Source of the DNA: Patescibacteria group bacterium
GTDB taxonomy: Bacteria; Patescibacteriota; Patescibacteriia; UBA11705; DATKZF01
NCBI GenBank assembly: GCA_049319825.1
Contig: JBMORT010000002.1
Location: 204,072 to 268,071 of the forward strand
DNA: 64,000 nucleotides
Reading direction: 5' to 3'
Both the position numbers and the translations under genes were made by a program. Below the pieces are notes generated by a model. That model saw only the letters and a list, made by a program, of their open reading frames with translations, was not told the origin of the DNA and did not search any database. Below, one piece after another: positions 1-64,000 of this stretch; position 1 is the first letter of the stretch, and every line of letters starts with the position of its first letter.

Positions 1-3
1 ACG

Positions 4-465
4 TTGGATAATCTGCGCGACTATCCGCTGCCGGAAAAGCACTGTGAAATCACGCGCATCAATTTCACGGCCGCGGGCATCCCGATGACGGTATCCAGCG
101 TCGAAAACAGCATGTACGTCGAAACCGAGGTGAGGGATGTCGTCGCCTTCAGACAGTATGCCAGTGATGCGCTATCCTGGTGGAAAATCAGTTCGGGAAA
201 AATTGAAGATCTCGGGTCGCGGCTGTCCATGAAAGTCGCGACGCGGCAAAAATACGATTTTGCCATGCTCCGGCAGGCCATGTTCGATTACTACGGCAGG
301 TACTTCGACGATGTCAGCGCCACGGTCACTTGCGGCAATTTGCCCGAATGGATCGTGACGGAATATCCCGTCGAGTGGGAACGGGTGATTCGCGAGGCGC
401 CGATTCGCGAAGATCTCGCGCCGCCGGAACCAACCGCTCGTCCGGGGAAAAGGCGCCCACGATAA
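4..465 (+). CDS. hypothetical protein (possibly 5' truncated by window edge)
   Basis: 153-aa ORF running from the window start region; no recognisable motif; followed by hairpin terminator. Confidence 0.35.
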   Translation: MDNLRDYPLPEKHCEITRINFTAAGIPMTVSSVENSMYVETEVRDVVAFRQYASDALSWWKISSGKIEDLGSRLSMKVATRQKYDFAMLRQAMFDYYGRYFDDVSATVTCGNLPEWIVTEYPVEWERVIREAPIREDLAPPEPTARPGKRRPR

Positions 466-475
466 CTACGAAATT

Positions 476-498
476 AAAGCTCTGCATCAGAGCTTTTT
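476..498 (+). terminator. intrinsic terminator hairpin AAAGCTCTG-cat-CAGAGCTTT + TT
   Basis: 9-bp perfect inverted repeat immediately after stop of ORF 4..465. Confidence 0.5.
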
Positions 499-519
499 AT
501 AATTAAAAAAAATGAAAAA

Positions 520-546
520 AACACCGATCTAACCGGTGTTTTTATT
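520..546. terminator. bidirectional terminator hairpin AACACCG..CGGTGTT flanked by A-run and T-run
   Basis: 7-bp stem with A7 upstream and TTTATT downstream; lies between convergent ORFs. Confidence 0.45.
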
Positions 547-563
547 GTGATGGGGAGGTCGGG

Positions 564-1160
564 TTATTGAGGGTAGTTGGTGACATCGATTACTTTGCCG
601 TCATCATCCAGTAAAATCGTCACCGTCGGTTCCATGTCGGTTTGGTTTGGAAATGCCTGGACTTCCCAAAGATAATGAAAGTCGAGACCGTTGTAGCGCA
701 GCAGTGAAATAATGACCACCGCGTCGGGGTTAGAGGCTTTGAAAGCCTCGATTTCCTTTTTGGCCGCGTTATAAACCGCCGGACTGTCCATCTTCAGCGC
801 CTCACCGCCTTGCTGATCGTAAGAGCATTCGCCCTGATCGGTCATGGAAACGACCATTTCTTTTTTTACGGTCAGGTATTCGACTTTATTTTGAGACGGA
901 GAGCAATAGTAGAAGTACCAAGCGTCGCTTCTGCCGGTTTCATCGATCATTGATTGAAAGTTTTTTTCCACTACCGCGTCGGTCGCCCATGTCTTCGCTT
1001 TGACATCTGCCACTTTCTTCGCTTCTTGGATGGTCATCAGCGTTTTGCCTTCGACTTGATTTTGTGATTGCTGCTGATTGGCGGTCGGGGTTTGCTGCCC
1101 GCAGCCGGTCGCCATCAGCACCAGCGTCAACATCGGAATAAAAAGAAATGCTTTTTTCAT
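564..1160 (-). CDS. putative lipoprotein, unknown function
   Basis: N-terminal signal peptide with lipobox-like LMATGC; no catalytic motif recognised. Confidence 0.5.
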   Translation of the reverse strand: MKKAFLFIPMLTLVLMATGCGQQTPTANQQQSQNQVEGKTLMTIQEAKKVADVKAKTWATDAVVEKNFQSMIDETGRSDAWYFYYCSPSQNKVEYLTVKKEMVVSMTDQGECSYDQQGGEALKMDSPAVYNAAKKEIEAFKASNPDAVVIISLLRYNGLDFHYLWEVQAFPNQTDMEPTVTILLDDDGKVIDVTNYPQ

Positions 1161-1165
1161 AGTTT

Positions 1166-2149
1166 TTATTCTTTAATTAATAATCCGATTTTTTTATATA
1201 CTTCTTCCAATTTCCCCTCGGCTATTTTATTGGCGGCTTTCGAGCCTTTATCTAGAATTTTTATGACTTCTTTGTCGTCAATTTTTTTTAGCCGATCTTG
1301 AATCGGGGCAAAAAATTCGATTACTTTTTCCGCCAGATCTTTTTTAAAATCGCCATAACCTCGGCCTTGAAACGTTTTTTGTATGTCATTCATGCCTTTT
1401 CCGGTCACCAGATGGTAGATGGTCATTAAATTGGAAACAGCCGGCTTATCCGGCGCGTAGGCTATCTCTGAGCCGGAATCAGTGACCGCCTTGGCGATTT
1501 TTTTTCGAATAATATCAGGCTCATCGGTAACGGCGATGTAATTGTACTCGGATGCCGCTGATTTGGACATCTTTTGATTTGGATCGTCCAGCCCCATCAG
1601 GCGGGCGCCGAGGTTGGGTACAAAGCTTTGCGGCACAGTGAATGTTTGGCCGTACAAATTATTGAATTTTTTGGCAATGGTTCTGGCCAGCTCCACGTGC
1701 TGTTTTTGGTCTTCGCCCACCGGCACGACTTCCGTGTCGTAGAGCAAGATGTCGGCGGCCATCAGCACCGGATAATCAAACAAGCCCGCGTTAATATTTT
1801 CTTGGTGTCTTTGTGATTTGTCTTTGAATTGCGTCATGCGCTCAAGCTCGGCCATCGGCGTGATGGTGTTCAAAATCCATGACAGCTCGGCATGCGCCGG
1901 CACGCTGGATTGAAGAAACAGCGTGCATTTTTTCGGATCAATACCTGATGCCATGAACAACTTGGCCAAGTTGATCGTATTTTGTCTGAGTAATTCCGGA
2001 GGTTGGTGCACTGTCAGCGCGTGCCAATCGACAATGCAAAAAAACGAATCATATTCATTAATGAAATCAAGCCAATTTTTAATGGCGCCGAAATAATTGC
2101 CGATATGGATTATGCCGCTCGGCTGAATGCCGCTGAAGATTCTTTTCAT
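1166..2149 (-). CDS. trpS: tryptophanyl-tRNA synthetase
   Basis: class I aaRS HIGH-type motif (GIQPSG..HIGNY) and KMSKS motif; ~327 aa typical TrpRS size. Confidence 0.9.
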   Translation of the reverse strand: MKRIFSGIQPSGIIHIGNYFGAIKNWLDFINEYDSFFCIVDWHALTVHQPPELLRQNTINLAKLFMASGIDPKKCTLFLQSSVPAHAELSWILNTITPMAELERMTQFKDKSQRHQENINAGLFDYPVLMAADILLYDTEVVPVGEDQKQHVELARTIAKKFNNLYGQTFTVPQSFVPNLGARLMGLDDPNQKMSKSAASEYNYIAVTDEPDIIRKKIAKAVTDSGSEIAYAPDKPAVSNLMTIYHLVTGKGMNDIQKTFQGRGYGDFKKDLAEKVIEFFAPIQDRLKKIDDKEVIKILDKGSKAANKIAEGKLEEVYKKIGLLIKE

Positions 2150-2176
2150 ATATTTATGAAGCTGATTTAAATTGAC

Positions 2177-3907
2177 TTAGACTTCAATGACCACGGGCAG
2201 TACCATGGGACGTCGCTGCGTTTTTTTGAATAAAAATGCGCCAACTTCGTTTCTGAGCTTGTTTTTAATTTCGTTTGGATCGGCCGGACATTTGGCATTT
2301 TTATCCTTGACGATTTTTTTCACCAGACTTCTGGCGCTCTCCACCAATTCCTTGCTTTCCTTCATGTAAATGAATCCGCGAGAAATAATATCCGGACTGC
2401 CGACCAGCTCCCCGGTTCTCCGGCTGACCGTGGCGATTACCACGAACATGCCGTCTTCGGCCATTTGCATGCGGTCGCGCAATACAATATTGCTGATATC
2501 GCCGACGCCCAATCCGTCCACCATCACATACTCGGTCGGCACCCGTTCCTTGGTCAATTCGCCCATAATTTCCCGCCCTTTTTTATAGAATTCCATTACT
2601 TGGCCGTTATCGGCGACAAAGATGTTCGATTTGGGCATGCCCAGACTTTCCGCCAGTTCAGCGTTGGCTCGGAGCATGAAGTGATTGGCTTCGATCGGTA
2701 TGTAATATTTCGGCTTGAGCAATCGAATCAACATCTTCAGGTCTTCCTGCCGAGCGTGTCCGCCGGCATGGACATCCATCATTTTATAATGAAAAACTTT
2801 GGCCCCCTGCCTGGCGAGCGTGTCTTTTAAACTTTGAATGGTTCTTTCATTCCCGGGAATAACCGATGATGAGAAAATCACGGTGTCGCCTTTGGCAATG
2901 GACATAAAGCGGTGATCATTGTTGGCGATCCTCATTAACACCGCATTACTTTCGCCTTGCGCGCCGGTGCCGATCAGCACCTGTTTTTGCGGCGCCAGCC
3001 GTTGAAATTCTCCTTCTTCGACAATGGTGCCCGGCTTGATTTTTAAATATCCCAGCTGATGCGCGATTTCCACATTGGACTTCATGCTGCGTCCGTCAAG
3101 ATAAACTTTTTTTTCGAGTTTTTCGCAGATGGAGATGATCTGCTGAACTCGATTTAATAAAGAAGCGAAAGTGCCGACGATAATGCGGCCGGGAGCTTGT
3201 TCGAGTATTTGTTCCAAGTCTTGGCCGACAGTGCTTTCGGATATCTGGTAGCCGGGTTGCTCGGCGTTGGTGGAATCGGCCATTAGCGCTAAAACGCCGC
3301 GGGCGCCGAACTGGGCGATGCGGTTTAAATCCGCCGGCTTATCATTGATCGGGTTAAAATCAATTTTAAAATCTCCGGTGTGCACGATCATGCCGACCGG
3401 CGAAGTGATCACCACGCCGAAGCTATCGGGTATATTGTGGTTGACTCTGAAAAATTCCGCTTTCAATTTTCCCAGCGCGATGCTGTCTTTTTCCGGAATG
3501 ATTGTTTGAATGTTGAGTTTGGGCTGTTTGGATTCTTCGTGCCGCTTGGCGATGATGCCGGCCGTCAATTTGGTGGTGTAAATCGTCGGATTGCCCAGCT
3601 CCGGAATCAAATAAGACACGGCGCCGATGTGGTCGTAGTGGCCGTGAGTGATGATCACGCCTTTGATGTTTTTGATTTTGTTTTTTAGATAGGTGATGTC
3701 GGGAATGATAAAATCAATGCCCGGCATGTCTTCTTCTGGAAACTGCAATCCCATGTCGATAATGACTATGTCATTGCCGTATTCGACGACAGTCATGTTC
3801 CGGCCGACTTCTTCGAGTCCGCCAAGGGCCATCACGCGCAATTTATTGCCGCGCTGAGCCCAAGTTCTGGATAATGGCCGTCGCTGTCTGATTTTTCTTC
3901 TGTCCAT
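2177..3907 (-). CDS. rnj: ribonuclease J (metallo-beta-lactamase / beta-CASP RNase)
   Basis: ITHGHYDHIGA metallo-beta-lactamase motif, 576 aa; true start may be the internal MALGGLEEVG. Confidence 0.85.
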   Translation of the reverse strand: MDRRKIRQRRPLSRTWAQRGNKLRVMALGGLEEVGRNMTVVEYGNDIVIIDMGLQFPEEDMPGIDFIIPDITYLKNKIKNIKGVIITHGHYDHIGAVSYLIPELGNPTIYTTKLTAGIIAKRHEESKQPKLNIQTIIPEKDSIALGKLKAEFFRVNHNIPDSFGVVITSPVGMIVHTGDFKIDFNPINDKPADLNRIAQFGARGVLALMADSTNAEQPGYQISESTVGQDLEQILEQAPGRIIVGTFASLLNRVQQIISICEKLEKKVYLDGRSMKSNVEIAHQLGYLKIKPGTIVEEGEFQRLAPQKQVLIGTGAQGESNAVLMRIANNDHRFMSIAKGDTVIFSSSVIPGNERTIQSLKDTLARQGAKVFHYKMMDVHAGGHARQEDLKMLIRLLKPKYYIPIEANHFMLRANAELAESLGMPKSNIFVADNGQVMEFYKKGREIMGELTKERVPTEYVMVDGLGVGDISNIVLRDRMQMAEDGMFVVIATVSRRTGELVGSPDIISRGFIYMKESKELVESARSLVKKIVKDKNAKCPADPNEIKNKLRNEVGAFLFKKTQRRPMVLPVVIEV

Positions 3908-4034
3908 AATGTGTTCGATGTTTAATTATTAAAGAGAGAGCGGCGCCGCCTTCGGCGGCCACCATAAATTTCGGATCTCGCCGAAATTCGGGATCATTAT
4001 TTGAAGATATGGAATTCTTAAACGATGAATGTCG

Positions 4035-5891
4035 CTATTCTGATTTTTTGCCCAGCCGGCGATCGGTATTGACATACCAATCGGAGATGCCGGCATAACG
4101 ATGAGCGGGCATGATTATTTGGTGAGTTTCGATGCCTTGAATTTTTTTGGATATGGGATAAGTGTAGGTCGTGTTGATTAAAAATATCGCCGGCAATTCT
4201 TCCGCTATGATATTTTGAAATTCGACGTATTTGGTTTGCCGATCTTCCGTGTTTGTGGTTTTTCGGGCTTCCTCCAGCAGTTTATCGGCTTTGGCGTTTT
4301 TAAAGCATGACAAGTTCAGGCCCGGATGCTTGCATTGGGTAGAATGCCAAAACGGATACGGGTCGGGATCGGTGCCCAGAATTTCACCGTAAAGCAGAAT
4401 GCCGAAATTTCGATCTTTTATTTTATCTCGCTGTATTTGAGCGGCATCTAAAATCTCCAGGTTGGTTTTAACTCCGATTTGCTGCCATGATTGCTGAATG
4501 CTTTTGGCGATTTTTTCATACTCCGTTTGAGCGGGGAGAGTGATCGCCAGTTCCAAAAATTGATCTCCTTTTTTACGAACTTGAAATGGGTACGGATCAC
4601 TGCCTTCGCTCGTTGGATAAGCGGACAGCTTCCAGCCGGCGTCATCCAATATTTTTTTGGCTTGCTCTATATCGAAGCCGTATTTTTTAATGTCTTGGTT
4701 GTAGCCGATAAATCCTTCCAAAATCGGGCTGTCGATAGCAATGGCCGAATTTTGGTAAATCGATTCGACGATCTCGTTTTTATTAACGCCAGACGCCAGC
4801 GCCTGCCTGACGTTTTTATCTTTTAAAATTTCCGCCACGTTCAGATTGATAAATAAGGCAATGTATTGAGGCAGAGAAAATTGATAAAAATTTAAACTGC
4901 GGTTATTAAAAATATCCGATTTGTTTTTTTCCGGCAGATAGCTGATGCCCTCGATGTTTTTATTGTTAAGAGCGTCAATGGCGCTGGTAAAGTCAGGATA
5001 GAATTTGAAGGTTAAGGTTTCTATATAAGGCTGCTGTCCGTGATATAATTTGTTTTTCGTCAGAGAAATGATTTTAACCGCACCGTTTTTTTCTTTGTAT
5101 ATTGATTTGACTTTATATTTTCCGCAACCAACGGGTTTAATGTTCGTTTCCGCCAGATTCATGTTTTCCGCGGGGATATCAATCCAAACATGCTCCGGTA
5201 AGATGCCGACCGTCAGCGATTCCATAAATGGGGCAAAGACTTCCTCCAGTTTGAATTTAACTGTCCGATCGTCAATTCTTTCAACGCTGACGCCGCTGAA
5301 ATTGAAAATCAGCGGGCTTTTGGCCTTTGGATCTTTTATCCGGTCAACAGTAAAGATAACATCGTCAACCGTTAGTTTTTCACCGTCATCCCAGCTTAAT
5401 CCTTCACGCAAAGAGAGCGTGTATTCTTTTTGATCGTCGCTGATTTGAATGCTTGACGCCAGATCCGGAACCAATCCTTGGCTCGGATCAAATCGCAGCA
5501 GACCGGAGAAAATCAAATAACTCAAATCAAGATCGACATCGTTTGTTTGAGCCAGAACCGGATTTATGTATTGGGGCGATCCGATCAATCCTTCGGTGTA
5601 TTCGCCGCCTGCGGCGGCGGACACGTATGAGTTAATCCAATATAAATTTACGGCCAGCGCCATCACCGCGAATACGAGCAGCGGCGCGATTATTTTAATT
5701 AGCAACGATTCTGTTTTAGATAAATATTTGGAAACGTATTTAAGCTGCTTTAATGACGGTAGCCGTTTGGCGCCGCTTAAATTTTGGACCAGTCGCTGAT
5801 CCATTTGGGTCTGATATTGTATTCTCTTTATTTTTTCGCGATTTCCGGCGCCGATTCTCCCACGTAAAAATTTGTGAAAATATTTATTCAC
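4035..5891 (-). CDS. ABC transporter substrate-binding protein, family 5 (oligopeptide/nickel type), membrane anchored
   Basis: N-terminal TM helix then ~550 aa SBP_bac_5-like region. Confidence 0.65.
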   Translation of the reverse strand: MNKYFHKFLRGRIGAGNREKIKRIQYQTQMDQRLVQNLSGAKRLPSLKQLKYVSKYLSKTESLLIKIIAPLLVFAVMALAVNLYWINSYVSAAAGGEYTEGLIGSPQYINPVLAQTNDVDLDLSYLIFSGLLRFDPSQGLVPDLASSIQISDDQKEYTLSLREGLSWDDGEKLTVDDVIFTVDRIKDPKAKSPLIFNFSGVSVERIDDRTVKFKLEEVFAPFMESLTVGILPEHVWIDIPAENMNLAETNIKPVGCGKYKVKSIYKEKNGAVKIISLTKNKLYHGQQPYIETLTFKFYPDFTSAIDALNNKNIEGISYLPEKNKSDIFNNRSLNFYQFSLPQYIALFINLNVAEILKDKNVRQALASGVNKNEIVESIYQNSAIAIDSPILEGFIGYNQDIKKYGFDIEQAKKILDDAGWKLSAYPTSEGSDPYPFQVRKKGDQFLELAITLPAQTEYEKIAKSIQQSWQQIGVKTNLEILDAAQIQRDKIKDRNFGILLYGEILGTDPDPYPFWHSTQCKHPGLNLSCFKNAKADKLLEEARKTTNTEDRQTKYVEFQNIIAEELPAIFLINTTYTYPISKKIQGIETHQIIMPAHRYAGISDWYVNTDRRLGKKSE

Positions 5892-5912
5892 ACGATTGTA
5901 TGTAATTATTCA

Positions 5913-6134
5913 TTATAAAACGATTTGAAGAAATGAAACGCAGATGAATAATATGGAGAAAATAATGGTCAAAGTAAAAAGAGTTTTTTCGATACCGCGT
6001 TTGGTGCGATAAACCGCGCCGCTACCGCCGAAAACCCCGCTGAGGCCGGTGCCCCGATTCTGAAGCAAGATAACGATGATCAATAAAACTGACAGCGTGA
6101 TTTGGATAATAGTTAATATTCTTGATAAATCCAT
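5913..6134 (-). CDS. secG: preprotein translocase subunit SecG
   Basis: 73 aa, two TM helices with LLQ.RG.GL.G.FGG signature. Confidence 0.7.
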   Translation of the reverse strand: MDLSRILTIIQITLSVLLIIVILLQNRGTGLSGVFGGSGAVYRTKRGIEKTLFTLTIIFSILFICVSFLQIVL

Positions 6135-6284
6135 AGATTTAATTAATTTTCACCAATTAGTAATTTGGTAAAAAATCGTATTTTGGGATAGTTTAACGTT
6201 ATATAAAGGATTATAATGTAAACTTCGCGGCTTGTCAACGGCCGAGTTTTCGTTTCTTTTTTAAAAAATGCTATAATATAACCA

Positions 6285-6989
6285 ATGAAAAATAAACAAC
6301 AATGGCGTCAGCGGAGTTGGTTCAAACCGACAATGATTATGGTCGGCGTTGTTTTGATAATTACGGCCGTCGAGCTGGCCGTTCATCGTCCTTTTGGTAA
6401 TTTCTTTAGCGCCCTGCTTCATAAAACGGCAGTCAGAACATTTGACATGGAACAAATCGTCACCGCCGCCGATCCTTATCTGGGAGATCAATCCGCTCCG
6501 GTAAAAATAGTGGAATTCGCCGATTTCAATTGTCCGTATTGCCGGGCGGCTTACCCGGTGGTGCGAGAAGTGCTGAGCGAATATCAAGCCAGCGAGGTTT
6601 TTTTTCAGTTTCGGGATTTCCCGGTGGTCGCTGCCTCTTCGGTCTGGCTGGCCATGGCCGGATCATGCGCTCATGAGCAGAACAAATTCTGGCCTTTTCA
6701 TGATAAACTTTTTTTGCGACAGGGGCAGGTAACGGAATCAAACATCGGGCAGCTGGCTCAAACCGCCGGCCTGAATGTCGATTCGTTTCAACGCTGCCTT
6801 GATGGCGAAAAATATAGAAACGAAGTGGCCGACGATTATTTATCCGCGGAAAACAACGCCGTCGACGGCACGCCCACTTTTTTTATAAACGGTTTGATGT
6901 TTCAAGGCGTGCCGGAAAAGGAAAATTTGATAAAAATCATCGATCATTTTTTATCGACACAAGATTCGAAGGTCAAAACGGAGAAGTGA
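6285..6989 (+). CDS. DsbA-family thiol:disulfide oxidoreductase, membrane anchored
   Basis: N-terminal TM helix; thioredoxin-fold CPYC active site (FNCPYCRAAYP). Confidence 0.7.
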   Translation: MKNKQQWRQRSWFKPTMIMVGVVLIITAVELAVHRPFGNFFSALLHKTAVRTFDMEQIVTAADPYLGDQSAPVKIVEFADFNCPYCRAAYPVVREVLSEYQASEVFFQFRDFPVVAASSVWLAMAGSCAHEQNKFWPFHDKLFLRQGQVTESNIGQLAQTAGLNVDSFQRCLDGEKYRNEVADDYLSAENNAVDGTPTFFINGLMFQGVPEKENLIKIIDHFLSTQDSKVKTEK

Positions 6990-7076
6990 AATGAATGGAG
7001 AAATCGGCATTGCGTCTATTGCCGAATTATCGCCGATGTTTAATGTTTGCGGCTTCGCGTTTTAAATTAATTTCAT

Positions 7077-7631
7077 ATGAAAGAAATCAGAATACACGGT
7101 CGGGGAGGCCAAGGAGCGGTGACCGCCGCGGAATTGCTGGCCAGAGCCGTTTTCTATGCCGGAAAATATTCGCAAGCCTTTCCCAATTTTGGAGTTGAAA
7201 GACGTGGCGCTCCGCTTGAGGCTTACGTCCGGGTCAGCGACCAGTCGATCAGGTTGCGCCAGCAGGTTTATCATCCCGATTTTTTGATTATCATGGATAA
7301 AAGCTTATTGATGTCTTCGCGCACCGTGCACGGCGTGAAAAAAAATACGATTGTTTTGGTCAATAGCGAACATCCTTGTCGCTGTTCCAATTTGAAAACC
7401 TACCATGTTCCCGCCACTTCGATCGCTTTGGAGGCTTTGTCGAATCCCAATCTTATCAATACCGCTCTAATGGGAGCTTTCGCCGTCCTGACCGGATTGG
7501 TGACCGCTGATTCGCTTGAGCGAGCCGCCCAAGAAAGTTTTTTTCACAAGGGAGAAGACATTATTCAAAAAAATATCATTGCCATGAAAGTGGCGCGAAG
7601 GTTTATCGAAGAGGAATATTTAAAAAAATGA
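7077..7631 (+). CDS. porG: pyruvate/2-oxoacid:ferredoxin oxidoreductase gamma subunit
   Basis: N-terminal MKEIRIHGRGGQGAVTAAELLA signature of POR gamma. Confidence 0.8.
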   Translation: MKEIRIHGRGGQGAVTAAELLARAVFYAGKYSQAFPNFGVERRGAPLEAYVRVSDQSIRLRQQVYHPDFLIIMDKSLLMSSRTVHGVKKNTIVLVNSEHPCRCSNLKTYHVPATSIALEALSNPNLINTALMGAFAVLTGLVTADSLERAAQESFFHKGEDIIQKNIIAMKVARRFIEEEYLKK

Positions 7632-7682
7632 AAATATTAGCGCTTCGGACAATTATATTCGCTTAAGTTCAATTATTATCTT

Positions 7683-7961
7683 ATGAAAAAGCCGTTACAG
7701 ACCAAGCCCGGCACCTCCCGCTTCAATAATACCGGCGTTTGGCGGACATTTAAGCCCATCGTCGATCACTCGCGCTGCATCGCCTGCGGGATATGCTCGC
7801 GTGTCTGTCCGGAAGGCTGTATTTTTCCGGTCGGAGAAAAAATTCTTCAAAAGGGCGGAAAGGTTTTTTTCGAGCAAGACCTTGATTACTGCAAAGGGTG
7901 CGGCATTTGCGCCCAAGAATGTCCGGTCAAGTGCATTAAAATGATCAGAGAAGAAAAATAA
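7683..7961 (+). CDS. porD: pyruvate/2-oxoacid:ferredoxin oxidoreductase delta subunit (2x[4Fe-4S] ferredoxin)
   Basis: two CxxCxxCxxxCP clusters in 92 aa. Confidence 0.8.
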   Translation: MKKPLQTKPGTSRFNNTGVWRTFKPIVDHSRCIACGICSRVCPEGCIFPVGEKILQKGGKVFFEQDLDYCKGCGICAQECPVKCIKMIREEK

Positions 7962-8011
7962 AATAGCAACCGAAATTGAGATATCAATATGAAAACAGCG
8001 AGTTTACAAAT

Positions 8012-9121
8012 ATGAAAAAATTTCTCGAGGGATCTCAGGCCGTGGCTGAAGTGATCAAGCTGGTCAAACCGGATGTGGTGGCAGTTTATCCGATCACGCC
8101 GCAGACCCATATAATCGAAGCATTGGCTCAATATAAAGCCGACGGTTTGGCCGATTTTGAATATATCAGGGCTGAAAACGAGTTTGCTTCTTCTTCCATC
8201 GTTTTGGGCGCCAGCGCGGCCGGCAGCCGCGTTTATACCGCCTCGAGTTCTCAGGGACTGCTTTTAATGACTGAGGTTTTATACAATATCGCCGGCATGC
8301 GTTTACCAGTGGTGATGACCGCGGCGAACCGAGCAGTTTCCGCTCCGCTGAACATCTGGAACGATCAGCAAGACGCCATGCCCGCGCGCGATTCGGGCTG
8401 GTTGATGTTCTTTGCCAAGGATAATCAGGAGGCGGCGGATCTTCATTTGATGGCTTATAAGTTGGCCGAAAAGCTTTCGTTGCCGGCGATGGTCAATATG
8501 GACGGCTTTGTGTTGACGCACACTTATGAGCCGGTGGACATCCCGACTCAAGCGCAAGTCAATAAATTCATAAAAAAATACGTGCCGAAAAAAAATGCTC
8601 ATCTTAACGTTATCAGCCCGGTCAGTCTGGGCTGCTTTGCCACGCCCGACGATTATCAGGAAATTCGGCTCGAGCTCCACCGTGATTTGCTGGACGCGAA
8701 AAATCTTTATTTGCGGGAATTGAAAAAATTTAAAGCGATATTCGGCAGAGATCTCGGTATCATCGAATATTATGGGCCGAAAAACGCCACCAGAGTGTTA
8801 GTCTCGCTGGGGGCGGTGAGCGGTACGATACGAGCGGCGATTGACGAGTTAAACAAATCCGGACAAACCACGGCCGCGCTGAATATCACGCTGTTTCGAC
8901 CTTTTCCGATTGAAGAAATAAGAAACGCATTAAAAAACAAAAAAGAGGCGATCGTGCTCGATCGAGCCATTTCGTTGGGCAGCGGCGGTATTCTGCATAA
9001 TGAAATTTCCGCTGCCCTGGCCGGGTTGAAAGTGAAGGTCACCAGCCGGGTGACCGGACTCGGTGGCCGAGACATTACGGTCGATCAAATAAAGAAATTT
9101 TTTTCGAGTTATGACAAATAA
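8012..9121 (+). CDS. porA: pyruvate/2-oxoacid:ferredoxin oxidoreductase alpha subunit
   Basis: ORF track starts at TTG 7976; first ATG at 8012 (MKKFLEGSQAVAE..) typical PorA N-terminus. Confidence 0.85.
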   Translation: MKKFLEGSQAVAEVIKLVKPDVVAVYPITPQTHIIEALAQYKADGLADFEYIRAENEFASSSIVLGASAAGSRVYTASSSQGLLLMTEVLYNIAGMRLPVVMTAANRAVSAPLNIWNDQQDAMPARDSGWLMFFAKDNQEAADLHLMAYKLAEKLSLPAMVNMDGFVLTHTYEPVDIPTQAQVNKFIKKYVPKKNAHLNVISPVSLGCFATPDDYQEIRLELHRDLLDAKNLYLRELKKFKAIFGRDLGIIEYYGPKNATRVLVSLGAVSGTIRAAIDELNKSGQTTAALNITLFRPFPIEEIRNALKNKKEAIVLDRAISLGSGGILHNEISAALAGLKVKVTSRVTGLGGRDITVDQIKKFFSSYDK

Positions 9122-11444
9122 AAACAAAATTTTGATTTTTCTGATTTTTTTATCGGCCGCGTCATTTATCGGGCTGGCGCACCGCGTCGAGGCCGCCGCG
9201 GATTTGCAGCAAATCATTCCGCAGCTTCGAATTCCGATCCCTGATATATTGACTGAATTTCAGCAACCGACCTTCAGCACCGAAGGTGATAAAAGCTACG
9301 TGTACATCCCCTGGATCGCTCAGTATATCAGCGCCGTGTATCGCTACTCTTTGGTCATCGCCTCGGTTATATCCGTGATCGCGGTCATGATCGGCGGGTT
9401 TTTATATCTGACCAGCGCCGGCTTTCCATCCAGAATCGAGCAGGGCAAAAAATTTATTTTCGGCGCCATCACGGGCATGGTAATTATTATTTCATCATAC
9501 GTACTGCTTAACCTGATCAATCCGGAATTGGTGCGATTAAAGCCGATTAAGGTGCAAACAGTGGTTGGCGAGGTGGTGGTCGAGGGTGCGGCTTGCGAAA
9601 ATTTGAATCCGACGCAGGTCGCGGTCATTACGCCCACAGGCCCGGCGCGTCCGGATCAGGGACGATTTGCCTGCGCTAAGCCGTATGATGTCACCTCCAT
9701 CAACTCGCAGTATGTGGTGCCGACCGGCCAGCAGTGCCGCGGCGGTCATTGCGAAGATAATCAGGTCTGTACCGCTTCCGGCTGCGTTCAAGGATTGTTT
9801 TATGGCACCATCACTCAGCAGAGCGTGCCCGGATTCGGTTTGCGTTACGTTGATACAATTTATTTGTTTTTGGAAGAAGATGTCACGGGATCATCCGTCC
9901 AATTGACTCTGGGATCGATTTTCGGCACCGGATCGGCGGTGGAGACCGGCAAAGCTATTTATAAACAAGAGTATGGCGATCGCCCGACAAGCTTTTTTAT
10001 TCCCAGAACGCCGGAAGTGGTGAACGCCATTAAAGAAAACGGCGGCCGGGTAATGCTGGGAGTGGAGATCAATGACACCGGACAAAATATCAGCCAAATT
10101 TCAAAAGAATTATACGGAGATTTCGCCGGATTTTTAATTGGTAAGACGACTCCGACTATCGATGACGATTATTTTATCGGGAAAAGCGCCGCAGATCCGC
10201 GGCAGGCCGCCTGGATACAGCCGCAATGCAAAGTTTGTTTTTCTTTCGAAGTTAACGAGTCGGGCAAAGGCTACGCCGCTACCGCCGGTTGCCAGATGTG
10301 GAGCGCGCTCGAGGTGGTCAACAGCACCCAGCCGATCGAAGTAAACATCCGAGTCGGCGATTTTTTGGAAGATTATAACACTCAATCCGTTTGTGATTAT
10401 TCAAAGACATTGACCAAGACCGATGCCAAACCGGGCGGTCAATGTTTGGCCAGTGAATTGTATACCGTGAAAAAAATTGGCGGAGTTGATTATACTTGCC
10501 GGCCGGTGACTGCCAATTCTTCGGAATGGACGCGTCTGGCCGGCGCTCAGCAAAACGAGGTCTGTGACAATTTTGATTTTGTGCAGCCCAATGTTCCGCT
10601 GAACGGCACTGTTCCCGGCAATTGGAACAGCACCACCACCCAAGTGACCTGCGCCGATCAAAATACCGGCTGTTCATGGGCGATCCACGGCGCGACGCAA
10701 TGCGAATCGTCCACGCCGCTGACAAGATTGTACTGCTATGGCCGCTGTTTGGCCGGCGGCAACCAAGCGGTGGTGTCCGCTCCCGGGGAGCGCTGCGCCG
10801 CCGGCGGTGTCTGCGGTAAGTACGCAGGCGATCAATTGATATGTAATTATACTCAAAATATCTGTCAATTTGGAGAATGGGGCGATCAGTGCGTGCGGGA
10901 TGCGGATTGCAAAACTCCGGAATATCGATGCGACACATCGGAAAAAGCATGCGTGCGCACGCAAAAAGCCGCACAGCAGTGGCAGCATTGCATCGATAAT
11001 AATGATTGTCCTCAAGATTACTCGTGTTTGGAGGCGGGGTATACAAATGACTTGACTAAGTGCAAAGGTAATTTATCCAAGATGGCCGATCCGACAGAAG
11101 CGGCAAATTCAGATATCGATTACGGTATTTGCTGGCCAAACGATAAGATTGACGCTGATGGCGATACTGAATCCGATTGGGATGTGTTCGGGGTTTGCTA
11201 TTGCACCAGCTACACCGATTGCCAAGGAAACGTCAATTGGCCCGAAGCGACTTTTTGCAATACCGGCGGCGATAACTATTGCACCAAGCCGATCGCCGGC
11301 GCGCGCTGCGACGATCAGCTCGGGGTCGGTCTGCCTTCGGCGGCGACAAAGATAATCAGCCAGCCATTCCTATATTTGGATATTGGCAATGATTTGATCT
11401 GCACCTCGACCGATATTCTAAAATCCAAAAGACAATTATATTGA
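9111..11444 (+). CDS. secreted/membrane cysteine-rich protein with N-terminal TrbC/VirB2-like two-helix pilin module
   Basis: signal peptide, two hydrophobic helices separated by SAGFPSRIEQGKK loop, then ~600 aa Cys-rich region; overlaps porA stop by 11 nt and ends 1 nt before porB ATG. Confidence 0.6.
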   Translation: MTNKNKILIFLIFLSAASFIGLAHRVEAAADLQQIIPQLRIPIPDILTEFQQPTFSTEGDKSYVYIPWIAQYISAVYRYSLVIASVISVIAVMIGGFLYLTSAGFPSRIEQGKKFIFGAITGMVIIISSYVLLNLINPELVRLKPIKVQTVVGEVVVEGAACENLNPTQVAVITPTGPARPDQGRFACAKPYDVTSINSQYVVPTGQQCRGGHCEDNQVCTASGCVQGLFYGTITQQSVPGFGLRYVDTIYLFLEEDVTGSSVQLTLGSIFGTGSAVETGKAIYKQEYGDRPTSFFIPRTPEVVNAIKENGGRVMLGVEINDTGQNISQISKELYGDFAGFLIGKTTPTIDDDYFIGKSAADPRQAAWIQPQCKVCFSFEVNESGKGYAATAGCQMWSALEVVNSTQPIEVNIRVGDFLEDYNTQSVCDYSKTLTKTDAKPGGQCLASELYTVKKIGGVDYTCRPVTANSSEWTRLAGAQQNEVCDNFDFVQPNVPLNGTVPGNWNSTTTQVTCADQNTGCSWAIHGATQCESSTPLTRLYCYGRCLAGGNQAVVSAPGERCAAGGVCGKYAGDQLICNYTQNICQFGEWGDQCVRDADCKTPEYRCDTSEKACVRTQKAAQQWQHCIDNNDCPQDYSCLEAGYTNDLTKCKGNLSKMADPTEAANSDIDYGICWPNDKIDADGDTESDWDVFGVCYCTSYTDCQGNVNWPEATFCNTGGDNYCTKPIAGARCDDQLGVGLPSAATKIISQPFLYLDIGNDLICTSTDILKSKRQLY

Positions 11445-11445
11445 T

Positions 11446-12360
11446 ATGCCCACCAATCATCCTTATCATTCACCTTTTCAGCATTTAATCAATCCCGGCC
11501 ACACCGCCTGCTCCGGCTGCGGTTTAATCGTGGCCATGATTAATGTCTTGGACGCGCTCGGACCCAATACCATCATCGCCAATGCCACCGGCTGCAGCGA
11601 AGTGATTTCCAGTAAATACCCTCAGACCGCCTTCAAGGTGCCCTGGATTCATTCTTTATTTGAAAATCCGGTGGCCGTGGCTTCCGGAATAGAAGCGTCG
11701 CTTAGAAAAAACGGCAAGTCAGGTGAAATCAACGTGGTCGCCTGGGGCGGAGACGGCGCCATGTTCGATATCGGTATGGGATTTATTTCCGCCTCATGGG
11801 AAAGAAGAGAAAATATAATGATCGTCTGCCTCGACAATGAAGCATATATGAATACGGGCATTCAGGCCAGCGCGGCCACGCCACTGGACACTTATACGAT
11901 GACATCGCCATCGGGAAAAAGATCATGCGGCAATACGCTGACGAAAAAGGACATGGTGCGTTTGGCGCTGGCTCACGACGTGCCGTATGTGGCCACCGCG
12001 ACCATTGGCGATTTGATTGATTTGACCAATAAAGTGAAAAAAGCGGCCAAGATCAAAGGCCCCAAATATATTCAGGTACTGACCACCTGCGTTCCCGGCT
12101 GGAACACCGATCCGAAGGATTCAATCAATCTGGCTCGGCTGGCTCAGCAGACCGGCATTTATCCGGTTCTCGAATATGAATTTGGAAAATTGGCAGCCGT
12201 TAAAAAAGTATCCAAGGATCGGCCGCCGGTCGAGGAATATTTAAAACCTCAGGGACGGTTCCGGCATTTGTTTTCGAAAAGCGGATCTTGTCAGGCTGGC
12301 GTGGCGGCGATACAAAAAATGGCCGATGATAATGTGGAAAAGTTCGGATTGTTAAAATAA
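11446..12360 (+). CDS. porB: pyruvate/2-oxoacid:ferredoxin oxidoreductase beta subunit (TPP-binding)
   Basis: CSGCG motif and GDG..N TPP-binding region (WGGDGAMFDIGMGF..LDNEAYMNTG). Confidence 0.85.
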   Translation: MPTNHPYHSPFQHLINPGHTACSGCGLIVAMINVLDALGPNTIIANATGCSEVISSKYPQTAFKVPWIHSLFENPVAVASGIEASLRKNGKSGEINVVAWGGDGAMFDIGMGFISASWERRENIMIVCLDNEAYMNTGIQASAATPLDTYTMTSPSGKRSCGNTLTKKDMVRLALAHDVPYVATATIGDLIDLTNKVKKAAKIKGPKYIQVLTTCVPGWNTDPKDSINLARLAQQTGIYPVLEYEFGKLAAVKKVSKDRPPVEEYLKPQGRFRHLFSKSGSCQAGVAAIQKMADDNVEKFGLLK

Positions 12361-12605
12361 AATTATAATTTAAGGATAAGGATTAAGGCACCCGAATAAT
12401 GATAATCCCTTGGTGAATTTATTCGAAAGCTTTAATTTTTTTTATTGGAAACGGCTGAATGCCTGGTTTTAAATTTTTGCAATCTCAGGCTATTGCCGCT
12501 TTGATAAATGTATGATAGACTGATAAGCAAGATGTTTAAATACCTCCTGAACGGAGCTTGTGTGAAAGAGGTAATGTGGATTTCCAGTTATATATTTTAA
12601 GACAT

Positions 12606-15476
12606 ATGAACAAAACAATAAAAATAAAAGGCGCGCGGGTAAATAATTTAAAGAACATTTCCTTGGAAATCCCCCGAAACAAATTAATCGTTATTACCGG
12701 ACTGTCTGGCTCGGGCAAGTCTTCACTGGCGTTTGACACCATTTACGCGGAAGGTCAGCGTCGCTACGTGGAGAGCTTGTCTTCTTATGCCAGGCAGTTT
12801 TTAGATGTTCAGGATAAACCCGATGTCGATTTGATAGCAGGTTTGTCGCCGGCGATCGCCATCGATCAGCGCTCTTCTTCCAGAAATCCTCGATCAACCG
12901 TGGGCACGATCACCGAAACATACGATTTGCTGAGGCTGCTTTACGCGAGAATCGGCATCCCGCATTGTCCGGTTTGCGGCCGTGAATTGAAAAAACAGAG
13001 TGTCGACGAGATCGTCGATAAAATTTGGGCTATCGATCATCATGTTAATGTCACTATTTTGGCGCCGGTGCTGCGAGAGCAAAAAGGCAGCCATCGAAAG
13101 ATATTTGAAGAGTTGCAAAAAGCCAATTACTACCAAGTCCGTTTCGACGGCATTATCTATAATATTGAAGAAGCCCTCGCCATGCCGATCGACAAACAGA
13201 AAAAACACACCATGGAAGTGGTCGTTGATCGGGTGTTGCTCGACGGCGACAGAGATTTAAAAAATCAGCTGTCCGAATCGGTGAAAATCGCATTGGATCT
13301 GGGCGACGGCCTGGTTGTCATTCAACGATCGGATACCGAAGAAGATCAGCTTTTCAGCCAATATTACAATTGTCCGGAATGCGGCGTTAATTTCCCGGAA
13401 ATCGATTTGCGGAGTTTTTCGTTCAATTCGCCAAACGGCGCCTGTACGGATTGCTCCGGCTTGGGAACCAAGCAGGAGGTGGATCCCCAGCTGGTGATTT
13501 CCAACCCGCGTTTGACTTTGGCCGAAGGCGCCATCAAGCCCTGGACCAAAATATTTTCCACTCAAACGTCAAATATGCAGCTATTGGAAGCGGTGGCTCA
13601 GAAATATAAATTTTCATTGAATACTCCGGCCGGAAAATTGTCTAAAAAAGCGGTTGAGATCGTGCTTTACGGCACCGGACCCGAATTGTATCACATCGGC
13701 TCAAAATCAATGGCCTTCATCGGGGTGATACCGTTTTTGGAACAGAAATACAAAACGACAGATTCCGATTACATCCGAAAAGAGATTGAAAAATACATGC
13801 GCATGCATATCTGCCCGACCTGCGGCGGTAAAAGATTAAAAAAAGAAAGCCTGGCCGTTACTGTGGCCGGTATCAATATTTCCGAATTTTCGAACTTTAA
13901 TATCGGAAAGATCATCCAGCTCATTGCCGAGGCGTCATTAAGCGTAAAAGTCGCCGGGAAAAAGCTGCCCAGAAAGTTTGATTTAATCAAGGAGCCGCTC
14001 GATCGGCGACAGCTGGGAATCGCCGATCAGATTTTTAAAGAGCTGAAGAGACGGCTCGGCTTTATCGAGGATGTCGGCTTGGGTTATTTAACTCTCGACC
14101 GCAGCGCGGTCACCTTGTCCGGCGGCGAAGCGCAGCGCATCAGGCTGGCAACGCAGATGGGATCAAAGTTGGCTGAAGTGGTTTATGTCCTCGACGAGCC
14201 AACAATCGGTCTGCATCAGGCGGATGTTACTAAATTAATCGGCGCCCTGCAGAGTCTTAAAGCTCAGGAAAACACCGTAATCGTTGTTGAACATGACGAA
14301 TCGACCATGCTCGCCGCCGATCAAATCATCGACATCGGACCGGGTGCGGGTATTTACGGCGGAGAAGTGATCGCTCAGGGAACACCCGAACAAATCAAAA
14401 AAAATCCAAAATCATTAACGGGCCAGTATTTATCGGGCAAAAAAAAGATTTGTGCGACCGTTTCCAATCGAGCCAAACGCGGCAATGGAAAAAATATTTC
14501 CATTAAAGGCGCGACAGCCAACAATTTAAAAAATATCAATGTCGAAATACCGTTGGGGAAATTCGTTTGTATCACCGGCGTTTCCGGCTCGGGCAAATCG
14601 ACCTTGATGACCGATATTTTATCAAAGGCGCTGGCCAGGCAGTTCTATCGGTCAAAAGAATTGCCGGCAGAACATAAAAGTATTGACGGCATTCAGCACC
14701 TGGATAAGGTGATTACGATCGATCAATCACCGATTGGCAGGACGCCGCGCTCAAATCCGGCCACCTACACCGGCGTGTTTACCTATATCCGCGATTTGTT
14801 CACGCAAATTCCCGAAGCCAAAATCAAAGGTTATGACGCGGGTAAATTCAGCTTTAATGTCAAAGGCGGCCGCTGCGAAGCCTGCGGCGGAGACGGATTC
14901 GTTAAAATCGAAATGCAGTTTTTGCCCGATGTTTATGTGATCTGCGAAGAGTGCAAGGGAACCAGATATAAAAAAGAAATTCTGGAAATTCATTATCGAG
15001 GCAAAAACATCGCCGACATTTTGGAAATGACCATTGCCGAAGCCAATGAATTTTTCAGCGATATCCCTATTCTCAAAGAAAAATTGACTGTCTTGCAAGA
15101 AGTTGGTTTGGGCTATTTAAAGCTCGGTCAAAGCGCCACTACCTTGTCCGGCGGCGAGGCGCAGCGCATTAAACTGGCGACCGAACTTTCAAGGTATTCG
15201 ACCGGAAAGACTCTTTACATCCTTGATGAGCCGACCACCGGTCTTCATTTTGACGATATTAACCGACTGCTATTGATACTGAACCGCTTGGTCGATAAAG
15301 GCAATTCGGTGCTGATCATCGAGCATAATGTCGATGTTATCCGGCAGGCTGATTGGATTATTGATCTTGGTCCAGCAGGCGGTGAAAACGGCGGTTATCT
15401 GGTGGCTCAGGGAGCGCCGGCGGACATCATTAGGTCCAAAAAATCATTAACCGGTAAATATTTGAAAAAATCGTGA
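12606..15476 (+). CDS. uvrA: excinuclease ABC subunit A
   Basis: two ABC ATPase modules with Walker [10 protein letters not shown] / GVSGSGKST, zinc-finger CxxC pairs, 957 aa; first ATG in ORF at 12606. Confidence 0.95.
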
Positions 15477-15487
15477 CATTGACAAAA

Positions 15488-15862
15488 ATGCAATTTAATT
15501 ATAAATTAAAAAAGTGCCAAATCGGCGCTTTTTTTGCAGTGAACCAATGCTCTTGGGGGGAAAAGAGCATGACCGGAGCGGCCATCAGTTCGGAAATTAC
15601 CAATGTGCAGCAGGGGAATGACGTATCTCGGGTTTACTGTCGATCTTGCGGCAGCTTGTTGCCGCGATCAGGCATAGCTCTGGTCGATCACCAGCGTTTG
15701 CCCAATTGGGTACGATCATTATTTTCGGAATTGAAACCCAATGAACAGCATATTTTGACATACCACCCGCAGCTGGTTATTTGGCAGCAGTTTTTCCCGC
15801 GGTTGGATTATCTGCCGCTTAAATGCTGTAACTGTAACGGTCCGGTGACTTCAAACGAATAG
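15488..15862 (+). CDS. hypothetical small Cys-containing protein
   Basis: ORF immediately after uvrA; CRSCG and CCNCNG motifs; no family recognised. Confidence 0.3.
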   Translation: MQFNYKLKKCQIGAFFAVNQCSWGEKSMTGAAISSEITNVQQGNDVSRVYCRSCGSLLPRSGIALVDHQRLPNWVRSLFSELKPNEQHILTYHPQLVIWQQFFPRLDYLPLKCCNCNGPVTSNE

Positions 15863-15989
15863 AACCGTCAACAATTGGCGGTTTTTTAAAATACAAATAA
15901 AAGGAAATATCAATAAAAGAACGGCGATCTTATGTCAGCGGCGCATATAAAATTGATTGCGAAAAAAAACTACCTGCGTGGGGTAGTTA

Positions 15990-16406
15990 TCATCTGGTTT
16001 CCAAAAGTTTTTCAACTTCGGCGATTATTTCAGACGCCCTGATCGGTTTATCAATGTAGGCGTCGGCGCCATAAAGCGGAGATGTCATCTCGTTCAGATT
16101 GGGACCGATCGCCGTCACCATCAGGATCAGCGTCCTTTTTGTCCGGTGAGACTTGGCGGCTCCGCCGTTGGCAGTATATTGACGATCCTCCCAAGCCCTG
16201 ATTCTCCGGCAGGTTTCCCAGCCATTCCCAATCGGTAGCATGACATCCAAGATAATTACGTCTGGTCGAAATTCCACAAAGACATTAAAGGCGGTATCGC
16301 CGTCATAGGCTTCGAGCACCTGCAGTTCGAAAAATCTCTTTTTAAATGCTTTTTTGATAATCCGGCAATAATCTTCGTCGTCATCAACGATCAACAGTCT
16401 ATCCAT
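15990..16406 (-). CDS. stand-alone response-regulator receiver (CheY-like) domain protein
   Basis: IVDDDED acidic pocket, phospho-acceptor D in ILDVMLP, MVTA and DKP signatures. Confidence 0.75.
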   Translation of the reverse strand: MDRLLIVDDDEDYCRIIKKAFKKRFFELQVLEAYDGDTAFNVFVEFRPDVIILDVMLPIGNGWETCRRIRAWEDRQYTANGGAAKSHRTKRTLILMVTAIGPNLNEMTSPLYGADAYIDKPIRASEIIAEVEKLLETR

Positions 16407-16496
16407 GATTTTTCTCCCCCTCAGAGAAAAAGACGATAACGGCAGTTTACCTTAATTTTTTTTGAAAATCAAGGAGATTGAGAACAGACCGTTTGA

Positions 16497-16931
16497 TTAT
16501 GCCTTTTCCTCGAATGCCCGGCCAAAGACCTCAAACACATGAGAGCGCCGGATCGGATTGGGAATCCGATAGTCAGCACCCCAGCCGACAATGTCGTTTT
16601 TCCAAAATTCGCTGTCCGATTTTACTCCAACGATAATGAAATGACGACCATATTTTCCGATATCGAGCAGTGGATCGAGATTAAAATGGAATTGTTCGTC
16701 TATGAAAATGAGGCGGATTTGGTATCGGAAAGTCAGATCCCTGACATAAATCACATCTTCGGTGTTTACAATAAAAATTTGTTCGTTTATCGGGCAAAAT
16801 ATGTTTTGCAGTTGCCTGAATAATTCGAAATTTTTTGAAAGAACCAGCATATGAGGGATGCGCAGGGTTTTGGATAGCCATTCATCTCGATTTGCCGGCG
16901 ACTGCTTTTTGCGATAAATCCGTTGCCGCAT
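16497..16931 (-). CDS. hypothetical protein, possibly degenerate receiver-like fold
   Basis: alternating hydrophobic strands resembling REC topology but acidic pocket absent. Confidence 0.35.
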   Translation of the reverse strand: MRQRIYRKKQSPANRDEWLSKTLRIPHMLVLSKNFELFRQLQNIFCPINEQIFIVNTEDVIYVRDLTFRYQIRLIFIDEQFHFNLDPLLDIGKYGRHFIIVGVKSDSEFWKNDIVGWGADYRIPNPIRRSHVFEVFGRAFEEKA

Positions 16932-16970
16932 GTTTATCCCTCCCTATTTAAAAAAATTGATGAATTAAAA

Positions 16971-16991
16971 AACGGAAAAAGTTTTTCCGTT
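16971..16991. terminator. terminator hairpin AACGGAAAAA/TTTTTCCGTT after rplS
   Basis: 10-bp inverted repeat flanked by A/T runs directly at rplS stop. Confidence 0.55.
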
Positions 16992-17317
16992 TATTTGATT
17001 TCTTTAAGCTTTTTATTCGAGGTCCGAAGATGCTTCAGCTTGGCTCGATTTGTCTTATACTGTTTCTTTACGGTTATTTTCTCGATCGAGGGCATATTGA
17101 GCGGAAATATTTTTTCAACCCCGACACCGTCGGAAATTTTTCGAACTGTGATTGTGGCGCCCGATTGCGACCCGTGTTTTCTGGCTAGAACAGTGCCTTC
17201 AAAGACCTGTATTCTTTCTTTTTCTTCTCCTTTGGGGTTAAGTTCTTTGATCTTTTGGTAAATTCGAACAACTTTGCCGGGCTGGACATCTTGATGAATT
17301 TGTTTGGTTTCGGACAT
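16991..17317 (-). CDS. rplS: 50S ribosomal protein L19
   Basis: VFEGTVLARKHG..ATITVRKIS.GVGVEKIFPL signature. Confidence 0.9.
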   Translation of the reverse strand: MSETKQIHQDVQPGKVVRIYQKIKELNPKGEEKERIQVFEGTVLARKHGSQSGATITVRKISDGVGVEKIFPLNMPSIEKITVKKQYKTNRAKLKHLRTSNKKLKEIK

Positions 17318-17422
17318 ATTAATGGAAATAATAAGTAAAAAATAGTAAAAATATTGACGGTTTGGAGAATTGGGCAGTAACCGATCAACTGCAGTTAAGT
17401 TTAGACTTTTTTTCCGCCATTG

Positions 17423-17983
17423 TCAAGCATTTGAAAATATAATCTTTGCGCATGCCCGAACAGCGTCATCGAGCCGATTTTCAGGGTTAGCTACTGAAAA
17501 ATCGGCATATTTGGCCATTTCTTTTTCAGCCGGTATTTTTTCCAATCGTTTTTTTATTCGTTCCGAACCGAGATGCCTTTTTTTTAACCGGTTTTCCAAT
17601 GAAGCAGTGTCATTCCCGTCAATGAAAATGATGATAGAATCGTGGCGGTGGAATTCCGGCTTGTCGATGGACAGCGGATCGATCGTGCCGATCGCCGCTT
17701 TGCCACGGCTCCAAATATCCTCAATGTTTTCCATTGACTTGCCGTAATAATTGCCGTAGACAAGATCGTATTCCAATAGTTTTTTTTCTTCGATAAATTT
17801 TTGGAAATTATCGGTCGACACAAATTCATATTCTCCCGTTGTTTCATGGTTTTCACCGCGCGGCTCGCGGGTGGTATAGGTTTTTATCCTTTCCAGCCGG
17901 TCAGGATATTGCTGCAGCAGTTTATTGATGATGGTCGTTTTTCCGGCTCCCGACGGTCCGGAAATGATTATCAATTTATACAT
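17423..17983 (-). CDS. gmk: guanylate kinase
   Basis: P-loop GPSGAGKTT, YTTREPR..E..G..Y.F. Confidence 0.9.
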   Translation of the reverse strand: MYKLIIISGPSGAGKTTIINKLLQQYPDRLERIKTYTTREPRGENHETTGEYEFVSTDNFQKFIEEKKLLEYDLVYGNYYGKSMENIEDIWSRGKAAIGTIDPLSIDKPEFHRHDSIIIFIDGNDTASLENRLKKRHLGSERIKKRLEKIPAEKEMAKYADFSVANPENRLDDAVRACAKIIFSNA

Positions 17984-17989
17984 ATGGTA

Positions 17990-19555
17990 TTACGCATTGC
18001 CCGAATTACCCAGAATTTGTTTTTTGTTTTTTAATAAGAATTCAGCCGCCTCTTCCTTGGTGTAGATCCTGGCGGCCAGTTGCTCTTCCCGGACCATTTC
18101 CTTTGCTGCTTTGATCCACGGGCCGCCTTTTTTAATCATGAATACCTCCATTATTTCCATGCCGTCTAAAAGCTCGGCCGGCAGATGCTGCTGCTTTTCT
18201 CTAATGGCGTTGATTTTGCGGATTCTTTTGACCAGAGCATTATAATTATCCAGCGGCACAGATCCGTCAGGCCTAAGCGAGCATAACGAGTCGAGATAGA
18301 AAAGCATCAGCAGGCGATGACCTTTGGGACCCATGAAATATTTTTCAATGGTAGTATTTTTAATGGTGGCCGGGTTGGCGGAAACCGCGGTCATGTGCCT
18401 CTCTATTAAAAATTTGATCTGCTCGATTTGCTTTTTGGGAAATCTCAGCCGGCGTAGGATTGCATCGGCGATTTGCGCCCCGGCTTCATCATGACCGAAA
18501 AAGGTGATTTTCGCTTGTCCGTTTTTTTGGGTTTCTTTTCTGGTGGCGGGCTTGCCGATGTCATGAAGCAGCATGGCCATGACGAATTGCCCGTCAATTT
18601 TCGAGTCCGGAAATTGTTTTTTGAATTCCGGGGATTCAATCTTTCCGAGCATCAGCTTAGTATGTTCCCAGGTATCGCCTTCATAGTGGAATTCCGGCGG
18701 CTGCTCGCAGCCTTTTAGCGCCGACAATTCAGGCACGATCTGCTCGAAGACTCCTGATTTGTCAAAGAGGTCAAAGGCTCGGGTCGGATTGGCTTCCAGG
18801 GCCTTTAGCATTTCTTTTCTGATCGTATCTTCAGGCACGATTCGTTCTGTTTTGCCTTCGTTATTTTTCCTGGTGTCATTTAAATGCTTAGCGTTAGCAA
18901 TGATCGCCTGCCAAGTTTTCGGCTCGATTTCAAAGTCGAATTTGCAGGCGAAGCGGATGGCGCGCAATATTCTCGAATAGTCTTCTTTGAATCTTTCATT
19001 CGGATCGCCGACCGCGCGAATGATTTTATTTTCCAAATCCTTTTGCCCGCTGAAAGGATCGATCAGCTTGCCTTCGCGGACATCATAAGCCATGGCATTG
19101 ATAGTCAGATCGCGCCGGCCGAGATCTTTTTCGATCGGTAAATTGGGATCAGCCTGCACTTCAAAATCGCGGTAGCCGCCGGTGCCGGCAGCGTATTCCA
19201 CGCGCGGAAAAGCGATATCGATCGCTTCTTTGAGGCTTGAATCGGCGGGCATGAATTTATAAACGCCGAAATTTCTGCCGACCAGATCCAGGCTGCCTTT
19301 TTCCCGGGTCAAGGCGCTTTCTAATTCCTCTCGCGATATTTTTCTGAAAATAAAGTCATAATCCTTTGATTTCCCGGCTCCCAGCAGCGTGTCCCGAACA
19401 ATTCCGCCGACCAAATACAATTCCAACTGATCAAGCTCTTGATTTTCGATCAGGTCATCCAAAAAGCGCTTGATCGACGGCTCGGTTAAGATTTTTTTGC
19501 GGAGCTTATCTTCGGGCGTTTCTTTTTTGAAAAATATTTCTTTAAAAAATTTCAT
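17990..19555 (-). CDS. cca: CCA-adding tRNA nucleotidyltransferase with HD domain
   Basis: pol-beta NTase motif LVGGIVRD plus HD motif LLHDIGKP. Confidence 0.8.
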   Translation of the reverse strand: MKFFKEIFFKKETPEDKLRKKILTEPSIKRFLDDLIENQELDQLELYLVGGIVRDTLLGAGKSKDYDFIFRKISREELESALTREKGSLDLVGRNFGVYKFMPADSSLKEAIDIAFPRVEYAAGTGGYRDFEVQADPNLPIEKDLGRRDLTINAMAYDVREGKLIDPFSGQKDLENKIIRAVGDPNERFKEDYSRILRAIRFACKFDFEIEPKTWQAIIANAKHLNDTRKNNEGKTERIVPEDTIRKEMLKALEANPTRAFDLFDKSGVFEQIVPELSALKGCEQPPEFHYEGDTWEHTKLMLGKIESPEFKKQFPDSKIDGQFVMAMLLHDIGKPATRKETQKNGQAKITFFGHDEAGAQIADAILRRLRFPKKQIEQIKFLIERHMTAVSANPATIKNTTIEKYFMGPKGHRLLMLFYLDSLCSLRPDGSVPLDNYNALVKRIRKINAIREKQQHLPAELLDGMEIMEVFMIKKGGPWIKAAKEMVREEQLAARIYTKEEAAEFLLKNKKQILGNSGNA

Positions 19556-19561
19556 AAATTT

Positions 19562-19685
19562 TCCACCCCACTTTCAGTGGGCCTGTTTTTGAAGCCGACT
19601 GAAAGTCGGGCAGAAATTAAGTATTTCTACCCCACTTTTAGTGGACATTGTTATCTGAGTACACTGGAAGTCGGGCCGAAATTAT
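19562..19685. repeat. tandem ~62-bp duplicated unit carrying paired REP-like hairpins (CCCACTttcAGTGGG / CCGACTgaaAGTCGG)
   Basis: two diverged copies; each unit has two related short palindromes of form CCNACT-NNN-AGTNGG. Confidence 0.5.
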
Positions 19686-20620
19686 AATTTTCGCAAAAAA
19701 TTATTCAATTCTTCTTTTAAATCAATCTCATACTCCATCTCATTGCCCTGCAAATCCGTGAATTTCAAATAATATGATTCTAAAAACATGCGGCCGATGT
19801 CTGCCGGCTTGTATTGCTTGGATTTATATAATGGATCGCCGACCACCGGATGGCTGAGCGCGAACAGGTGTACTCTGATCTGGTGCGTGCGGCCGGTTTT
19901 CGGGCTGACATCGAGCAGCGAGTATTTGTTGTATTCTTTAATCACCTCGTATTGGGTTAGCGCTTCCCGGCCGAGGTCAGAGTTAAACGGATGGGCGGCC
20001 ATGGCGCCTTTATTCGAGCTGCGGCCGATGCGAAAAGCGATTGAGTCTTCTTTGGTGTCCAGTTTGCCGTAGATGAGCGCGTAATATTTTTTGGCAATGA
20101 GCCGGTCCTGAAATTGTTTTTTGAAATAATGAAATGCTGCCTGCGTTTTCGGAATAATCATCAGTCCCGATGTTTCTTTATCGAGGCGATGGACTATCGC
20201 CGGCCTGCTCGGATCGTCGCCGATATTTTTTAATTTAGGAAATTTTTTCATCAGCCAGTCGACCAATGTTTTCTCTTGACTCGATTCGGTGGGATGAACC
20301 AAAAGGTCAGCCGGTTTATTGATGATCAAATAATCGTCTTTATCGTCAATGATTTCAATTTTTTTAAAAAGCTCTTTGCTCATGTCTTTTTGAAAAACCT
20401 TTTTAACCTTGCTGATTGCTTTTTTTACTTTTTCTTCTTTGAATTCGACATTATCTCCGGTTTTTAAAAATTGATGCACAGCTGGCTTTTTGCCATTAAC
20501 CAAAACCAGGCCGGATTGAATTTTTTTCTGAATCTGACTGCGCGTGACTTCAGGCAGCGTTTCATTTAAAAATTTATCCAGCCGCCATTTATTGAATTGT
20601 TCTGATACTTTGTATTTCAT
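19682..20620 (-). CDS. rluD: RluA-family 23S rRNA pseudouridine synthase (RluD-like) with N-terminal S4 domain
   Basis: HRLDKETSGLMI catalytic motif; S4-like N-terminus. Confidence 0.85.
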   Translation of the reverse strand: MKYKVSEQFNKWRLDKFLNETLPEVTRSQIQKKIQSGLVLVNGKKPAVHQFLKTGDNVEFKEEKVKKAISKVKKVFQKDMSKELFKKIEIIDDKDDYLIINKPADLLVHPTESSQEKTLVDWLMKKFPKLKNIGDDPSRPAIVHRLDKETSGLMIIPKTQAAFHYFKKQFQDRLIAKKYYALIYGKLDTKEDSIAFRIGRSSNKGAMAAHPFNSDLGREALTQYEVIKEYNKYSLLDVSPKTGRTHQIRVHLFALSHPVVGDPLYKSKQYKPADIGRMFLESYYLKFTDLQGNEMEYEIDLKEELNNFLRKL

Positions 20621-20687
20621 GGGTGTATTCTAGCATTTGGGGCTATTTTTTTCAATAAAAAACGATTTTGCGTGGAAAATCGTTCGA

Positions 20688-21677
20688 TTAACACAGTTCG
20701 GTTTTTATCTGGTCCATGGAAAGCAGGTGTTTTCTCGCTCGAGTTAAAGTTTGTTCGATGCGGCATGGAGAAAAGTCCGCTTCGGTGAGAATTTTGGTCA
20801 AATCATCTTCTTCAATGATTGTTCTTGCCAGCATAAAGCGGGCGATTCTGCCGATTTCCGGAATTTTGGTGCCGCTTTTAATAAAGGCATGAAGTATTCT
20901 TTCACCTGGCCAATTTTTTTGTGAAAAAAGCGCGGTAAGAATTTTATCCAGCGACCAATCGCAGTCGCTGAGCGCCTTTAGCAGTCTGGCGTCCTCCCAG
21001 CGTAGCCATTCTGACATTTCCTGCACGATATTATAAGTGCTCCAGCTGTTTGCTTCGAGCGCGGCGATTATTTCAACGTCGTTCCAACCGGACTCCGTCA
21101 AATAGAGCTGCATGCTCTGCTTTGAGGACTTGGTGTCGCAAAAGGCTTTAACTATCCTGGATTTCGTCCAAGCTTGTTTCTCCAGAGTCATGACGATCAG
21201 GTGTCCTTTGAATATCTTTAACAGTAAGGCGACGATTTCATCGTCATCCCACTTCAAAGCGATCAGCGCGGTGGCGGTGCGTTCCAATATCGCGGTGTTT
21301 TTTTGGATGCCCAGCTCAAACAGCTGTCTCGAGTTTTCAGATAATAAACCGTGATTGAGAAAGAACAATGCTCTGGAAAAAATACTTACCCCGTATTTTT
21401 TTTCGGGAAAATAATCTCTGAGCGCTTCGATGATTAAATCATCCGGCAGGCCGGCGGCGATCAAATTCGCCACGGTGGCAATGTGAAGCAGCCGGATTTT
21501 TCTCCGCATTGACTCTTTTTCTATTTCCGAATTGGGCCATTGCGGTTGCTTGTTTCGGTCGGAGCCGAATATTTTATTAAGCAGCGCGACATTAATTCGA
21601 GCGCGGCTTTCCGGGTGTCCGATCAGTAAATCGCGGTATCTTTGCAGCAGCATTGGCAGGTCGCTGTTTGGTGTCAT
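20688..21677 (-). CDS. hypothetical alpha-helical repeat protein
   Basis: ~6 internal ~35-aa repeats (W/D-x-DD-x-I-I-x-A-L..); RBS GGAGGGGG upstream of ATG. Confidence 0.5.
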   Translation of the reverse strand: MTPNSDLPMLLQRYRDLLIGHPESRARINVALLNKIFGSDRNKQPQWPNSEIEKESMRRKIRLLHIATVANLIAAGLPDDLIIEALRDYFPEKKYGVSIFSRALFFLNHGLLSENSRQLFELGIQKNTAILERTATALIALKWDDDEIVALLLKIFKGHLIVMTLEKQAWTKSRIVKAFCDTKSSKQSMQLYLTESGWNDVEIIAALEANSWSTYNIVQEMSEWLRWEDARLLKALSDCDWSLDKILTALFSQKNWPGERILHAFIKSGTKIPEIGRIARFMLARTIIEEDDLTKILTEADFSPCRIEQTLTRARKHLLSMDQIKTELC

Positions 21678-21735
21678 GCTTCCCCCTCCAAGCGGAAAGA
21701 ACTTATTTATGATAACAATTTTTTGAAAAAAATAA

Positions 21736-21766
21736 AAGCGGCGATTTGCTTGGCCAATCGCCGCTT
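21736..21766 (-). terminator. terminator hairpin AAGCGGCGATT-tgcttggcc-AATCGCCGCTT (copy 1)
   Basis: 11-bp perfect stem overlapping the stop codon of gene 21765..22364, followed on minus strand by U-run. Confidence 0.55.
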
Positions 21767-22364
21767 ATGCAATTATTCTTTTTCTATTATAATGGATGGC
21801 CATGACGGCTACAGAGCCATTACCCAAAATGCCATTGACAAGCGGATATAGCAGTTGCGCGATGTCGCCTGACCAGTTTGAAATGATAACCGCCAAAGTC
21901 AGGCAGTAAGAGATGACTCCTAAAATCCATGGAGGCGATTTTTCTTTCAGCCTGCCGCTTTTAAGCCCCACCCAAATGGGAACAAAGGAAACGAACAAAA
22001 TTATTTGGAGCATCAGATTAGCCAGTCTGGCATTACCAGTGGTTAGCCAAAGGATTCCGACTGCGGCAGCCAGCGCCAGGCAGAAATAATCAAGCTTGCT
22101 GAATTCGACAAATTTACGTTTGATGTAAGAATACACAAAGACAATGATGGTCATGGCCGCGCAAAATATTGCCAATAAGCATTTTTCCCAACTGATGACC
22201 ATGATTGCAAAGGTGACTGCGTTCATGCTCATTACTACCAGCAAAATAATCCATGTTGCCGGATTGGGAATGGATTCCCCTTTCGAGATTTGCTTTAGAT
22301 AAATAAAATAAACCGGAATAATCAGGAGGCTTGACACCAGCCCGAGCATTTCCGATGCGGTCAT
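21765..22364 (-). CDS. hypothetical polytopic membrane protein (about 6 TM)
   Basis: start chosen at MTASEM with AAGGGAGA RBS 5 nt upstream; hydrophobicity pattern only. Confidence 0.5.
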   Translation of the reverse strand: MTASEMLGLVSSLLIIPVYFIYLKQISKGESIPNPATWIILLVVMSMNAVTFAIMVISWEKCLLAIFCAAMTIIVFVYSYIKRKFVEFSKLDYFCLALAAAVGILWLTTGNARLANLMLQIILFVSFVPIWVGLKSGRLKEKSPPWILGVISYCLTLAVIISNWSGDIAQLLYPLVNGILGNGSVAVMAIHYNRKRIIA

Positions 22365-22427
22365 TTTATTCTCCCTTCGTCTGCAGTTCAAAAAATTATA
22401 TTTTAAATAATGGATTTTGTCAATTAA

Positions 22428-22458
22428 AAGCGGCGATTTGCTTGGCCAATCGCCGCTT
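22428..22458 (-). terminator. terminator hairpin, identical copy 2 of the 21736..21766 element
   Basis: 35-nt identity to copy 1 including full stem-loop. Confidence 0.5.
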
Positions 22459-22495
22459 AAAAATTATTCCTTTGATTTGTTTTCTGTTTTTCGAA

Positions 22496-22693
22496 TCATT
22501 TTTTCTTTCTTTTTTCTGCCGTAAGCTTTTTCCTTGAAGAAATTCCCGTGCCCGGAATGCCCGTGTTCAGGAAAATCCCTTTTCTTCCGATGCTAATCGA
22601 CAGCCCCGGAATGCCGAAAGAAACTCCAATTCCATTTCCGGAAAGATTCAAACGAAGATTTCGGCCGAGTCTGATCCTTCGCTGGAAGCGCAT
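22496..22693 (-). CDS. DUF4236-like small glycine-rich protein
   Basis: MRFQRRIRLG..RLNLS..G.G.S.GIPG pattern typical of DUF4236; GGAG RBS. Confidence 0.5.
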   Translation of the reverse strand: MRFQRRIRLGRNLRLNLSGNGIGVSFGIPGLSISIGRKGIFLNTGIPGTGISSRKKLTAEKRKKK

Positions 22694-22704
22694 GTCTCTG
22701 CTCC

Positions 22705-22750
22705 TTTTCTAAAGTTAAAAAGAGGCGGTCTGGAATGTCCAAACCGCCTC
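22705..22750 (-). terminator. intrinsic terminator GAGGCGGT..ACCGCCTC + U-run
   Basis: 8-bp stem downstream of stop of 22772..23317 gene. Confidence 0.55.
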
Positions 22751-22771
22751 GCGTCACTGTGCTTGCAGCGG

Positions 22772-23317
22772 CTACTTCGTCGAGGACGAGCGCTTGCTCT
22801 CGGCGAGCGCCTCGGGCTCCTGCTCCAAGATATTGATCTTGGTGATGGCCTCGAAGGCGGGCTCGAGCTGCTTGAGCAGGGAGGCCGCCACTTCTCGGCC
22901 CGTGCCCTGCATGCAGTATTCGGCCACCTTGGCCACGGTGTTCGAGTTCGGGATGAATCCGTACTGAGTGGAGAGGTAGTGGACCGCGGTGGCGACGACC
23001 AGCGGTTCGAGCATGCGGCCGAGCTCGGTGTCGAAGTAACCGGGGTAGCTCTTGCCGAGCGCGCGTCGGACAATGCCGATGAGCAAATGGCAGGCCTCCT
23101 CGGACCCGGCGATCTTGGCGCCGTGCTTGAGGTTGTCCGTGACGGCCTGGAAAGTCTTGTTCGTCTTGTCGGTCATGGGGGGTCCTCCTTGGGTGGTTGA
23201 GCTGATGGCGGTATCAGCCCGTTTAGTTTCGGTCTGGACTTCGCTGTCAGGGTCTGGATCGCTCGCGGATTCTGGAATGCCCAGAACTTGCGCGATCTTC
23301 TTTTTCACGTTGGACAT
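22772..23317 (-). CDS. hypothetical protein on GC-rich (foreign-composition) island
   Basis: GC clearly ~60% versus ~42% flanks; strong AGGAGG RBS 6 nt before ATG (MSNVKKK); no family recognised. Confidence 0.55.
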   Translation of the reverse strand: MSNVKKKIAQVLGIPESASDPDPDSEVQTETKRADTAISSTTQGGPPMTDKTNKTFQAVTDNLKHGAKIAGSEEACHLLIGIVRRALGKSYPGYFDTELGRMLEPLVVATAVHYLSTQYGFIPNSNTVAKVAEYCMQGTGREVAASLLKQLEPAFEAITKINILEQEPEALAESKRSSSTK

Positions 23318-23421
23318 GCTGACCTCCTTTCGCTTCATGCCCCCAGCTTGATGGGCATAAAAACCGGCGATTTAACTCAGTAGACTCCTTCTCCACATGT
23401 TTTTGTTTGCTCGAGTTATCC

Positions 23422-24102
23422 TTAACCTTTTTGCATTTCCAAGTTTTCTACCAGAAGCATTTCAACAAACCTATCGATTACATCCGCTCTTGATTCAGTA
23501 TCTTCGCCGAGAGCCCTCAGCTCGGAAATCACGTCCGCATCGGTGATTTCTGATTCCTCGAACCAATCAGACTTTTTCCATTTCTCGTCAGCCGCCTGGC
23601 CCATGAAATCCAAATTGTTGCATGTCGGACAGGCGGCAAAAATGGATGGCCCGAGTCTTAGCACGACTCTATGGGAATCAAAATGACAGCAATTGGCCGT
23701 GAAATGCAAAGGATTTTCAATGCCCGATTCGATTTCCATATTAATTTCTTTAAAGACATTTCCCCAATCTGACATTTTTCTGAGTTTGGAATCAAGTTTA
23801 TCCTCGGAGACAGTCCATTTATTCACAAAGTTTTCGTCATCTCTTTGAACGTCTTCCAATTCATAGATCAGACCGCATGCAGGGCAATACGTGTAAAACA
23901 TTTTTGCGAATTCAAGAATCACCCAGTATGATGTCTGGGGATCATTACATTTTTGGCTTCGGCAGCGCCGAAAAGTAAAGAGCTTCACATCCTTGGGCAT
24001 ACTTGCCTTGAATTTTCTTTCGCGGGTTTTATGGAAGAATGCACAACGATCCCTGTCATGATTGTATGATTTGGCATATAGTGTTCCGAATGGCTCTGTC
24101 AT
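23422..24102 (-). CDS. hypothetical protein with two tandem CxxC-type zinc-ribbon-like halves
   Basis: internal duplication each with C..C and CP(A/T)C motifs. Confidence 0.5.
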   Translation of the reverse strand: MTEPFGTLYAKSYNHDRDRCAFFHKTRERKFKASMPKDVKLFTFRRCRSQKCNDPQTSYWVILEFAKMFYTYCPACGLIYELEDVQRDDENFVNKWTVSEDKLDSKLRKMSDWGNVFKEINMEIESGIENPLHFTANCCHFDSHRVVLRLGPSIFAACPTCNNLDFMGQAADEKWKKSDWFEESEITDADVISELRALGEDTESRADVIDRFVEMLLVENLEMQKG

Positions 24103-24285
24103 TTCTCTCTTCCCCCTTGGCGCTAATCAGCGCGTCTCGCGGTTGTCAACGAACAATTAACAAGCCATTATAACAAGAAAAAAATGAATATTCAATAATC
24201 TGTCAATAAAAAATATTATTATTTTAAATTCAATTCACTAAATTTAGATAAAAAAATAAAAATTAAAAAATTCTGTTCGTAAAAA

Positions 24286-24314
24286 TTGACAGATATTTAT
24301 CAATTTGCTATAAT
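24286..24314 (+). promoter_or_regulatory. sigma70-type promoter TTGACA-17-TATAAT, probably leaderless transcript
   Basis: perfect hexamers; -10 ends 6 nt before ATG at 24321. Confidence 0.6.
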
Positions 24315-24320
24315 AAAAGC

Positions 24321-25133
24321 ATGGAAACCAAAGCGGAACAAATCAAACTAATCAGCGAGCTGAGAAAAGCCGGATTAAAGCAAAAAGAAGCGGAAATTTA
24401 TGCCGCGCTTTTGGAATTGGGCGGCGCTTATCCTTCAAAAATAGCAGAATACACGAAATTAAACCGAAGCACTGTATATAAAATTTTGGAGGAGTTATCT
24501 ATCAAAGGTTTAGTATCAGAGGTTCAAAAGGGGAAAAAGCTATATTATCAGATTGAAAAGCCGGATAAATTGGTTCGCTTCGCAAAAGAGCAAATTAAAT
24601 TAGCGGAAAACAGATTGGAAAACGCGGAAAAAATATTGCCTGATATTGAAGGTTTATTTACTCTAACGCCGAATAAACCCAAAGTCAGTTTTTATGAAGA
24701 ACTTGACGGAGTTTTAAAAGTGTATGCGGATCATGTTGATGTCAAGGAATCATATGAACAGCTGGCATTTTCAAACACAGCCGGGGTCATTGAATTCATG
24801 CCATTAAAATTTAGAGAAGATTATGTAAAGAAAAAAGAGAAAATTTCCATCCCTTCCAGAGGAATTGTTCCTGACACGGAAAAGGATATTGATTATAACA
24901 AAACCGTATATAGAAATGTTAATAAAGGAATATGGCCGAAGTTGCGCTGGATACCGGCTAAAATGTTTCCCTATAAAGGTGAAATTACCATTTATGAAAA
25001 TAATAAAGTCTCTTTGGTTAATTTCAGCGAGCCGACGATGATTGGGGTAATTATTGAAGATAAAGACATCCACGACATGATGGCCATGATTTTCGAGCTA
25101 GCCTGGGCCGGAGCGAAGGAATTTGGAAATTAA
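24321..25133 (+). CDS. TrmB-family winged-helix transcriptional regulator
   Basis: N-terminal TrmB-type wHTH (KEAEIYAALLELGGAYPSKIAEYTKLNRSTVYKILEEL..KGLV). Confidence 0.7.
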   Translation: METKAEQIKLISELRKAGLKQKEAEIYAALLELGGAYPSKIAEYTKLNRSTVYKILEELSIKGLVSEVQKGKKLYYQIEKPDKLVRFAKEQIKLAENRLENAEKILPDIEGLFTLTPNKPKVSFYEELDGVLKVYADHVDVKESYEQLAFSNTAGVIEFMPLKFREDYVKKKEKISIPSRGIVPDTEKDIDYNKTVYRNVNKGIWPKLRWIPAKMFPYKGEITIYENNKVSLVNFSEPTMIGVIIEDKDIHDMMAMIFELAWAGAKEFGN

Positions 25134-25160
25134 AAGAAAGTTTGATTTTTACAGTTGGTG

Positions 25161-26486
25161 ATGATATTATTGAATAAATCAATAAAAAATATGACTCAAA
25201 CATTTATAAAAGATTTTAAAAATTTTAAAGACAAAGAGGTTTCAATCAAGGGCTGGGTTTATAACTTGCGCTCATCGGGCTCGATCATGTTTTTGCAGGT
25301 TCGCGACGGCTCCGGATTCGTGCAGGCGGTTGTTTCCAAAAAAGAAGTTGACGCCAAAGTATGGGAAGAAGCGAAAAAGATTACCACGGAAAGTTCCGTT
25401 GAATTGTCAGGCAAAGTAACCGAACATCCCAAGCAAAAAGGCGTTTTTGAATTGCAGGTTCTCGGCGTGAAAGTGATTCAAGTCGCGGCCGAATATCCGA
25501 TCGGCAAAAAAGAGCACGGCCCGGAGTTTTTATTGGATAATCGTCACCTGTGGCTCCGCTCTCCCAAGCAGTGGGCGGTCTTGCGCGTTCGCAACACGAT
25601 TATCAACGCGACTTACGAATATTTGAATAAAGAAGGATTTATAAAAGTCGACGCGCCGATTTTGACGCCCGTGTCATGCGAAGACACCACCACTTTGTTT
25701 GAAACGGATTATTTTGATTTGGGAAAAGCTTATTTGTCGCAATCGGGACAGCTTTATATTGAGGCCGCGATATTTTCGGTCGGACGCTGCTTTGACTTTG
25801 GTCCGACTTTCAGGGCGGAAAAGTCAAAGACTCGTCGACACTTGACCGAGTTTTGGATGATGGACGCGGAAGCCGCTTTTGTCGAACACGAAGAGAATAT
25901 GAAAATTCAGGAAGGGCTGATTTGCTTTATCATTAAAAAAGTCTTGGAGCAAAATCAATATGAGCTTGGCGTTTTGGAAAGAGATGTCGAGGCATTGAAG
26001 AAAATTAAAGCGCCATTCGGCCGGATGACTCACGCGGAAGCCGTTAAAAAGCTCCAGTCGCTCGGGTCAGACATTAAAAAAGACGATGACCTCGGCGCTG
26101 ATGACGAGACTTTGCTGACCAAAGAAAGCGCGGTGCCGATTTTCGTGGAGAAGTGGCCGGCGAAAATCAAAGCGTTTTACATGAAGATCGATCCGGAAAA
26201 CAATGACGTGGTGCTGGGCTCAGACCTGATCGCGCCCGAAGGCGCCGGAGAAATTATCGGCGGGTCTCAGCGCGAAGATGATTATGATTCATTGCTAAAG
26301 AGAATGAAAGCGCAGAAAATGCCGATCGAATCATTTCAGTGGTATCTTGACTTAAGAAAATACGGCTCAGTGCCGCACAGCGGCTTCGGCTATGGACTCG
26401 AAAGACTTGTTCGCTGGATCTGCGGCCTGCAGCATATCAGGGAAACTATACCTTTTCCGAGGATGATTAATCGGTTGACGCCGTAG
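25161..26486 (+). CDS. asnS: asparaginyl-tRNA synthetase
   Basis: class II core FRAEKSKTRRHLTEFWMMDAEAAF (E. coli AsnRS-like), C-terminal GSVPHSGFGYGLERL..IPFPR; start may be 25191. Confidence 0.85.
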   Translation: MILLNKSIKNMTQTFIKDFKNFKDKEVSIKGWVYNLRSSGSIMFLQVRDGSGFVQAVVSKKEVDAKVWEEAKKITTESSVELSGKVTEHPKQKGVFELQVLGVKVIQVAAEYPIGKKEHGPEFLLDNRHLWLRSPKQWAVLRVRNTIINATYEYLNKEGFIKVDAPILTPVSCEDTTTLFETDYFDLGKAYLSQSGQLYIEAAIFSVGRCFDFGPTFRAEKSKTRRHLTEFWMMDAEAAFVEHEENMKIQEGLICFIIKKVLEQNQYELGVLERDVEALKKIKAPFGRMTHAEAVKKLQSLGSDIKKDDDLGADDETLLTKESAVPIFVEKWPAKIKAFYMKIDPENNDVVLGSDLIAPEGAGEIIGGSQREDDYDSLLKRMKAQKMPIESFQWYLDLRKYGSVPHSGFGYGLERLVRWICGLQHIRETIPFPRMINRLTP

Positions 26487-26506
26487 AGCGAAAACATCGA
26501 TGCCAA

Positions 26507-26552
26507 TATACCCTTCGACCATGCTCAGGGCAGGCGAATTCATACTAATGAT
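26507..26552 (+). repeat. conserved ~45-nt 3' element (copy after asnS)
   Basis: ACCCTTCGAC..CTCAGGGCAGGC..AATTC..AATGAT, homologous to 35506..35550 after aspS. Confidence 0.5.
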
Positions 26553-26616
26553 ACGAATATTTAATCCGAATGCTCCGAATATCCTATCCGAATACCACGA
26601 ATATCCCAAAAGTTTG

Positions 26617-26641
26617 ATCCATGATCCATGATCCATGATCC
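26617..26641 (+). repeat. GATCCAT heptamer tandem repeat (x4) abutting start codon
   Basis: gatccatgatccatgatccatgatccatgat directly 5' of ATG at 26642. Confidence 0.7.
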
Positions 26642-26851
26642 ATGATTTATATGCCCATAGAAAACAGAGACGACGTCGATCCCGGCATGGAAGTGCTGAT
26701 TGTCCTAAAAAAAGATCAGCCCACCGGAAAATTGACCAAAGGTATTGTCAAAGAAATTTTAACCAATTCCGCTTTTCATCCGCGGGGGATCAAAGTCAGG
26801 CTCGAAGACGGGCAGGTGGGCCGGGCGCAGGAAATATTGGAGAATAAATAA
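26642..26851 (+). CDS. YwbE-family small protein (DUF2196-like)
   Basis: PGM.V.IVLKKDQ.TGKLT.GIVK.ILTNS..HP.GIKVRL..GQVGR pattern matches B. subtilis YwbE. Confidence 0.65.
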   Translation: MIYMPIENRDDVDPGMEVLIVLKKDQPTGKLTKGIVKEILTNSAFHPRGIKVRLEDGQVGRAQEILENK

Positions 26852-26890
26852 TTTTGACAATGAAAAATCATTGAGTGAAAATAAAAGTGT

Positions 26891-27262
26891 ATGGAAAAAG
26901 AAGTGACAACCAATAAAATTTTGGAATTTTTGCAAGAGCATGGCGCGACCAAGGCTGATATTAAGATTTTGAAAGGGGAAATGGATGAAAAATTCGATGA
27001 GGTTAATTCAAGATTCGATGAGGTTAATTCAAGATTCGAGGGGGTTAATTCAAGATTGGATAGGATTGAGTCACAGATGGTCACTAAGGAATATTTAGAT
27101 GATAAGCTCGCTGATTTAAGGGGCGATCTTGTTATTCTGACGAGAAAAGAAGACGCGAAATTAATTGAATTGGTTAAAATATTGGGAAACAAACAAGTCC
27201 TTGCCGAAGACGAAGTAAAAAAAATTCTGGAAATGGAGCCTTTTCCTAAATTAAGCTTATAA
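26891..27262 (+). CDS. hypothetical coiled-coil protein containing in-frame 21-bp x3 tandem repeat (FDEVNSR)
   Basis: protein-like plus-strand ORF; minus-strand overlapping ORF judged shadow. Confidence 0.45.
   Translation: MEKEVTTNKILEFLQEHGATKADIKILKGEMDEKFDEVNSRFDEVNSRFEGVNSRLDRIESQMVTKEYLDDKLADLRGDLVILTRKEDAKLIELVKILGNKQVLAEDEVKKILEMEPFPKLSL
26983..27046 (+). repeat. 21-bp tandem repeat x3 inside CDS
   Basis: attcgatgaggttaattcaag x2 plus a variant third copy. Confidence 0.7.
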
Positions 27263-27368
27263 ATGTTTTTAATTTAAAAGTAAAAAGTAAAATGGAATTA
27301 TTTTAAAATGTCTCGGCCGGGGCGTTTTTTTGATTGAAAAATATGACCGGATGTGATATTTTGATAAT

Positions 27369-28517
27369 ATGAATAACGCTTTGCCGCAAATATTCAGTAA
27401 AAAATGGTTTCTGGGCATTCGCCGTGAAGAATCCTTATTTTTTTATTCGTCAAAGTTTATTGACCGGGAAAAATTTACCCTGAAAAAGTACGAAAATAAT
27501 TTTGTCGAGTCAATATTAATTCCTCATGAAGATAATGAGCTGATTCGTGCTTTCAATTCCGATCAAGCCAAGCTTTTTCATCAGGAGTCAAAGGAAAAGG
27601 TTCTAAAAGATTTTTCAATAATAGAAAAGTTCATCAGCCATGACGACACGTTATGGGTTGAAATCCAGAAGCTTTCAGAAAAGCTGGCCAAATCGGTTGA
27701 GAAGCTCGACTTCAAAAAAGCGAAAGGAATTTTTCAGCGCATTCTTGAAAAATACGGCGAGCATGGCGCGTATTTTTTCTTTATTTTCTCAGTGGGCATG
27801 ATGCTTGAGGGAAATAAAGAAGAAGTTGCAAACTCAAAGCCGGCTTTGGCCGCGCATGACAAATGGAGAAATGAGGTGGCATTTAAAGAAGAAAAAATGG
27901 GCGAAAACTTGTTTGGGTTTTTTAAATTACTAAAATCTCAAAGCGTTTTGAACACTGCGGAAAAAGAGATGATGGAATTTTTGACTGCCGGTGAAGTCTT
28001 GGCTTTGGCCAGTTGTCAGATAACGAAAGAAGAAATCGAAAATAAAATCGCGCGCCGGAAGCAAAATGGCTATGTCTATTTATATTTGAGGGATTTGCAG
28101 TATCAAGACGTGGTTATTGATGATCTTTCGACAGTTGAAGCTGTTAAAAAATATTTTGAGAGTATGGAAGCGCCGGCAGGCAAAGTGATCGAAGGCCAGG
28201 TCGCTTTCCCCGCGAAAGAGAAAATTATCGGCGAAGCTGTTGTTCTCAAAGATAAAAGCGAATTAGGAAAAGCGGATTTGGCGGGAAAAATTTTGGTCAC
28301 CATCCAAACCACGCCGCATTTTATTCCGTATTTAAAAAATGTTAAGGCGATAATCACCGACGAAGGCGGCATCACCTGCCACGCGGCGATTGTGGCCAGG
28401 GAGTTAAAAATACCGTGCGTCATTGGCACGAAAATTGCTACAAAGATTTTAAAAGATGGCGACAAAGTGGAGGTGGATGCGGAAAAAGGGGTGGTGAAAA
28501 TTATTAAGAATGTTTGA
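27369..28517 (+). CDS. PEP-utilizing-enzyme mobile (phosphohistidine swivel) domain protein with unique 290-aa N-terminal domain (paralog 1)
   Basis: C-terminal ILVT..TTP.F.P..K...[28 protein letters not shown] matches PpsA/PPDK central His domain. Confidence 0.7.
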   Translation: MNNALPQIFSKKWFLGIRREESLFFYSSKFIDREKFTLKKYENNFVESILIPHEDNELIRAFNSDQAKLFHQESKEKVLKDFSIIEKFISHDDTLWVEIQKLSEKLAKSVEKLDFKKAKGIFQRILEKYGEHGAYFFFIFSVGMMLEGNKEEVANSKPALAAHDKWRNEVAFKEEKMGENLFGFFKLLKSQSVLNTAEKEMMEFLTAGEVLALASCQITKEEIENKIARRKQNGYVYLYLRDLQYQDVVIDDLSTVEAVKKYFESMEAPAGKVIEGQVAFPAKEKIIGEAVVLKDKSELGKADLAGKILVTIQTTPHFIPYLKNVKAIITDEGGITCHAAIVARELKIPCVIGTKIATKILKDGDKVEVDAEKGVVKIIKNV

Positions 28518-28523
28518 AATTAT

Positions 28524-29618
28524 ATGTTAAATAAAAAGAAAAAATTAGTTTTTGAAAAATCAATTACTAGGGACTGGCCGCTTTTTATCGTACAAATGTT
28601 GCATAAAGGTTTTACAAAAGAATTTGAAAAACAATTTAAATTTAGATATTTAGAAGTTTTATTTGATTGTTTTTCTGACCATTTAGATATATATAGAGCA
28701 CCTATTGAACATATTGAGAAAATGAGAGCCTTTATTTTAAATAATCTGCGCAGAAATCCCAATTTCATAAGAGAGGTTGCTAAAAAGTTAATAGATTATT
28801 TTGAAAATTTTAAAGATATAATTCATGAAATTGATAATAAAAGTTTAGTTGTAACTTCAAATAAAGAATTGTCACAAATTATAAAAGCTTTTATTAAAGC
28901 ACATCAAGAGTTGGAACCTTGTTTTGTTATGATGTTTTGGTTTCCAATACAAATGGAAAATCATCAAAATAAAGAAAAATATAAGCCAGATATTGATATC
29001 GCGGCAAAAATGCGGGCAAAGACCGAGAAAGTTGGCCCAGAGGGTGATAGAATTGCTAGAAAACTTTCTGAAGAAGTCAGCAGAAGAATGTTTGGGAATA
29101 AGGATTTTGCCAAATTTATTTCTTTAAAAGAAACGCACGCTTTTTTAACAAAGAATAAAAAAGTTAATAAAAAGATTATTGAAAAAAGAAAAAAGGGTTT
29201 TATATACGGAGCTTTAGGAATTAAATATATAAAATTGTCAGACTATGCAAAACTTGAAGGGTTGGAAGTAAAAACAACATTAGCAGACATAAACAATAAT
29301 TACATTAAAGGTTCAATTGCTTACAAAGGATATGTGAAAGGTAAAGTGAGAATTATTATATCAAAGAAAAATATTAAAACCCTGAAAAATGGTGAAATTT
29401 TGGTCACCGCAATGACAACACCTGAATTTGTCCCAGCAATGAAAAAAGCGGCGGCAATTATTACAGATGAAGGCGGCATCACCTGCCACGCGGCGATTGT
29501 CGCTAGAGAATTGAAAATTCCGTGCGTGATCGGCACTAAGGTCGCCACCAAAGTGCTAAAGGATGGCGACCAAGTAGAGGTTGACGCGACCAAGGGGATT
29601 GTCAGGATTTTAAAATAA
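28524..29618 (+). CDS. PEP-utilizing-enzyme mobile domain protein with different N-terminal domain (paralog 2)
   Basis: same C-terminal swivel domain; 32-nt stretch identical at DNA level to paralog 1. Confidence 0.7.
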
Positions 29619-29750
29619 TTTTTATAGAATATTATGGAACGCATGATGTATGTCCCAGGCATGGAAATATTAGGTATCAATAGCGAGTACTTTACAAGTA
29701 ATATATATTATTGTAAGATACACAATGATTGTTATTAATCCTACAATAAT

Positions 29751-31571
29751 ATGCTTGATAAATTATTCAATTCAAAAACCCGCGTGGCTGTTTTAGGCTT
29801 ATTTTTCAATGATGAAGACAAAAAATCTTATATCCAGGAAATCATCAAATCAGCGAAGACAGACGCGGCCAATACTCATCGCGAATTGGATAAGCTTGAA
29901 AAGCTCGGCATTCTAAAGAGCAAAAAACAGGGCAACCAAAAATATTATTTTTTAAATAAAGACAATGCTTACTTCGAAGCTTTGAAAAGGTTGTTCGCGG
30001 TTTACCGCCGGAAAGACGATGGCTGGTACCTGCTCGAAGAAATTCCCAATGGCACTCCCACCTTTGTGGCTGATGTCTGCAATTCCAAGCTGTCAGTGGA
30101 ATGGAATGAGAAAAAAGGCTTCAAATATCCTCCCACGGATTTTCTGACCATCTACCGGAACGGCGTGGCCAGCATTTACTTTGTAAAATCTCAATTCGAT
30201 AAATACAGCCGCAGCATGCTGGACGGCTTTATCGCCGATCCCGCTTCTTTGCACAAAGTGAATGAAGAAATCATCAAGCAGTCGGACAGCTTGCGCGCTT
30301 ATTCACAAAAAGTATCTGCCATGAATCTGAAAATATTGGACGACAAAGAGCTGGGCAGTGTATTTTCTAATTTTTATAGAGAATATGAGCGCACTCATAT
30401 GTGGGCCTGGCCGCATACTGCGCCTGACTTTGGCGAAGCGTATTTATCCAAGTATTCTTTCGCGTATCTTAATGAGCGGCTGAAAAAAACCGGTAAAAAT
30501 TATTCGGTTGGCGAGATTTTCTCCAAGCTGACTTCGCCGACAGAGGAAAGCAATGCCCAAAAAGAATATCGCGACTTGCTTGCGATTTTGGATTATATTT
30601 TAAAGGAGAAATCATTGAGCCAATACTTTGCTGAAACCGAAACCCGCTTTATCCTGCGCGACCTGATGAAAAAAAATGAAAAGGCCTGGCAGATGATCGT
30701 CAATCATACTGATAAGTACGGCTGGCTGGGCTATGGCCTGATCGGCCCTGGCTGGAGCGAAGAGTACTTTATTGATATTTTGTGCAGCTTGATCAGGCAG
30801 CAAAGCGATCCGCAAAAGCTTTTGGCCAAAATCGAAGCTGAGAGGAAGGAATTGGCAAAGGAGCAGGAAAATATTTTCCAAGAGCTAAAAATTGACGACA
30901 GGAATCGAGAATTCTTTATCGGCGCCAAAGGCCTGGTCTTCACCAAGGGTTATCGAAAAGATTCATTATTCTACTTTTTCAGCGTGCTGGAAAATATTCT
31001 CAATGAATTGTGCAGAAGATACTATTTGTCAATGAACCAGGCGCGAATGCTCTTCCCGCATGAGATCGAAGATATATTAGGCGGCCAAAGCTTTGACTTC
31101 TCGGTTTTGAATGACAGGCAGAAATTATGCGCGCACTATTCAGCCGGACGCACCGATTATTGGAATGACACCATTGTAATCGGCGCTGAAGCGGAGAAAT
31201 TGATCAATAAGCTGCAATTCATTGAAGAAGACATTTCTGATATTAAAATTTTGAACGGCGAATGCGCCTCGCCCGGCAAATCCAGGGGCCGGGCCGTGAT
31301 TGTCAATGTCACGAAGGACATGCAGAAAATGAAAGACGGCGATATCTTGATTTCCATTGCCACCAATCCTGACCTGGTGCCGGCCATCAAGCGCGCCTCA
31401 GCCATTGTCACTGATGTGGGCGGGATCACCTGCCATGCGGCCATTATTTCCCGCGAGCTGGGAGTGCCCTGCGTCATTGGCACGAAATACTCGACCAAAG
31501 TGCTCAAAGACGGGGATATCATCGAAGTCGATGCCACGCACGGCAAAGTGACTATTATTAAAAGAGCGTAA
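29751..31571 (+). CDS. wHTH plus large middle domain plus PEP-utilizing-enzyme mobile domain protein (paralog 3)
   Basis: N-terminal ArsR-like wHTH, ~420-aa middle region, C-terminal [22 protein letters not shown]. Confidence 0.7.
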   Translation: MLDKLFNSKTRVAVLGLFFNDEDKKSYIQEIIKSAKTDAANTHRELDKLEKLGILKSKKQGNQKYYFLNKDNAYFEALKRLFAVYRRKDDGWYLLEEIPNGTPTFVADVCNSKLSVEWNEKKGFKYPPTDFLTIYRNGVASIYFVKSQFDKYSRSMLDGFIADPASLHKVNEEIIKQSDSLRAYSQKVSAMNLKILDDKELGSVFSNFYREYERTHMWAWPHTAPDFGEAYLSKYSFAYLNERLKKTGKNYSVGEIFSKLTSPTEESNAQKEYRDLLAILDYILKEKSLSQYFAETETRFILRDLMKKNEKAWQMIVNHTDKYGWLGYGLIGPGWSEEYFIDILCSLIRQQSDPQKLLAKIEAERKELAKEQENIFQELKIDDRNREFFIGAKGLVFTKGYRKDSLFYFFSVLENILNELCRRYYLSMNQARMLFPHEIEDILGGQSFDFSVLNDRQKLCAHYSAGRTDYWNDTIVIGAEAEKLINKLQFIEEDISDIKILNGECASPGKSRGRAVIVNVTKDMQKMKDGDILISIATNPDLVPAIKRASAIVTDVGGITCHAAIISRELGVPCVIGTKYSTKVLKDGDIIEVDATHGKVTIIKRA

Positions 31572-31575
31572 AAAT

Positions 31576-32514
31576 ATGTTCACAAAAATTTTCAAGGAAT
31601 TAAACTATAAAAGCGTCGACATCGCCGGCGGCAAAGGAGCTTCGCTGGGAGAAATGACTCGGGCCGGCATTCCGATTCCTCCCGGATACGTTGTTTTGGC
31701 CGGAGCTTTTGATAAATTTTTGGAAGAAACGGATTTAAATGTGGAAATAAAGGCTGTGATCGACGAGGTTAATTACGAAGACGTGAAATCAGTTGACGTA
31801 GCGTCGAGCAAAATCAGAGATTTAATCGCTGATGCGGATTTTCCGGCAGATATTGCCGGCGAAGTCCAAGAAGAATTCAAAAAATTGGGCGCTGAATACG
31901 TGGCGGTGCGAAGTTCAGCCACGGCTGAAGATTCTTCGATCGCTTCCTGGGCCGGCGAGCTGGAAAGTTATTTGAATGTTAAAGAAAAAGGCCTGCTTGA
32001 CGCAGTGAAAAAATGCTGGTCGTCTTTATTTACTCCGCGGGCGATTTTTTACCGCAAAGAAAAAGGATTGATCGACAGCAAGGTTTCAGTCGCGGTGGTG
32101 ATTCAAAAAATGGTCAATAGTGAAATTGCCGGCATTACCTTTACAGTTCATCCGGTGACCAAGGATCCGAATCAAATAATCATTGAAGCCGGATTCGGTC
32201 TGGGCGAGGCGATAGTTTCCGGCAGTATTACCCCCGATAGCTATGTGATTGAAAAAGATACCTGGAATATCATTGATATCAATGTGGCAGAGCAGGAGCG
32301 CCAGCTGGTTCGCGTGCCGGCCGGCGGCAACGTTTGGAAGGAGCTGCCTGCAACTAAGAAAGAAAAGCAAAAATTGACCGGCGAGCAAGTGGTTGAATTG
32401 GCACAATTATGCTATGACATTGAAAAGCACTATAATTTCCCGTGCGATATTGAGTGGGCGTTTGATGCCGGCAAGTTTTATATAACGCAGTCAAGGCCGA
32501 TAACGACTTTGTGA
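31576..32514 (+). CDS. stand-alone PEP synthase / pyruvate phosphate dikinase N-terminal ATP-grasp (PPDK_N) domain protein
   Basis: GGKGASLGEM, VRSSATAED, DIEWA..GKFYITQSRP motifs align with E. coli PpsA N-terminal 320 aa; no His or TIM-barrel domain in this ORF. Confidence 0.75.
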   Translation: MFTKIFKELNYKSVDIAGGKGASLGEMTRAGIPIPPGYVVLAGAFDKFLEETDLNVEIKAVIDEVNYEDVKSVDVASSKIRDLIADADFPADIAGEVQEEFKKLGAEYVAVRSSATAEDSSIASWAGELESYLNVKEKGLLDAVKKCWSSLFTPRAIFYRKEKGLIDSKVSVAVVIQKMVNSEIAGITFTVHPVTKDPNQIIIEAGFGLGEAIVSGSITPDSYVIEKDTWNIIDINVAEQERQLVRVPAGGNVWKELPATKKEKQKLTGEQVVELAQLCYDIEKHYNFPCDIEWAFDAGKFYITQSRPITTL

Positions 32515-32550
32515 AGGCAGTAGGCAAGAGGCAATAGGCAGTAGGTAAAT

Positions 32551-32572
32551 CGGCGCACGGCGCCGGTTTTTT
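32551..32572 (+). terminator. terminator CGGCGC-acg-GCGCCG + T6
   Basis: follows ATP-grasp gene and AGGCRAT heptamer array. Confidence 0.55.
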
Positions 32573-32574
32573 AA

Positions 32575-32603
32575 TTGACAGAATTCAGGTATTGATTTAA
32601 TAT
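32575..32603 (+). promoter_or_regulatory. sigma70-type promoter TTGACA-17-TAATAT
   Basis: consensus -35, good -10, 40 nt upstream of AGGAGG RBS. Confidence 0.5.
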
Positions 32604-32642
32604 GAAGTGTTGTTGTCGGCCGAGCAAAAAAGGAGGAGAGAT

Positions 32643-33278
32643 TTGGCAATCAACGGCTATAAAAAAATCGAAGCCCGGGTGGAAAGAATCAAAGAGTGGT
32701 TCAGGCTTCACGGCTTTGAAATTGAGGTTCCTTTTCCGAGGAGCGAAAACGGATTTCAAATCGAGATTCCTTTTCCGGGGATTAAAAGCCAATTTCAATC
32801 TTTCAATGCCCAATACGCGTTGAGACAAGAGAATGGCTGGGAGCTTTTTTACCGGCCGTCGAGCAGGGAAGTTTCGTATTTCGAATTTTTGGCGGAAGTT
32901 GGACAGAAATTTCATTGGACAACGAGAATCGGTGTTCGAAAAAGCATCAATTGGACATGGACGCAAAGCGGCTATTGGTTCTGGGCGCAAATTTGTCCTG
33001 CCGCGCCCGTTTTTGGCAAATGCGAAGACGTGGTGCCGGCGCGTTGCCAGGAAAATCAGCGGCCGCCGAGCATTGAAGAATATTTGCTGATGTATCATTT
33101 GCACCGATGCGATACTGGCCGCAAGCTGGATCACAATCCCGCGGTTTGGCTGACGACCAAGCTCCGCGGACACGCGCTGAGCGCGCTCGGCGATTGCGGC
33201 GGCATCAATGTCGGCATTGCCGACAATTTCACGCCCAACCCCGGCTGTGGCTTGCGCTTGGTGAAAGTGATCGGTTGA
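32643..33278 (+). CDS. hypothetical Trp-rich protein
   Basis: TTG start 6 nt after AGGAGG; internal repeat GF(E/Q)IE(V/I)PFP; minus-strand 260-aa ORF over same region rejected. Confidence 0.45.
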   Translation: MAINGYKKIEARVERIKEWFRLHGFEIEVPFPRSENGFQIEIPFPGIKSQFQSFNAQYALRQENGWELFYRPSSREVSYFEFLAEVGQKFHWTTRIGVRKSINWTWTQSGYWFWAQICPAAPVFGKCEDVVPARCQENQRPPSIEEYLLMYHLHRCDTGRKLDHNPAVWLTTKLRGHALSALGDCGGINVGIADNFTPNPGCGLRLVKVIG

Positions 33279-33445
33279 TTTTACCCTGTTTTCATAAAGC
33301 GGGGTTTTTTGTTTTGTCGAAGTGGCCGGACAAAAATTAATTGATATTCGCAAAGAAATAGTGTGATTTTTCGCGTGTTGTCGAATGTGGAAAACATTTT
33401 ATTCGATTTTTTGATACCCCTCGGGTTATGATGAAAATATAATTT

Positions 33446-33979
33446 ATGATTTATAAAGAATCAAAACAATATCGTTTACCCGGTTATAATTACGCCAATG
33501 ATGGATTTTATTTTGTGACGATTTGCGCCCAGAACATGCGAATGTTTTTTGGGAACGTTGTCAACGGCCAAATGATTTTGTCAAAAATCGGAAAAATCGC
33601 CAATCAATATTGGCTCGAAATTCCCAAACATTTTCCGCATGCGCGGTTGCATGAATACATTGTTATGCCGCACCATGTCCATGGAATTTTGGAGTTGCGA
33701 ACCCGTGTTGTTGTAGGAACGCGCCATGGCGCGTTCTTACAACAAAATTCCATGGGCATGCATCCATTGGTCAGGAATTCGTTGTCATCAATCCTCAACC
33801 ATTTCAAGGGGGCAGTGAAAAAATGGTGCAATCGAAACAATCATGGAAATTTTGCCTGGATGTCACGATTTCGCGATACAGTTATTTTGCATGAAAACGC
33901 ATTATACAACTTCCGCAAATACATCATTAACAACCCGTCAAATTGGGAATTGAAGAAAAACAATCCTGATTTGATGTAA
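33446..33979 (+). CDS. REP-associated tyrosine transposase (RAYT) / IS200-like HUH Y1 transposase
   Basis: YR.PG..YFVT N-terminus, HUH motif PHHVHGIL, C-terminal RFRD..I.....Y....YI.NNP, matching E. coli RayT pattern. Confidence 0.7.
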   Translation: MIYKESKQYRLPGYNYANDGFYFVTICAQNMRMFFGNVVNGQMILSKIGKIANQYWLEIPKHFPHARLHEYIVMPHHVHGILELRTRVVVGTRHGAFLQQNSMGMHPLVRNSLSSILNHFKGAVKKWCNRNNHGNFAWMSRFRDTVILHENALYNFRKYIINNPSNWELKKNNPDLM

Positions 33980-33995
33980 TATAATATCAAAATTC

Positions 33996-34019
33996 ATCGC
34001 GCTTGCCGCGATTTTTTTT
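33996..34019 (+). terminator. terminator ATCGCG-cttgc-CGCGAT + T8
   Basis: follows RAYT stop. Confidence 0.55.
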
Positions 34020-34132
34020 ATTTTTGAAGAATGAATCAGGGGTGCGTCAATATATTTGAAAAACCGGTGCCGATGCTGTATAATTATTGTAATAATTATT
34101 GATATTATTAATTATTTTTTATTTAAAAAAAT

Positions 34133-35479
34133 ATGGACAGAACGCTCAATTTGGAGGTAGTCAATAAAAAAGGAGAGGAAGTGATGATCGAAGGCTGGGT
34201 CGATGGCCGCAGAAACATGGGAAAAATCGTGTTTCTCGACATGCGCGACCGCACCGGAGTTCTGCAGGTCGTTTTGGTGCCCGGCGAGCTCGATAAAGAT
34301 TCCCAAAAACTGATTGATAACATCAGGCCGCAATTCGTATTGGCGATTGAAGGCATCGTTAACGAGCGGACAGGCAAAAACGCCAATCCGCAGATGGAGA
34401 CCGGCACAGTGGAAGTGCTGGCTAAAAAAATCACGGTTTTGGCCGAGGCGGAAACGCTGCCTTACGAGCTTGGTTCGGAAATGAAAATGGATACGTACCT
34501 CGATAACGCGCCGCTCAATTATCGAGATGAAAAAGCAAGAGCGATTTTTAAAGTGCAGGCCGCGTTGATACAGGGTTTTAGGAGCTTTTTAACGGCCGAA
34601 GGTTTTACCGAATTCCAGGCGCCCAAGCTGGTGGCCGAGGCCACTGAAGGCGGCGCCAATGTTTTCAAAATCGATTATTTCGGCAAAGCCGCTTATCTGG
34701 GCCAGAGTCCGCAATTTTACAAACAAATTATGACCGGCGTCTATGAGCGGGTTTTCACCTGCGGAAACGTTTATCGGGCGGAAGCGCATCACACATCACG
34801 GCATATTAATGAATATACCTCGCTTGATTTTGAAATGGGATTTATCAAAGATCATACGGATGTGATGGACATGACTCGCAGAGCTTTGACGGCAATGATG
34901 AATAACGTGGTTAAAAATTGCGATAAGCAAATCAAACTTCTTGATGCGGCCGTGCCCGAAGTGCCGGCGGAGATTCCGGCCTTGAAATTGGCCGAAGCGC
35001 AGAAAATTTTAAAGCATGAATTCGGCCAGGACTGCGAAGGCGAGCCGGATCTCGAGCCGCACCATGAAGAATTGATCTGCCAGTATGCCAAGCGGGAATT
35101 TAATTCTGATTTTATTTTCATCACTCATTATCCGGTCGAAAAAAGGCCGATGTACACCATGCCTGATGAAAAGGATAAGGGAAAGACCAAAAGCTTTGAC
35201 CTGCTTTTCCGCGGCTGCGAAATAGTGACCGGCGGTCAGCGTATCCATGACTATGAAATGCTGCTTGATAATATTAAAAAATTTAAAATGGATCCCCAGG
35301 ACTTTGAATTTTATTTAGAGGCGTTCAAATACGGCATGCCGCCCGAAGGCGGGATCGGCATGGGGCTGGAGCGGGTGACCCAAAAACTGCTTGGCCTGGA
35401 AAATATCAAGCAGGCCACGCTGTTTCCGCGCGATGATGTAAGGATAGATTTGCCTTTAAGTAAAGAAAATAACAAATAA
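34133..35479 (+). CDS. aspS: aspartyl-tRNA synthetase, archaeal/eukaryal type (likely non-discriminating)
   Basis: class II core YRAEAHHTSRHINEYTSLDFEM; C-terminal GMGLERV...LFPRD..RI.P. Confidence 0.8.
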   Translation: MDRTLNLEVVNKKGEEVMIEGWVDGRRNMGKIVFLDMRDRTGVLQVVLVPGELDKDSQKLIDNIRPQFVLAIEGIVNERTGKNANPQMETGTVEVLAKKITVLAEAETLPYELGSEMKMDTYLDNAPLNYRDEKARAIFKVQAALIQGFRSFLTAEGFTEFQAPKLVAEATEGGANVFKIDYFGKAAYLGQSPQFYKQIMTGVYERVFTCGNVYRAEAHHTSRHINEYTSLDFEMGFIKDHTDVMDMTRRALTAMMNNVVKNCDKQIKLLDAAVPEVPAEIPALKLAEAQKILKHEFGQDCEGEPDLEPHHEELICQYAKREFNSDFIFITHYPVEKRPMYTMPDEKDKGKTKSFDLLFRGCEIVTGGQRIHDYEMLLDNIKKFKMDPQDFEFYLEAFKYGMPPEGGIGMGLERVTQKLLGLENIKQATLFPRDDVRIDLPLSKENNK

Positions 35480-35505
35480 CAAAATCCAAATAACAAATAA
35501 ATCAC

Positions 35506-35550
35506 AATGACCCTTCGACTAATCTCAGGACAGGCCTAAATTCCAATGAT
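35506..35550 (+). repeat. conserved ~45-nt 3' element (copy after aspS)
   Basis: homologous to 26507..26552. Confidence 0.5.
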
Positions 35551-35629
35551 CCAAACAATTTTGAAAATTTGGACATTGGAGCTTTAATATTATTTGTGAT
35601 TTGTGATTTGACATTTGAGATTTATTGCA

Positions 35630-35956
35630 ATGCGTTTATCAAAGCTCCAAAAATACATTCTCATTCAATGCTATCAAGATAAAGGCGACAAAATGCACCG
35701 CGATCGCCTGATTGGATTTTATGGAAATATTCAGCAAGCGCCCAAATCTAAAGTTCAGACAAAGATAATCACCCGCAGCTTGGAAAGCCTGATTGATAAA
35801 GAATTAATGACCGGATTCGGCGTGCGCACTCCGCATAAGTGGTTCATAAAGGAAATCAGACTGACATCAAAAGGCAAAAAAGAAGCGAAGAATCTGCTCG
35901 GCGAGCAGATGAGTTTGCCATTAAAAACAAGAAAGGCGATAGGCGATAGGCGATAA
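35630..35956 (+). CDS. hypothetical basic protein; 3' end overlaps AGGCGAT x3 repeat
   Basis: 108-aa ORF upstream of scpA; no motif. Confidence 0.35.
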   Translation: MRLSKLQKYILIQCYQDKGDKMHRDRLIGFYGNIQQAPKSKVQTKIITRSLESLIDKELMTGFGVRTPHKWFIKEIRLTSKGKKEAKNLLGEQMSLPLKTRKAIGDRR

Positions 35957-35975
35957 GCGACACGCATTTCAAATT

Positions 35976-36665
35976 ATGTATAAAATTCAGACAGAAAAAT
36001 ATTCCGGACCGCTTGATCTGCTGTTAAAGCTGATCGAGGATAAGAAATTTGAGATCACTGAAATCTCTTTGGGGAAGGTGACCGATCAATATTTGGCGCG
36101 CATTGAAAAAATGGCGGATAAGCCGGCGGAAGAATTAGCTGATTTTTTGGTTATCGCGGCCAAGCTGCTGCTGCTGAAGTCAAAGGCGATTTTGCCGGTA
36201 ATGGAGGAAGATGAAGAGCCGGATGAACTGGAAAAGCAACTCCGGATTTATAAGGAATTTTATGAGGCCAGCAAAATCATGAACAAAATACTATTATCGG
36301 AAAATTTTTCTTTCGGCCGGGAGCGCCCCCCAATGCCGCTGGAAGTGGAATTCGCGCCGCCCAAGGATCTGGCCGCCACGGATTTAATGAATACTTTTAT
36401 TAGAATATTAAAAAAACTTGATCCGCTCATTCATTTGCCGAAAGTATCCATAAAAAAAGCGATCAGTTTGCAGGCGACCATCATGGATTTACAAAATTCA
36501 ATAAAACGTTTTAGAAAAATAGATTTTTCGAAAATTACTCAGAAAGCCAAATCAAAAACTGAGCTGATAGTTCATTTTCTCGCCTTGCTTGAATTGATGA
36601 AAAGACAAGACGTGGAAGCGGAGCAGAGCGGGGTTTTCGGAAATATTTTAGTTAAAAAAATATAG
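35976..36665 (+). CDS. scpA: segregation and condensation protein A
   Basis: GPLDLLL.LI......I..I.L..V..QY plus ADFLVIAAKLLLLKS. Confidence 0.8.
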   Translation: MYKIQTEKYSGPLDLLLKLIEDKKFEITEISLGKVTDQYLARIEKMADKPAEELADFLVIAAKLLLLKSKAILPVMEEDEEPDELEKQLRIYKEFYEASKIMNKILLSENFSFGRERPPMPLEVEFAPPKDLAATDLMNTFIRILKKLDPLIHLPKVSIKKAISLQATIMDLQNSIKRFRKIDFSKITQKAKSKTELIVHFLALLELMKRQDVEAEQSGVFGNILVKKI

Positions 36666-36781
36666 AGATTACAAATTTATCACAAAGTGATCCCTTCGGG
36701 ACAAATTGAATACAAATATTACAAATGGTTACAAATTGTTGCGAGTCCGTATAATCTCGTAACATCTCGTAACAATAATTT

Positions 36782-37342
36782 ATGTTAAAATCACAACTCG
36801 AAAGTATTTTATTCGCATCCACCAAGCCTGTCTCAGTTAAGGACCTGCAGAGATTTTTTAAAAAATCTAATTTAAAAATTGATAAAACCGAAATTAGTGT
36901 CGCGCTCGGCGCATTGATGCTGGAATATAATGTTGATCATAAGGGCGTGCACATTATTAATGTCGAGGATAAATATCAAATGGTCACCAACCCCAGCAAT
37001 AAAGATTTGGTTGAAAAAATGATAAAACTCGATCGTACCGGCGAGCTAACGCAGCCGTCCTTGGAAACCTTGACGATCATCGCGTATCGGGGCCCGATTT
37101 CCAAGATTGAACTGGAGCAGATCAGAGGCGTGAATTGCAGCTTGATCATAAGGAATTTGATGATCCGCGGATTAATTGATACGACCATAAACGATGTTAA
37201 TGGACAGGAAATGTATAATATTACCACCGAGTTTTTGCAGTTTTTGGGGATGAACACCGTCGATGAGTTGCCTGATTACGCCAAGCTGCACCAGATAGAA
37301 AGCTTGGATGAGTTTTTGGGGAAAGGCAACCCTGCCGAATAA
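36782..37342 (+). CDS. scpB: segregation and condensation protein B
   Basis: LESILFAS..PVSV..L N-terminus, ~186 aa. Confidence 0.75.
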   Translation: MLKSQLESILFASTKPVSVKDLQRFFKKSNLKIDKTEISVALGALMLEYNVDHKGVHIINVEDKYQMVTNPSNKDLVEKMIKLDRTGELTQPSLETLTIIAYRGPISKIELEQIRGVNCSLIIRNLMIRGLIDTTINDVNGQEMYNITTEFLQFLGMNTVDELPDYAKLHQIESLDEFLGKGNPAE

Positions 37343-37344
37343 TT

Positions 37345-38232
37345 ATGATTGAATTTGTCATATCGCTAATATTACTGTTAAATCCCATAGCCGCGCCGGC
37401 CGCGCCGAATATTTTTAATTTTTCAGTTCAGGAATCCGGACCGCAAAAGATTCAAAACGGCAATATGGGAGTGAAGCTGACCGCCTCAAATTTCATTGCC
37501 AAAGACGTTGAGTCCGGGGCAATCTTATATTCCTCGGGTGAAAATGAGCAGACTCCTTTGGCGAGCTTGACCAAGCTGATGACCGCGCTGGTTTTTTCGG
37601 ATACCAATCCCGAATGGCAATCCCAGATCGAACTGACCCAAAAAGATGAAACTGACGGCGCTTATCCTCATGTATATCGCGGAGAGAAAGTAACCATTGA
37701 AAATCTTTTCAATTCCATGCTGATTTCCTCCGATAACAATTCAGCGGAAGCATTGGTCAGATCGACCGGGTTATCTTCAGAAAAATTTGTTGAAAGGATG
37801 AATATGCTGGCGGCCAATAATGATCTGAAACAAACTCATTTCGTCGATCCCACGGGATTATCGGCGGAAAATGTATCCAGCGCGGCTGACGTGGCGCGGT
37901 TACTGGAGTTGGCGGTATTAAACGATGATATTCGAAAAGCGTTATCACATAAAACTTATAGTTTTGATATATTAAACAGTAATAAAATCAGAAAAATTTA
38001 TACCACCAATCAATTACTGGATAGCTTTTTAAACTCAGAAAAAAGCGGCTACGCCATAATTGGCGGTAAGACCGGGTTTTTGCCGGAAGCGGGCGGTTGT
38101 TTGGCGGTCATGATCGAAAAAGACGGACGGCGGATCATTTCAGTCGTTTTGGGCAGCAGCAATTACGATACTCGTTTTCAGGATACGAAAGCATTGGTTG
38201 ACTGGGTGTTTTTAAATTATCAGTGGGAATGA
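37345..38232 (+). CDS. D-alanyl-D-alanine carboxypeptidase (peptidase S11, low-MW PBP)
   Basis: SxxK (LASLTKLM), SxN (SSDNNS), KTG (GGKTGF) motifs. Confidence 0.75.
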   Translation: MIEFVISLILLLNPIAAPAAPNIFNFSVQESGPQKIQNGNMGVKLTASNFIAKDVESGAILYSSGENEQTPLASLTKLMTALVFSDTNPEWQSQIELTQKDETDGAYPHVYRGEKVTIENLFNSMLISSDNNSAEALVRSTGLSSEKFVERMNMLAANNDLKQTHFVDPTGLSAENVSSAADVARLLELAVLNDDIRKALSHKTYSFDILNSNKIRKIYTTNQLLDSFLNSEKSGYAIIGGKTGFLPEAGGCLAVMIEKDGRRIISVVLGSSNYDTRFQDTKALVDWVFLNYQWE

Positions 38233-38333
38233 TCCGAATTTTCGATTCGAAATATCCCAAATGACCCGAATTGGCAGGACGAAGATGTAATATTCGTGGC
38301 ATTCGGATACATTCGGGGATTCGGATTATATAT

Positions 38334-38834
38334 ATGATTCAATCAATCATCGATTTCTTCAGTCGGCTGGATCCGCGATGGGCCACTTTTTGGCTGTCAA
38401 TGATTCCGGTGACAGAGCTTCGGGCCGCCATCCCCATTGCGCTGAGCGTCTATAAGCTTTCGGTGGCGCAAACAATAATATTTGCCGTGCTCGGTGATAT
38501 TTTGCCTGCAATTTTTATATTGTTTGGATTTGAGAAAGCCAGCAGTTATTTGGCGGGGAAGTCAAATACTTATAAAAAATTTCAGGATTGGCTTTTCGAG
38601 CGGACAAGAAAGAAATTTGAAAAAAAATATCATAAATATGGATTGATCGGTCTGGCGCTTTTCGTGGCGATTCCGCTGCCGGGAACAGGCTCATGGACCG
38701 GATCGATCGCCGCTTTTCTTTTCGGTCTGGAAAAAAAGAGAGCATTGATTTTTATTTTGCTGGGTGTTATTATGGCTTCAATTTTAGTAACCTTGCTGAG
38801 TTTGGGTGTGATTCACATAAATCACGCAATATGA
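38334..38834 (+). CDS. small membrane protein (COG2426-like putative small multidrug export family)
   Basis: ATG at 38334 preceded by ATTCGG repeat array; 4 TM. Confidence 0.45.
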   Translation: MIQSIIDFFSRLDPRWATFWLSMIPVTELRAAIPIALSVYKLSVAQTIIFAVLGDILPAIFILFGFEKASSYLAGKSNTYKKFQDWLFERTRKKFEKKYHKYGLIGLALFVAIPLPGTGSWTGSIAAFLFGLEKKRALIFILLGVIMASILVTLLSLGVIHINHAI

Positions 38835-39271
38835 AAATAACGATTTGCGGTTCAATCGCGTTTTTCGATGAAATGCAGAAGATTCATGATAATTTGCTGC
38901 AGTTGGGGCATGAAGTGAAGATTCCTCCGACAGAAATCGCCGATAATCAAGGCAAGCTGATTTCAGTCAAACGTTATTATGAAATGAGAAAAGAGGAAAA
39001 TGACGATGTCAGTTGGATTTGGGAAAAAAAGAAAAAAGCGATGCGCGCTCATTTTGAAAAAGTCGAGTGGGCCGATGCCATTTTGGTATTAAATTACAAT
39101 AAGAACGGCATTGAAAATTATATCGGTGCCAATACTTTCCTGGAAATGGGATTGGCCTTCCACTTGGGAAAGACGATATATTTATTGAATCCGATTCCCG
39201 ATATTTCATATAAAGAAGAATTGCTGGCGATGTTTCCATGTGTAATTAATGGTGATTTAACTCAATTATGA
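38831..39271 (+). CDS. nucleoside 2-deoxyribosyltransferase-like protein
   Basis: ATGA overlap with previous gene; ITICGS...LEMGLAFHLGKTIYLL pattern. Confidence 0.4.
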   Translation: MKITICGSIAFFDEMQKIHDNLLQLGHEVKIPPTEIADNQGKLISVKRYYEMRKEENDDVSWIWEKKKKAMRAHFEKVEWADAILVLNYNKNGIENYIGANTFLEMGLAFHLGKTIYLLNPIPDISYKEELLAMFPCVINGDLTQL

Positions 39272-40395
39272 AAATAGGCGTCGACTGCCGAAAAATATTC
39301 AACCCGATTACCAACGAAGGCGCTGGCATTGAGCGTTATGTGTTTAATTTGGTGAAAAATTTAATTGAAATTGATGAAAACAATCAGTATGTCTTATTCG
39401 TGCCGAAAAGATATCCTCAAGAGGCATTAGACATATTAATAAAGCGCCAAGCCAATGTAAAATTAATACCAATAAGCGACGGTAAGATTCCGTTTTTTTC
39501 CAATCATTTACTTTTCGCGCTCGAGCTTCGAAGAGCATCGCTTGATTTGGCGATCTTTCCCGCCAATACCATTCCAATCGGATATAATCGTCGTTCTTTT
39601 TTGTTTATTCATGATTTGATCATTTACAAACATCCTGAATGGTTTCCGGCCGGGCAATTTTTTTCCAGAAAAATTGCGGTTCCGCTGAGTATAAAAAAAT
39701 CAGATAAAATATTGGCGATTTCTCAGGCGGTAAAAACCGATTTGGAACAATTATTCGGAGTTCAGAGCAATAAAATCAAGATCATCTATCCGTCCATCGA
39801 TATTTATACCGAGGTCGACGAAGAAACGGAAAATAAGATTATCGCCAAATATAATTTGAAAAAGCGATATATTTTTTTCGTCGGCACTATAGAACCGAGG
39901 AAAAATTTGGAAAATTTAATTAGGGCATTTACAAAAATTTCATCTGCCATGGCCGATGTCGATTTGTACATCGCCGGCAATATCGGTTGGCATTATGAGC
40001 GCATTTTTCAGGCGGCCAAAACCTCCGGCGGCAAATCGAATATTCGATTTTTGGGAGCTGTCTCGAACCGCGAAAAATTGGTTTTAATGAAAGAGGCGAT
40101 GATTTTCGCTTTCATTTCATGGGACGAGGGTTTTGGCATGCCGGTATTGGAAGCGATGAAAATCGGACTGCCGGTGATCACCTCGAGCTGCGGCGGATTG
40201 GGTGAACTTGTTTATGATCAGCGTCAAATCGTTCGGCCGGGCGATGTTAATGATATTGCCGCAAAATTAAAAAATCTCCTGGAAGATCAGGAAATTCGTA
40301 AGAATATCATTGAAAAACAAAGAAAATGGGCGGAAAATTTCAGCTGGCGGATCTCCGTTCAAAAACTGTTAAAAATTATAGAAGGCGAACAATAA
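39268..40395 (+). CDS. glycosyltransferase family 4 (GT-B, group 1)
   Basis: FVGTIEPRKN..L and EGFG..E..A.G.PV motifs. Confidence 0.8.
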   Translation: MKIGVDCRKIFNPITNEGAGIERYVFNLVKNLIEIDENNQYVLFVPKRYPQEALDILIKRQANVKLIPISDGKIPFFSNHLLFALELRRASLDLAIFPANTIPIGYNRRSFLFIHDLIIYKHPEWFPAGQFFSRKIAVPLSIKKSDKILAISQAVKTDLEQLFGVQSNKIKIIYPSIDIYTEVDEETENKIIAKYNLKKRYIFFVGTIEPRKNLENLIRAFTKISSAMADVDLYIAGNIGWHYERIFQAAKTSGGKSNIRFLGAVSNREKLVLMKEAMIFAFISWDEGFGMPVLEAMKIGLPVITSSCGGLGELVYDQRQIVRPGDVNDIAAKLKNLLEDQEIRKNIIEKQRKWAENFSWRISVQKLLKIIEGEQ

Positions 40396-40833
40396 AATCA
40401 ATATTGCCAGTTGCATCATCAGCCCGGTAGACAGGCTGATTTTTTTTGTTTTGAATATATCATGGAAAAATTCGTGCGCCTGATAAAATCTTCTGAACAA
40501 TTTGGGATAAACCTCGTGAACTCCCACCAATAAGTCGGGCAGCAGCGATCCGGCTAAGGCCATGAAGATAGCTAGGTAACTGATGATATTATTATGAAAC
40601 TTTATCAGCCAAAATAAATTGAATGCCAGGCATAGGCCAATATCAATTAAAATCAGCTGTACGATTTGTTTCGGCTTGGTTTTGGCGCGATATTCCTCTA
40701 TCAAATTTTGATCGCCATGGGGAATCATGTCCATGATAAAATGAGCGATAAAGGCAATGATGAACGCCAGCCACCAATTGTTAGTTTTTTGTCCGATTAA
40801 AACGCCGGTCGCGGCGTGAACGGTTAATAGCAT
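40369..40833 (-). CDS. membrane-bound metal-dependent hydrolase-like protein (YdjM/DUF457-like)
   Basis: His-rich TM helices; ATG at 40833 with GATCCATGATCCATG directly upstream. Confidence 0.4.
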   Translation of the reverse strand: MLLTVHAATGVLIGQKTNNWWLAFIIAFIAHFIMDMIPHGDQNLIEEYRAKTKPKQIVQLILIDIGLCLAFNLFWLIKFHNNIISYLAIFMALAGSLLPDLLVGVHEVYPKLFRRFYQAHEFFHDIFKTKKISLSTGLMMQLAILILLFAFYNF

Positions 40834-40911
40834 ATAGCATGGATCATGGATCAATTCAATGATTTTTTATTTATTTCATGTCGAATGCCCCATGTTCCAT
40901 CAGTCATTATA

Positions 40912-41859
40912 TCACAAGTCAACATTAAGTATAGATACCTCCGGTGGATTAAATAAACGCGCGCGCGGGCCGGTTTCTCCCACTCCCGGAGTTATAAACA
41001 ATTGAGTTTGATCGAATCGAAACAATCCGGTGTCAAATTTTCTTCCCAGCTCATCCGGCAGCGGAGATAACGGGCCTATCAGCGGCAGCCTGATTTGGCC
41101 GGCATGCGTGTGACCGCTGAGCATAATATCGACCTGGTTATTCGCTTCCAGTATGTAATCAGGGTTGTGACAGAGCATCAGACTGGGAATTGATTCATTT
41201 ATCCCGGACAAAGCTTTTTCCAAATCAGCCTCGCCGGTCCAGATTTCCTTGATGCCGATGATGTTGAATTGCTGACTATTGATTGTTAATTGTTGATTGT
41301 CGTTTTCCAGCAGGGCAAGGTTATACTTTCGCAGCATTTGTCGGAGCACGTATGTTTTATCTTGTTGCTGCGAGCTTTTGAATTCAGAAAGGTGATAGTC
41401 ATGGTTGCCGCTGATGACAACCAGCGGAAATTTCCCACTGAGTTTTAATATCGGTTCGAGATATTTGGCATTTTCTCCGGCGCCATAAATATAGTCGCCG
41501 AGTAAAACTATCAGATCAGGATTTTGTTGATCTATGGTGTCAGCGATTTTTTGGCTGTAATTATATTTTTTAAATGGCCCAAAATGAGGATCGGAAACGG
41601 CCGCTATCTTAATGCGATCCGGCGATTCATTTTTTTTGATATCAACTGAATATTCTTTAACCGTGACCAGCTTGGGTTCGATGAAGCTGCCATAAAATAC
41701 TACGACAAAACCGACAATCAATATAATTCCGATTATCAATTTCCAAGCGTGTCTGCTGCCGTGTTTAAAACAAAAAAATGCCTTTAACAATTTATAGGCA
41801 AATAAGGCGCTGAATATAAGGAATGAATCGGTTATTATTTCAAAAGCGTAGAAAATCAT
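40912..41859 (-). CDS. calcineurin-like metallophosphoesterase, membrane anchored
   Basis: DPHFG, GDYIYG, GNHDY, GHTHAGQ motifs. Confidence 0.75.
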   Translation of the reverse strand: MIFYAFEIITDSFLIFSALFAYKLLKAFFCFKHGSRHAWKLIIGIILIVGFVVVFYGSFIEPKLVTVKEYSVDIKKNESPDRIKIAAVSDPHFGPFKKYNYSQKIADTIDQQNPDLIVLLGDYIYGAGENAKYLEPILKLSGKFPLVVISGNHDYHLSEFKSSQQQDKTYVLRQMLRKYNLALLENDNQQLTINSQQFNIIGIKEIWTGEADLEKALSGINESIPSLMLCHNPDYILEANNQVDIMLSGHTHAGQIRLPLIGPLSPLPDELGRKFDTGLFRFDQTQLFITPGVGETGPRARLFNPPEVSILNVDL

Positions 41860-41911
41860 CGTTATAAAAATTAAAGGTAACGTTTATGTATTAGAACGAT
41901 TTTAAATATTT

Positions 41912-41987
41912 TGGTAGCGGGGAGGGGACTCGAACCCCTGACCTCCAGGTTATGGGCCTGGCGAGCTGCCAACTGCTCTACCCCGCG
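41912..41987 (-). tRNA. tRNA-Met (CAU), initiator-type
   Basis: cloverleaf with anticodon loop CCCAUAA, A11:U24, mismatched 1:72 (C x U), encoded CCA. Confidence 0.8.
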
Positions 41988-42059
41988 ATAAAAAAAATAA
42001 TGTGGCTGTGCCATTCGAAGCGCACGCAATCAATGCGATAATTCAGTATATTCCTGTCG

Positions 42060-42079
42060 TTCTTCGCTGGCGCGAAGAA
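42060..42079 (-). other. tRNA 3'-trailer hairpin TTCTTCGC-tggc-GCGAAGAA abutting tRNA 3' end
   Basis: 8-bp stem ends 1 nt before CCA of tRNA 42080..42156. Confidence 0.5.
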
Positions 42080-42156
42080 TGGTAGCAGGGGCGGGGATCG
42101 AACCCGCGACCTGAGGGTTATGATTCCTCCGCTCTAGCCAACTGAGCTACCCTGCC
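42080..42156 (-). tRNA. tRNA with CAU anticodon (elongator Met or Ile2-lysidine)
   Basis: cloverleaf, loop AUCAUAA, C11:G24, encoded CCA. Confidence 0.75.
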
Positions 42157-42256
42157 CCACGGAAAATAAAAAATACCGTTTTAAGGTTCTTAAATATTAT
42201 AGCAAACATATGAATTCTTGGCAAGAAAAGATTAAAAAAGAGCATAATTTATGCTC

Positions 42257-43165
42257 TTATCGAAGTTTAATCTGAATCCATTTCTCAGCCGTGCTTTTTC
42301 TGTAATAAATTTGAATGTAGCTTTCGGTCTTTTCCGAGCGCAGGCTTTTTCGCAGCAGCAGCTGCGCCGCATGCAGCTCAGGGACGATTTCCGGGTCCAG
42401 TTCCAGCCCCAGGAATTGATACAGTTGAGGGCCGACCTTGAAATTCGTTTTTTCGACCAGCAGCTGCTTTGTCAGATCATACAAGGCCTGCTGATCAGGC
42501 GACATTGTTTTTTCTTCAGTGAATTTCGCGAAAAACGCGCTGATCAAGTCAAGCGCTTTGGCCGCGAGTTCCGGCTCGATCCTGGTAATGTGTGCGACGA
42601 TCGCCCTGACTCTTCTCAGGCCGTCAGAGGAGTCGATGGTGATCTGGCTGCGTAGCTTGCCAGCCTCATCAATCAGTCGATGATACACATGGCTGCTCAG
42701 ATAATCATTGCGATGCGCCAGAGCTTCAAGGACACGATTGTTAAGTGCGAATACCTGATCGACCAGATCATCTGTTTCTTTTTTCTCGGTTTCGACTTGT
42801 TGCCTTAAAGTCGCCAACTCTATCTCCAGGAGTTTGATTCTATGCTGGTGATCTTTAATATGCTTTCTGGCAATATCCCGTTTCTCGGTTAGCTTATCGG
42901 TGTCAACTTCCCAATCTTTGACAATATTTTGCCACGTCAGATGCTTTTTCGTTCCGAAAAGTCGGACGGTGACATTGGCCAGATCGGCGGCCGCTTTTCG
43001 GAATCGGTTATATCCCTGAGTCCACTTGGCTCTGGCCTTTGCTTCTACCTCAACCCATACGGAAAGTCCTTTTTTCAATTTGCAAAGCAATGATTCTTTT
43101 TGCTGAATCGGGTTTGGCTTTTTGGCCACGATTCTTCTCCTTTTCCTTGTCGTGATATTGAACAC
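42257..43165 (-). CDS. hypothetical coiled-coil protein
   Basis: 302-aa ORF, heptad-rich; alternative GTG start with GGAGA RBS at ~43127. Confidence 0.45.
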   Translation of the reverse strand: MFNITTRKRRRIVAKKPNPIQQKESLLCKLKKGLSVWVEVEAKARAKWTQGYNRFRKAAADLANVTVRLFGTKKHLTWQNIVKDWEVDTDKLTEKRDIARKHIKDHQHRIKLLEIELATLRQQVETEKKETDDLVDQVFALNNRVLEALAHRNDYLSSHVYHRLIDEAGKLRSQITIDSSDGLRRVRAIVAHITRIEPELAAKALDLISAFFAKFTEEKTMSPDQQALYDLTKQLLVEKTNFKVGPQLYQFLGLELDPEIVPELHAAQLLLRKSLRSEKTESYIQIYYRKSTAEKWIQIKLR

Positions 43166-43417
43166 GATATTCTATGTTAAAATTTTATTATAAAAATGTC
43201 AAGAAAAAAAATCCCTTAAAAGGGAAATGTGGCTGCGCCAGCCTTAGCGCAGTAGCTTGTCAGTAAAAGAAAACGTGAATTTTCAAGGCCCTTCTTCGCT
43301 GAAGCGACGAAGGGCATTCTTCGCTCTGCACAATGGCCGTGCCAGCCGTAGCGCCAGCCAATTATTACGTTTACTGCTGATCAAGATGTCGTCCTTCGCG
43401 TAAAGCTTCGGACGACA

Positions 43418-43437
43418 GCCTTCGCTGGCGCGAAGGC
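43418..43437 (-). other. tRNA 3'-trailer hairpin GCCTTCGC-tggc-GCGAAGGC abutting tRNA-Leu 3' end
   Basis: same architecture and loop as 42060..42079. Confidence 0.5.
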
Positions 43438-43524
43438 TGGTGCCGCCGGTCGGAGTCGAACCGACATGGACGTAAGCCCACACGATTTTGAGTCGTGCGC
43501 GTCTACCAGTTCCGCCACGGCGGC
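43438..43524 (-). tRNA. tRNA-Leu (CAA)
   Basis: 87 nt, long variable arm, anticodon loop CUCAAAA, encoded CCA. Confidence 0.85.
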
Positions 43525-43839
43525 ATGAAAAATTAATAATCTTTTTTAATCCACTAATTACTTAAATATTTAATATTTCCTTATTTATTAATGTTTTTCA
43601 ATATTCTTTACCGATACCTGATTTTTAAATATTTTTCTCTTTCTCTTGCTGCCGTTCTTGATAAAAATTTTTCTATCAAAATTGTTTTAAATGGCTTATA
43701 TGGTTTCGTGGTTCTATTGTATCCCAAATTGTGCTGTTTTATTCTTCTTGCTGGATTATCAGATATGCCAACCTATATGTATGTTCTTGCTACGCTAGAA
43801 ATCGCATAAGTAAAGTAGCTTTTCATATGAAAAAAATAT

Positions 43840-43893
43840 GTCGTGCGCGCCTGCCTGCCGGCAGGCAGGTCTACCAATTTCGCCACGGCGGCA
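43840..43893 (-). pseudogene. truncated tRNA-Leu 5' fragment interrupted by a perfect 20-bp palindrome
   Basis: matches tRNA-Leu nt 1-24 and 25-34 with CCTGCCTGCCGGCAGGCAGG inserted between. Confidence 0.5.
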
Positions 43894-44042
43894 ATATGAT
43901 TACGTGAAACATTATACTACAATTAGCAAAAATTGTCAAAAAGGAACGGATATATTATAATGAAATGGAGTTTATGAATCGGATATCAGGCGGGATATTG
44001 GCCGGAAGTAGATGCTTATTTAATTACCACCAATTATACAAT

Positions 44043-44807
44043 ATGGGCAAAATCGTCTCAATCGTCAATCAAAAAGGGGGAGTGGGTAAAACCACCACGG
44101 CCATAAATTTGTGCGCGTATCTGGCGGAATTCGGCAAATTCGTATTGCTTGTCGACATGGATCCGCAGGCCAACGCCACCAGCGGATTGGGGATAGACTA
44201 TCAAAATATCGATTACGGCCTTTATGAGGTGCTGATCGGAGAGAAATATTTTAAGGATATTGTTTTACCGACTAAGCACCAGGGCTTTCGCATTGCTCCG
44301 GCCACGCCGAATTTGGCCGGCGCCGGGGTGGAGATGGTCGGTCTGGATCGCCGGGAATTCAGGCTTCAGGACGCGTTGCTCGAAGTCAAGGGAGACTATG
44401 ACTATATATTCATTGACTGCCCGCCATCGCTGGGGCTTTTGACATTAAACAGTTTGGTGGCGGCTGATGAAATATTGATTCCGGTGCAGGCCGAGTACTA
44501 TGCTCTCGAGGGCTTGGGACAGCTCATGTACACGGTTGATTTAGTCAAGGAAAATTTAAAACCGGAAATAGACATCATGGGCGCGGTGATTACCATGTTT
44601 GATAAGAGAAATAATTTGTCAGAGCAGATAATGAATGAACTGTATCAATATTTTCCAAATAAAATTTTTCGGTCAGTGGTTCCAAGGAACGTGCGCCTGA
44701 CAGAGGCTCCCAGTCACGGCCTGTCTATTATTCACTATGATGCGGCTTCGAGCGGCAGCAAGGCTTATGAGAGGCTGGCGAGGGAGATAATTGATTTAGA
44801 AAAATAA
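44043..44807 (+). CDS. parA: ParA/Soj chromosome partitioning ATPase
   Basis: deviant Walker A KGGVGKTTT; first ATG after TTGTCA-17-TATAAT promoter. Confidence 0.85.
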   Translation: MGKIVSIVNQKGGVGKTTTAINLCAYLAEFGKFVLLVDMDPQANATSGLGIDYQNIDYGLYEVLIGEKYFKDIVLPTKHQGFRIAPATPNLAGAGVEMVGLDRREFRLQDALLEVKGDYDYIFIDCPPSLGLLTLNSLVAADEILIPVQAEYYALEGLGQLMYTVDLVKENLKPEIDIMGAVITMFDKRNNLSEQIMNELYQYFPNKIFRSVVPRNVRLTEAPSHGLSIIHYDAASSGSKAYERLAREIIDLEK

Positions 44808-44905
44808 GATATACGGACATTCGGAAAGGTTACAGAAGCTACAAAAGTTGCTTTTCTGTGATTTCCTAGCTTTCCGTAAGTCCGTAACTTTAAATAAAAA
44901 TAAAT

Positions 44906-45787
44906 ATGATACAAAAAAAAGGTTTGGGCCGGGGCCTGGGCTCGTTGATACCTAAAAAGGTTTCTCCCAGTCTGGTGCGGGAAGAAAACAAGGAAATGGT
45001 TTTAGAGCCGAGCAAAGATCAAATCGTCCAAATCCCGGTCGAAAAAATCGAGCCTAATCCGATGCAGCCCAGACAGGTCTTCAGTCATCAGGATCTGGAG
45101 GAATTAATCGAATCGATTAAACATTACGGTATCCTGCAGCCGCTGGTGGTCACGAAAGCGGGCGAGATGTATCAGCTGATCGCTGGCGAGCGGCGCTGGC
45201 GGGCGTCAAAAGTCATCGGTCTGGAAAAGGTGCCGGTTATTGTCAGGGATGCCACTGAGCAGGAAAAGCTGGAATTGTCATTGATAGAAAATATCCAAAG
45301 AAAAAATTTAAATCCGATCGAAGAGGCGGCCAGCTATCAGCGTTTAGCCAATGAATTTAATTTAACTCAAGAGGAAATCGCCGCTAAGCTCGGAAAATCA
45401 AGGCCGAAAATAGCCAATACCATCAGATTGCTACAATTGCCTGAAAAAATTCAGCGCGCGCTGGTGGAGGAGAAAATCACCGAAGGCCATGCGCGGGTGA
45501 TACTCAGCCTGCCGACGGAAAAGCAGCAGCTTGATTTTTTGAATAAAATTTTGCAAAATGAATTTACTGTTAGAGAGGCGGAAACCCAGGCGAGAAAAGC
45601 TTCCGGCCGAAAGCCGAAAGTGCTAAAGAGCCTAAAGGACCCGCTGACTGAAGCTCAGAAAGAAGAGCTGCGCCAGAAGCTTAATACCAAAGTCGATATT
45701 AAAAAATCAGCCGGCCGCGGACAAATATTAATTGATTTTTATTCGGAGGAAGAGCTCGGCGAATTGATCAAAAAAATTTGCGATTAA
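44906..45787 (+). CDS. parB: ParB/Spo0J partition protein
   Basis: KGLGRGL N-terminus, ParB box GERRWRA, HTH region. Confidence 0.85.
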   Translation: MIQKKGLGRGLGSLIPKKVSPSLVREENKEMVLEPSKDQIVQIPVEKIEPNPMQPRQVFSHQDLEELIESIKHYGILQPLVVTKAGEMYQLIAGERRWRASKVIGLEKVPVIVRDATEQEKLELSLIENIQRKNLNPIEEAASYQRLANEFNLTQEEIAAKLGKSRPKIANTIRLLQLPEKIQRALVEEKITEGHARVILSLPTEKQQLDFLNKILQNEFTVREAETQARKASGRKPKVLKSLKDPLTEAQKEELRQKLNTKVDIKKSAGRGQILIDFYSEEELGELIKKICD

Positions 45788-45808
45788 TATTATCTCGTAA
45801 CAATATAT

Positions 45809-46369
45809 ATGAAAAAATTTAAATTTCTAATCGCTCTATTAATTGTTCCTTTGTTAATTTCAGCCTGCAGCTGCCAAAAGCAGCCGACAGATAGAGATCA
45901 CGTTGAGCTGCTCGTGCCCGATGATGTCAAGGGCAAGGTAAAGGACTGGGTCGTTTATACCAACCCGGCGTTTCGCTACGAGCTGCGCTCTCCAGAAAAT
46001 TGGGAAATATTGGATCTGAATAAAACCGGTGAGGATGTGTATTTTTATGAAAAAGGGAAAAGCATCACCGACGATTATAAGGGGGAGCTCAGGATTCTGG
46101 GATTTTCCAATTGGCTGGAAAAACTGTCCATTGACGAATTTATAAAATCAAAGGCGCCGACCAATTATTACGCCATCAGTGCCGGAGAAGATCGACAGGA
46201 AATTCAATTCAGGGACTTTTACGCCATACGTTTTGATAATGTGGAGATCGCCGAAAATCAGCTGATCGACGTATTGGCGATAGATGGCCGAGACAGGATA
46301 ATTTTGATAGAGCTTCGCGGTACAAAAAAAGATATTGAAACGATTCTGGGCAGCATGTATTTTTATTAA
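45809..46369 (+). CDS. putative lipoprotein
   Basis: signal peptide with LISAC lipobox. Confidence 0.5.
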   Translation: MKKFKFLIALLIVPLLISACSCQKQPTDRDHVELLVPDDVKGKVKDWVVYTNPAFRYELRSPENWEILDLNKTGEDVYFYEKGKSITDDYKGELRILGFSNWLEKLSIDEFIKSKAPTNYYAISAGEDRQEIQFRDFYAIRFDNVEIAENQLIDVLAIDGRDRIILIELRGTKKDIETILGSMYFY

Positions 46370-46438
46370 TGGTCAATAATTAAAGATTAAAGCAAATATC
46401 GAGCGGTGCTTTCGCCGCGCAAAAAAATTAAAAATAAT

Positions 46439-46470
46439 AAGACCGAGAGTGTTTTCTCGGTCTTTTTTTT
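46439..46470. terminator. bidirectional terminator AAGACCGAGA-gtgtt-TTCTCGGTCTT + T9
   Basis: 10-bp stem between convergent genes. Confidence 0.6.
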
Positions 46471-47162
46471 TAGTTTGAATAGTTGAAGACCCGGATTTGG
46501 GTCCTCGCCTTGGCCTTTACCAGCAGTCTGGTGGCCATGGGATTGACCCACATCGGGTCGGTCTTGCCGTTCCAGACGAAGATTCGTCCGGCTTTGGCAA
46601 CGGGCAGTTCCGCCCAGTTGCCGATGTTTTTTTCGTCCGGCACCATCACCATGATGGGCGCGGTGTAGTCGAAGATCTTGGCCAGCACCGGCTTGCCCAT
46701 CCTGATTTCGTAGATGGGGCCGGGCTCGATGTCGGCCTCGAAATCGGGCCGCCAGGCCATGGCCACGGCCGCCGGGCGGTCATTGTCCGTGATCGGACTG
46801 CTGATGCTCAAACCGAACACGCGGTTGAGCATCCCCGGCAGCGCGTAGTTTAGAACCACCAGCGCGCCAATGACGATGGCGATGAATACCACCATCGCCT
46901 TGGCCCAGAACCAGTCTCTGGGCTTTGGCTTTTTGGCCTCGGGCTTTTTGGCCGTTTTCTTGGCATCGGCCTCGGACTTGTCGTCCGTTTTTTGGGTCTG
47001 CGCGTCCGCCTTCGGCCAGGCGCCCAGACACACGAAAAGTCCTGCCACTGCGGCTCCGATCACTGCCCAGACCGCGTAGCCCGGGATGACCTTGAGCCCG
47101 ATGGCCGAGCCGATCAGCGCGACCAGCAGTCCGAACAGAATTGCCATTACCTTCCTTTTCAT
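46470..47162 (-). CDS. membrane protein co-transcribed with SPFH protein (possible NfeD-like partner), GC-rich
   Basis: 3 TM plus Lys-rich linker plus C-terminal soluble domain; GC ~58%. Confidence 0.5.
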   Translation of the reverse strand: MKRKVMAILFGLLVALIGSAIGLKVIPGYAVWAVIGAAVAGLFVCLGAWPKADAQTQKTDDKSEADAKKTAKKPEAKKPKPRDWFWAKAMVVFIAIVIGALVVLNYALPGMLNRVFGLSISSPITDNDRPAAVAMAWRPDFEADIEPGPIYEIRMGKPVLAKIFDYTAPIMVMVPDEKNIGNWAELPVAKAGRIFVWNGKTDPMWVNPMATRLLVKAKARTQIRVFNYSN

Positions 47163-47172
47163 TAAAAACCTC

Positions 47173-48189
47173 CTAGAGGTTGAAGAGTTTCGCGGGATCG
47201 ATCAGGTTCACATTGCCCTGTCCGCCCTTGCCCCAGGCGGCCAGCGCCTGCCACTTGAGCTGCTCAAGCTTGAATCGAGCCAGCTCTGCGCCGGTGACTC
47301 CCAGTTTCCCGAGAGCCTCGGCCTCCTTTTCGAGCGCCTTGACCTGCGCCTGGCCTTCGAGCGCGCTCAGCTCTTCTTTACGGCGAGCGACCTCGATGCT
47401 GGCCTGAATGTCGACCAGCGCAGCCTGACGCTTCTGATGCTCGACCACGACCGCCTTGAGGCTTTCCTCGACCTCGGGGTCGAGGTTGACGTCCTCGATC
47501 AGCACATCAAGGATCTCGATGCCCCACTGATTCTGGATGTCGATCTCATCGGTGGTCGGGTTCAGCAGTCCCTCCCTCATCAGGCGGCTGTTTTCGAGCC
47601 AGTCGATGGCCAGCAGGTTCTCGAACTCGACGTTGATGTCGAGCACGATCTTTTGGAACAACCTGCGGATCAGGTCGTCCACCAGTTCCCGGGCCTTGGT
47701 TTCTTCGGCTCCGCCAATCAGATTTTGCTTGACCTGCAGAAATCTTTCGGCGTTCCGAATGAGGTTCCCCTTCGTCTGGAACCTCAGGTTGAGCGAGATC
47801 TCTTTGGCCACCACCTTGACCGGAGTCTTGATGGCTTTGCCGTCGCTGCCGACCACCGTGTACTGGAGATCGGCTTTGACATCTCGCACATTTAGCGAGA
47901 ATAATTCCGTGGACTGGACGATGCGCTCTTCCCACCAGGGGAAGTAGATCCTCCAGCCCGGGTGTTTCACCGCGATCAGGCCACCGAAACTGACGATAAA
48001 CCAGATTTCGGTGGGTTTGACCATCTCGACCCTGATCATGTTCATGACCAGGATCGCGGCCGCGATGATCGTGCTGCCGATGATCAGCATGTCGCTGACA
48101 TCGATCGGCCGCATGACCCACAGCAAGATCATCTCGCACAAAACAAACAGCCAGAGCAGGGCGAATTTCAACATGCTCGAATAATTCAT
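47173..48189 (-). CDS. SPFH/band-7 (stomatin/flotillin-like) family protein, GC-rich
   Basis: N-terminal TM then SPFH core then long coiled coil; start at second ATG (48189) preceded by GGGAGG. Confidence 0.75.
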   Translation of the reverse strand: MNYSSMLKFALLWLFVLCEMILLWVMRPIDVSDMLIIGSTIIAAAILVMNMIRVEMVKPTEIWFIVSFGGLIAVKHPGWRIYFPWWEERIVQSTELFSLNVRDVKADLQYTVVGSDGKAIKTPVKVVAKEISLNLRFQTKGNLIRNAERFLQVKQNLIGGAEETKARELVDDLIRRLFQKIVLDINVEFENLLAIDWLENSRLMREGLLNPTTDEIDIQNQWGIEILDVLIEDVNLDPEVEESLKAVVVEHQKRQAALVDIQASIEVARRKEELSALEGQAQVKALEKEAEALGKLGVTGAELARFKLEQLKWQALAAWGKGGQGNVNLIDPAKLFNL

Positions 48190-48231
48190 CTGATTCCTCC
48201 CGATTGGTTTAATTTCATCCAAATTCATATT

Positions 48232-48260
48232 ATTATATCATATTTTTTCATTTTTGTCAA
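48232..48260 (-). promoter_or_regulatory. sigma70 promoter TTGACA-17-TATAAT driving GC-rich SPFH operon
   Basis: perfect hexamers, AT-rich host-like context. Confidence 0.6.
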
Positions 48261-48261
48261 T

Positions 48262-48291
48262 TTAGCCAAAAAGAGAGCCGGAGCTCTCTTT
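48262..48291 (-). terminator. terminator AAAGAGAGC-tccg-GCTCTCTTT after pilin-like gene
   Basis: 9-bp stem plus U-run. Confidence 0.5.
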
Positions 48292-48324
48292 GGTATTAGA
48301 TGATTTTTATTCTAAAATTAGCAA

Positions 48325-48825
48325 TTATTGCTGCAATGCTCTAAGAACGAATGAAACCAAGGTATAGCTGAGGAAAATAACAGCCAAACCGATGGCCGCG
48401 TATAGCATGGCCTTCTTGCCTTTGTCAATCCGGCCTTCACTGCCGCCAGAAAACATCCACAGCACGCCGCCGTAGATGAATACGGCCAGAGCGATCGATC
48501 CGGAAACGCCGATAACCGATTTGATGATCCGGCCAATCACCACGTTGATGTCGGTTTGCTCCCCCGGTGTTTTGGCCAGAAAATTTGGTAAAATAATGTC
48601 CGCCGGCGTAGTAGATTGAGCGCCGCCCGGAGCGGGCGGTGTAACTTCCAGCGTGGCGGTGCCGCCCGGAACCTCGCCGGTCTGCGTGCCGCCGCCTTCA
48701 CCGCCCGTTTGAGTGCCGCCGGCGTCCGGCAGAGTTTGAGTCGCCAAAGCCAATGGCGCTGATGCGATCACCAGAGAAAATAGCAAAATTGTCGGAATTA
48801 ATAAATGGATTGTTTTGGTTTTCAT
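48325..48825 (-). CDS. TrbC/VirB2-like pilin-family protein
   Basis: signal peptide, G/T/P-rich repeats, two C-terminal TM helices with GGSEGRIDKGKK loop; internal Met start at 48825. Confidence 0.6.
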   Translation of the reverse strand: MKTKTIHLLIPTILLFSLVIASAPLALATQTLPDAGGTQTGGEGGGTQTGEVPGGTATLEVTPPAPGGAQSTTPADIILPNFLAKTPGEQTDINVVIGRIIKSVIGVSGSIALAVFIYGGVLWMFSGGSEGRIDKGKKAMLYAAIGLAVIFLSYTLVSFVLRALQQ

Positions 48826-48827
48826 AT

Positions 48828-50276
48828 TTATGTGCTGGGAATTATTTTTTTCCATGTTGATTTTTTAAAACTGCTGATATGCGTTTTGGCCGTTCGTGTT
48901 TTGACGAATTTAAGCCACTGGGGATTTGGACCCTTGCGGTGCTTGTCGATGATGATGTCAACGACATCGCCGTTTTTAAGCTTGGCGTCGAGCGGCACCT
49001 GCTGATCGTTAACGCTAGCGCTGCCGCATTTATTGCCGATATCCGAATGTATTTCATAGGCGAAATCAACCGGGGTGGCGCCTTCGGGCAGATCGATAAC
49101 GTCGCCTTTTGGTGTGAAAACAAAAATTCTATTTTGGAAAAAATCTATTTTGACCGTTTCTAAAAAATTTTCATCGTCTTTAATTTCTTTTTGCCATTTC
49201 GCCAACTCATCGACCCAGCCCAAATCTTCAATTTTTGTTTTTCCTCCCTTTTCTTTATATTTCCAGTGTGAGGCGATGCCGAATTCCGCTTGCTCGTGCA
49301 TCTGCGGCGTGCGAATTTGGAATTCAACCTGCTCGTGATTGTCGCCGAATACGGTGGTATGCAGCGATTGATAACCGTTCGGCTTTGGCTGGGCGATATA
49401 ATCTTTTATTCTGCCTTTAACCGGCTTCCATAAGCTGTGAATAATGCCCAGCGCCGCGTAGCAATCGGCAATATCCTTAACGATGATTCGCGCCGCCACC
49501 AAATCGTAGATGTGATTGATGTCTTTTTCGTTTTTTATCAATTTGCGGTAAAGGCTGTAATAATGCTTCGTGCGGCTGTACACGTCCAGATAGTGGACGT
49601 TATTTTCTTTCAATTTCCGTTTTAATTTATTAAGCATTGATTCCAGCGCGCGTTCTTTGATCGGCAGCCCCTTTTTTATTAAACCCTCCACCCAAATATA
49701 TTCATCGGGAAAACCGTATTTGAACGCCTCATCCTCCAGCTTGCCTTGCAATTCTCCCATGCCCAGCCGATTGGCGATCGGCGCGTAGATTTCCAGCACT
49801 TCCATGGCGATGCGTTTTTGTTTATCCGCCGGCAGCGCGTAGAGCGTTCTTAAATTGTGAAGCCGATCGGCGAATTTGATGATGATCACCCGAATGTCTT
49901 TGGCCATGGCCACGAACATTTTGCGCAAATTTTCAACATAGCGTTTCATGCCGCGGTATTTGACGGTGCCGAGCTTGGTAATGCCATCGACCATGTCGGC
50001 GACGTCAGCGCCGAAATTTTGTTTGATGTCTTCCAGCGTGTATTCGGTGTCTTCCGGAACATCATGAAGCAAGCCGGCGATTATTATATTTTGATTGACC
50101 CCAAGATCGGCGAGGTTTTGGGCGGTGGCCAGCGCGTGATCAATATAGTCGACACCGGTGGCGCGGCGCTGGCCGGCGTGCGCTGTTTTCGCAAATTCAT
50201 AAGCCAGCTCGATCAGCGCCAGATCGGCTTTGGGGTCATACTTTTTAACGGTTGTCAGCAATTTGCGAATGGTCAT
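48828..50276 (-). CDS. rel: Rel/SpoT-family (p)ppGpp synthetase/hydrolase (HD intact) with TGS domain, no ACT
   Basis: HD motif LLHDVPEDT, synthetase YQSLHTTV..RTPQMH, TGS TPKGDVIDLP.GATP.DFAY. Confidence 0.85.
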   Translation of the reverse strand: MTIRKLLTTVKKYDPKADLALIELAYEFAKTAHAGQRRATGVDYIDHALATAQNLADLGVNQNIIIAGLLHDVPEDTEYTLEDIKQNFGADVADMVDGITKLGTVKYRGMKRYVENLRKMFVAMAKDIRVIIIKFADRLHNLRTLYALPADKQKRIAMEVLEIYAPIANRLGMGELQGKLEDEAFKYGFPDEYIWVEGLIKKGLPIKERALESMLNKLKRKLKENNVHYLDVYSRTKHYYSLYRKLIKNEKDINHIYDLVAARIIVKDIADCYAALGIIHSLWKPVKGRIKDYIAQPKPNGYQSLHTTVFGDNHEQVEFQIRTPQMHEQAEFGIASHWKYKEKGGKTKIEDLGWVDELAKWQKEIKDDENFLETVKIDFFQNRIFVFTPKGDVIDLPEGATPVDFAYEIHSDIGNKCGSASVNDQQVPLDAKLKNGDVVDIIIDKHRKGPNPQWLKFVKTRTAKTHISSFKKSTWKKIIPST

Positions 50277-50283
50277 AATTATA

Positions 50284-51912
50284 TTATAGCAGATCTTTAG
50301 TTGAAGCGTATTTAGTTATCATCTTTTTGGCCAAATTTGATTTCACGAAATTCAGCCAAGCCGGATCAGGGCCTTCGGAATTGATGTCCGGAATGATTTC
50401 CACCACGTCCTCATTTTCCAGCTTGCGACTGAGCTCGGCCGGTTGATTGTTTACCAGCGCGAACTTGCAGAAATGTCCCAGATCCGAATGGATATGATAG
50501 GCAAAATCCACCGGCGTGGCCCCCTGCGGCAGGGATATAATATCGCCCTTTGGCGTGTACACGTAAATTTTTTCTTGGAATATTTTGCTCAGCTCCTCGT
50601 CCCAGATATTTTTTTGGGAAAATAGGCTGCTGGCTCGGAGTAAACGCTTGGCCCAGTCGTTTTCCACGGCCGCGCCATCTTTATAGAATAAATGAGCGGC
50701 GACGCCATATTGAGCTTGGTGATGCATGTCATGGGTTCTAATTTGAAATTCGGTCAGACGATTGCCCGGGCCGATGACTGTCGTGTGCAAAGTTTGATAG
50801 CCGTTTTCTTTCGGCGCGGCAATATAATCCTTGATTCTCTTGTGCACCGGCGGCCAGAGGCCGTGAATGATGCGCATCATCAAGTAGCATTCATCGACGG
50901 TATTAACGATGACGCGCAGTGCGAACACATCGTAAATTTCATTGAATGTTTTTTGTTTGGTTTTCATTTTTTGGTAGATGCTGTAGTAGTGCTTAAAACG
51001 GCCGTTGACTTCACAGTTGATGTTGTTCTTTTCCGCTTCTCGCTGCACGGCCTTTTTCAGTTTATTAATGTATTTATCCCTGATTTTTTTATTCTCTTTG
51101 CCGAATTTGTCGGCGATTTTTTGATATTCTTTGGGCTGCAGGATGCGGAATGCGTGATCCTCCAGCTGCCAGCGTACGCGCCAAATGCCCAGCATGTTGG
51201 CGATGGGTGCTAAAATTTCCTTGGCTTGTTTGGCCAAAAGATATTTGTCTTCAAGCGCGATTTTCTCGTCGTTGCCTAGCGAATCGAGCATCGAGGCCAT
51301 CTTGATGAAAATAACGCGAACATCTTGCGCCATTACCAACATCAGTTCTTTGATGTTGTTGTTGAAACTTTTCGTTTTATTGGCCAAGTGATTTATTTTT
51401 CTGTATTTTTTTAATATTTCCAGCGCGTGATTGCCCAGCTCCTTCTTTATCATCGGATCAAAATCATCGATTTCGTTTTCCAAATCGACATGATGGAGCA
51501 TGCTGGCGGCGATAGTGATCGCGTCAACCTTCATCGTGCTCAACAGCTGCGAAGTGTTGACTGAGTGCCAAAAAAACATTCGGTGACGTTTTTGATCCTG
51601 GCCGTTAAAATATTGATCAATGTAATCCAGCACGATTACAATTTTATAATTGTCTCTGCCAATGATTTTTTCTATTTCCGATCTTTTTTCAGGAGAGACT
51701 TGGTTGATTTTAAAAATCGCTGATGAGGCGATAAAAAAAGGAGAAGCATTGGCCATTGCCAGCTTCTCCGCCAGTATTAATTGTTTTTCGTAGGTTTCTT
51801 TGGTGATTATGTTTGCGTTTAGGCATTTTTCCAAATAATTCAAAGCTTCGCCCAATATTTCCGCATCAGGCCTATTTTTTTCGATGAATTCCTGGAGCGT
51901 TTTATTACCCAT
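50284..51912 (-). CDS. RelA-like paralog with degenerate HD domain, synthetase and TGS
   Basis: HD replaced by MLHHVDLE; synthetase YQTLHTTV..RTHDMH; TGS present. Confidence 0.8.
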   Translation of the reverse strand: MGNKTLQEFIEKNRPDAEILGEALNYLEKCLNANIITKETYEKQLILAEKLAMANASPFFIASSAIFKINQVSPEKRSEIEKIIGRDNYKIVIVLDYIDQYFNGQDQKRHRMFFWHSVNTSQLLSTMKVDAITIAASMLHHVDLENEIDDFDPMIKKELGNHALEILKKYRKINHLANKTKSFNNNIKELMLVMAQDVRVIFIKMASMLDSLGNDEKIALEDKYLLAKQAKEILAPIANMLGIWRVRWQLEDHAFRILQPKEYQKIADKFGKENKKIRDKYINKLKKAVQREAEKNNINCEVNGRFKHYYSIYQKMKTKQKTFNEIYDVFALRVIVNTVDECYLMMRIIHGLWPPVHKRIKDYIAAPKENGYQTLHTTVIGPGNRLTEFQIRTHDMHHQAQYGVAAHLFYKDGAAVENDWAKRLLRASSLFSQKNIWDEELSKIFQEKIYVYTPKGDIISLPQGATPVDFAYHIHSDLGHFCKFALVNNQPAELSRKLENEDVVEIIPDINSEGPDPAWLNFVKSNLAKKMITKYASTKDLL

Positions 51913-52029
51913 ATGATCTTAATACTATTATAACAGATTTAGGCGAATGTCAAATACGTTTCAGTTGTAATAAAAAGGCAATAGGCAATAGGCAGTAGGC
52001 AGTAGACGACTGACATATGCGCCGAACTA

Positions 52030-52058
52030 TTGACAACCTTTGAAAAGTTTGCTACAAT
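52030..52058 (+). promoter_or_regulatory. sigma70 promoter TTGACA-17-TACAAT
   Basis: in 880-bp non-coding region. Confidence 0.5.
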
Positions 52059-52064
52059 GTAATT

Positions 52065-52134
52065 GTTGATGCGTTGGGAGTATCCCAATGACGCAGACAC
52101 TCCTCGGAAGTTTTCCTACGAGGAGTGTTTTGTT
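52065..52134 (+). ncRNA. candidate ~70-nt small RNA (two hairpins plus U-tail)
   Basis: hairpin TTGGGA-gta-TCCCAA then CACTCCTCG-12nt-CGAGGAGTG followed by TTTTGTT. Confidence 0.35.
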
Positions 52135-52795
52135 ATTACGAATTTTCCATACTAGAAGATAAAGCATAGCTATGTTTTTGTTACAAATATTACGAATTTT
52201 ACGAATTACAACCACTAATTTGGGAAATCGTAATTTTGTTACGAATTACAATCACTTTCGAGATTTAGGAATTCGAGCTTCACAATCCCTGAATCAAACT
52301 CGGTTTTGATCCATCATCCATGTTCCATGATTCAAGACTTTATCAACAATTCAATTTTTGCATTTCAATTCATATTTGATAAAATAAAGCCGAGGGTCGC
52401 CGGAAACCCTAGCATCAACAATGTCATTGGGGTTACAATCCGGTACCCTCACTGTATTCGATATAAAAAATACAAAATTTGAAATTGGGGATAGACAATG
52501 GAAATCTCCTGTTTCTAAATATTCTTCAGTCAACTCAATATCTCTCAAATCCTTATCCTTGCCTGATGGCTCGCGCAGTAGTTTGTCAGATTCGCTTAAT
52601 CGGGCAATATAAAAAAACAGGACGCCGGGTCCTGATTTTATATTGGGAATTGGAAACTGGAAATTAGAAATTGGGAAAATGTCTACGGATCTATGAAAAA
52701 ATGGATCAACGGATTGCAAACACATATAACATATAACTGATGAATAAATCATTGTTATTTGTTTCATGCTTCATGCTTCATGCTCCATGGACAAA

Positions 52796-55021
52796 TTATT
52801 CCTTCTCCGCCTTCTCAGTATGCTTACATTCCTTATTCGAACATTTGACGGTGCCTTTCGGACCGAATACAAGCTGCGAGCCGCAGTCCGGGCATTTTTT
52901 ATCAACCGGTTTTGACCAATATACGTTCTTGCATTCAGGATAGTTTGAACAGCCGTAAAAAGTCTTGCCGCGCTTTGATCTCCTTTCAATAATTTCGCCT
53001 TTGCCGCATTCGGGACATTTAACGCCCGTTGACTTCACGATCGGCTTGATGTTTTTGCATTCCGGATATTTCGAGCAGCCTAAAAATTTGCCGTAGCGGC
53101 CGTGCTTGATCACCATTGGCGCGCCGCATTTGTCGCAAATCTCATTAGTGGCTTCCGGCTCTTCGGTTTTTATTTCTCCATTAGTCGAAACGATGTTTTT
53201 AGTGTTTTTGCATTCAGGATAATTGGAACAGGCCAAAAATTTTCCGAAGCGGCCCATCTTAATAACCATGGGCGATCCGCATTTTTCGCAAATTTCCTTA
53301 GTCTCTTCTTCGGTAATTTCTTTTTTCGAAACTTCTTTTTCTTTTTTCTCCAAGTTTTTTTCGAATGGATTATAAAATTCATCGATTACTGGCTGCCATT
53401 CTTTTTTTCCTTCGGCGATTTTGTCTAAGTCTTCCTCCATATGAGCGGTGAAATCATAGTCAACGATATTTGGGAAATGAGCGACCAAAAGGTCATTGAC
53501 CACGAAAGCCATGTCTGTTGGCACAAGCTTTTTATCCTCTTTGACCACGTAGTTTCTGTCCTGGATAGTGGCAATGGTAGGCGCGTAAGTGGAAGGCCGA
53601 CCAATGCCGCGCTCTTCGAGCGCTTTGACCAGAGCGGCTTCCGTGTAGCGCGCCGGCGGCTGGGTAAAGTGCTGGAGCGGCTCGATTTTTTTGGCTTCGA
53701 CCGGATCTTTTTCCTTGAGCGCTGGCAAAATAGTTTCCTTGGTGTCTGTGGAATACACTTTTTGCCAGCCCGGGAATTTTATTTGCACGCCATTGGCGCG
53801 GAAAGTGAATTCACCTTTGGCGTTTTCGATATCAACAGCGGTCTGATCGAGCTTGGCATCAGCCATCTGGCTGGCCAGCGATCGCGACCAGATCAGATTG
53901 TAAAGCTTGTATTGATTATTATTTAAAAATTGTTTGATCGAGTCAGGTGTTCTGTCCGCTTGGGTCGGTCTGATGGCTTCATGAGCTTCTTGAGCGCCTT
54001 TTGATTTTTTATAAGCGCGGGCAGCCGGTCCCAGATACTCTTTGCCGAATTCGGATTCAATGAATTTTTTTACGCCGTCTTTGAATTCATCAGATAAATT
54101 CAAAGAGTCGGTTCTCATATAGGTGATCAAACCTGTTGATCCTTCCGATCCCAGCTCAATACCTTCATAAAGCTGCTGAGCCAGCATCATTGTTTGCTTG
54201 GCGGAAAAGCCGAGCTTGCTATTGGCTTCCTGCTGCAGCGTGGAGGTCTTAAATGGCGTCGGCGCTTTTTTAGCGGTTTCTTTGATTTCTACCTTGGCGA
54301 TTTTATAATCCTGCTTTTCAAGCTTGGCCAAAAGCTCCTTGGCCTGCTTTTCATTTTTAATATCCAGCTTCTTTAATGTCTTGCCGTCAACTTTATAAAG
54401 CTTGGCAGAAAATTCATTATTGTCTTTGGCAAATACAGCTTCGATCGTCCAATATTCTTCTTTTTTAAAAGCCTTAATTTCCCGCTCGCGTTCTACTATC
54501 AGGCGGACAGCCACGGACTGGACGCGTCCGGCAGAAAGGCCGCGCGCCACTTTTTTCCAAAGAAAAGGCGACAGCTTGTAGCCGACCAGCCTGTCGAGCA
54601 CGCGCCGCGCCTGCTGGGCGTCGACCAGATGCAAATCAATGTCGCGCGGATGCTCGATTGATTTTTCAATGGCCGACTTGGTTATTTCATGAAAGGTGAT
54701 TCTCTTGGATTTGCCTTTCTTTGGCTTTAAAATATTTTTCAAATGCCAGGCAATGGCTTCGCCTTCGCGGTCCTCGTCAGTCGCGAAGTATATCTCATCC
54801 GATTTTTTAGCCGCTTCTTTTAAGGCGTTGACAGCCTTTCTGGCCTTGGGAGGAATGACATATTGAGGTTCGTAATTGTTTTCGACGTCAACTCCCATTT
54901 TAGTTTTCGGCAAATCCCGCACATGACCAAAAGAAGACAGGATAGTGTATTCAGCCTTTGGTAAAAATTTGGTAATGGTTTTAGCTTTGGTCGGGGATTC
55001 GACGATGACTAGATTTTTCAT
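52796..55021 (-). CDS. topA: DNA topoisomerase I with C-terminal zinc ribbons
   Basis: Toprim plus Topo IA core plus four C4 zinc ribbons. Confidence 0.9.
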   Translation of the reverse strand: MKNLVIVESPTKAKTITKFLPKAEYTILSSFGHVRDLPKTKMGVDVENNYEPQYVIPPKARKAVNALKEAAKKSDEIYFATDEDREGEAIAWHLKNILKPKKGKSKRITFHEITKSAIEKSIEHPRDIDLHLVDAQQARRVLDRLVGYKLSPFLWKKVARGLSAGRVQSVAVRLIVEREREIKAFKKEEYWTIEAVFAKDNNEFSAKLYKVDGKTLKKLDIKNEKQAKELLAKLEKQDYKIAKVEIKETAKKAPTPFKTSTLQQEANSKLGFSAKQTMMLAQQLYEGIELGSEGSTGLITYMRTDSLNLSDEFKDGVKKFIESEFGKEYLGPAARAYKKSKGAQEAHEAIRPTQADRTPDSIKQFLNNNQYKLYNLIWSRSLASQMADAKLDQTAVDIENAKGEFTFRANGVQIKFPGWQKVYSTDTKETILPALKEKDPVEAKKIEPLQHFTQPPARYTEAALVKALEERGIGRPSTYAPTIATIQDRNYVVKEDKKLVPTDMAFVVNDLLVAHFPNIVDYDFTAHMEEDLDKIAEGKKEWQPVIDEFYNPFEKNLEKKEKEVSKKEITEEETKEICEKCGSPMVIKMGRFGKFLACSNYPECKNTKNIVSTNGEIKTEEPEATNEICDKCGAPMVIKHGRYGKFLGCSKYPECKNIKPIVKSTGVKCPECGKGEIIERRSKRGKTFYGCSNYPECKNVYWSKPVDKKCPDCGSQLVFGPKGTVKCSNKECKHTEKAEKE

Positions 55022-55282
55022 ATATAAAGGTATCGATGCGAATATTCTAATTATATTGATGATGCGGATTTAACTTTTCTTTATTTGCATGATTGGTATA
55101 ATTCGCATGCATTTGGATATTGGCATCGATTAAAATTTCATTTTGTTAAAATACTGACACTATTTTATAACCTTGTCAAATAAGATTCTGGAAAAGTTGA
55201 TTTTTGAGCGGTATAATCATCAAATTGACAGGTTTTATGTTTTATATTATATTGTTCAATCAGACAGACCAAGGAGGATATC

Positions 55283-55876
55283 ATGAAAGCCAAGCTTGGA
55301 GCGATTTTTCTCCTTTGCCTTTACTGTCGGTGCTCGGGAATATTGTCGGATGATCAGACAACGGTTCAGGTGGAAATTCAAAAGGTTCCGAATGGCTCGC
55401 CAATCGATATCACCGCCAGGTATTTGGCTGAAATAGAGGTTGCTCAGGCAATTGGTGGCGTCTATCCGTTTTTAAGAAACAAATGCCAAGCGCGATCGGT
55501 CATGGTTTATTTCGATAATTATCATGAGTCTGACGACGTGAGTTTCGCGTCGGTTGTGGTCACCCCGTACGGTTCGGAATTATTGTTTGAGTTTTATGTC
55601 AAGGACATGACTCTAATTCGGCGCTACACGCAGGCAATGATGGCGATCGATGTCAGCCGTCGTGAACCGACGCCGGTGCAGGGGCGATCATTTTATTGGG
55701 CCCGCGTGACGCTTGGCCAGCACCTGCCGCTGGAAAGATTGGCGTACTCGCTGAAGCAATTAGACGCGGGCACGCGCTATACACGGCTGCAGTACATTTG
55801 TCGGAATATTTCCGGAAAAAGAATCAAGCAGCTGGAGGGAAAATGGATTCGATACCAGCGCGAGTTCGTAAAATAA
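55283..55876 (+). CDS. hypothetical secreted protein
   Basis: AGGAGG RBS, signal peptide, terminator after stop. Confidence 0.5.
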   Translation: MKAKLGAIFLLCLYCRCSGILSDDQTTVQVEIQKVPNGSPIDITARYLAEIEVAQAIGGVYPFLRNKCQARSVMVYFDNYHESDDVSFASVVVTPYGSELLFEFYVKDMTLIRRYTQAMMAIDVSRREPTPVQGRSFYWARVTLGQHLPLERLAYSLKQLDAGTRYTRLQYICRNISGKRIKQLEGKWIRYQREFVK

Positions 55877-55878
55877 AC

Positions 55879-55907
55879 AGCCCCTCGGAACGCGAAGGGC
55901 TTTTTTG
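55879..55907 (+). terminator. terminator AGCCCCTCG..CGAAGGGCT + T6
   Basis: 9-bp stem with one mismatch. Confidence 0.55.
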
Positions 55908-55975
55908 TTTTGGGAATTGGAAATGGGGAATTGGAAATGGGGTTAATCCTAGTTTCCAATTTTCATTTTTTAGTT

Positions 55976-57238
55976 TCAGCCATTAAAACTTTTTCTGGTT
56001 TTAAGAATCTTTTCTTCGGACACCCAAAATTTTCTCAGCTCGCCGCACAAAAATGTCGAGCCGGTTATCAGCAGTGTTTCGTTTTTTCTTTGATTCCTTC
56101 TCGCCTCGTCAAAAGCTTGCCAAGGGTCAAGATACGGTTGGCATTTTATTTTCGGCCAGAATTTTTTTATCACGGGCACTATTTTCAGCGGGTCAGTCGC
56201 CCGCCGCTGCTCGACCAAAAAGCGAGTGGCATAAACCTGGCAATTAAAATTGTCGAGCAAGGGCTTGAGGCAGGCTTTTTCATCCTTGGGAGAGGACAGG
56301 GCAAAAACAATGTGAAGTTTTGTCGTTCTATGGTTCTGTAGTTTTATAGTTAAATATTTCAGTTTATCAGGATTGTGAGCGGAGTCCAAAATGACAAGAG
56401 GATTTTTTTGGATAACTTCAAGCCGGCAGGGAAGCTTGGCCTTGGCGATCCCGGCTTTGATGAATTGCTTTTTTATTTTCAGATATTCTGCCATTTTTGA
56501 GGCCAGTTCAGCATTCGGATTTTGTTTCGACTCGACCCAAACCATTTTAGCTTTGGTTTTTTTTGCCTCGTTGTCAAAGATTTTTAGAAATTGTTTTTTC
56601 TTTTCAGTGGTCAAGCAAATATTTTGATGAATAATGCCGGCTTTTTCATATGCCACATCCTTTAATGTCGGCCCGATGATATGCAGATGGTCCGGTCCGA
56701 TATTGGTAATGGCCGCAACATCGATTCTGCTCAAGGCATTGGCCGCGTCATAGCGGCCGCCGCAGCCGACTTCGATGATTTGATAATCGCATTTTTGTTG
56801 TTTGAAATAGAGCAGGGCGATCAGCAGAAAATTCTCAAAATATGAAGGCAGACTCGTTTGCTCATGGCATTTTTCAATGATCGGTTTGGCTTTCTCAACC
56901 ATTGCCGTAAATTCATCCGGGCTGATATATAAATCATTGACTTTGATTCGCTCGATCGCAGCGGTCGAATGGGGAGACATGTAGGTGCCGACTTTTTTTC
57001 CCGCTTCAGTTAAAATTTGCTGCAATATATTGCAAGTTGACCCCTTGCCGCTGGTGCCGGTGACCACAATTATTTTTTTCGCCGACCTTTCAGGATTGCC
57101 CGCCAATTTTAACAGCAGCTTGGCCCGCTTTAAATATTGCCGCGGATCTCTGGCGCCCGTAATTGAAGAATCCTCGCGGAGATTGGCGAGGGAAATTAAA
57201 TAATTGAACGATTGGTTGTATTGCTTGAATGAAAACAT
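55976..57238 (-). CDS. folC: FolC-like Mur-ligase family protein (folylpolyglutamate/dihydrofolate synthase-like)
   Basis: VTGTSGKGST P-loop, DSAHNPD motif, 420 aa. Confidence 0.65.
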   Translation of the reverse strand: MFSFKQYNQSFNYLISLANLREDSSITGARDPRQYLKRAKLLLKLAGNPERSAKKIIVVTGTSGKGSTCNILQQILTEAGKKVGTYMSPHSTAAIERIKVNDLYISPDEFTAMVEKAKPIIEKCHEQTSLPSYFENFLLIALLYFKQQKCDYQIIEVGCGGRYDAANALSRIDVAAITNIGPDHLHIIGPTLKDVAYEKAGIIHQNICLTTEKKKQFLKIFDNEAKKTKAKMVWVESKQNPNAELASKMAEYLKIKKQFIKAGIAKAKLPCRLEVIQKNPLVILDSAHNPDKLKYLTIKLQNHRTTKLHIVFALSSPKDEKACLKPLLDNFNCQVYATRFLVEQRRATDPLKIVPVIKKFWPKIKCQPYLDPWQAFDEARRNQRKNETLLITGSTFLCGELRKFWVSEEKILKTRKSFNG

Positions 57239-57333
57239 TTTTTTTGTAAAGAGATACGCGGGAAAGAAAATGAAACAAGTTCGGCTTTTAAAGACGCGCC
57301 TTGCTAGTTTACTTGTTTTACTTGTCTTGGTAA

Positions 57334-58428
57334 TTATGATTTGACATAATTCTGATTCCCCAGATTCTTCACCATGCCTTTCATTTCCATTATAGTCAGA
57401 TTCGAATTGATTTCGCCAGCGCTGAGGCCGGTCAGCTTGACGACAAGATCGATGTGCTTGGGCTCGTCGGACAAAATTTCCAAAATCCTCTGCTCGATCG
57501 GACTGGCCGGCAGAATTTTTTTGTTTTCGGAATATTCTTCAATTTTTTCAATGTTTAACTCTTCCAATATATCGTCGACGCCGGTCACCAGCTTGGCCCC
57601 CTGTTTGATCAGATCATTGGTGCCTTGACTGACCGGAGAAGTGATCGGACCGGGAACAGCAAACACTTCGCGATTTTGATCAAGCGCGTATTTGGCGGTG
57701 ATCAGCGCGCCGGATGTTTCCCCGGCTTCAATGACCAGAGTTCCGACGCTCAGTCCGGAGATGATTCTGTTTCTGGTCGGGAAATTATGTCGCAGCGGAA
57801 GCGTGCCGATCGGGTATTCGGACAGCAGCAAGCCGCCGTTATCCAATATTTGCTGAGCCAGATAGCGATTAGATGTGGGATAAATATTTTCTCGATCAAT
57901 GCTTGAGCCGAGAACGGCAATAGTTTTTCCGCCGTATTTTATTGTTTCCGAATGAACCAACGAGTCGATTCCCAAAGCCAGACCGCTAACCAAAGTCAGC
58001 TCGGCCTTGACCAGGCCCCGCACCAGTTCCGGCACGATTTGCTGTCCATAGCCGGATATTTTTCGAGTGCCGACTACGGCTAAGGATATTTTTGACAAGC
58101 ATTCAATGTTGCCGCGATAAAACAGCAGCGCCGGCGATCCGTGTATTTGCTTGAGCGGCGCCGGGTATTCCGGCTGAGTGAAAAATATTGCTTTTAACTT
58201 GGCGGATTGGAATTTTTCTAGCTCTGATTCCGGATCAATAAATTTTCGCTTGGCCGCGAATTCCTCGGCCACGGACATTTCAATCCCGGCCTGCATCATT
58301 TCTTGCGGACGTGCATTGAAAGCGTCTTTGAGCGATGGGAAATAATTGAACAATCGCTTGAGACGAACCGAACCGATTTTGGGAAATCTGATAATTCCCA
58401 GACAGTATTTTAATTCTTCGATCAGCAT
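57334..58428 (-). CDS. dprA: DNA processing protein A (DprA/Smf)
   Basis: Rossmann-like DprA core AVVGTRK..G..LA.G.D...H; start at internal ATG 58428. Confidence 0.8.
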   Translation of the reverse strand: MLIEELKYCLGIIRFPKIGSVRLKRLFNYFPSLKDAFNARPQEMMQAGIEMSVAEEFAAKRKFIDPESELEKFQSAKLKAIFFTQPEYPAPLKQIHGSPALLFYRGNIECLSKISLAVVGTRKISGYGQQIVPELVRGLVKAELTLVSGLALGIDSLVHSETIKYGGKTIAVLGSSIDRENIYPTSNRYLAQQILDNGGLLLSEYPIGTLPLRHNFPTRNRIISGLSVGTLVIEAGETSGALITAKYALDQNREVFAVPGPITSPVSQGTNDLIKQGAKLVTGVDDILEELNIEKIEEYSENKKILPASPIEQRILEILSDEPKHIDLVVKLTGLSAGEINSNLTIMEMKGMVKNLGNQNYVKS

Positions 58429-58487
58429 ATGTTGTATCAGGTTAACATAAAAGAAATTTTTTGAAAATATGATTAATTTCCGACGCG

Positions 58488-58516
58488 TTGACAAAAAATG
58501 TTTGAAACGATAGAAT
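58488..58516 (+). promoter_or_regulatory. sigma70 promoter TTGACA-17-TAGAAT
   Basis: drives candidate ncRNA. Confidence 0.5.
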
Positions 58517-58522
58517 TTTATT

Positions 58523-58653
58523 GATGATCGCCCCGCTGCGACAGGGTGAATGGCGCATCGCCCGAATAACCCCTGTTGGCTCACCCATTGCGCCAGCTCA
58601 ACGAAACCGCAAATCGCCCGCAAACAATCATTGTTTGCGGGCCTGCCTTTTTT
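58523..58653 (+). ncRNA. candidate ~130-nt structured RNA with pseudoknot-compatible pairings and terminator
   Basis: interleaved complementary pairs ACAGGG/CCCTGT and TGGCGCA/TGCGCCA; 11-bp terminator stem CCCGCAAACAA/TTGTTTGCGGG then T6. Confidence 0.35.
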
Positions 58654-58831
58654 AAAAAAGTGCCGTAACCAGTAAAAGGAAATAGCTTACGGAAATAGCA
58701 TGAGTTTTTGGCTCTGCTGTGGGTTTGGCATTTCGAGCTTTATTTTTGTGTAAATTTAGCATGTTATCATTGTTTATTGACAACCTTCATAATTATTTAT
58801 AAACTGAAATCGCTTGAAAAACAATGTCACG

Positions 58832-58860
58832 TTGACATTCTCCATATTTTATGATATAAT
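58832..58860 (+). promoter_or_regulatory. sigma70 promoter TTGACA-17-TATAAT with ~200-nt leader to GC-rich lipoprotein gene
   Basis: perfect consensus; second weaker promoter TTGACA-17-TAAACT at 58777..58805. Confidence 0.55.
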
Positions 58861-59073
58861 AGAAAGTCAATTCAGAGGAATGGGAGAATGAATTTTTTAA
58901 CAATACGCGCATGATTTTGCTTATCGGCCGGGTCAGTGCTAGCAGCCCCTCCTCTGCTGCCGAGTACCTGCGTTGGTAAGCAATATCATGAGCGGTATTG
59001 TCCGATAGAATCCCCGGATCCTCGAGATAGCGGGGATTCATTGTATACGACAAACTCACGGAAGGAGTTAACT

Positions 59074-59427
59074 ATGTCCAAGTTGGTAGTTCTGGCTCTT
59101 CTGGTCGGAGTCGGTGGCTGTACGCTGAGCGCGGGTCCGCCGGTTCTCGTCAATACCCCGCACTACGCCTACCATTCGGGCGGCCTGTGCAATGACGGGT
59201 TCTACTACGACGGCTATTACTGCCGTGCGGCCCGGTTCGCCCATGTCTTCTACCGTCCACACCCCGAGTACGGCCGCGGCTACTACCACGGCTACTCGGG
59301 CCATGCCTACTACCGCCATCATCCCTACCGCCGGCCAACCGTCGTCGTCACCGATCACCAGCAGCACCGTAAAGTAAAGGTGGTCAAGGTCAAGCGGCCC
59401 CGCCATCGTCCCCATCGCTATCGCTAA
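59074..59427 (+). CDS. small Tyr/His/Arg-rich lipoprotein on GC-rich island
   Basis: GGAGG RBS, signal peptide with lipobox-like VGGC, GC ~62%. Confidence 0.5.
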   Translation: MSKLVVLALLVGVGGCTLSAGPPVLVNTPHYAYHSGGLCNDGFYYDGYYCRAARFAHVFYRPHPEYGRGYYHGYSGHAYYRHHPYRRPTVVVTDHQQHRKVKVVKVKRPRHRPHRYR

Positions 59428-59438
59428 TCCAAAAAAAA

Positions 59439-59466
59439 GAGCGCTGAAGCCATGCTTTCAGCGCTC
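59439..59466. terminator. bidirectional terminator GAGCGCTGAA..TTCAGCGCTC flanked by A8 / T-run
   Basis: 10-bp stem between lipoprotein gene and pth. Confidence 0.6.
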
Positions 59467-59482
59467 AAAAGTTTTAAATAAG

Positions 59483-60022
59483 CTATATCAATTTTTCCTG
59501 TTCCAAAATCTTGCCAAAGGTTTTTTTTAATTTATTTTTTTCTAATAATGAAAATTTGCGCAATACGAAATCCGCCGCATCGCCCATTTTCCGGCGGTCA
59601 GGCCTGGCCACGCCGATCCGCAGCCGCCAGAAGTCGTTTGATCCAAGCTTGTCCATTATGTCTTGCACCCCGCGGTGGCCGGCGCTTGATCGCGATCGCT
59701 GCAATTTGTATTCGCCCAGTAAAATATCGATGTCATCATGCACGACCAAAATATCGTCCAAATTGATTTTAAAATAGGCGGCGATGCTCTGCGCGGCCGA
59801 ACCCGATTTATTCATAAAAGTCAGCGGCTTGGCCAAAATTATTTTTTTTCCGTCTGCTACGACTTGGTTTATCCAGCTGGACCAGCGCGTTTCTTTCTTC
59901 CAGCCGGAAAATCCTGGCGCTTTGTCGGCGATCATGTCGAGCATCATGAATCCGACATTGTGCCGCGTTTTTTCATATGCGGCCCCGGGATTACCCAGAC
60001 CGATTATTAATTTTGTTTTCAT
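59483..60022 (-). CDS. pth: peptidyl-tRNA hydrolase
   Basis: LIIGLGNPG..Y..TRHN.GF N-terminus. Confidence 0.9.
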   Translation of the reverse strand: MKTKLIIGLGNPGAAYEKTRHNVGFMMLDMIADKAPGFSGWKKETRWSSWINQVVADGKKIILAKPLTFMNKSGSAAQSIAAYFKINLDDILVVHDDIDILLGEYKLQRSRSSAGHRGVQDIMDKLGSNDFWRLRIGVARPDRRKMGDAADFVLRKFSLLEKNKLKKTFGKILEQEKLI

Positions 60023-61398
60023 AAAGTCTGTTGTCTTTTTTTTGCAATGAGTTTAATACCGCTGCCGCTTTTGAAAAATTTTTCCCGCAAACTGTTTAAC
60101 AAATAACGGCGATACGAGAAAGACAGCCATTTGGGTTCATTGACGATTACCGCGAATGTCGGCGGATCAATGCCGATTTGATTGATTTCATAAATATACG
60201 GCGGTTTGGCCAGTCGCGATTTGGCGCGCGGCGGCTGTTTTTTTATCAATGATTTTAGCAATCTATCAAGCCCGCTTTGGCTGATCACTTGTTTTCTGGC
60301 TTCGATCAGTTCGACCAGCATTTCCATTAATTTGGAAACGCGAAATCCGGATTTGGCCGAAACAAACACGATCGGCGCCCAAGCCAAAAAAGGCAGCATC
60401 GTCTGATAATACTCAATATATTTTTTTTGCGTTTTGGTGTCTTTTTCCGGTATCAGATCCCATTTATTGGCGACGATGATCAGGCTGGGATGGTTTTCCA
60501 TAATTTGCTGAGCCAAATTTTTATCTTGAAATTCAAGCCGTCGCGAGCAGTCGGTTATCAGCAGCGCGACATCCGATTCCTCTATCGATTGCAAGCTTTG
60601 TTCAATTCCCTGTCGTTCAAGTTTGCCTTTCACTTTGCCTTTTTTGCGCACGCCGGCGGTATCGATGAATTGAAAATTATAGGTGCTTCCGTTTTTGGCT
60701 TTATAATCAACATCGATCGTTTGCCGGTCGCGGGTGGTATGCGGTTTTTCGTTGACGATCACGCGCTCTTCGCCGGCGATGACATTAAATAGAGATGATT
60801 TGCCGACATTGGGTTTGCCGATCAGCGCGACTTTAATTTTTTTATCCACTTTTTCTTTAACGATTTCAGCCGTTTGTTTGTTTAGATTTATTTTTTCAAA
60901 AATAATGTCCAAAAGATCGCCGGAGCCGCGGCCGCTGAGCGCCGACACCGGAATCGGATCGCCCAGCCCAAGCTTATAGAATTCGGGCAGCGTGGCGTCC
61001 TGCCGGGCCGAATCACATTTGTTGACCACCAATAAAATATCTTTTTTATTTTTTAGACGAATGCGCTTGAGGATTTTTTTGTCATCGGCCAGCGGTCCGG
61101 ATTTGGCGTCAACCACAAACAGCACCAAATCGGCCTGGGCGATGGCGATGTCGGCTTGTTTTAGAGATTGCTCTTCGATCAGATCGGGATCCTTCACGTC
61201 CAGACCCGCGGCATCGATAATCGTGAAATTTTCTCCGCGCCACAATACTTGGCCGTATTGTCGGTCGCGAGTGGTGCCGGCGATGTCGGAAACAATCGCC
61301 TGGCGGGTTTCCGTCAGTTTATTGAACAGCGTGGATTTGCCGACGTTTACTCGGCCGGCCAAAACCACGGCCGGGTTTTCTTTTTTTATCTTGCTCAT
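60019..61398 (-). CDS. der: ribosome-associated GTPase Der (EngA)
   Basis: two G domains (GRVNVGKSTLFN, GKPNVGKSSLFN) plus KH-like C-term. Confidence 0.9.
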   Translation of the reverse strand: MSKIKKENPAVVLAGRVNVGKSTLFNKLTETRQAIVSDIAGTTRDRQYGQVLWRGENFTIIDAAGLDVKDPDLIEEQSLKQADIAIAQADLVLFVVDAKSGPLADDKKILKRIRLKNKKDILLVVNKCDSARQDATLPEFYKLGLGDPIPVSALSGRGSGDLLDIIFEKINLNKQTAEIVKEKVDKKIKVALIGKPNVGKSSLFNVIAGEERVIVNEKPHTTRDRQTIDVDYKAKNGSTYNFQFIDTAGVRKKGKVKGKLERQGIEQSLQSIEESDVALLITDCSRRLEFQDKNLAQQIMENHPSLIIVANKWDLIPEKDTKTQKKYIEYYQTMLPFLAWAPIVFVSAKSGFRVSKLMEMLVELIEARKQVISQSGLDRLLKSLIKKQPPRAKSRLAKPPYIYEINQIGIDPPTFAVIVNEPKWLSFSYRRYLLNSLREKFFKSGSGIKLIAKKRQQTL

Positions 61399-61586
61399 AT
61401 CATTGAATATATTATAGCTTGAGAATGAATGAAATTAAAGGGGCGTCCAAGAAAAAAAAACAAGCACTGTGCTTTTTTGTTTTTAACTTAAAAAATCGCT
61501 GCACGACTCCATGATTTTTATTTTTTGGTCCGAGGCTGGCCCGCCGCCGATGAACTTTTATTAGTTTGTGTTTATAATTTTATCAA

Positions 61587-62987
61587 TCACAGATTGGCAT
61601 TATCCGATCCGATGATGACGTAGAATTCAGTGTTTGGCGCCGCCAGCTTCGCCACCCAATCCGGAATATCAGTCGATGATTTCACCTTGAAAATCGTTTC
61701 CAGTACCTCGGTCGTGCTTTGCTTTTGTCCGCCAGTCAAATCGTATATGAAGGTTTGGTCATAATCTTGGCTGGGAGCATTGCCGATTTTTTCTACTTCA
61801 TAGCCCAAGTTCTGCAATTTGAGCGACGTTTTGTAAGCTAAGCCGCTGACTTTGGTGCCGTTCTTTATTTCGATCGATGCCGTGTTTTTATTTTCGATTT
61901 CGTGCTGTCCGATAAAAATATTTTCCACCGCGAATTGGATTTCCGAAAAGCTATTGCCCACCGGTCGCAGCACCGACGCCTCGCCGAATTTTGTCCCGTA
62001 TAAAAAGCCGTTTGGGCCATCATCGAGCACCAAGGTGAAAATATCCCGATTATTGATATCCTGAGTCAGCCGTGCCAGCCGGACAATTTCCCAAATTTCC
62101 ATGTTGGTCGAGGAATTGTCGCTAAAGGTGCTGATGATGGATGAAATTTTTTTGGGATTGAGAAAAAATTTGTATGAAAGCAGTTTCTCTCTGACCGCTT
62201 GTATCACTTTTTGTTGTCGCCGGCTGCGGGAGAAGTCCCCGGATTCGCCATTGTTGCCGTGTCTGGATCTGACAAATTTAAGCGCCTCTTCGCCGGTCAT
62301 CTGCTGCCAGCCTTCTTCAAAGTGCACCACTTGGTATTTGTAATTGTAGGTGGGATATTGATAATCGGTGAATGTCCGGTCAACATAGACATCGATGCCG
62401 CCAAGGTCATCGATAAAATCCTCGAATCCCTGAAAATCAACTTGAACAAAATAATGAATATCCAGATCCAAAATATTGGAAACGATCTCGGTGGCGTATT
62501 CGCCGCCGGAGCCGCTTTGATGGGCTTCGGCAAAAGCGTAAGCGTTATTGATTTTTCCCTGGCCGTATCCGGGCAAATCCACCAGCAGATCCCGAGGCAC
62601 GGAAATTAAAGCCAGTTGCTGAGTCGACGGCTTATAGCTGGCCAGCATAATAGTATCGGTCAGATTGGCGCCGTCGTGTCCGTGACCGCCATTGCCCAGC
62701 ATCAGAATGTTGATTCGATCTTCCTGTTCTCCGGCAAGAAGCTGTTCATGGCCGAGCAGCAGCTGCCCCATGTTTTTAAAAAAACCTGATCCCGGGAATT
62801 GCATGTTTTCTCCGTCAGAGAAAATTACCTGAAAACCAAAAACAGCAAAAACAGCCAGCGAGATGACGAACAAATATATGACCAATCGGCTGACTTTGAA
62901 TATTTTTTTGCCTTTGGGGGCGGAATTATCCTCTTTATTGAGCAGGTTTATTTTGGTGGCGGTGTCTAGATGATCCAAATTTTTCAT
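61587..62987 (-). CDS. LytR-CpsA-Psr (LCP) family cell-envelope protein with C-terminal LytR_C domain
   Basis: N-terminal TM, LCP core. Confidence 0.7.
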   Translation of the reverse strand: MKNLDHLDTATKINLLNKEDNSAPKGKKIFKVSRLVIYLFVISLAVFAVFGFQVIFSDGENMQFPGSGFFKNMGQLLLGHEQLLAGEQEDRINILMLGNGGHGHDGANLTDTIMLASYKPSTQQLALISVPRDLLVDLPGYGQGKINNAYAFAEAHQSGSGGEYATEIVSNILDLDIHYFVQVDFQGFEDFIDDLGGIDVYVDRTFTDYQYPTYNYKYQVVHFEEGWQQMTGEEALKFVRSRHGNNGESGDFSRSRRQQKVIQAVREKLLSYKFFLNPKKISSIISTFSDNSSTNMEIWEIVRLARLTQDINNRDIFTLVLDDGPNGFLYGTKFGEASVLRPVGNSFSEIQFAVENIFIGQHEIENKNTASIEIKNGTKVSGLAYKTSLKLQNLGYEVEKIGNAPSQDYDQTFIYDLTGGQKQSTTEVLETIFKVKSSTDIPDWVAKLAAPNTEFYVIIGSDNANL

Positions 62988-63118
62988 AATTTCTTTATCT
63001 ACAAAATTATTATAAGAGAATATAGATGATTTGACAACCTCTGTCTGTTTTGGTATTTGCTCTAATTTACAATTGGTGATATAATTAGGGCAATTGCATT
63101 AATTCAGATTACATTTAT

Positions 63119-63733
63119 ATGGAAAAAATAGAAACAAATGATCCGATTATCCCCAACAAATCAAGGAAGCGCGTTTTTTTTGAATTTGTCTGGGACTTGC
63201 TAAAAGTCGCTTGCATTTCGCTGGCGATTATAATTCCGGTCAGATATTTTTTAATCCAGCCGTTTTACGTCAAAGGCGCTTCGATGGAACCGAATTTGTA
63301 TGACCATGAATATCTGATAATCGATGAAATTTCTTATCGTTTCAACGGTCCGGAGCGGGGCGATATTGTCGTTTTTAAATATCCGCTCGACCAATCGCAA
63401 TATTTTATAAAAAGAGTGATCGGTCTGCCGGGAGAAAAAGTCGAGGTCAAAGACGGCATGATTTATATTTATTCTACAGATCAGGAGGGCACTGCCAGAA
63501 AGTACGTGTTGAATGAAACGGGATATCTAGATCCGAGCATTAAAACCTACGGCAACCATGCTTTTACTTTAGCGGCGGATGAATATTTTATGCTGGGAGA
63601 CAACCGCACTCAAAGCCTCGATTCCCGCACTTTTGGACCGGTATACCGGGATTTAATCATGGGAAAGGTTTGGCTGCGCGGCTGGCCTTTTAATCGAGCC
63701 ATGGTGTTCAGCGAGGTCGAATACGGGTTTTAA
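63119..63733 (+). CDS. lepB: signal peptidase I
   Basis: GASMEP (Ser box), GDIVVFK, KRVIGLPGE (Lys box), GDNR..S.DSR. Confidence 0.85.
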   Translation: MEKIETNDPIIPNKSRKRVFFEFVWDLLKVACISLAIIIPVRYFLIQPFYVKGASMEPNLYDHEYLIIDEISYRFNGPERGDIVVFKYPLDQSQYFIKRVIGLPGEKVEVKDGMIYIYSTDQEGTARKYVLNETGYLDPSIKTYGNHAFTLAADEYFMLGDNRTQSLDSRTFGPVYRDLIMGKVWLRGWPFNRAMVFSEVEYGF

Positions 63734-63799
63734 CGTTTCAGACGCGTCATTATATAGCTCAAAATTTTAATCTTTTATTTTTTATCTAATCTTCAACCT

Positions 63800-64000
63800 A
63801 TGCCACGCAGAAAAAAAACCGAAGAGCCGGCGGTAAAAATAAAATCAATTAAAACCCCTCAGCTGGTCAGAGGGATGAAGGATATAATTCCCGGTGATCA
63901 AAAATACTGGAATTATTTAAGGGATAGAATCAGAAAGATCGCCGAAGATTACTCATTTAAAAGAATCGATACCCCGATTTTAGAAAGCGTCAATCTGTTC
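63800..64000 (+). CDS. hisS: histidyl-tRNA synthetase, N-terminal fragment (runs off window)
   Basis: RGMKDIIPGDQKYW..I.......Y.F..I.TPI.E...LF matches HisRS N-terminus. Confidence 0.6.
   Translation, partial: MPRRKKTEEPAVKIKSIKTPQLVRGMKDIIPGDQKYWNYLRDRIRKIAEDYSFKRIDTPILESVNLF

Follow-up and report, generated by a model that had tools for sequence, protein, structure and literature searches.

Positions 58832-59470 of the window, that is, the whole 64,000-nt stretch of Patescibacteria DNA analyzed here, probably constitute a composite transcription unit in which a conserved small RNA (sRNA) gene is followed by a clade-specific protein gene. A sequence-only reading had described this locus as a foreign gene sitting behind a consensus host promoter. 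Part of that description held, since a compositionally atypical gene is indeed driven from a consensus promoter through a structured RNA. The foreign-gene interpretation did not as far as a recent event is concerned, and comparison with relatives indicated that promoter and leader are an sRNA gene in its own right, not in Rfam and conserved across many Patescibacteria. The arrangement points to an orphan surface protein gained 3′ of an sRNA gene that already existed and expressed via terminator read-through.

The main promoter (58832..58860, plus strand) is a TTGACA-17-TATAAT match of 12/12, as perfect as had been claimed, and carries a TG extension. It is a strong sigma70-type promoter that would start sRNA transcription near 58867. 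The second sigma70-like promoter that had been proposed was also found upstream (58777..58805, plus strand, TTGACA-17-TAAACT, 10/12) and is considered putative; the region contains seven promoter-like sites, versus 3.0±1.9 in shuffles. In relative L071, too, a second promoter of this kind (10/12) precedes the main one by 67 nt, and none was seen upstream when looked for in L001. The main promoter recurred 5′ of the sRNA in L001, L063, L071, L072, and L070, with 11-12/12 matches, equal spacing, and the TG extension. Within the whole sRNA family, a promoter of at least 10/12 was present on the sRNA strand in 24 of 40 copies, as compared with 5% of shuffled upstream regions. From the inferred start to the ATG of the protein gene, the leader measures about 207 nt, in keeping with the ~200-nt structured leader that had been announced, and it folds at −78.3 kcal/mol (z=−4.4), an energy that none of 200 shuffles equaled.

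Searches of 41 related Patescibacteria genomes with covariance models (CMs) recovered the sRNA in 33, each time in the pth-dprA gap and with unchanged strand, the carriers bearing Falkowbacteria, Uhrbacteria, and Buchananbacteria labels. In the loci searched, matches were confined to this gap. The sRNA is antisense to both pth and dprA, and CM scores reached 109 bits on that strand versus 45 bits or less on the opposite one; the window core scored 88.7 bits with model R2 (E 9e-20, CM E-values being rough). A second CM match revealed two tandem copies in 19 genomes (19 loci). The synteny of the distant copies is conditional because the loci were collected via DprA, the context-free search having been made for the window-type RNA. 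Incidentally, dprA is a competence gene, to which the sRNA is linked by position only. Thirteen distant relatives were examined one by one, and no ORF of the window kind was found 3′ of the sRNA. In most of them the RNA terminates in a terminator-like hairpin or a U-run, which argues for a free RNA of about 130-180 nt; L005, L009, and L013 are among those in which the sRNA ends a few nucleotides from the 3′ end of the convergent pth. A T-box, riboswitch, or other cis-regulatory leader was rejected, since no consistent downstream gene was present in the distant relatives examined.

Known RNA families, among them 6S (RF00013), bacterial SRP, cuckoo/αr, csRNA, 6C, and RsaE, did not account for the locus. 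An Rfam 15 cmscan of the window at gathering score returned three tRNAs only, and positions 58300-59600 gave no relevant match at E≤10. Fourteen relatives yielded only tRNAs at gathering score, and five relatives at E≤1, together with L005:300-760 at E≤10, gave far-subthreshold chance matches only. No description of a regulatory sRNA in Patescibacteria (candidate phyla radiation) was found in the searchable literature. The genomes of these bacteria are tiny and their known regulators few; a strongly covarying sRNA family offers a testable entry to their post-transcriptional control. Two further candidates were discarded: window positions 58517-58656, considered as a diverged second copy, showed no CM or BLAST similarity to the relatives, and L067, from a metagenome pattern scan, was a chance match without a CM hit.

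The sRNA begins with a purine-rich 5′ tail (58867..58896, plus strand) that is poorly conserved, identity between the window and L001 being 38% over 58861-58899. The core (58897..59003, plus strand; 107-145 nt in the family) is built from P1, the long helix that closes it, P1b, a short helix that includes an internal loop, and P2, the apical hairpin. P1 comprises at least 22 bp, and 21 of 22 pairs covary. In alignment A7, obtained with MAFFT alone, 94.3% of P1 cells were paired versus 36-46% when the helix was slid, and both-side changes occurred at 16 of 22 pairs, a result reached in 0 of 500 shuffles. Over 40 sequences, the values were 94.2% paired and 21 of 22 pairs (0/500 shuffles); alignment A11 was fitted to the model, and A7 gave an equal result. 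Comparing the window with L001 and L063 alone revealed six compensatory pairs. The many G-U pairs of P1 are compatible with the sRNA strand alone. The leader was also better conserved than the ORF: 63% between the window and L001 over leader-core columns (28 of which are gap columns) versus 41% over the ORF, and L001 and L063 have nearly identical cores though their neighboring ORFs show a dS of 0.64. Minimum free energy (MFE) folds contain small internal loops only, the window-type RNA being an almost continuous helix, and most relatives form a three-way junction. CAGAGGA, within the tail, could pair with the 3′ part of the apical loop, and a pseudoknot was considered, but the complementarity seen in the window, L001, and L063 was not kept in L071.

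The apical loop of the sRNA, CCCUCCUCU (58947..58955, plus strand), mimics the anti-Shine-Dalgarno sequence of the 16S 3′ end. CCUCC occurs in all 40 family members; in 39, the MFE fold places it within a hairpin loop, on closing stems that vary widely (35 distinct among 39). The loop comprises 7-9 nt and reads (U/C)CCCUCCU, CCCUCCUCU, or UAUCCUCCUU; in the upstream tandem paralogue it reads UCCUCCUU, which closely resembles the 16S 3′ tail. The CCUCC at the 3′ end of 16S rRNA pairs with Shine-Dalgarno sites. In the manner proposed for sRNAs with anti-SD loops in other phyla, the sRNA may act by pairing with the ribosome-binding sites of target mRNAs: the loop would anneal to purine-rich, AGGAGGG-like sites and block translation initiation. 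Target prediction covered the 64-kb window only and was uninformative, a 7-nt complementarity with a single window gene (20688-21677, SD GGAGGGG) being a tentative lead. A loop of 5-7 nt is complementary to almost any Shine-Dalgarno sequence and so does not account for target specificity.

The closest functional analogues appear to be the cuckoo/αr14 sRNAs of Alphaproteobacteria (NfeR1, RSs0680a-d), which carry the anti-SD motif CCUCCUCCC in loops whose supporting stems vary, and which are predicted to occlude ribosome-binding sites (PMC4615179, PMC10746234). Both families share an invariant C/U-rich anti-SD motif in hairpin loops, highly variable stems with many compensatory changes, their own promoter and terminator, a preserved genomic context, and several paralogues. 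They differ in that the RNA described here belongs to another phylum, has no sequence or CM similarity to cuckoo/αr14 and no Rfam match, and displays one loop atop a closing helix of at least 22 bp instead of 2-4 adjacent short hairpins. Its loop motif is CCCUCCU, CCCCUCCUCU, or UCCUCCUU, and the exact CCUCCUCCC was not seen in its loops. An invariant loop on variable stems thus supports the notion that the sRNA works like cuckoo/αr14, not that it is a member of that family.

Other sRNAs of ~90-200 nt, namely csRNAs in Streptococcus, 6C RNA in Actinobacteria, and RoxS/RsaE in Firmicutes, pair with SD regions through C-rich or anti-SD single-stranded motifs. Tandem arrangement occurs among some csRNA genes, and there is a reported link between csRNAs and the control of competence. 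The Patescibacteria sRNA recalls csRNAs by its tandem copies and by adjoining the competence gene dprA. It differs in having no match among Rfam 15 CMs, a long closing helix, and no CiaR-type promoter.

It is conceivable, though unlikely, that the RNA is not a base-pairing regulator and instead binds a protein or the ribosome, either by imitating the 16S 3′ end as a decoy, and so titrating a factor that acts on the anti-SD region, or as a 6S-like or structural RNA in which the long helix is the functional part. Its helix of at least 22 bp, conserved single-base interruption, and purine-rich internal loop resemble protein-binding modules, the paralogue loop UCCUCCUU closely resembles the 16S 3′ tail, and the RNA is highly conserved, strongly promoted, and constant in synteny, as is typical of housekeeping RNAs. 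Yet 6S, SRP, and other Rfam families were unmatched, no large central bubble exists in a window-type RNA that is almost without internal loops, and no candidate partner protein is encoded adjacent. Moreover, an invariant single-stranded loop over variable stems is a signature of seed-pairing sRNAs (PMC4615179). 6S RNA, which measures about 180 nt in all, was rejected on the absence of its large central bubble between closing and terminal stems and of an Rfam match; SRP RNA was rejected too, as GGUCA..AGCAGCC resembles SRP helix 8 but its two halves are not joined by a GNRA hairpin and the SRP models of Rfam did not match. With regard to the fold itself, we noticed that P1 carries the conserved single-base interruption and that the purine-rich internal loop, of the GAAA/CGGA type, is conserved below P2. 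A near-perfect helix of at least 22 bp is unusual for base-pairing sRNAs and would be equally apt for a protein-binding or RNase III-processed RNA.

Downstream of the core lies the 9-bp hairpin that the sequence-only reading had pointed out (hairpin 2, 59008..59039, plus strand, ΔG −16 kcal/mol), with arms GAATCCCCG and CGGGGATTC at 59008-59016 and 59031-59039. To judge from the aligned sequences, it is probably the intrinsic-terminator stem of the sRNA, with an eroded U-tract. Two compensatory pairs (CG to UA) distinguish the window from L001 in this stem. The tail that follows is AUUGUAUA in the window (4 U of 8), AUUCUUUUU in L001 and L063, and GUUCUUUUU in L071; clear U-runs follow the sRNA in several distant relatives. 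A terminator scanner run on the window did not call hairpin 2. The protein gene begins 34 nt after hairpin 2 in the window and 30-60 nt 3′ of the terminator hairpin within the small clade. In neither L071 nor L001 was a promoter detected in the stretch from hairpin 2 to the ORF. As the protein gene shows no promoter of its own, it must presumably be transcribed by read-through of the terminator, the sRNA serving as its 5′ UTR; and as the U-tract has decayed in the window, read-through should dominate there. Both the transcript ends and the read-through are inferred from sequence.

Leaky-terminator units such as the riboswitch-derived SreA/SreB produce a short terminated RNA and a read-through mRNA from one promoter. 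The present locus is similar in that the sRNA is the 5′ UTR of the downstream gene. It differs in that evolution was apparently reversed, the free sRNA being widespread and the ORF added in one clade, and, unlike in riboswitch-derived sRNAs, no ligand-sensing domain is evident. At the other end of the unit, the ORF and the convergent pth have a terminator hairpin in common (59439..59466, GAGCGCTGA..TCAGCGCTC). On the minus strand it is strong and was called as a terminator for pth, its tail being T8; read on the plus strand it is weak, with the tail AAAAGTTTT. Its stem sequence is kept in L001, L063, and L071.

By its pattern of divergence, the ORF at 59074-59427 (plus strand) is a genuine protein-coding gene. 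It is preceded by the Shine-Dalgarno sequence GGAAGGAG (59060..59067, plus strand), 6 nt 5′ of the ATG; a GGAGG site had been proposed here, and the ribosome-binding site is present, albeit with an AAGGAG core in place of a literal GGAGG. An equivalent site, AAGGAGAGAG, precedes the L001 and L063 ORFs. Positional homologues were found in L001, L063 (P0002), L071 (P0003), and L072 (P0004), their homology being established by synteny, profile searches, and a shuffle test, in which Smith-Waterman scores of the mature regions exceeded 1000 composition-preserving shuffles by z 4.6-8.8. Between L001 and L063, dN/dS was 0.17, with 20/9/45 differences at the three codon positions, and between L071 and L072 it was 0.18, with 29/29/69; all indels among the homologues are in frame. 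One might have suspected an ORF open by chance or a structured RNA of high GC content, as the antisense frame is open too (115 aa, 59068-59415), two more overlapping ORFs of 61-62 aa exist, and Pfam and NCBIfam families were unmatched. However, the dominance of third-position substitutions, the dN/dS values, the in-frame indels, and the finding that each of the five Y/H/R-rich homologues has an ATG behind a Shine-Dalgarno sequence and carries both a signal peptide and a lipobox Cys refute this possibility at the level of sequence comparison and leave it a negligible probability. L070 encodes a different, apparently unrelated protein in the slot, devoid of a lipobox Cys.

The homology search that the earlier reading had called for returned nothing outside the clade. 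A single-sequence search of 5.8 billion clustered proteins and 1.84 billion representatives retrieved only the protein itself, which is listed as hypothetical in a Patescibacteria MAG, an exact-sequence lookup had no entry for it, and profile and single-sequence searches of the same sets gave no homologue outside the clade. Even between the window and L001 proteins, BLASTP with composition adjustment fell short of significance. In Pfam and NCBIfam the sole match was a chance one to EGF_3 (E 0.59), and no remote-homology match was obtained for the product.

We then considered the origin of the gene. The predicted GC enrichment of ~62% was confirmed on computation: the ORF has 61.9% GC versus 44.6% for the window (z=+2.8 relative to all 354-nt windows of the stretch, of which the highest reaches 64.4%, near 22761), with 0.67/0.44/0.75 at the three codon positions. 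Host coding sequences have 45.9% GC and 53.4% GC3, as compared with 61.9% and 75% for the ORF. This composition, the absence of homologues outside the clade from the 5.8 billion clustered and 1.84 billion representative proteins, and the strong structure of the leader are what would speak for a foreign gene recently placed behind a host consensus promoter and a cis-regulatory (riboswitch-like or attenuator) leader. The comparative data make such a scenario quite improbable. The leader RNA occupies the same gap in most relatives, including distant ones in which the ORF is absent and the RNA mostly terminates facing the 3′ end of convergent pth. The ORF itself is limited to the few genomes of one small clade, namely the window, L001, L063, L071, and L072, and always occupies this slot, within a neighborhood (der-pth / dprA-folC) of equal orientation as far as each contig extends. 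Homologues fill the slot at five further loci, representing about four distinct lineages besides the window, synteny of the ORF extends over about five lineages, and synonymous sites are saturated between the window and L001/L063 (pS 0.77-0.85). All six slot genes, that is, five homologues and one apparently unrelated gene, have a GC content 16-25 points above their host locus, and in each lineage GC3 exceeds that of the host by 20-28 points, whatever the host GC, which argues against recent foreign insertion. About half of the GC excess of the window gene is accounted for by amino-acid composition alone. The borders of the locus, where the neighbors are dprA and pth, showed no mobility genes, tRNA, or repeats, the locus had no plasmid or phage match, and protein searches yielded no donor homologue. 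Of the hallmarks of a recent island, atypical composition was thus found, and mobility genes, borders, patchiness, and a donor were not. Collectively, these data largely refute foreign insertion as a recent event. Either an older transfer into the clade ancestor or a de novo origin would be compatible with the data.

A GC-rich island behind a consensus promoter is therefore not necessarily foreign DNA, which calls for caution in genome scans. The sRNA-plus-ORF arrangement also bears on gene birth and on the interconversion of sRNA and mRNA. As a tentative extension, for which we would claim a limited likelihood, this class-wide uncatalogued sRNA, often present as two tandem paralogues, might be a global translation regulator or anti-SD decoy in these minimal episymbionts, whose strong promoter and leaky terminator in one clade hosted new, fast-evolving, GC-rich, secreted cationic proteins, arisen de novo or captured. 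If true, the locus would make visible how a gene is born on the transcription unit of a non-coding RNA.

The gene (59074..59427) encodes a predicted cationic lipoprotein rich in Tyr, His, and Arg; it comprises 117 residues, one fewer than previously counted. Its composition (Y15, H12, R13, P9) gives a pI of 10.0; overall, the pI spans 10-11.7 and the Tyr/His/Arg/Pro/Val content is extreme. The YYHGY and HRPH repeats that had been reported are both present, once each, and reflect compositional bias rather than true repeats. As for the claimed signal peptide and lipobox, pattern inspection (positive n-region, hydrophobic h-region, [LVI][ASTVIG][GAS]C) agreed, locating them at 59074-59121 as MSK-LVVLALLVGV-GGC16, with a V-G-G-C16 lipobox of the kind processed in bacterial Lgt/LspA substrates. 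The corresponding lipoboxes are LAGAGC in L001 and L063, LVSGC in L071, and LASGC in L072. The mature part contains a Cys39-x2-GF-x-YD-x-Y-x-Cys50 loop followed by a HRKVKVVKVKRPRHRPH tail, and a low-confidence AF2 model (mean pLDDT 50, too poor for a fold search) showed only a small beta-hairpin at residues 43-52. The product would thus resemble small bacterial lipoproteins and orphan secreted proteins by its N-terminal signal peptide, lipobox Cys, and short mature chain, and differ from them by its extreme composition, predicted disorder over most of its length, and lack of a family match.

From these features and the model, the product is predicted to be exported, lipid-anchored at Cys16, and displayed on the cell surface, its ~100 mature residues forming a mostly disordered polycationic chain with one small disulfide-closed beta-hairpin. 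On the basis of composition, the likeliest role would be binding to anionic surfaces or polymers, such as a partner-cell envelope or DNA, or to metals. Speculatively, such a cationic lipoprotein may matter for cell-cell attachment or for DNA or metal binding in episymbionts. The one processing enzyme noticed within the window was a signal peptidase I, at 63119-63733.

The Tyr/His/Arg-rich ORF at 59074-59427 (+) lies, with its leader, in an interval flanked by dprA (57334-58428, minus strand, with the start adjusted on visual inspection) and pth-der (59483-61398, minus strand), with folC beyond dprA. A sequence-only reading had presented it as a foreign, GC-rich lipoprotein gene behind a consensus host promoter. 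Its GC content is indeed elevated (61.9% versus 44.6% for the window; z=+2.8 with all 354-nt windows as reference; 0.67/0.44/0.75 by codon position). Both predicted sigma70-like promoters are present on the plus strand, a 12/12 TTGACA-17-TATAAT with a TG extension at 58832-58860 and a 10/12 match at 58777-58805, as is the structured leader of about 200 nt (~207 nt, -78.3 kcal/mol, z=-4.4 versus shuffles). The 9-bp hairpin ahead of the ORF was found (59008-59016/59031-59039), the ribosome-binding site being corrected from GGAGG to GGAAGGAG at 59060-59067 (+). Likewise, the product has a signal peptide (MSKLVVLALLVGVGGC) and is 34% Tyr+His+Arg, and its length is 117 aa instead of 118. The only exact protein match for the window came from a Patescibacteria MAG. 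A hairpin 3' of the ORF (59439-59466) scored as a terminator on the minus strand, for pth. These features are real, but the unit is more aptly seen as a conserved sRNA gene to which a clade-specific orphan lipoprotein gene has been appended.

A DprA-based scan, with one genome per GTDB species, gave 62 loci, among which the order der-pth-gap-dprA(-folC) was conserved with a pth-dprA gap of 73-3802 nt. In the closest relative, L001 (DprA identity 67%, locus GC 34%), the gap holds, on the strand opposite to pth/dprA, a 131-aa ORF of 56% GC. Its product has both a signal peptide and a lipobox, is Tyr/His/Arg-rich in its body and carries a HRKVVVKKNRPRP tail. On alignment, window and L001 share the same perfect promoter and the core TTTTGCTTATCGGCC..GCAGCCCCTCCTCTGC..GTTGGTAAGCAATAT. 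Identical columns amounted to 63% in the leader core, with 28 columns being gaps, and the ORF was far below this, at 41%. Six compensatory base-pair changes separate the two leaders, two of them within the 9-bp hairpin (GAATCCCcg/cgGGGATTC versus GAATCCCta/taGGGATTC). L001 also contains, at 5400-5830 (minus strand) and 4210-4520, two extra promoter-to-terminator mini-units in its dprA-sRNA interval, one with a second perfect TTGACA-17-TATAAT, as well as ~300 nt of 40-44% GC between the shared terminator and pth; no similarity of these stretches to the window was found.

Covariance model R1, with three input sequences, had matches between pth and dprA in 13 more distant relatives, in all cases antisense to both genes, and the Tyr/His/Arg-rich ORF was absent from all 13. 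In most of them, the core is followed by a hairpin and a U-run, or a U-run comes directly after the long helix, and the sRNA probably ends there. In several, including L005, L009, and L013, the match stops a few nt from the 3' end of the convergent pth. Of the 41 loci holding both pth and dprA, 33 contained the sRNA at E<1e-5 when searched with a model from 19 sequences (R2). In a model-fitted alignment of 40 sequences, which is biased toward the model's structure, 94.2% of closing-helix cells were paired, versus 37-46% with partners slid, and 21 of 22 pairs had changed on both sides. A MAFFT-only alignment of 16 sequences, without that bias, gave the same result (94.3% versus 36-46%; 16/22 pairs), and in either case 0/500 shuffles reached the observed value. 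The helix is rich in G-U pairs; in a transcript of the opposite strand, A-C mismatches would stand in their place. A sigma70-like promoter of at least 10/12 stood upstream on the same strand in 24/40 copies versus 5% of shuffled controls. These data show that the RNA is conserved and structured, that promoters are enriched ahead of it on the strand that encodes it and that, in one clade, a coding gene follows it immediately. We consider this family a more notable result than the lipoprotein gene: it is strongly covarying and widespread, matched no Rfam 15 family at the gathering score or at permissive E-values, and belongs to Patescibacteria, for which we found no sRNA description in the literature.

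CCUCC was present in 40/40 sequences, and the minimum-energy folds of 39 place it in a hairpin loop. The apical loop is UCCCUCCU or CCCCUCCU in the majority of copies and CCCUCCUCU in the window, and the stems closing it are variable (35 distinct among 39). The cuckoo/αr14 sRNAs have an invariant CCUCCUCCC anti-SD loop, variable stems and predicted ribosome-binding-site occlusion (PMC4615179, PMC10746234). By analogy, the present family appears to resemble such anti-SD-loop sRNAs functionally; this is not membership, given that it differs from them in architecture, phylum, and sequence. Following the same analogy, we propose that the sRNA prevents initiation by base pairing of its apical loop to purine-rich ribosome-binding sites. 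A serious alternative is that the sRNA serves as a protein- or ribosome-binding decoy, as its long helix and conserved purine-rich internal loop would suggest. As to the proposed pairing, the sole window gene whose Shine-Dalgarno (GGAGGGGG) shows 7-nt complementarity to the loop lies at 20688-21677 (-), a candidate target at most.

By eye, distant sRNAs (e.g., L005:360-482(-) and L029:5378-5502(-)) show a covarying 3-bp helix below the anti-SD hairpin (GAU/GUC, GGU/GCC, GGC/GCC, GGU/ACC), with a conserved internal loop rich in purines, GAAA(G)/(C)CGGA, on its flanks; some sequences have GUGAUGA there, similar to a box C/K-turn motif. Their third hairpin, GGGCCUUGUGCCC, seems lost in the window clade.

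R2 also detected a second tandem copy, nearer dprA, in 19 loci (e.g., L009:5760-5879, L005:545-663, L004:5769-5888, and L007:5796-5916, minus strand). This upstream paralogue has the long helix, its own TTGACA promoter and an apical loop of UAUCCUCCUU, UCCUCCUU or UUUUCCUCCUU; since its U-run abuts the helix, the RNA as a whole looks like a single, very large terminator-type hairpin. The corresponding slot in the window, between dprA and the sRNA, is occupied by a second small transcription unit (58488-58655, +) with an 11/12 promoter (58488-58516), ~130 nt at 57% GC (fold z -2.6) and a strong terminator (58616-58642) plus T-run. It had no Rfam match and no similarity among the relatives.

Transcription in the window would start near 58867. 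In L001, L063, and L071, a putative terminator stem with a U5 tract is followed 45-60 nt further on by the ORF, and no promoter was detected between the two in L001 and L071. The window has AUUGUAUA as its U-tract, with the ATG 34 nt beyond the stem, from which we infer that the ORF must be read from the sRNA promoter; the sRNA would then be its 5' UTR.

Further loci came from profile searches and from a DNA pattern scan of metagenomes that disregarded context: P0002 (L063-65, L068), L069 (= L001), L071/P0003 with L066, L072/P0004, and L070. All lay in the der-pth/dprA-folC neighbourhood where the contig was long enough. dN/dS was 0.17 for L001 versus L063 (codon-position differences 20/9/45) and 0.18 for L071 versus L072 (29/29/69), and indels between homologues were all in frame. 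The window mature region scored z=4.6-8.8 against each homologue (1000 composition-preserving shuffles). Homologues share the lipobox Cys, the Tyr/His/Arg-rich stretch, a VVHRPKVV..RPRP..H tail and a G-[FY]-x-[YN]-D-x-Y motif, which a pair of cysteines closes in L071, L072, and the window. Judged by these comparisons, the ORF is a genuine gene restricted to one clade. The AlphaFold model (mean pLDDT 50; only a small beta-hairpin, residues 43-52) fits a chain that is mostly disordered. We predict a surface-anchored, polycationic, Tyr/His-rich protein, which, from its composition, might plausibly bind anionic surfaces, DNA or metals. In L070, a different gene (3358-3939, +; 193 aa, 68.7% GC) lies downstream of a window-type sRNA. 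Its predicted secreted product is Arg/Gly-rich, with PRGQ-like repeats and a distinct C-terminal domain, lacks the lipobox Cys and had no Pfam match. The slot thus seems open to GC-rich genes whose products are secreted and basic.

Was the gene foreign? From amino acids and host codon usage, the expected GC/GC3 was 54.4%/56.5% in the window (host CDS 45.9%/53.4%; ORF 62.4%/75.2%), 46.2%/32.0% in L001 (host 34.5%/28.4%; ORF 56.2%/54.2%) and 45.3%/29.4% in L063 (host 33.0%/24.6%; ORF 55.2%/52.2%). Amino-acid composition accounts for roughly half of the GC excess in the window gene, and a GC3 bias persists beyond expectation. Every lineage retains the excess, even though synonymous divergence of the window gene from L001/L063 has reached saturation (pS 0.77-0.85). 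No mobility genes, flanking tRNAs, repeats, or plasmid or phage match were found at the locus, and protein searches returned homologues in the same slot of relatives but no donor. Together, these observations make a recent insertion unlikely; the gene may instead have been acquired long ago by the ancestor of the clade or have arisen de novo.

Elsewhere in the window, GC-rich patches span 22541-23338 and 46421-48855; GC peaks (64%) near 22761, over a 188-aa ORF without Pfam match, the SPFH/Band 7 gene being at 47173-48228 and a T4SS-pilin-like ORF at 48325-48855. In L006-L048, the pth-dprA gap is a variable hot spot with unrelated insertions by lineage: a conserved ~105-aa ORF (L007/L010/L017), an HTH-type pair (L029), a 1038-aa ORF (L044) and a 393-aa ORF (L021). 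Finally, 'binchicken' MAG records (L001, L007, L009, L013, L016, L017, L021, L026, L047, L052, and others) titled 'uncultured Gammaproteobacteria' or 'Bdellovibrionales' look mislabelled, since they share der-pth-dprA synteny and the sRNA with Falkowbacteria-labelled MAGs.
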